From: Coleofasciculus chthonoplastes F2-STO-03
GTDB taxonomy: Bacteria; Cyanobacteriota; Cyanobacteriia; Cyanobacteriales; Coleofasciculaceae
Assembly: GCA_040222015.1 (NCBI GenBank)
Contig: JAVJWO010000014.1
Span: 1 to 20,600 of the forward strand
Direction of reading: 5' to 3'
DNA: 20,600 bases
Part shown: one piece after another, positions 1 through 20,600 of the stretch
How the letters are laid out: every line of letters begins with the position of its first letter
Position numbering within the stretch: position 1 is the stretch's first letter
Translations under genes and position numbers: made by a program
The notes under the pieces: model-generated
Seen by the model: only the letters and a program-made list of their open reading frames with translations
Told to the model about the DNA's origin: nothing
The model's database searches: none

Positions 1-154
1 TGATAGAAGCATAACACAAGTTGATTAACACTCGCAACTAAAGTTGCTAGACTGAACGCATCGCGGCAATTGAGCTTGTCGAAATTCGGTTTCATCCCTC
101 GGATGAATCGCGAGGGCTTTCACCATCGCTAATTCTGTAAACGGGGGCGGAAAC

Positions 155-273
155 AAATGACCAATGACAAATGACCAATGACCAATGACCAATGACAAAT
201 GACCAATGACCAATGACCAATGACTAATGACCAATGACTAATGACTAATAACTAATGACCAATAACCCATGAC
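155..273 (+). repeat. STRR-type heptamer tandem array, 17 units of (C/A/T)AATGAC with variants
   Basis: Units at 7-nt period from 155; the last unit (CCATGAC, 267-273) contains the ATG of the peptidase gene. Confidence 0.95.
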
Positions 274-1138
274 CCAAACACCGTTAGTTGGTCTAAAGGC
301 AGACCAGTTTCGTCATCCCCTTGATTTTCAAGCCACCCAAGCCTTGAAGCAGTTCCCTGGACTGGACTTGATGGTGCGAAATCTCCTCGGACCCTTGGCG
401 GAACAATTCTTTTACCTGAATAATATTGCTGCCAGTGTTTTGGTGGGCGAAAATCAGCTACCGCACCTGCATAATTTACTGCTAGACGCCTGCAAAACCC
501 TGGACTTAGAACCCCCTCAACTATACGTGCAGCAGCATCCCGTGCCAAATGCTTATACCTTTGCCATGCGGGGTAAGCAGCCATTTATCGTCCTGCATAC
601 TGCTTTAATCGATATGCTGACCCCCGAAGAAATTCAGGCGGTGATTGCTCACGAATTGGGACATCTTAAGTGCGAGCATGGGGTTTATCTGACACCGCTC
701 AACATTATGATTTTAGCGGCGTCTTTACTGCCGAATTGGGGCGCTGTGATTGCCCAAAGCCTTCAAGAACAGATGCTGGAGTGGTTAAGGTGTGCCGAGT
801 TTTCCTGCGATCGCGCGGCGCTGCTAGCCACTCAGAATCCCAGAGTGGTGATGTCGGTGCTGATGAAACTGGCTGGCGGTTCACCCACCCTAGCTCCCCA
901 ACTAAACCTCGACGCCTTTATCGCCCAAGCCAGAGCCTATGATGATATCAGTAACTCGGAATTGGGAGAACTGCTCAAATCCGCTCAAACTGCCCAGTTG
1001 AGCCACCCCGTCCCCGTGTTAAGGGCGCGGGAAATTGATCAATGGGCAAGTACTCAAGCCTATCAGTCCTTGCTACAACCGACATCTATTGGCTATAATA
1101 CAAAGGTTGCATCCAAGGGCGGATGGCGAAATTGGTAG
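269..1138 (+). CDS. M48 (HtpX/Ste24-like) family zinc metallopeptidase
   Basis: 289 aa ORF; PNAYTF motif, HELGH zinc motif, distal EFSCDR ligand and SHP motif. Confidence 0.92.
   Translation: MTQTPLVGLKADQFRHPLDFQATQALKQFPGLDLMVRNLLGPLAEQFFYLNNIAASVLVGENQLPHLHNLLLDACKTLDLEPPQLYVQQHPVPNAYTFAMRGKQPFIVLHTALIDMLTPEEIQAVIAHELGHLKCEHGVYLTPLNIMILAASLLPNWGAVIAQSLQEQMLEWLRCAEFSCDRAALLATQNPRVVMSVLMKLAGGSPTLAPQLNLDAFIAQARAYDDISNSELGELLKSAQTAQLSHPVPVLRAREIDQWASTQAYQSLLQPTSIGYNTKVASKGGWRNW
1070..1099 (+). promoter_or_regulatory. Putative sigma70-type promoter for tRNA-Leu, internal to the peptidase CDS
   Basis: TTGCTA (1070-1075) - 18 nt - TATAAT (1094-1099), 17 nt upstream of the tRNA 5' end. Confidence 0.65.
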
Positions 1139-1199
1139 ACGCACCACACTCAAAATGTGGCGACCTATGGTCATGAGAGTTCGAGTCTCTCTCTGCCCA
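1117..1199 (+). tRNA. trnL-CAA: tRNA-Leu (anticodon CAA)
   Basis: Acceptor GGGCGGA/TCTGCCC+A; D-arm with TTGGTAGAC; anticodon stem CCACA/TGTGG, loop CTCAAAA (CAA 1151-1153); long variable arm GACC-TAT-GGTC; T-arm GAGAG-TTCGAGT-CTCTC; CCA not encoded. Confidence 0.97.
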
Positions 1200-1221
1200 T
1201 TCAAATTGAGAGGTGATGATC

Positions 1222-1419
1222 ATGACACAACGACTCAAGAGTTGGGAGTCTCCTCGCCGTCAAGGGCGAAATGACAAAGGCAAAGGCGGTTCCGCCAGAG
1301 CCAGACAACTGAAGAAGCAACGGCAAATGTTGCTCAAGAAGTTGAAAGAAAGCGGAAAAGCCGAACAACAGAATCAGCAAGGGGGAAGAGAAAAAGACAC
1401 TCTTCCCTCTTTTTTTTAA
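1222..1419 (+). CDS. Small basic protein (65 aa), candidate ArfA/BrfA-like ribosome rescue factor
   Basis: GAGAGG SD at 1208-1213 then ATG 1222 (alternatives 1213, 1216); 18 K/R versus 6 D/E; KGKGGS at 1276-1293; function is inference. Confidence 0.7.
   Translation: MTQRLKSWESPRRQGRNDKGKGGSARARQLKKQRQMLLKKLKESGKAEQQNQQGGREKDTLPSFF
1381..1417 (+). terminator. Intrinsic terminator lying inside the 3' end of the small ORF
   Basis: Stem GGGGGAAGAG (1381-1390)/CTCTTCCCTC (1400-1409, one GU), 9-nt loop, T8 at 1410-1417. Confidence 0.85.
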
Positions 1420-1469
1420 AGGTTCGTAATTGCGCTTTAATACCAAGTTGCAGTCTAATGTAGAATCTG

Positions 1470-2561
1470 TCATCTCTGCATGAACAGAACATTCCCTTGA
1501 GGAGATAACTGCCGCTGGTGCTGTTGGTAGGCTTGTAACCAGAGGACTCCGGAGACTAATAAAATTGAGAAAATGACAAGATTGAGAATCATTAATCCTA
1601 AGGGAAGTGGAGACGTTTTGGGTATGTCTGGATGAGGGAGGGGTTGTTTCTGAAAATGCGGCAAAATAAACGCTGCATTTGGCGGTCTACGATGGACAAA
1701 TGGAGCCATAAAATAGTCAAGCCACTCGACTAATGGTTCAGAGATTTTGTGCGTATGTTTGCGCCACATTAATTCACCGTTTTTATGGTTGGTTTCTAGT
1801 TCTAAAGGATGTTTACCCGTCAGTAAATGGACGAAGGTACGTCCTAAGGCATAAAGATCCGATTGAGGAACCGCATTACCGTTGATTTGTTCAGGAGGTG
1901 TATAACCAGGTGAAAAAACTCCTTCTCCGGTTGCATCTTTTCCCATCAGTCGTTGAACAACTGTACCCGTCATTTGGCAAACTGTCCCAAAATCAATTAG
2001 CACCAGTTGACCATTGGGTCGCAGCATAATATTCGAGGGTTTAATATCCCGATGGAAATATTGTTGTTGGTGCAGCGTATCTAATATATCGAGTAACTGT
2101 TTTAGCCATTCAATGGCTTTGGCTTCGGAAATGGGTTGATTATGTTTGAGCCATTCTCGTAAATTTGTCCCCTCCACTTTTTCCATCACCAAGCAATGTA
2201 AAGGTCTGGCACGGCGGGAGACAGAAACGGTAAAATAATTGTCTTCAGGTTGAACTTTAGGAATACCCGGATGGTTAAGTTTCTTTAAAATTTCGGATTC
2301 TTGTCTGAACAGGCGAACTAAGGTGGAATTGTTCCGGGTTAAAACTTTCAGTACTTTATGTTTTGCTCCTTTGATTGCCGCCTCTGCTGCCAAATCCTGG
2401 ACTTCAAAGATTTTGGTGGGATTGGGTGCGTCTAGGGGTCGAAGGGGTTTCAGCAGCCGATATCGACTGTTGATGGTTAATGGAGTGTCACAGCCTTGGC
2501 AGTATTCCAGATACTCAGGATTTTCCCGTTGGTCGCACTTGGGATTGATACAGTAGCTCAT
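1470..2561 (-). CDS. Hanks-type Ser/Thr protein kinase with N-terminal 4-Cys prefix and C-terminal TM helix
   Basis: MSYCINPKC...CQGC start, HRDIKPSN, DFG, SDLYALG; start moved from TTG 2630 (inside a repeat) to ATG 2561. Confidence 0.92.
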   Translation of the reverse strand: MSYCINPKCDQRENPEYLEYCQGCDTPLTINSRYRLLKPLRPLDAPNPTKIFEVQDLAAEAAIKGAKHKVLKVLTRNNSTLVRLFRQESEILKKLNHPGIPKVQPEDNYFTVSVSRRARPLHCLVMEKVEGTNLREWLKHNQPISEAKAIEWLKQLLDILDTLHQQQYFHRDIKPSNIMLRPNGQLVLIDFGTVCQMTGTVVQRLMGKDATGEGVFSPGYTPPEQINGNAVPQSDLYALGRTFVHLLTGKHPLELETNHKNGELMWRKHTHKISEPLVEWLDYFMAPFVHRRPPNAAFILPHFQKQPLPHPDIPKTSPLPLGLMILNLVIFSILLVSGVLWLQAYQQHQRQLSPQGNVLFMQR

Positions 2562-2608
2562 CGGATTTCTAGGGGGGGTTGAGGTGGAATGGTACTGACT
2601 GGTATGCT

Positions 2609-2640
2609 GGTGGGTTTCGACTTCGCTCAACCCACCCTAC
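2609..2640 (-). repeat. GTAG-type REP-like palindromic repeat
   Basis: Minus strand GTAGGGTGGGTTGAGCGAAGTCGAAACCCACC; GGTGGGTT/AACCCACC arms. Confidence 0.7.
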
Positions 2641-2837
2641 GGTATATCTAGGGTTTTGGCGATCCAAAAATGCAAATTTTCAGTGCCATTCGGTTTAGGT
2701 AACTTCTTTAAATTAACATCTACCCCTAGAAATAAATTACTGTTAACTGATAAATATCTGGATATCAATTTGGTCGGGCTGAGTTAAGAATTGTAAAACC
2801 CTTGAATCACTTACTGTTCCCTCCCTCACCACAATAC

Positions 2838-3767
2838 TTATTCACCAACCTCTAATGATTGAGACTGTAGTGTAAATAAAGTGACCTCTGGAGAACAGTT
2901 GAGTCGAATGGGCAGATCACTAAAGCCAATCCCACGATTAACATACAGTTTATTACCTGAGGCACCATAGCCGTGACTCCAGCCATCGATATGTTCCCAG
3001 TTTTTAGCTAATGCTAACCAAGACCATTCGGGTGTGGACGGTAGGCGAATTTGTCCGCCATGAGTGTGTCCAGCAACTGCTACGGGTGCAGTATTGGCAG
3101 GTAAAGCTGGAAATGATTTGGGATTGTGCATCATTACAATCCTGGGATTTGTGGATGGCACTTGCGCGATCGCATCTTTTGGTTGATCCTTGTTTGCCAG
3201 ATGGGAACCTATGCCAACTAAATAAAAAGAGTCGGTATTTCCATCACTGAGATTATCTCCATAATTTCCCGGTTGAGGTAACTCGACGGCTTGGTTTTCC
3301 AGAACCTCTATGCCAACGTCTTCCAACGCCGCCTCCAACCGCGCTGCTAAGTTCTCTTTGGGTGGAGTATCCAGGCTAATCATACCGTAGTCGTGATTCC
3401 CTAATACCGCATAGGTGGGAATATTGGCTTCGGGTAAGGGACGGACTAAATCAACGATGTTAGCAATTTCTGGGTCTGTGCCTTTAAAGGCATGGTAAAT
3501 AAAGTCACCGCTAATCAGGACTACACTAGGGCGTTCTTCTATCAGTTTAGCGACACTACGGCGGACGGTAGGGGTATTATCTAGCCACATTCCGTATTGA
3601 AAATCGGAAATTAATCCAATTCGTTGTCCTTGCCAAGCTGTAGGAAGATTGGGAATGACGGCAACTTCTTCTTCTGTGTCGAGGATATAAGGCTCAACCA
3701 AGCCCCAAATTATAAGGAAACAGAATAGTCCGACTAAACCTAAGAGAATATACTTGATTTTTTTCAT
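2838..3767 (-). CDS. Calcineurin-like metallophosphoesterase (YkuE/YaeI-like) with N-terminal TM
   Basis: SDFQ, GDF, GNHD, MHNP, GHTHGGQ, NRGIG motifs. Confidence 0.92.
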   Translation of the reverse strand: MKKIKYILLGLVGLFCFLIIWGLVEPYILDTEEEVAVIPNLPTAWQGQRIGLISDFQYGMWLDNTPTVRRSVAKLIEERPSVVLISGDFIYHAFKGTDPEIANIVDLVRPLPEANIPTYAVLGNHDYGMISLDTPPKENLAARLEAALEDVGIEVLENQAVELPQPGNYGDNLSDGNTDSFYLVGIGSHLANKDQPKDAIAQVPSTNPRIVMMHNPKSFPALPANTAPVAVAGHTHGGQIRLPSTPEWSWLALAKNWEHIDGWSHGYGASGNKLYVNRGIGFSDLPIRLNCSPEVTLFTLQSQSLEVGE

Positions 3768-3773
3768 GGTTCA

Positions 3774-3815
3774 TTGTTGATTGTTGATTGTTGATTGTTG
3801 ATTATTAATTGGTAA
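3774..3815 (+). repeat. STRR-type heptamer array (TTGTTGA)x4 plus two degenerate units
   Basis: Read directly. Confidence 0.9.
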
Positions 3816-3842
3816 TCCCCTGCTCCCCTTCCTGTTCCCTAA

Positions 3843-4907
3843 TCAATGTAATATTACTTTGTCAATCGTCGTCTGGTCATCTAAGGGGGTAGCCCGATTA
3901 GTGGTTTGGCTGGAGGCGATCGCATCCCAAACCCAGCCGTCATTGTGAATCAGCGCCAATAGCAGCCGTCGGCGTTTGGTGACGTGTTTGGTGGCGTCCC
4001 AAAATTGGCGATCGCTAACCGTGGGAATCCCGTGTTTCCTGAGTCGTTCCAGGGGGGGAAGCGGTGGGTTTTCCGAGGCGGGTTCTAAGTAAGCGGATTT
4101 GAGAGTTTTCAAATAAGCCGCACTTGCCCGACGTGCTGCACCTAGCGCCGCTGGATCGGGTTGATTGGACGTTTTGACACCATATTCTAAGATAGTTAGC
4201 GCTTCATCAAGAGCCACTAAACTCAAAATGATCGAGCGAGAGCGTTCTATGCTGTGGAAATAATGAAGAATCGGGTAAGTTAGATGGCGTTCTCCCTGTT
4301 GGGCTAGCATTGGCGTCAGCGCAATTAAATGCTGGTCAAACTGCCCAAAATCTTTGCCATTCCAGGCTCTGACCAGAATTTCGTCAGCCGTACCACCGAG
4401 AGCGGAAATATAAACCGCCAGTTGGCGTTGCTGAGTCGCGGCTGAAACCACAGGTAAGAGATAGGCGATTGCCAAGGTAACTAAAAAGAACCCATTCACC
4501 GAAGCAATTGCTGTAGCAATTTGCCAAACTGCACCTTGAGGACTATAACTCCCCATGCCTAGGGTTGAGATAGTATAACCGACAAAGTAAATTCTTTCTA
4601 ACGTAGTGGCGGGCAGTTTTTTCGGCGTTACCACAGCCGTTTCATCGGCGCTAAACAGTAGTGTCCATCCCGCCCACGTTAAGGCAAACCAAAGCACGGT
4701 GACACTAACAATAACTATCCAGCCTGTAACTAGCAATAAGCGGTGATGGGAACGCCAGCGATGAATCTTAAGCGCGATTCTCCATAGCCAAGCCGAGATT
4801 CTGCTGGTTAGAGGTCCTCCTCCGCCCACTGTCAGGGTTGTGATCAGGACATCAATGGAGACAATGATGAGAATGAGCAGTCCGGAAATGACTAGCAGAA
4901 TTGACAT
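3843..4907 (-). CDS. Potassium channel family (Ion_trans_2-like) membrane protein
   Basis: Hydrophobic helices flanking pore loop YFVGYTISTLGMGSYSP; YPILHYFH motif in cytoplasmic part. Confidence 0.82.
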   Translation of the reverse strand: MSILLVISGLLILIIVSIDVLITTLTVGGGGPLTSRISAWLWRIALKIHRWRSHHRLLLVTGWIVIVSVTVLWFALTWAGWTLLFSADETAVVTPKKLPATTLERIYFVGYTISTLGMGSYSPQGAVWQIATAIASVNGFFLVTLAIAYLLPVVSAATQQRQLAVYISALGGTADEILVRAWNGKDFGQFDQHLIALTPMLAQQGERHLTYPILHYFHSIERSRSIILSLVALDEALTILEYGVKTSNQPDPAALGAARRASAAYLKTLKSAYLEPASENPPLPPLERLRKHGIPTVSDRQFWDATKHVTKRRRLLLALIHNDGWVWDAIASSQTTNRATPLDDQTTIDKVILH

Positions 4908-4998
4908 AAGGGAAATTAAAACAGTCCATGCGATCGCAGATTACCTCACCCCAAGACAAAAAACCTGCATCTGAGGGAATATGTAGGGGCTGCTGAAT

Positions 4999-5045
4999 AA
5001 GCTGGGGTTGTAGAGACGTTCCGGTGGAACGTCTGGAAGCTGGGG
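4999..5045 (+). repeat. GTAG-type hairpin repeat between AAGCTGGGG direct repeats
   Basis: AGACGTTCC-GGT-GGAACGTCT hairpin at 5014-5034; AAGCTGGGG at 4999-5007 and 5037-5045. Confidence 0.75.
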
Positions 5046-5092
5046 GAGCAAATCTAAGCCTAGAGAGAGGGGATTCCTGACTAGGGATATGT

Positions 5093-5284
5093 CTAAGCTG
5101 AGATAGGTAATGCTATCGGAATTGCAGTCATTGAGAGGTCAACGTAATGGTTCGGGAGTTTTAGGGAAGGGAAAAACCACAGCGATAGTCCCGGTTGCAC
5201 CTGATAGAGAAGTGCCACTTCCTGAGCTAAAATTAGGGCTAATCCGGATAAGACAATGACAAGCCACCAGCGCTGGCGAGTCAA
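5093..5284 (-). pseudogene. Possible remnant of a MASE1-like membrane sensor N-terminus
   Basis: Hydrophobic helix followed by PGLSLWFFPS, then ORF ends; weak TTG start with in-frame TAA shortly upstream. Confidence 0.3.
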
Positions 5285-5367
5285 GGCGTAGAGTTAGGAG
5301 CAATGCGCGATCGCGCAGCAGCTAATCTGACCATTAAACTAAAGATAGCCGTTTATCGTCTATCCCT

Positions 5368-6132
5368 ATGACCCTTGCCAAGGATTCAGCACCAACAGAT
5401 CAAATTACTTCCCTTAACGACACAGAGGATATTATTATTCCTCCATGCGATTTGTTGAGTGATGAACCTCCCTTGGAAAGTGACCTACATCGAGATCAAA
5501 TAGAACTCCTGCTAGCTTGCCTCAAGTGGTGGTGGCGAGAACGCACCGACTTCTATGCCACTGGCAATCTTACCATCTACTTTAGCCCAGAACACATCAC
5601 CACACGAGACTTTAGAGGACCAGATTTTTTTGTTGTGTTAGGAACAGAAAATCGACCTCGCAAAAGCTGGATTTTATGGGCAGAACAGGGGAAATACCCG
5701 AATATGATTGTGGAACTGCTTTCTGACAGCACCGCCAAAATTGATAAAGACTTTAAGAAAAAACTTTACCAGGATACCTTCCGCACCCCCGAATATTTTT
5801 GGTTTCATCCAGATACACTGGAGTTCCAAGGGTTTATACTTATGGCGGGTGAGTACCAACCGATAGAACCCACTAATCAAGGGTGGTTATGGAGTCGTCA
5901 GTTGGAACTGTTTTTAGGAATTTATGAGTCAAAGCTGCGTTTTTTCAGCCCAGAGGGTCAACTTGTTGCCACACCAGAAGAGAGGGCAGAAATTGCCCAG
6001 AAACAAGCCAAAACTGCTCAAAAACAAGCGGAGATAGAACGACAGCAGCGGGAACTAGCACAACAGCAGGTAACAGAATTACGAGCTAGACTTAAAGCGT
6101 TAGGCGTTGAACCAGATTTGCCAGAGTCGTAA
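5368..6132 (+). CDS. Uma2 (DUF820) family PD-(D/E)xK endonuclease-like protein with C-terminal coiled coil
   Basis: SDEPPLESDLH, FRGPDFFVV, IVELLSDSTA, PEYFWFHP motifs. Confidence 0.93.
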   Translation: MTLAKDSAPTDQITSLNDTEDIIIPPCDLLSDEPPLESDLHRDQIELLLACLKWWWRERTDFYATGNLTIYFSPEHITTRDFRGPDFFVVLGTENRPRKSWILWAEQGKYPNMIVELLSDSTAKIDKDFKKKLYQDTFRTPEYFWFHPDTLEFQGFILMAGEYQPIEPTNQGWLWSRQLELFLGIYESKLRFFSPEGQLVATPEERAEIAQKQAKTAQKQAEIERQQRELAQQQVTELRARLKALGVEPDLPES

Positions 6133-6245
6133 GTGTTAACCCATGAATAGCCGCACATCGGTGATGAGGGTTTAAATCTTTCTAATGCTGTCCTCTGGCT
6201 TAAAATTGAATATATTGTCATATCGGAATTGTACTAGATAAATCC

Positions 6246-6437
6246 ATGGCAACCAATCTTGAAATTGACGAAAACCTTCTTCAAGAAGCACTTTCATTGT
6301 GCGAGCATTCAACAGCAGATCGGTTGATTGAAGCAGCTTTACGAGAATACATTCAACGTCGCAAACAACTGAAAGTTTTGGAGTTATTTGGAACGATAGA
6401 CTATGAAGAAGATTATGATTACAAGCAACAAAGATAA
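6246..6437 (+). CDS. VapB-like type II antitoxin
   Basis: MATNLEIDENLLQEAL...ALREYIQRRKQ...LFGTIDY..DYDYK pattern, 63 aa. Confidence 0.8.
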   Translation: MATNLEIDENLLQEALSLCEHSTADRLIEAALREYIQRRKQLKVLELFGTIDYEEDYDYKQQR

Positions 6438-6442
6438 ACAAG

Positions 6443-6460
6443 TTGAGCGTTATTGTTGAC
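6443..6460 (+). pseudogene. Stub of a VapC/PIN toxin (first six codons, MSVIVD)
   Basis: TTG AGC GTT ATT GTT GAC directly after the antitoxin matches the PIN first strand; PIN-like sequence is lost thereafter. Confidence 0.55.
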
Positions 6461-6665
6461 AAGGTAAAGTTCATAGGGGAAGAAGGTAAGAAGGGTGACG
6501 AGAGGTGCGTCGGTGATCAGGTAGATTGTACTGTCGAAGCAAGTGATGGCATAGAGGAAGATTAGTTTCGCCGAGTTGAGGAAAGCAGGAGTTGGGAGAG
6601 GTTGAAGTATGAGTATGCCATAGTTAATGTAAAGAATAGGTCAGTATGATGAGGTATGATAAATT

Positions 6666-6872
6666 ATGACTTTTAATGATGTCGTTGAGGCGATCCAGAG
6701 TCTTTCCACAGATGAAAAGCTGGAAATTCAACTGTTGTTGAAGCAATACATCCGTGAAGAACGCCGTGACGAGATATATAGGAACTTCAAGTCAGCGCAG
6801 GTTGAACAACAAAAAGGGGAACTAAAGTTTTCCGCCAATATTAACGAACTAAGACAACTGATAGAGGAATAA
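6666..6872 (+). CDS. Putative antitoxin of the downstream RelE/YafQ-like toxin
   Basis: 68 aa acidic ORF with GAGG SD, stop 2 nt before toxin start. Confidence 0.75.
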   Translation: MTFNDVVEAIQSLSTDEKLEIQLLLKQYIREERRDEIYRNFKSAQVEQQKGELKFSANINELRQLIEE

Positions 6873-6874
6873 TC

Positions 6875-7141
6875 GTGGAAGTCAGTTTCAGTTCTTCGTT
6901 TAAACGTGCATTCAAAAAACGCATTAAGGGTAATACAGATTTAGAGACAAGGTTTTGGCAAAAATTGGAACAGTTTACGGTAGATCCCTTCGAGCCAAGT
7001 TTGAAAACACACAAACTATCAGGCAAGCTTAAAGATTTATGCAGTTTCAGTGTAGATTACAATGAGAGGGTATTGTTCTACTTTACAGAAGATGGAAAAG
7101 CTGTTTTTGTAGATATTGGTAGCCATGATGAAGTGTATTAA
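6875..7141 (+). CDS. RelE/YafQ/StbE family mRNA interferase toxin
   Basis: FSSSFKRAFKK, PSLKTHKLSGKL, SFSVDY, VDIGSHDEVY; GAGGA SD before GTG. Confidence 0.88.
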   Translation: MEVSFSSSFKRAFKKRIKGNTDLETRFWQKLEQFTVDPFEPSLKTHKLSGKLKDLCSFSVDYNERVLFYFTEDGKAVFVDIGSHDEVY

Positions 7142-7571
7142 TGCATTCAATTTGAGAACACCAAGAAAAATCATTTACATTAAACGTGTAAATACTAGTG
7201 ACATGATGAGCTAACATAATGGCAATATGAAGTAAGTCGAAAATTCACCCATTAGTCACGGGTCGTTCTTCCAGTAAAATCAGCCAACGTTCAAATAGAT
7301 CGAGAGGAGTTGGAAGCAAACAGACGTGAGGCATTTGGCAAATCCGTTTAATCCGGATCATGGCTTCTGTTGGCTCTAGGGGTTTGGCTAAGATGGCAGG
7401 ATTTGTGATATAAGAGTAAAATTCTGCTAAAACTTGCGATGAGACGCATAAAATTTCTGTTTCACTGGGTCTAAATATCTCTAATGCTGCTCTGTGTAAA
7501 GGTGCTTTAGTATTGACAACGTAGGCGAGTACATTGGTGTCGATATAAATTCGTTTAGGCTCTGTTTCCAT
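7083..7571 (-). pseudogene. VapC/PIN toxin interrupted by one in-frame TGA (7247-7245)
   Basis: METEPKRIYIDTNVLAY start (ATG 7571), QVLAEFY; after TGA the same frame reads IFDLLHIAIMLAHHVTSIYTFNVNDF, the PIN C-terminal half; next stop TAA 7085-7083. Confidence 0.85.
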
Positions 7572-7761
7572 AGAGCATACGGCGACTAAAGGATTGTAGG
7601 ATTTCGCTTTCAAAGAATAACGGAGTGGGATCGAATTCTGACAGTTGAGCCTCTGTTAATGGATTCTGATGTCTATTTATAGCTCTAAATGTATCTATCA
7701 TCCCATGGATCTGCTCGATTTGTTCAGGAGTGAGTCCGGTAACATCAAGAGTTGTAGTCAT
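7555..7761 (-). CDS. Putative antitoxin of the PIN toxin
   Basis: 68 aa ORF overlapping the PIN gene start by 17 nt. Confidence 0.7.
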   Translation of the reverse strand: MTTTLDVTGLTPEQIEQIHGMIDTFRAINRHQNPLTEAQLSEFDPTPLFFESEILQSFSRRMLYGNRA

Positions 7762-7827
7762 TTGGGGTTACGATTAGGGGTTATAGATATTTTAGCTGAA
7801 CTAGGCGGACTGGCTCAATTGCTATCG

Positions 7828-9147
7828 TTAATCTTCTAACGGAGTCATTAATTGCAGCGTCACTTCCCGAACGGCTGGTGGTAAAATAAATCGACCCTCC
7901 GACTTCTCCACCAGCGATCGCTGACTCAGAGAACCCAGCGCCCGAATCACTTCCTGGGGCGATGTGTCGCTAAAATGCTGTTGCAGTACTTTAAACGAAA
8001 TCGGCTCTTTTTGGTGAGCCAGATAAACCAATAGTGTTTCTTCTAATTCCGATAAGCGGTCTAAAACTTCCTCAATAAAATCACTAATATCATGAGTAAA
8101 CAACGTCGTTGATAAAAAATCAGTCACGTCACCATCAAAAACTTCCTTAATCGTCGTCGCCACCAACTTGAGCATAAACGGATTACCGCGATAGCCTTGA
8201 ATTAACGGTTGCCATTTTTTCTCGCCAGATAATCCTTTTTCCTTTAAAATCAATCGGGCTGCGTCTCCCAACCCCTCTAACTTAAAGGAACGAATCGGTG
8301 ACGTTTCACCTTCTAATAACGAAATTTCATTCAGTTTTTCCTGAGACGTAATTAATACACAGCTTTGGTGCGGTTCTTCTCCTAAACGTCGGAAAAAATC
8401 ACCATACCCTTCATAGCCTTCTCGGTAAATCCCGGCTAATTTTCCACTTTGTAAAATCGACTCCACACCATCCAAAATGACCAAACAACGATGTTGTCGA
8501 AAATAGTCAATCAACCAGGAAATGCGCTGATCAGGGGTTTTGGGTATTACCGTTTCCGGTTGCTGGGACAAGTCTGGAATTAAAGCGGCGAGAAGATCCG
8601 ACACAGAAGGGGCTTGACGTAGCGATCGCCACCGGATAACCTGAAATTTATCCTGTACCTGTTTCGCCAACTTCACCGATAACGCCGTTTTACCAATACC
8701 ACTCATCCCCAACAGCGCCACCAAACGACAGCGTTCCTGAATAATCCAGCGTTCCAGGGTTTTCAGTTCATCGCCACGCCCGTAGAATACGGAAACATCG
8801 GGTGCTTCACCCCAATCCTGGCGATTTTGCGGTTGAGGTGAGGTAGGGGGGGAACTCGGCGAAACAGGGAGACGGTTTGGGGTATCCTGTTGCTGTTGGA
8901 GATACTCTTGATAGCGGTTAACCAGGATTTGTTGCAATTTGGTCAGCTTAACTGGACCTCTACCCGGAATTTTAAACTTTTGGTATACTTCGCTAAGCCG
9001 CTTACGCACAGCATCCCCACTAATTTGAAGGTGAGACGCGATCGCAGCCGTTCCATGACCCTCCATCGCCAGGGACAAAACCTCTAATTCCGATTTGGAT
9101 AGATTGCGTTCAGTCGCAATGGTTTTGAGAAAATCCTGAGAAATCAC
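7828..9147 (-). CDS. LuxR-type HTH + NB-ARC (STAND) ATPase lacking a C-terminal repeat domain
   Basis: N-terminal LSKSELEVL..IASHLQIS..AVRKRLSEVYQKF; DWGEAPDVSVFYGR; Walker A GMSGIGKT; Walker B LVILDG; GNPFMLKL. Confidence 0.88.
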   Translation of the reverse strand: MISQDFLKTIATERNLSKSELEVLSLAMEGHGTAAIASHLQISGDAVRKRLSEVYQKFKIPGRGPVKLTKLQQILVNRYQEYLQQQQDTPNRLPVSPSSPPTSPQPQNRQDWGEAPDVSVFYGRGDELKTLERWIIQERCRLVALLGMSGIGKTALSVKLAKQVQDKFQVIRWRSLRQAPSVSDLLAALIPDLSQQPETVIPKTPDQRISWLIDYFRQHRCLVILDGVESILQSGKLAGIYREGYEGYGDFFRRLGEEPHQSCVLITSQEKLNEISLLEGETSPIRSFKLEGLGDAARLILKEKGLSGEKKWQPLIQGYRGNPFMLKLVATTIKEVFDGDVTDFLSTTLFTHDISDFIEEVLDRLSELEETLLVYLAHQKEPISFKVLQQHFSDTSPQEVIRALGSLSQRSLVEKSEGRFILPPAVREVTLQLMTPLED

Positions 9148-9675
9148 CGTTCGATGCTCACACTTATAACCTATTTCATCCTTAAGGTTAACTCATATTC
9201 ATGAGGAAAAATAGATTTCGCTCACATCAGTCACTTGAATATGCCCGCAACTGGGTATTGTAAAGTTTCAATAAGAATATAGTCAGATATCGTCATGTTA
9301 CCCCGAACCCCGAAGGGAAATATAGCAGCGATAGACTTGGGCATAAATAGGCTGCAACTTAAAATCAACCGGATTTTACTCCTTTGTTGATTAATGGCAG
9401 ACCGTTAAAAAGCCTAAATAAATTTTAGAACCAAAGTTCATACAATATTTGAGGAAAAGCATTCCCAAATGCGTTTAACCGCTATGGGATAGAGAGGTGC
9501 GTAGTTCACGATTATGAGAATTAATCTCTCAAAGTAAAAGGGAAGGGAATTTCTGAAATGAAATTCAGTCTATCTATACTTAATCTAGTTAAGTTTATTT
9601 CCACCAACCTACTTAGGCGGAGCCTTCTCGTACCCCAGAGGAGAACTAGAAGGGTAGAGTAACCCAACAAAAGAT

Positions 9676-9695
9676 AGGGCTAAAGCCCTTACTAC
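9676..9695 (-). repeat. GTAG-type REP-like repeat
   Basis: Minus strand GTAGTAAGGGCTTTAGCCCT (AGGGCT/AGCCCT hairpin), just downstream of the radical SAM gene. Confidence 0.65.
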
Positions 9696-9709
9696 AAGCC
9701 AAATCGAAT

Positions 9710-11053
9710 CTACCAAATTCGTTGTGCCACACAACGTTCAAGCAATTCCTCAATACCACTAACCACCCAAATTCCGGTTCCAAGCTGATGACTTACCTCT
9801 GCCACAGTCATATCATCTAAAAATCGCGTATCATCATGTTTAAGCATGACTGAAGGCAGTAAAATGCCATCACAGAAGTCTTTTCCTGACAATTGCTTAA
9901 GCAAATCTTGTCCGGTTAATAACCCCGTAACCGTAATCTCTTGTCCCCAATACTCACTCCGTAGCGCTGCTATTTCGACTTGCAATCCCTCAACTTTATT
10001 CAACTGCTGTACTAGCGGAACAAACGCCGTTTCCACTGCATTACCGACCACCCAGGTTAATTGTCGCGCAGGTTCTACACGGGTGGGTAACATCCGCGTT
10101 GCTGTCTCTTGAAATTGTTTAATAAACTGGCGAATTGAACCCACACCATTGCCAATTTGGGGATAATCTTCGTAATGAGATTCTGATGGTAATTCTTGTT
10201 GGGCGATTAAAAACCACTCATCGGCTAACCACGCAAAGGTAGACCCGAATTGTTGGCGAAATTTTGTTTGTAGGCATTGAACTTGCTGGATCACCTCTGC
10301 GGCTTTCTCACGAGTAACAGGAATTAATTCATCCTCTGACGGACGAAAGCGAGTTAATCCCACAGGAACGACAGCAACTGACGCAACAGCCGGAATTTCA
10401 TACTGTTGAAATTGGGCTAAATCTCTCAGGGTTCGTTCCAAGTGAATGCCATCATTAATACCGGGACAAAGCACAACTTGAGCATGAATTTGTAATCGTC
10501 GTTCCTGAAACCATTGCAACTGGTCTAAAATCTGCCCAGCACGAGGATTTTTGAGTAATCGGCTGCGAACCTCCGGTTCGGTGGCGTGGACGGACACATA
10601 CAACGGAGATAGACGCAGGCGTTCGATGCGATTCCATTCGCTTTGAGTGAGGTTGGTTAGGGTTAAGTATGAACCATAGAGGAAACTGAGGCGATAGTCA
10701 TCATCTTTGAGATATAAACTCTGTCGTTTTCCGGGAGGTTGTTGGTCAATGAAGCAAAAAGGACAGCGATTATTACACTGGATTAAGCCATCAAATAAGG
10801 CGGTGGCAAATTCTAAGCCTAAATCCTCGTCGTAGTCTTTCTCAATTTCTACAGAATGGATGTTTCCCGCCGCATCTCGAACTTCTAATTCTAGGAGTTC
10901 ATCGGCACAGAGAAATTGATAGTCAATTAAGTCGCGGGGAGGTGTACCATTAATCGAGATAATGGCGTCACCGGGTTCAAAACCCACCTCAGCCGCGATG
11001 GAGTTGGGGATGACGTTGTTAATTAAAGCTGGACGGATAGAGGTTTCACTCAT
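9710..11053 (-). CDS. PDZ + radical SAM + DUF512 protein (TIGR03279-type)
   Basis: N-terminal PDZ-like SIAAEVGFEPGD; CNNRCPFC FeS motif; KDDDYRLSFLYGSY; VTGLLTGQD. Confidence 0.92.
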   Translation of the reverse strand: MSETSIRPALINNVIPNSIAAEVGFEPGDAIISINGTPPRDLIDYQFLCADELLELEVRDAAGNIHSVEIEKDYDEDLGLEFATALFDGLIQCNNRCPFCFIDQQPPGKRQSLYLKDDDYRLSFLYGSYLTLTNLTQSEWNRIERLRLSPLYVSVHATEPEVRSRLLKNPRAGQILDQLQWFQERRLQIHAQVVLCPGINDGIHLERTLRDLAQFQQYEIPAVASVAVVPVGLTRFRPSEDELIPVTREKAAEVIQQVQCLQTKFRQQFGSTFAWLADEWFLIAQQELPSESHYEDYPQIGNGVGSIRQFIKQFQETATRMLPTRVEPARQLTWVVGNAVETAFVPLVQQLNKVEGLQVEIAALRSEYWGQEITVTGLLTGQDLLKQLSGKDFCDGILLPSVMLKHDDTRFLDDMTVAEVSHQLGTGIWVVSGIEELLERCVAQRIW

Positions 11054-11087
11054 GGGAAAGGGAACAGGGAACAGGGAACAGGGAATT
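11054..11087 (+). repeat. STRR-type heptamer array (GGGAACA)x3 plus degenerate flanks
   Basis: Fills the whole gap between the hypothetical gene stop and the radical SAM start. Confidence 0.9.
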
Positions 11088-11635
11088 CAAAATTCTAGTT
11101 CTTGAACGCCATTGGGTGTAATTTGATACCCCCATTCTGGATGCTGTGAAATTGCCCGTTCGATTTCGGGTCGAAGAATGGGATCTGCCATGAATTGGGC
11201 AATGGTGGTGAGATCGGGACGTTGACCATAGAGACGCAGACGGTGCCACGGTTTAAATCGGGTTGGGGTTTTGGAGGGATGGCAAGAATGTTTCACCAAG
11301 TCACACAATCGGCGGTAGTTCTCTTGTCGTTGTTCTGGAGTATGTCCAGTATCAAAGTCAGACGCCGTGAATAGAGGTAATTTGGGGGGATTGGCAATGT
11401 TTCGCGGTTTCCAACCGTAGCGTAGGGCTTTGATTAGATAATCATTCGGTTTCTCAAGTAGTCCCTTGGCGCAATACTCGATGAAGGCTTGAATCGATGG
11501 TTCTAAATTGTGGGCATAGTTGTAGATTATTTGTTTGAGATGTTCATCATTGAGTTTAACACCTAGCTTTTCTAACTCAGCTTGGTATTGGAGAATAATA
11601 TCGACGTGACCGGGATCAAGTTCTAGAAAGTCCAT
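11087..11635 (-). CDS. Hypothetical protein (182 aa)
   Basis: ATG-initiated ORF filling the intergenic space, co-oriented with neighbours; no family recognised. Confidence 0.65.
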   Translation of the reverse strand: MDFLELDPGHVDIILQYQAELEKLGVKLNDEHLKQIIYNYAHNLEPSIQAFIEYCAKGLLEKPNDYLIKALRYGWKPRNIANPPKLPLFTASDFDTGHTPEQRQENYRRLCDLVKHSCHPSKTPTRFKPWHRLRLYGQRPDLTTIAQFMADPILRPEIERAISQHPEWGYQITPNGVQELEF

Positions 11636-11701
11636 CTGATAATTTTGCGACTAGACGCCCACTCCTAATCATAAAGGTATAAAGAAAACCTTACCCCACC
11701 G

Positions 11702-11731
11702 TGTAGAGACGCGCCATGGCGCGTCTCTACA
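11702..11731. repeat. Perfect 30-bp palindrome, GTAG-type REP-like
   Basis: TGTAGAGACGCGCCATGGCGCGTCTCTACA is its own reverse complement; lies just downstream of the ABC operon. Confidence 0.92.
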
Positions 11732-11758
11732 TTTTCAAGAAATTGGGGATCGGGTAGA

Positions 11759-12853
11759 TTAAGAATGATGGGTTAAGCGATCGCCTGATTCGACATCAAA
11801 CCAGTGCATTGTTTTCTCCGGTAGGGCTAGAGTCACCGTATCTTCTTCACCATCCCAGTAGTTATCAGCGGCTAACAACGCCCGAATCGTCTTGCCTTCT
11901 GACCCGTCTGATCCCTGCACTCGCACGCTGATCAGTTTTTCTTTGCCCATATCTTCGACTAAATAGACGTTACCCTTGATGATCTGTTCGTCTCCTGCCT
12001 TGGCAATCCGCACATTTTCGGGACGAATACCCATGACAATTTGGCGCGGTTTTTTTCGCAGGTTAGGCAGTTTCAGTTTAAAGTTACCCAAAATAGCATA
12101 ATTTTCCTGACAGCTAAGGGTGAGTAGGTTCATTTGGGGACTGCCCATGAAACTGGCAACAAAACTATTTGCTGGGTAGGTATAAATCTGATAGGGGGTA
12201 TCAAGCTGTTGCAAGACGCCCTCGTAAAGCAAGGCAATGCGAGTCGAGAGCGTCATTGCCTCGGTTTGGTCGTGGGTAACATAGACGACGGGTTTGTTTT
12301 GGGATTTAAACAGTTGCTTGAGTTCCGCCCGCACTTGTTCTCGCAGTAAGGCATCTAAATTACTCAAGGGTTCATCTAATAAAAAGACTTCTGGTTCCCG
12401 AACTAAGGCGCGGGCAACTGCTACCCGTTGCCGTTGTCCACCGGAAAGTTGACCGGGTTTGCGTTCGAGTAAGGCGCGGTCTAAATCCAGCTTGATAATT
12501 ACATCATCAATGCGCTTACGGATTTCTTCGCTAGGAGTGTTCCGGATTCTTAGGGAGGCGCTGATATTTTCCTCCACCGTCATGTGAGGATAGAGGGCGT
12601 AACTCTGGAAAACCATGGCAATATTGCGATCGCCTGGAGGAACACCGTTAACCGTTTGTCCACTGATCACTACTCGACCCTTGGTTGGTGTTTCCAATCC
12701 GGCAATTAATCGCAGCAATGTGGATTTACCACAGCCAGAGGGTCCGATAAATGTCATGAACTCGCCATCTTCGACATCTAGGCTAATGTCTTTAATCGGT
12801 ACCGTTTTGGGATTGTATTCTTTGCGTAGATTCTGGAGTTCGAGTTTTGCCAT
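11759..12853 (-). CDS. Carbohydrate ABC transporter ATP-binding subunit (MalK-like)
   Basis: [44 protein letters not shown]-terminal TOBE region. Confidence 0.95.
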
Positions 12854-12901
12854 GATTTTTGCCTGTTGAATTTTGAATGGAAGCGTGTCAAGGAAACTTG
12901 A

Positions 12902-12967
12902 GTAAAGGGCGACCCGATTTTATTGAATGGACACCGTTGTTAGTTGGTGCAAGCGGGTAGCCCCTAC
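12902..12967. repeat. Imperfect inverted repeat of GTAG-type arms with a long spacer
   Basis: GTAAAGGGCGACCCG (12902-12916) and CGGGTAGCCCCTAC (12954-12967). Confidence 0.65.
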
Positions 12968-12971
12968 AACC

Positions 12972-13895
12972 TCATCCTTTAACTGCCCCAGCCGTGATGC
13001 CCTGAACAATACGACGCTGGAAGAGGAGGACTAACAGAATCAGGGGGAGCGTTCCAGCTACTGTCGCTGCCGCGATCGGACCGTAAGGAATTTCAAAGAC
13101 AGAGGTTCCGCCGATTTGAGCTACCTTGACTGGAATAGTTTTCATTTCATCTCGCGTAATAAAGGTTAAGGCAAAGATAAATTCATTCCAAGCAAAAATA
13201 AACGTGAGAATTCCCGTCGTTACCAGGGCAGGGACAGTCATCGGTAGAACAATTTTCAACAGCATTTGTACTGTGTTATAGCCATCAACCTGGGCGGAAT
13301 CTTCTAGATCCTTGGGAAGTTGTTGAAAGAAACTTCGCAATACCAAAATAGTTAGGGGTAAATTAATTCCGGTATAGGGAACAATGAGGGCAATATAGTT
13401 ATTCCCCAAGCCTAACAGTTTTACTACCTCTAAGAGTCCCAGGAATAGTAGCACGTAGGGAAAGAGACTGACGATAAGAACGCAGGCTAAAACAATTCGC
13501 TCTCCGGGAATTCGTAACCGTGCTAAGGCATAAGCAGCGGGCGCTCCAGCGATTAAACACAAGAATGTTGAAGTTAACGAAACCAAGGCGCTATTAAAAA
13601 TGTAGCGTGTGAAGGAGTAGTTCTCACCAAATATATTAAACAGGTGCTTGGGGAAGGGATAGCGCTCCAAGTTAAATATGTCAACATAGTGATTCCAAGT
13701 CAGTTGTTCAGGCGAGGGGAAATAGACATTAGGAATTGTTGAAATTGCATCATTTATCTTGAACGAGGTCAGCAGTTGCCAAAGGGCTGGCGCTAGGCAA
13801 AAGATTAGGGTTAATACCACACCAAACCAGAGGAGAATTGGCTTGGTATTGATTCGTGACTTTTTTTGTGATGATGAGTCTTGAGCGATTGCCAT
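12972..13895 (-). CDS. Carbohydrate ABC transporter permease (MalG-like)
   Basis: LPKDLEDSAQVDG EAA loop, FIFAWNEF, ends GITAGAVKG. Confidence 0.94.
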   Translation of the reverse strand: MAIAQDSSSQKKSRINTKPILLWFGVVLTLIFCLAPALWQLLTSFKINDAISTIPNVYFPSPEQLTWNHYVDIFNLERYPFPKHLFNIFGENYSFTRYIFNSALVSLTSTFLCLIAGAPAAYALARLRIPGERIVLACVLIVSLFPYVLLFLGLLEVVKLLGLGNNYIALIVPYTGINLPLTILVLRSFFQQLPKDLEDSAQVDGYNTVQMLLKIVLPMTVPALVTTGILTFIFAWNEFIFALTFITRDEMKTIPVKVAQIGGTSVFEIPYGPIAAATVAGTLPLILLVLLFQRRIVQGITAGAVKG

Positions 13896-13902
13896 AATTA
13901 AT

Positions 13903-14808
13903 CTATTGGTCTCCTAAAACATTAATCCGGGTTTTTGAGAGCAAAAAGCCAACAATTGCCACAGCGATAACTAGCAAGAGGAAGGTGACGACAACTAAAG
14001 CTGCACCGTAACCAAAGTCTAGATAGCGTCTCACGGTATCGTAAATATACAGTGAAATCATTTCCGTGGCATTCGCTGGACCCCCTCCTGTCATCACCAG
14101 TATGAGGTCAAAAATCCCGAAGGCTTGAGCGAATCGAAACAGGAGGGCAATTAAAATTTGAGGGGTGAGTAGGGGTAATGTAATTTGGACAAAACTTTGG
14201 ACTGGAGACGCCCCATCAATTGCATGGGCTTCGTAAAGATCCTTAGAAATTGATTGCAATCCTGCTAACAGGATAATCGCGAAAAAAGGTGTTGTTTTCC
14301 AGACATCAGCGGCAATTAAAGCAATCATTGCCGGAATCGGTTCACCTAACCAAGTGATCGGATCAACGGCGGGCAAGAATCGCAAAATATCATTGGCAAC
14401 GCCAAACTGGTCATTAAAAATCCATGCCCAGGCTAATCCCATGACGGCGGTGGGTAATGCCCAGGGAATTAGGGCGGCGGTGCGAACTAAACCGCGTCCG
14501 AAAAAGGCTTGATTGAGAATTAAGGCAATTGCCATTCCCAATACTAATTCAATCACAATGGAGGACAGGGTAAACACCGTTGTGTGCCACATACTTTGCC
14601 AAAAGCGTCCATCACCTACTAGCCGCACATAATTGGCAAAGCCAGCAAATTCTGGCTTTAACTCAGTACCTAAATTTTGATTGAATAAACTTAACCAAAA
14701 TGCCCGTCCAATGGGATAGGCAAACACCATTAGCAAGATCAGGATGGCGAGTAGGGTGAGTAACCAACCTGTTCGTATCTCTCGTTGCCGAATTGAAGCT
14801 TGTTTCAT
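13903..14808 (-). CDS. Carbohydrate ABC transporter permease (MalF/UgpA-like)
   Basis: DVWKTTPF, LYEAHAIDGA EAA loop, MTGGGPANAT. Confidence 0.94.
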   Translation of the reverse strand: MKQASIRQREIRTGWLLTLLAILILLMVFAYPIGRAFWLSLFNQNLGTELKPEFAGFANYVRLVGDGRFWQSMWHTTVFTLSSIVIELVLGMAIALILNQAFFGRGLVRTAALIPWALPTAVMGLAWAWIFNDQFGVANDILRFLPAVDPITWLGEPIPAMIALIAADVWKTTPFFAIILLAGLQSISKDLYEAHAIDGASPVQSFVQITLPLLTPQILIALLFRFAQAFGIFDLILVMTGGGPANATEMISLYIYDTVRRYLDFGYGAALVVVTFLLLVIAVAIVGFLLSKTRINVLGDQ

Positions 14809-14852
14809 CGTAATCTGATTGACTTACACGCCGTTAAACGTACTACAGAATC

Positions 14853-16157
14853 TTAATTACCTAAAAGTCTTCGCGTTTCCTGGGCGGCTCGATTCATCGC
14901 TTTTTCAGGCGTCAGTGTTTGCGTAATCGCCGCACTGAGATAACGCTGTAAAATATCTGAGGCTTGGGCATATTGGGCGATGGGAGGACGCAGAACTGCC
15001 TTTTCCAGGACTTCTAACATTTGGGGAAAGTAACTATATTTAGCCACCAGTTCGGGATCGGTATAGAGTGATTTTAAAGCGGGGGTATAACCGTTGGCGA
15101 GACTGAATTCTTTTTGTATGTCTAGACGGTTAAAAAATTCAATCACTTTCCAGGCTTCGTCAGCGTGTTGCGTGGATTTAGAAATCCCCAATCCCCATCC
15201 ACCTTGGCAAGCGCCACTGCTATCTGCGGGTTGGTGTACCATTGGCTTAATCGCAAATTGACCTGCAATTTCTGAGTCGGCGGCTAACGAGTAAACGTAG
15301 GGCCAATTCCGTAAGAAAATAACGTCACCATTTTGAAATAAACGACGGGTTTCTTCTTCGGCGTAGGTGGTAACACCGGGAGGAGAAACATCTTTTTCAA
15401 TGGTATTCAGTAAAAATTCGACCGCTTGAATTGCTTCTGGCTGATCAAGTCCGACTTCTAGAGTATCTGGATTCACCCAAAAGGCACCAAATCCTTCCAG
15501 GATTTCCACAAACATGGCAGATAAACCTTCGTACTGCTTTCCTTGCCATACATACCCCCATTTAACGCCTGTTTGCTGTTGCAGGGCTTGGGAGATTTGC
15601 ATGAGTTCGGCAAAGGTTTCTGGAGGTTCGTATCCACCTTTGGCTAGTAAATCAGTACGGTAGTAGAGCATACCTCCGTCGGAACGGAAGGGCATCCGAT
15701 ACAGTTCATCTTTATAGCGTCCGCCTTCTACATCGCCTTGCATAAACTTCGATAATTGGGCTTGAGAAACCCGGTCAGATAGAGGCATTAACCATCCGGC
15801 GGCAGCAAATTTTGGTACCCAAACAATGTCTAGATAAACTAGATCATAAGGTGAATCACCGAGTAAAAACGCTGAAGTATAGAGGTCTTCGACTAAGTTT
15901 GTTTCATTGGGACCTTCAAGGATTTCTAGATTGATCGTGGGATTTTCTTCTTCAAACTTATCAACAAAGGGTTGCCACTGAGAGGCTTCAATGGCGCTCA
16001 TCAATACTTGAACCTTAACGGGTTGTTGAGTCAAGGCGGGAATAATGAGAAATTGAATCGTGGCAATTGTGGCAATCAGTAAGATGAAAAAACGAGGGAT
16101 TTTTTTGATTCTGAAGATGCCTCGTTTGAGTTTGCCCAAGTGCTGATTAATGTTCAT
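14853..16157 (-). CDS. Carbohydrate ABC transporter substrate-binding protein
   Basis: Basic then hydrophobic N-terminus; DIVWVPKFA, LYYRTDLL, FLRNWPY, GGWGLGI; start at ATG 16157 preferred over TTG 16223 but uncertain. Confidence 0.92.
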   Translation of the reverse strand: MNINQHLGKLKRGIFRIKKIPRFFILLIATIATIQFLIIPALTQQPVKVQVLMSAIEASQWQPFVDKFEEENPTINLEILEGPNETNLVEDLYTSAFLLGDSPYDLVYLDIVWVPKFAAAGWLMPLSDRVSQAQLSKFMQGDVEGGRYKDELYRMPFRSDGGMLYYRTDLLAKGGYEPPETFAELMQISQALQQQTGVKWGYVWQGKQYEGLSAMFVEILEGFGAFWVNPDTLEVGLDQPEAIQAVEFLLNTIEKDVSPPGVTTYAEEETRRLFQNGDVIFLRNWPYVYSLAADSEIAGQFAIKPMVHQPADSSGACQGGWGLGISKSTQHADEAWKVIEFFNRLDIQKEFSLANGYTPALKSLYTDPELVAKYSYFPQMLEVLEKAVLRPPIAQYAQASDILQRYLSAAITQTLTPEKAMNRAAQETRRLLGN

Positions 16158-16467
16158 GGGATACTCTGACCATTCAATAGGGTTCAATTTACCTGTGTGA
16201 TGACGATGACAGACTGTCTCCAACAGGATTACTTATAAGCTTCAGCCTCATTGTAGCTAACGCTTATGAAACCCTCGATCTCATCGCTCGATTTGACGAG
16301 ATGTTACTCTAGGTGAGGGTTGGATGTAAAGCAATGAAACTTAAGTTTATTTAAGTTAACATTTTCAGGAGGATCATTCAGACAAAATCGGCTAAGTCTG
16401 TCGATTCGCGGGTGTAAAAGAATACTTTTAGCATATTTTGCGAACATAATCATACCTCGATAGTTGG

Positions 16468-16494
16468 TTGACATTATGCAGGAAGGGTTATAAT
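16468..16494 (+). promoter_or_regulatory. Consensus -35/-10 hexamers with a short spacer
   Basis: TTGACA (16468-16473) - 15 nt - TATAAT (16489-16494). Confidence 0.45.
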
Positions 16495-16512
16495 ATGTAG
16501 GTCATTGGTCAT

Positions 16513-16538
16513 ACTCGCTTTCGCGAGAAGCAAGCTAC
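16513..16538 (-). repeat. 26-nt small dispersed repeat-like insert flanked by GTCAT
   Basis: Minus strand GTAGCTTGCTTCTCGCGAAAGCGAGT; CTCGC-GAAA-GCGAG hairpin; GTCAT at 16508-16512 and 16539-16543. Confidence 0.6.
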
Positions 16539-16778
16539 GTCATTCGCCAGACTCGCTTAAATGAAATCAGTGGCTATGCTTTTTTAGAATTTTACCTAAT
16601 CAATTAGCCCAGCCAAGGGTTTGGGTAAAATGACTGATTTTTTCCTATATTTTCCCCGGTTGACCTTAATTAATCCGATTTCTTAGGATATCAGAGTAGC
16701 GATCGCATGAGACAGGATTGAGCCAACCCCGATGATCCAACGATATACACTGGGAGAATAACCCTTTCCGACAAGTAG

Positions 16779-17540
16779 ATGATCAAGCGGTTTTGGCAAT
16801 GGCTAGTGCGGCTGATTCAGGGAATCGTACCGCCTTTCCTCAAACCCAAACAACACAGGCGACGGCAAAAACCCTTCAGTGATGCCGACTATTATCAGTT
16901 ATTTCGGCAATTGGTGATTGGGGTGAATCAGGGATGGAATCGGGAACAGATCCTGCAACATTTAGGATATCAGAGTAGCGATCGCGCTTTTAAGGTATGG
17001 CTGTATAACTATGGACAGCAGTTGCGCCAGTTACCAGAGGCGGATCATCAGTTTGCTTGGCAATTATTGCAGATGAGTGGCGCAGGCTGTGGAGAATTGG
17101 GGGAAATTGCGGCAGAAATTGGTACGGATTTATTGGCGAAACCCGCCGGGAAAGAGGAAGCCTATCGGGAAGATACGGGAGACGCGGATCACGGCGAAAC
17201 TGCCGAAAGTGATGCCGCCGAAACCTGGTTAGATCAAGGGAAACAGCAACTTGCAGACCAAAATTTTCTGGGTGCGATCGCGTCTTTTGACGAAGCGATT
17301 CAACACCAACCCGACTACGCCGAAGCCTGGAATAATCGGGGCTTAGCCTTAGGGAAGTTGGGAGATTATCAACGTGCGATCGCCTCTTATGAGAAAGCGA
17401 TTCAACTTAAACCGGATTACCAATTAGCCTGGTACAACTGGGGTGTAGCGATGGATAAATTAAGAGAAAAAGAAAGCGCTATATCACCGATTGAATCGTC
17501 TCCAGACATCAAAGGGATGCGTGATATTGATGTGAATTAA
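16779..17540 (+). CDS. TPR-repeat protein with an N-terminal domain shared with the downstream CHAT protein
   Basis: About 2.5 TPRs (AIASFDEAIQHQPDYAEAWNNRG; AIASYEKAIQLKPDYQLAWYNWG); no protease domain. Confidence 0.88.
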   Translation: MIKRFWQWLVRLIQGIVPPFLKPKQHRRRQKPFSDADYYQLFRQLVIGVNQGWNREQILQHLGYQSSDRAFKVWLYNYGQQLRQLPEADHQFAWQLLQMSGAGCGELGEIAAEIGTDLLAKPAGKEEAYREDTGDADHGETAESDAAETWLDQGKQQLADQNFLGAIASFDEAIQHQPDYAEAWNNRGLALGKLGDYQRAIASYEKAIQLKPDYQLAWYNWGVAMDKLREKESAISPIESSPDIKGMRDIDVN

Positions 17541-17542
17541 AA

Positions 17543-17686
17543 CCCCTCTCCCCCAGCCCCTCTCCCACTCCGGGGAGAGGGGAGCAAGAGGTATGTAAGA
17601 GGAAGTAGTTTAGAGACTTATCATAGTATATTGAACAGTCTGGTTCCCCTTCTCCCTCGATGGGAGAAGGGGTTAGGGGATGAGGG
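17543..17686. repeat. Inverted pair of C/G-rich hairpin repeats (cyanobacterial dispersed repeat / MITE-like)
   Basis: CCCCTCTCCC-ACTCCG-GGGAGAGGGG (17557-17582) and CCCCTTCTCCC-TCGAT-GGGAGAAGGGG (17646-17672) with mutually complementary outer tails. Confidence 0.8.
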
Positions 17687-17711
17687 TGACAAGTTCGAGA
17701 GACCCAATTAA

Positions 17712-17746
17712 TCAATTATCAATTATCAATTATTAATTGTCCATTG
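17712..17746 (+). repeat. STRR-type heptamer array (TCAATTA)x3 plus degenerate units
   Basis: Read directly. Confidence 0.8.
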
Positions 17747-17794
17747 ATAAAATAACGATATACACTAAAACAATACCCCCTTTTCGACAAGCCA

Positions 17795-20387
17795 ATGGTG
17801 AAGCGGTTTTGGCGGTGGCTAATCCGGCTAATTCAGCCGATATTACCCCCCCTTCCTCAAACAGAAACGACACAGGCGGGTGAAACGTCAACGCCTCAGT
17901 GATACAGACTATCAGCAGCTATTTGGACAACTGCTAACGCGGGTGAGTCAGGGATGGAACTCACAAGAGGTATTCCAACATTTAGGACATCGGATGAATG
18001 ACCGCTATTTTAAGGCGTGGCTGCGAGAGTATGGGAAGCGGTTACGGAAATTGCCAGACGCGGATCATCAGTTGGCGTCGCAGTTGGTGCGGTTGAGTCG
18101 GGTAGGGTGTGGGGAATTGGGGGAAATTGCCGCAGAGATTGGTAGGGAGTTGTTAATGAAACCTGCGGGAAAAGGGGAGGAAGTGGCGGCGGTGGAACAA
18201 AGGAAGAGGGTATCGGCTGAGACATCGCCTTCAGATTCGATTAGTTCTATTGAAAATAGCGATAGTGAGCAGGCAAAAGCGTGGTTTAATCGAGGGAATC
18301 AGCAAGCAATGGCTGGGGATTTTCTCGGTGCGATCGCGTCTTATGATAAAGCCCTTCAATTCAAACCTGATTTCCACCAAGCTTGGTACAACCGGGGTGT
18401 GGCGCTGGCTGATTTAGGAGAATATAAAGAAGCGATCGCATCTTATGATAAAGCCCTTCAATTCAAACCTGATTTCCACCAAGCTTGGAACAACCGGGGT
18501 GTGGCTGCTGGAAAATCCCCACACTATAATCCCGAAGCGGCGACTTTTTTACAGTTCCAATTCCCCAATACCTCCCCAATCTTGCCTAATCCTACTTTAA
18601 CTCAACGGGGTTATCAAGGGGCATTGTTATCTTTTCAGGAAGGCTTAAAGCATTGTCCCCAAGACACCCACCCCGAAGGTTGGGGACAATTGCATCAAGC
18701 AATAGGAAACGCCCACTATAAGGAAGGAAAGTACCAGCGCAATTACCGCGACTCTTGGGATAAAGCCGTAACCGAATATCACCAAGCCTTGATTACCCTC
18801 ACCCCAGACGCCTATCCTGAACTGCATTTAGAGGTTCTCCAAGACTTAATTCGTGTCTTATTGGGCTTAAAGCAACACACAGAAGCCAAGAAACGGCGCA
18901 ACCAAGGCTTAACCGTATTCCAAACCCTATTAAATAGTCAAAAATCCACATTCCAGAAACGCCAACTCCTGGCTAAATTCCTCCCATTCTCCCAAATGCG
19001 GGTTGATGATTTAGTCGAAGAGGGTGAACCTACCTTGGCATTAGAAGCTGCCGAGATGAATAAGAATCTCTATCTCACCTGGATACTTGACGCCCGAAAT
19101 GAAACCACGCTTAGTCCTAATTATCGTCAGATTCAATCCCTCACCAATCCCACAACCGCGATTGTTTATTGGCATCTGAGTCCAAATGCCCTGACGACGT
19201 TTATTATTAAACACAATAGCGAAAATCCGATTATTATTGATGCGCCTCTCTCCGCGTCGGGGGAAGTCAGGGGGATTAAACTCTTAGAGGATTGGATTAA
19301 AACCTGGGATGAATATTATCAATATTATCGTAAGAATCCCGCCCAGCCCCCCGACTATAAAAAAGCGAAGCAAGAATTGGGGCAATCTTGGCAGGATAAT
19401 TTACCTAATTTACTGGAAGAATTACAGCATATCCTGAATATTACTGCCATTTTAACTCAACTGAATTCCGAATCCATAACCAATCCCAGCACTCACATTC
19501 AAAATCTAATTCTGATTCCCCATCGCGACTTACACCGCTTTCCTATTCATGCATTATTTCCCGATACCTTCACGATTACCTATCTCCCCAGCGCCCAAAT
19601 TGGACTCCATTTAAATAACCGTGGAGAGATACAACCTATTTTGCCCCTACAGGTAGACTATCCGCCTCACAAAGACTGTGAACTACTTCCTTACGCAGCA
19701 ATTGAATCAGCCGCGATTGCTCAATTGTTCCCCAATTCTCAGCGCATTTCCGGTGATCAAGCCACGAAAACTACGGTTACTGATGCCCTTAACGGAAATT
19801 ACACTATCTTCCACTTTACCGGACATGGAACCTATAATAATGAGATGCCCCAAAACTCGGCATTACTCCTGAATCATCAAGATAAATTAACGATTAACGA
19901 TATCCGTCAGCTTTCTCTAAAGTCCTATCAACTTGTCACCCTCGCCGCCTGTGAAACGGCGCTTACTGGAAGAGAAACGATTGAAAAAGATTATGTGGGA
20001 TTAGTCAGTGCGTTTGTTTATCAAGGGGTTTCCCATGTGTTAAGTACGCTGTGGACAATTCCTGATGATATGAGTAGTTTACTGTTTATCGTTTATTTTT
20101 ACTGGCAACTGAAAAAAGGTAAACCGCCTGCGGTGGCGTTGGCGAAGACTCAAGAGTGGTTACGGAATCTCACGAATAAGAAGCTGGCGCGATATTATCA
20201 GGTGATTTTTCAAAGATTACCCAGAGAGGAGAACCCGCTGCGCCCTTTTGTTAGAACGAAATTAGGAGAAATTGGTGTAATGGAACGGGATGAGTTACAA
20301 GAAAAAATATTTGATCATCCCTATTATTGGGCTGCGTTTACGATTACAGGTTCCCTCTTTCTCCCCTCTCCTGTACAAGAAAAGTGA
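17795..20387 (+). CDS. TPR-CHAT (caspase-like peptidase) protein; +1 frameshift in C7 run at 17846-17852, intact ORF from GTG 17880
   Basis: TPRs at about 18270-18500; LILIPHRDLHRFPIHAL, HFTGHG (His 19824-19826), LAACET (Cys 19950-19952), HPYYWAAF; ATG 17795 aligns with the paralog start. Confidence 0.9.
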
Positions 20388-20490
20388 AACATCCTTTATC
20401 CTCCCCCATGCAAAAAAAGCGAAGCATCCTTTGTCATCCCTCCTTGCAGGGGGGAACGAGGGGGGTTGGGAGAGGGGCTGGGGGTGAGGG
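20361..20490 (+). repeat. Composite C/G-rich dispersed repeat overlapping the CHAT gene stop
   Basis: CTCCCCTCTCC ... GGGAGAGGGGCTGGGGGTGAGGG arms enclosing two imperfect AAAAG(T/C)GAA(A/G)CATCCTTT..TCCC..TGCA units. Confidence 0.7.
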
Positions 20491-20600
20491 CTGGAGACAG
20501 GTAGGGACAAAAACCACACATAACTTTACATAAATTGTCTTGACAAACCGTCTTTGCCTGATTTATACCTGTTTGTATACAAAGTGAGAACCAAGTTCCA

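Follow-up and report, generated by a model that had tools for sequence, protein, structure and literature searches.

Small basic KGKGGS proteins of cyanobacteria with a transcription terminator inside the reading frame: a candidate family for back-up ribosome rescue

Herein, we describe a family of small basic cyanobacterial proteins in whose genes a predicted intrinsic transcription terminator is built into the coding frame and precedes the first stop codon. Judged from comparative sequence analysis, it is a new protein family that uses the known design of arfA and brfA, and it is very probably built for translation from an mRNA without a stop codon. We regard it as a strong candidate for a new back-up rescue factor in a major phylum. 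The founding member is encoded in the window, the 20,600-nt stretch of Coleofasciculus chthonoplastes F2-STO-03 DNA that was analysed here.

Wherever it has been put to the test, back-up rescue of ribosomes stalled on mRNAs without a stop codon has proved essential. To our knowledge, the release-factor-dependent rescue factors are confined to some proteobacteria (ArfA and ArfT) and a few Bacillus (BrfA). A search of open-access papers and bioRxiv, supplements excluded, returned no such factor from cyanobacteria and no printed mention of the motifs of the family. If the candidate proves true, the family would provide the missing rescue factor for an entire phylum that matters both ecologically and in biotechnology.

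The small gene and its spread

The coding sequence (P0001) is an open reading frame of 65 codons at 1222–1416 of the forward strand. The Shine-Dalgarno sequence GAGAGG was read directly from the sequence at 1208–1213 on the same strand, with a spacing of 8 nt to the ATG at 1222. The protein begins MTQRLKSWESPRRQGRNDKGKGGSAR and contains 10 lysines and 8 arginines, giving 18 basic residues of 65. Its residues 12–26 read RRQGRNDKGKGGSAR and include the motif KGKGGS (residues 19–24; 1276–1293, forward strand), which was recognized both in the translation and in alignment A1, composed of 28 small-protein sequences that all come from one order. The 65-residue frame with its Shine-Dalgarno sequence, its 18 lysines and arginines and its KGKGGS motif had been pointed out in an earlier note on this DNA, and all of these features were borne out by the sequence.

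Alignment A1 delimited a conserved N-terminal block of residues 1–42 (1222–1347, forward strand), with the consensus M(T/A)QRLK(R/S)WESPRRQGRNDKGKGGSARxRQLKKQxQMLRKKLK. There were 29 invariant columns in A1, 28 of which lay within residues 1–41, the last being P62. AlphaFold2, run on A1, predicted a coil for residues 1–24, a confident basic alpha-helix for residues 25–51 and a disordered tail; pLDDT values were up to 94 in the block, with a mean of 70. The predicted helix and the variable linker rich in Q, N and K that follows it are encoded at 1294–1374 of the forward strand. Counted from where the conserved block stops through the T-run, the linker and the hairpin-encoded residues together spanned 13–43 residues across 92 loci.

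To judge coding potential, we compared the codons of the block across 96 loci. Within a 37-codon block, the entropies at the three codon positions were 0.557, 0.343 and 1.345. Pairwise codon differences in the frame of the ORF comprised 73,863 synonymous and 33,173 non-synonymous changes, a ratio of about 2:1, whereas the same differences read in the other two frames gave 7,816/99,567 and 4,315/101,080, that is, about 1:13 or worse. On this substitution pattern, the small ORF is a protein-coding gene under purifying selection.

The family is widespread. In a six-frame search with a limit of E≤10, 53 of the 61 related genomes had a match, and 52 of those matches reached E≤1.2e-12. Across the phylum, the family was present in 114 of the 401 genomes sampled. 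In protein collections, relatives numbered 755 for the form seen in the window and 1,069 for a Nostocales form, and no functional name was found among them; all were hypothetical or unnamed save for two automatic labels, one reading 'ribosomal protein S19' and the other 'uncharacterized surface anchored protein'. Homologues with locus names include MC7420_216 of Coleofasciculus chthonoplastes PCC 7420, Cylst_0383 of Cylindrospermum stagnale PCC 7417 and Nos7524_4205 of Nostoc sp. PCC 7524. A profile search against 1.84 billion cluster representatives (50% identity) recovered 452 at E≤0.001, including 66 weak matches with E between 1e-10 and 1e-3. When P0001 was compared with Pfam (E≤10) and NCBIfam, no family was matched, and a look-up in the ESM Atlas returned only unnamed cyanobacterial clusters.

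The terminator within the reading frame

The last residues of the window protein are encoded by what looks like its own terminator. The hairpin, identified by sequence and fold at 1381–1409 of the forward strand, lies within the reading frame and encodes GGREKDTLPS. Its 5' arm GGGGGAAGAG (1381–1390) consists of purines and its 3' arm CTCTTCCCTC (1400–1409) of pyrimidines; the arms are separated by a loop of 9 nt and form a stem of 10 pairs, one of them G-U. The hairpin is followed by a tract of eight T (1410–1417, forward strand), which is translated as Phe-Phe and is the expected site of transcript release. The TAA stop codon occupies 1417–1419 of the same strand, its first base being the last T of the tract. 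The earlier description of a 10-bp hairpin plus T8 at 1381–1417 that encodes the last residues, with the TAA on the last T, is exact in the sequence. The hairpin had been absent from a consensus terminator scan because that scan admits loops of 3–8 nt, and the loop here has 9 nt. The minimum free energy was −18 kcal/mol, with a z-score of −1.99, and 10 of 200 shuffled sequences folded equally well. Taken by itself, the fold of the window hairpin is only modestly unusual, and it is through comparison across related loci that it stands out beyond chance.

For this comparison, 140 distinct loci were assembled, 30 from the search of the relatives, 26 new ones from the phylum sample and 84 retrieved by coordinates. 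They cover every one of the 114 genomes with a match in the phylum sample, plus 26 further relatives. Another 23 matched genomes of the relatives' search were left aside at that step, some of which recur in the phylum sample. One locus (L164) was cut by a contig end, leaving 139 that could be assessed. A hairpin plus T-rich run, in frame and upstream of the first stop codon, was present in 135 of these 139 loci; 132 were scored by script and three by eye (L016, L052 and L091). Of the other four, one (L153) had the hairpin with its T-run displaced by 5 nt, and three (L075, L174 and L178) had an ordinary stop after 43–52 codons and no hairpin. No stop codon upstream of the hairpin was found in any of the 135 hairpin-bearing loci. 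The earlier note had named the possibility that orthologues mostly stop before the hairpin, so that the window would represent a strain-specific loss of the stop; 135 of the 139 loci speak against it.

Among the 132 loci scored by script, the stop codon began at a median of 52 nt downstream of the T-run, with a range of −1 to 241 nt. Over 92 loci, the first stop after the T-run lay on average 17.5 codons away in the frame of the ORF and 15.4 and 17.1 codons away in the two alternative frames. This stop is equally remote in all three frames, which argues that there is no selection for a stop. Within the genus of the window, the tails after the two phenylalanines were unrelated, while the protein through ..LPSFF was 89–100% identical. 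On this comparison, the tail encoded after the T-run is under no selection, nor is the stop codon. Both parts of the pattern that the earlier note proposed to look for, a hairpin and T-run conserved before the stop and C-terminal residues that vary, were thus found, the former at 135 of 139 loci and the latter as unconserved tails. As the hairpin is kept, no stop precedes it and the stop drifts, the non-stop design is a trait of the family and not an accident of one strain.

The stems themselves differ among the loci. There were 75 distinct arm pairs, and arms of the same locus paired at 97.3% of the inner positions, compared with 71.0% when the two arms came from different loci; in 2000 permutations of the arms, the observed pairing was never reached. 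In counts anchored on the fold, A-T and G-C pairs were each common at all ten stem positions. The residues encoded by the hairpin shifted together with the stem, as in GGRE..SLP, REE..LFP and GGE..HPL. By this covariation of the arms, the hairpin is selected as RNA. The genomes are related and not independent, and the covariation and locus counts accordingly make the events seem more numerous than they were; the stems are nevertheless so varied that there must have been many. RNAalifold predicted no pairs in a MAFFT alignment of 76 hairpin regions, because loop lengths differ and the alignment is out of structural register.

For the window itself, the overlap of the TAA with the T-run means that some transcripts may carry a complete stop codon, unlike those of most relatives. 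Transcripts that ended 2 nt later would include the stop. Judged by the pattern in the family, the overlap is probably incidental.

One group of genomes (f26; L081–L087 and L150–L175) was peculiar in that the tail some 20–130 nt past the T-run looked conserved (..LNVRTNRASNARL..LQLPLQSF). The nucleotide conservation downstream crosses genera and extends past the stop of the tail, and Rfam gave no match. Most likely, this apparent tail represents the terminal part of a conserved, convergently oriented gene or some other element, rather than an extension of the protein.

Relation to known rescue factors and proposed role

As described in PMC6881298, the coding region of Bacillus subtilis brfA contains an intrinsic terminator, and trans-translation represses the gene, as it does arfA. 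Its product, BrfA (YqkK), is likewise small and basic and is made as a non-stop product that is kept low by trans-translation, according to the same account; the authors of that work suggested that comparable systems may await identification in many bacteria. BrfA, an RF2-dependent factor, differs from the present family in being restricted to a subset of Bacillaceae, whereas the cyanobacterial family occurs in 114 of 401 genomes, and the two showed no similarity in a profile search of solved chains. That search, run with A1 against all solved chains at E≤10, revealed no rescue factor, the sole match being a nucleolar protein (E=0.014); the presence of a BrfA chain among the solved chains is taken from the cryo-EM work reported in PMC6881298.

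The likeness to ArfA (YhdL, PF03889) includes small size, basic composition, a non-stop mRNA (predicted for the present family) and a KGKG(G)S motif whose flanking R, N, K and R stand in register. KGKGGS, the ArfA motif KGKGS plus one G, is invariant or nearly so in the 28 sequences of A1. Enterobacterial ArfA gene calls (P0123–P0242) show the same signature as the cyanobacterial family, in that their lengths range between 69 and 110 residues and their tails beyond ..FFTTG are unrelated. Such scatter of gene-call length after a fixed point may serve as a screen for further non-stop genes.

Homology to ArfA, which the earlier note had proposed to check with profiles, was not supported. None of the 28 family members matched the Pfam ArfA family PF03889, which also had no match in the window's own genome at E≤1, and BLASTP against E. 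coli ArfA (annotated K-12 record) gave E=19. hhalign against the ArfA profile aligned only 14 columns, those of the motif, at a probability of 3.3%, with RQGRNDKGKGGSAR opposite RVEKNKKGKGSYMR of ArfA; in this alignment of 3.3% probability, R, N, K, G, K, G and R, which are invariant in each of the two families, fell in register. The N-terminal part differs as well. As the earlier note had remarked, only 18 residues precede the motif, fewer than the 33 of E. coli ArfA. The segment of ArfA that binds RF2 comprises residues 15–31, with F25, in the account of PMC6299226, and this RF2-binding strand has no evident counterpart here. What stood of the proposal of an ArfA/BrfA-like factor was the stop-removing terminator, as in arfA and brfA (135 of 139 loci); what did not stand was homology to ArfA. 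Compared at the level of sequence, the small protein resembles ArfA and BrfA in expression design and motif, yet belongs to neither family.

Other rescue proteins provide further points of comparison. ArfT of Francisella tularensis is very small and basic, and its KKGGSTNKK (PMC6299226) is the closest printed match to KGKGGS, as compared by eye. ArfT differs in that its regulation, as described in that paper, does not proceed via a non-stop mRNA. It works with RF1 or RF2 (PMC6299226), and the release-factor partner therefore need not be RF2. ArfB and SmpB have basic C-terminal tails that bind the empty mRNA channel, as reported in PMC6299226 and PMC6881298, and the present protein has its predicted basic helix of residues 25–51 behind the motif; unlike ArfB and SmpB, it is a small protein with no GGQ, no RF-1 domain and no SmpB domain. 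The distribution of ArfA, as given in PMC11633108, is limited to gamma-proteobacteria, some beta-proteobacteria and 10 species of the Bacillus subtilis group.

The window's own genome contains tmRNA, with the tag ANNIVPFARKAAPVAA, together with RF1, RF2 and ArfB (NF006718, 192 bits), the last at a separate locus. Its RF2 gene (L102:1009–1926, contig C130) encodes SPY where at least 90% of 22 relatives have SPF, and the first usable start leaves about 59 N-terminal open-frame codons without a start, as expected with a +1 frameshift, which prfB usually uses. In the sample of 401 genomes, the family and ArfB were found together in 58; 56 showed the family without ArfB, 72 showed ArfB without the family, and 215 showed neither of them. 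The two occur together in 58 of the 114 family-bearing genomes, indicating that they are not complementary; ArfB was not found in the other 56. These co-occurrence counts do not discriminate between the possible roles of the family.

We think it somewhat probable that the protein is produced from a non-stop mRNA, tagged by tmRNA for destruction, and acts as a back-up factor on stalled ribosomes in the manner of ArfA and BrfA, recruiting a release factor. The intrinsic terminator inside the reading frame would end the mRNA, so that most transcripts would lack a stop codon, and ribosomes would reach the 3' end of the stop-less message and stall there. As long as trans-translation works, the product would be tagged by tmRNA and degraded. 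When trans-translation is saturated or failing, untagged protein would accumulate and could bind stalled ribosomes with an empty mRNA channel via KGKGGS and the basic helix behind it. Release of the peptidyl-tRNA would then be promoted, most likely through recruitment of a class-I release factor, as with ArfA and BrfA. Transcript termination in vivo at the T-run, tagging by tmRNA, binding to the ribosome and recruitment of a release factor are inferences, as is the co-transcription with a tRNA gene that is considered below.

A non-stop, tmRNA-gated protein need not recruit a release factor. It might instead be an inhibitor of translation or a hibernation-type factor, a signal of failing trans-translation, or a helper of ArfB, of Pth or of subunit splitting. 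We consider such a function unlikely, though well worth weighing, since the non-stop design argues for gating only and for no particular activity. The lack of ArfA homology and an N-terminal part far shorter than the RF2-binding part of ArfA fit it, as do the genomes in which ArfB coexists (58 of 114), and the near-invariant residues 1–42 would suit any ribosome ligand. However, ArfA and BrfA, in the accounts of PMC6881298 and PMC11633108 the only known proteins made this way, are both RF2-dependent rescue factors, and the KGKG of the family aligns with the ArfA motif KGKGS, which docks in the vacant mRNA channel (PMC6299226).

The position of the stop bears on a further alternative, namely that the protein is an ordinary small one and its compact gene simply shares its 3' end with the terminator, with read-through or later transcript ends being sufficient and no special role for tmRNA. 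The stop overlaps the T-run in 4 of the 132 script-scored loci (the window, L004, L062 and L088) and lies 1–12 nt beyond it in nine more, and the three loci with normal stops and no hairpin would also agree with this alternative. But in 119 of the 132 the stop lies more than 12 nt past the T-run, no closer than in the wrong frames, and the tails are unconserved even inside a genus, whereas a gene in need of a stop would retain one before or at its terminator. Moreover, purines make up 93% of the 5' arms and pyrimidines 93% of the 3' arms, and a stop codon is therefore impossible within the arms in any frame, an elegant means of fitting a terminator into a coding frame. An ordinary protein thus appears improbable.

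Together, the covarying hairpin, the stop-proof arms and the free drift of the stop prove by clean comparison that selection can favour a terminator placed within a reading frame.

The upstream tRNA gene and other neighbours

A tRNA-Leu gene (anticodon CAA, no encoded CCA), not mentioned in the earlier note, was detected at 1117–1199 of the forward strand by ARAGORN and by Rfam (RF00005, 56.3 bits). Its end and the start codon of the small ORF are 22 nt apart. The sequence TTGCTA-18-TATAAT at 1070–1099 of the same strand matches the promoter consensus at 10 of 12 positions and is likely the promoter of the tRNA-ORF unit. Among the 140 loci, 54 had tRNA-Leu(CAA) immediately upstream on the same strand, with a gap of 19–26 nt in 41 of the first 47, and 86 had no tRNA upstream.

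RNA data were available as contigs of four metatranscriptome runs, which cannot reveal the start, the 3' end or the strand of a transcript. Two contigs from RNA libraries of two studies span the tRNA and the ORF, one covering 1101–1319 with no difference and the other 1089–1376; they fit a single transcript, which is a weak hint of one, and their beginnings at 1101 and 1089 are a weak hint of the promoter-like site. Two contigs break off at 1376 and 1378, either ahead of the hairpin or within it, and one reaches 1418 and then continues into other sequence. The stretch 1396–1426 had no RNA-contig coverage in three of the four runs, which carries no meaning.

The arrangement with the tRNA gene raises the question of whether there is a functional protein at all, the ORF being instead a 3' trailer of tRNA-Leu or a leader-peptide attenuator of a downstream gene. 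The position of the ORF 22 nt after tRNA-Leu(CAA), repeated in the 54 loci, is what speaks for it, and we hold it to be very improbable: both the attenuator and the trailer readings are contradicted by the strong coding signature, by the 86 of 140 loci without an upstream tRNA, which show that the small gene is not a mere tRNA trailer, and by the lack of a consistent downstream gene, as downstream genes differ and are often convergent (in the window, a Ser/Thr kinase gene on the opposite strand), leaving nothing to attenuate.

With the small gene taken as protein-coding, its message in the lineage of the window would be the 3' trailer of the tRNA-Leu(CAA) transcript. It is almost as likely as not that the family represents a fourth, independently evolved group of release-factor-dependent rescue factors, the first outside Proteobacteria and Bacillaceae, which occurs in most oxygenic cyanobacterial orders, is gated by trans-translation via the in-frame terminator and in many lineages has neither a promoter nor a stop of its own, the 5' end being made by 3' processing of tRNA-Leu and the 3' end by termination. 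If this is true, tRNA transcription would govern the supply of the message, and whether it survives would depend on the state of trans-translation.

The genes around the related loci varied and included those for M48 peptidases, kinases, GNAT proteins, glyoxalases and a WecG transferase, often in convergent orientation. No translation-linked genes were found among the flanking genes of related loci. In the window, a gene for an M48-family peptidase with HExxH lies upstream of the small ORF at 269–1138 of the forward strand, and the order of M48 peptidase, tRNA-Leu(CAA) and small ORF recurred in at least six loci of different genera (L002, L010, L014, L024, L046 and L050). Downstream, a convergent gene for a Ser/Thr protein kinase (Pkinase, 109 bits) occupies 1470–2630 of the reverse strand and ends about 50 nt from the terminator of the small gene. 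Read on the minus strand, the hairpin lacks a T-run and is therefore probably not the terminator of the kinase gene. At the left end of the window, two overlapping minus-strand ORFs (25–234) read ..VIGHWSLVIGHLSLVIGHWSFVIGH, which indicates a short tandem DNA repeat.

In four Nostocales loci with no upstream tRNA-Leu (L040, L043, L052 and L053), a tRNA-Gln(TTG) gene was located on the same strand, 60–200 nt past the stop of the small gene, and overall the small gene tends toward the vicinity of tRNA genes. At one of these Nostocales loci, a gene for a YhaV-type toxin (PF11663, 213 bits; L052:602–1105) adjoins the small gene.
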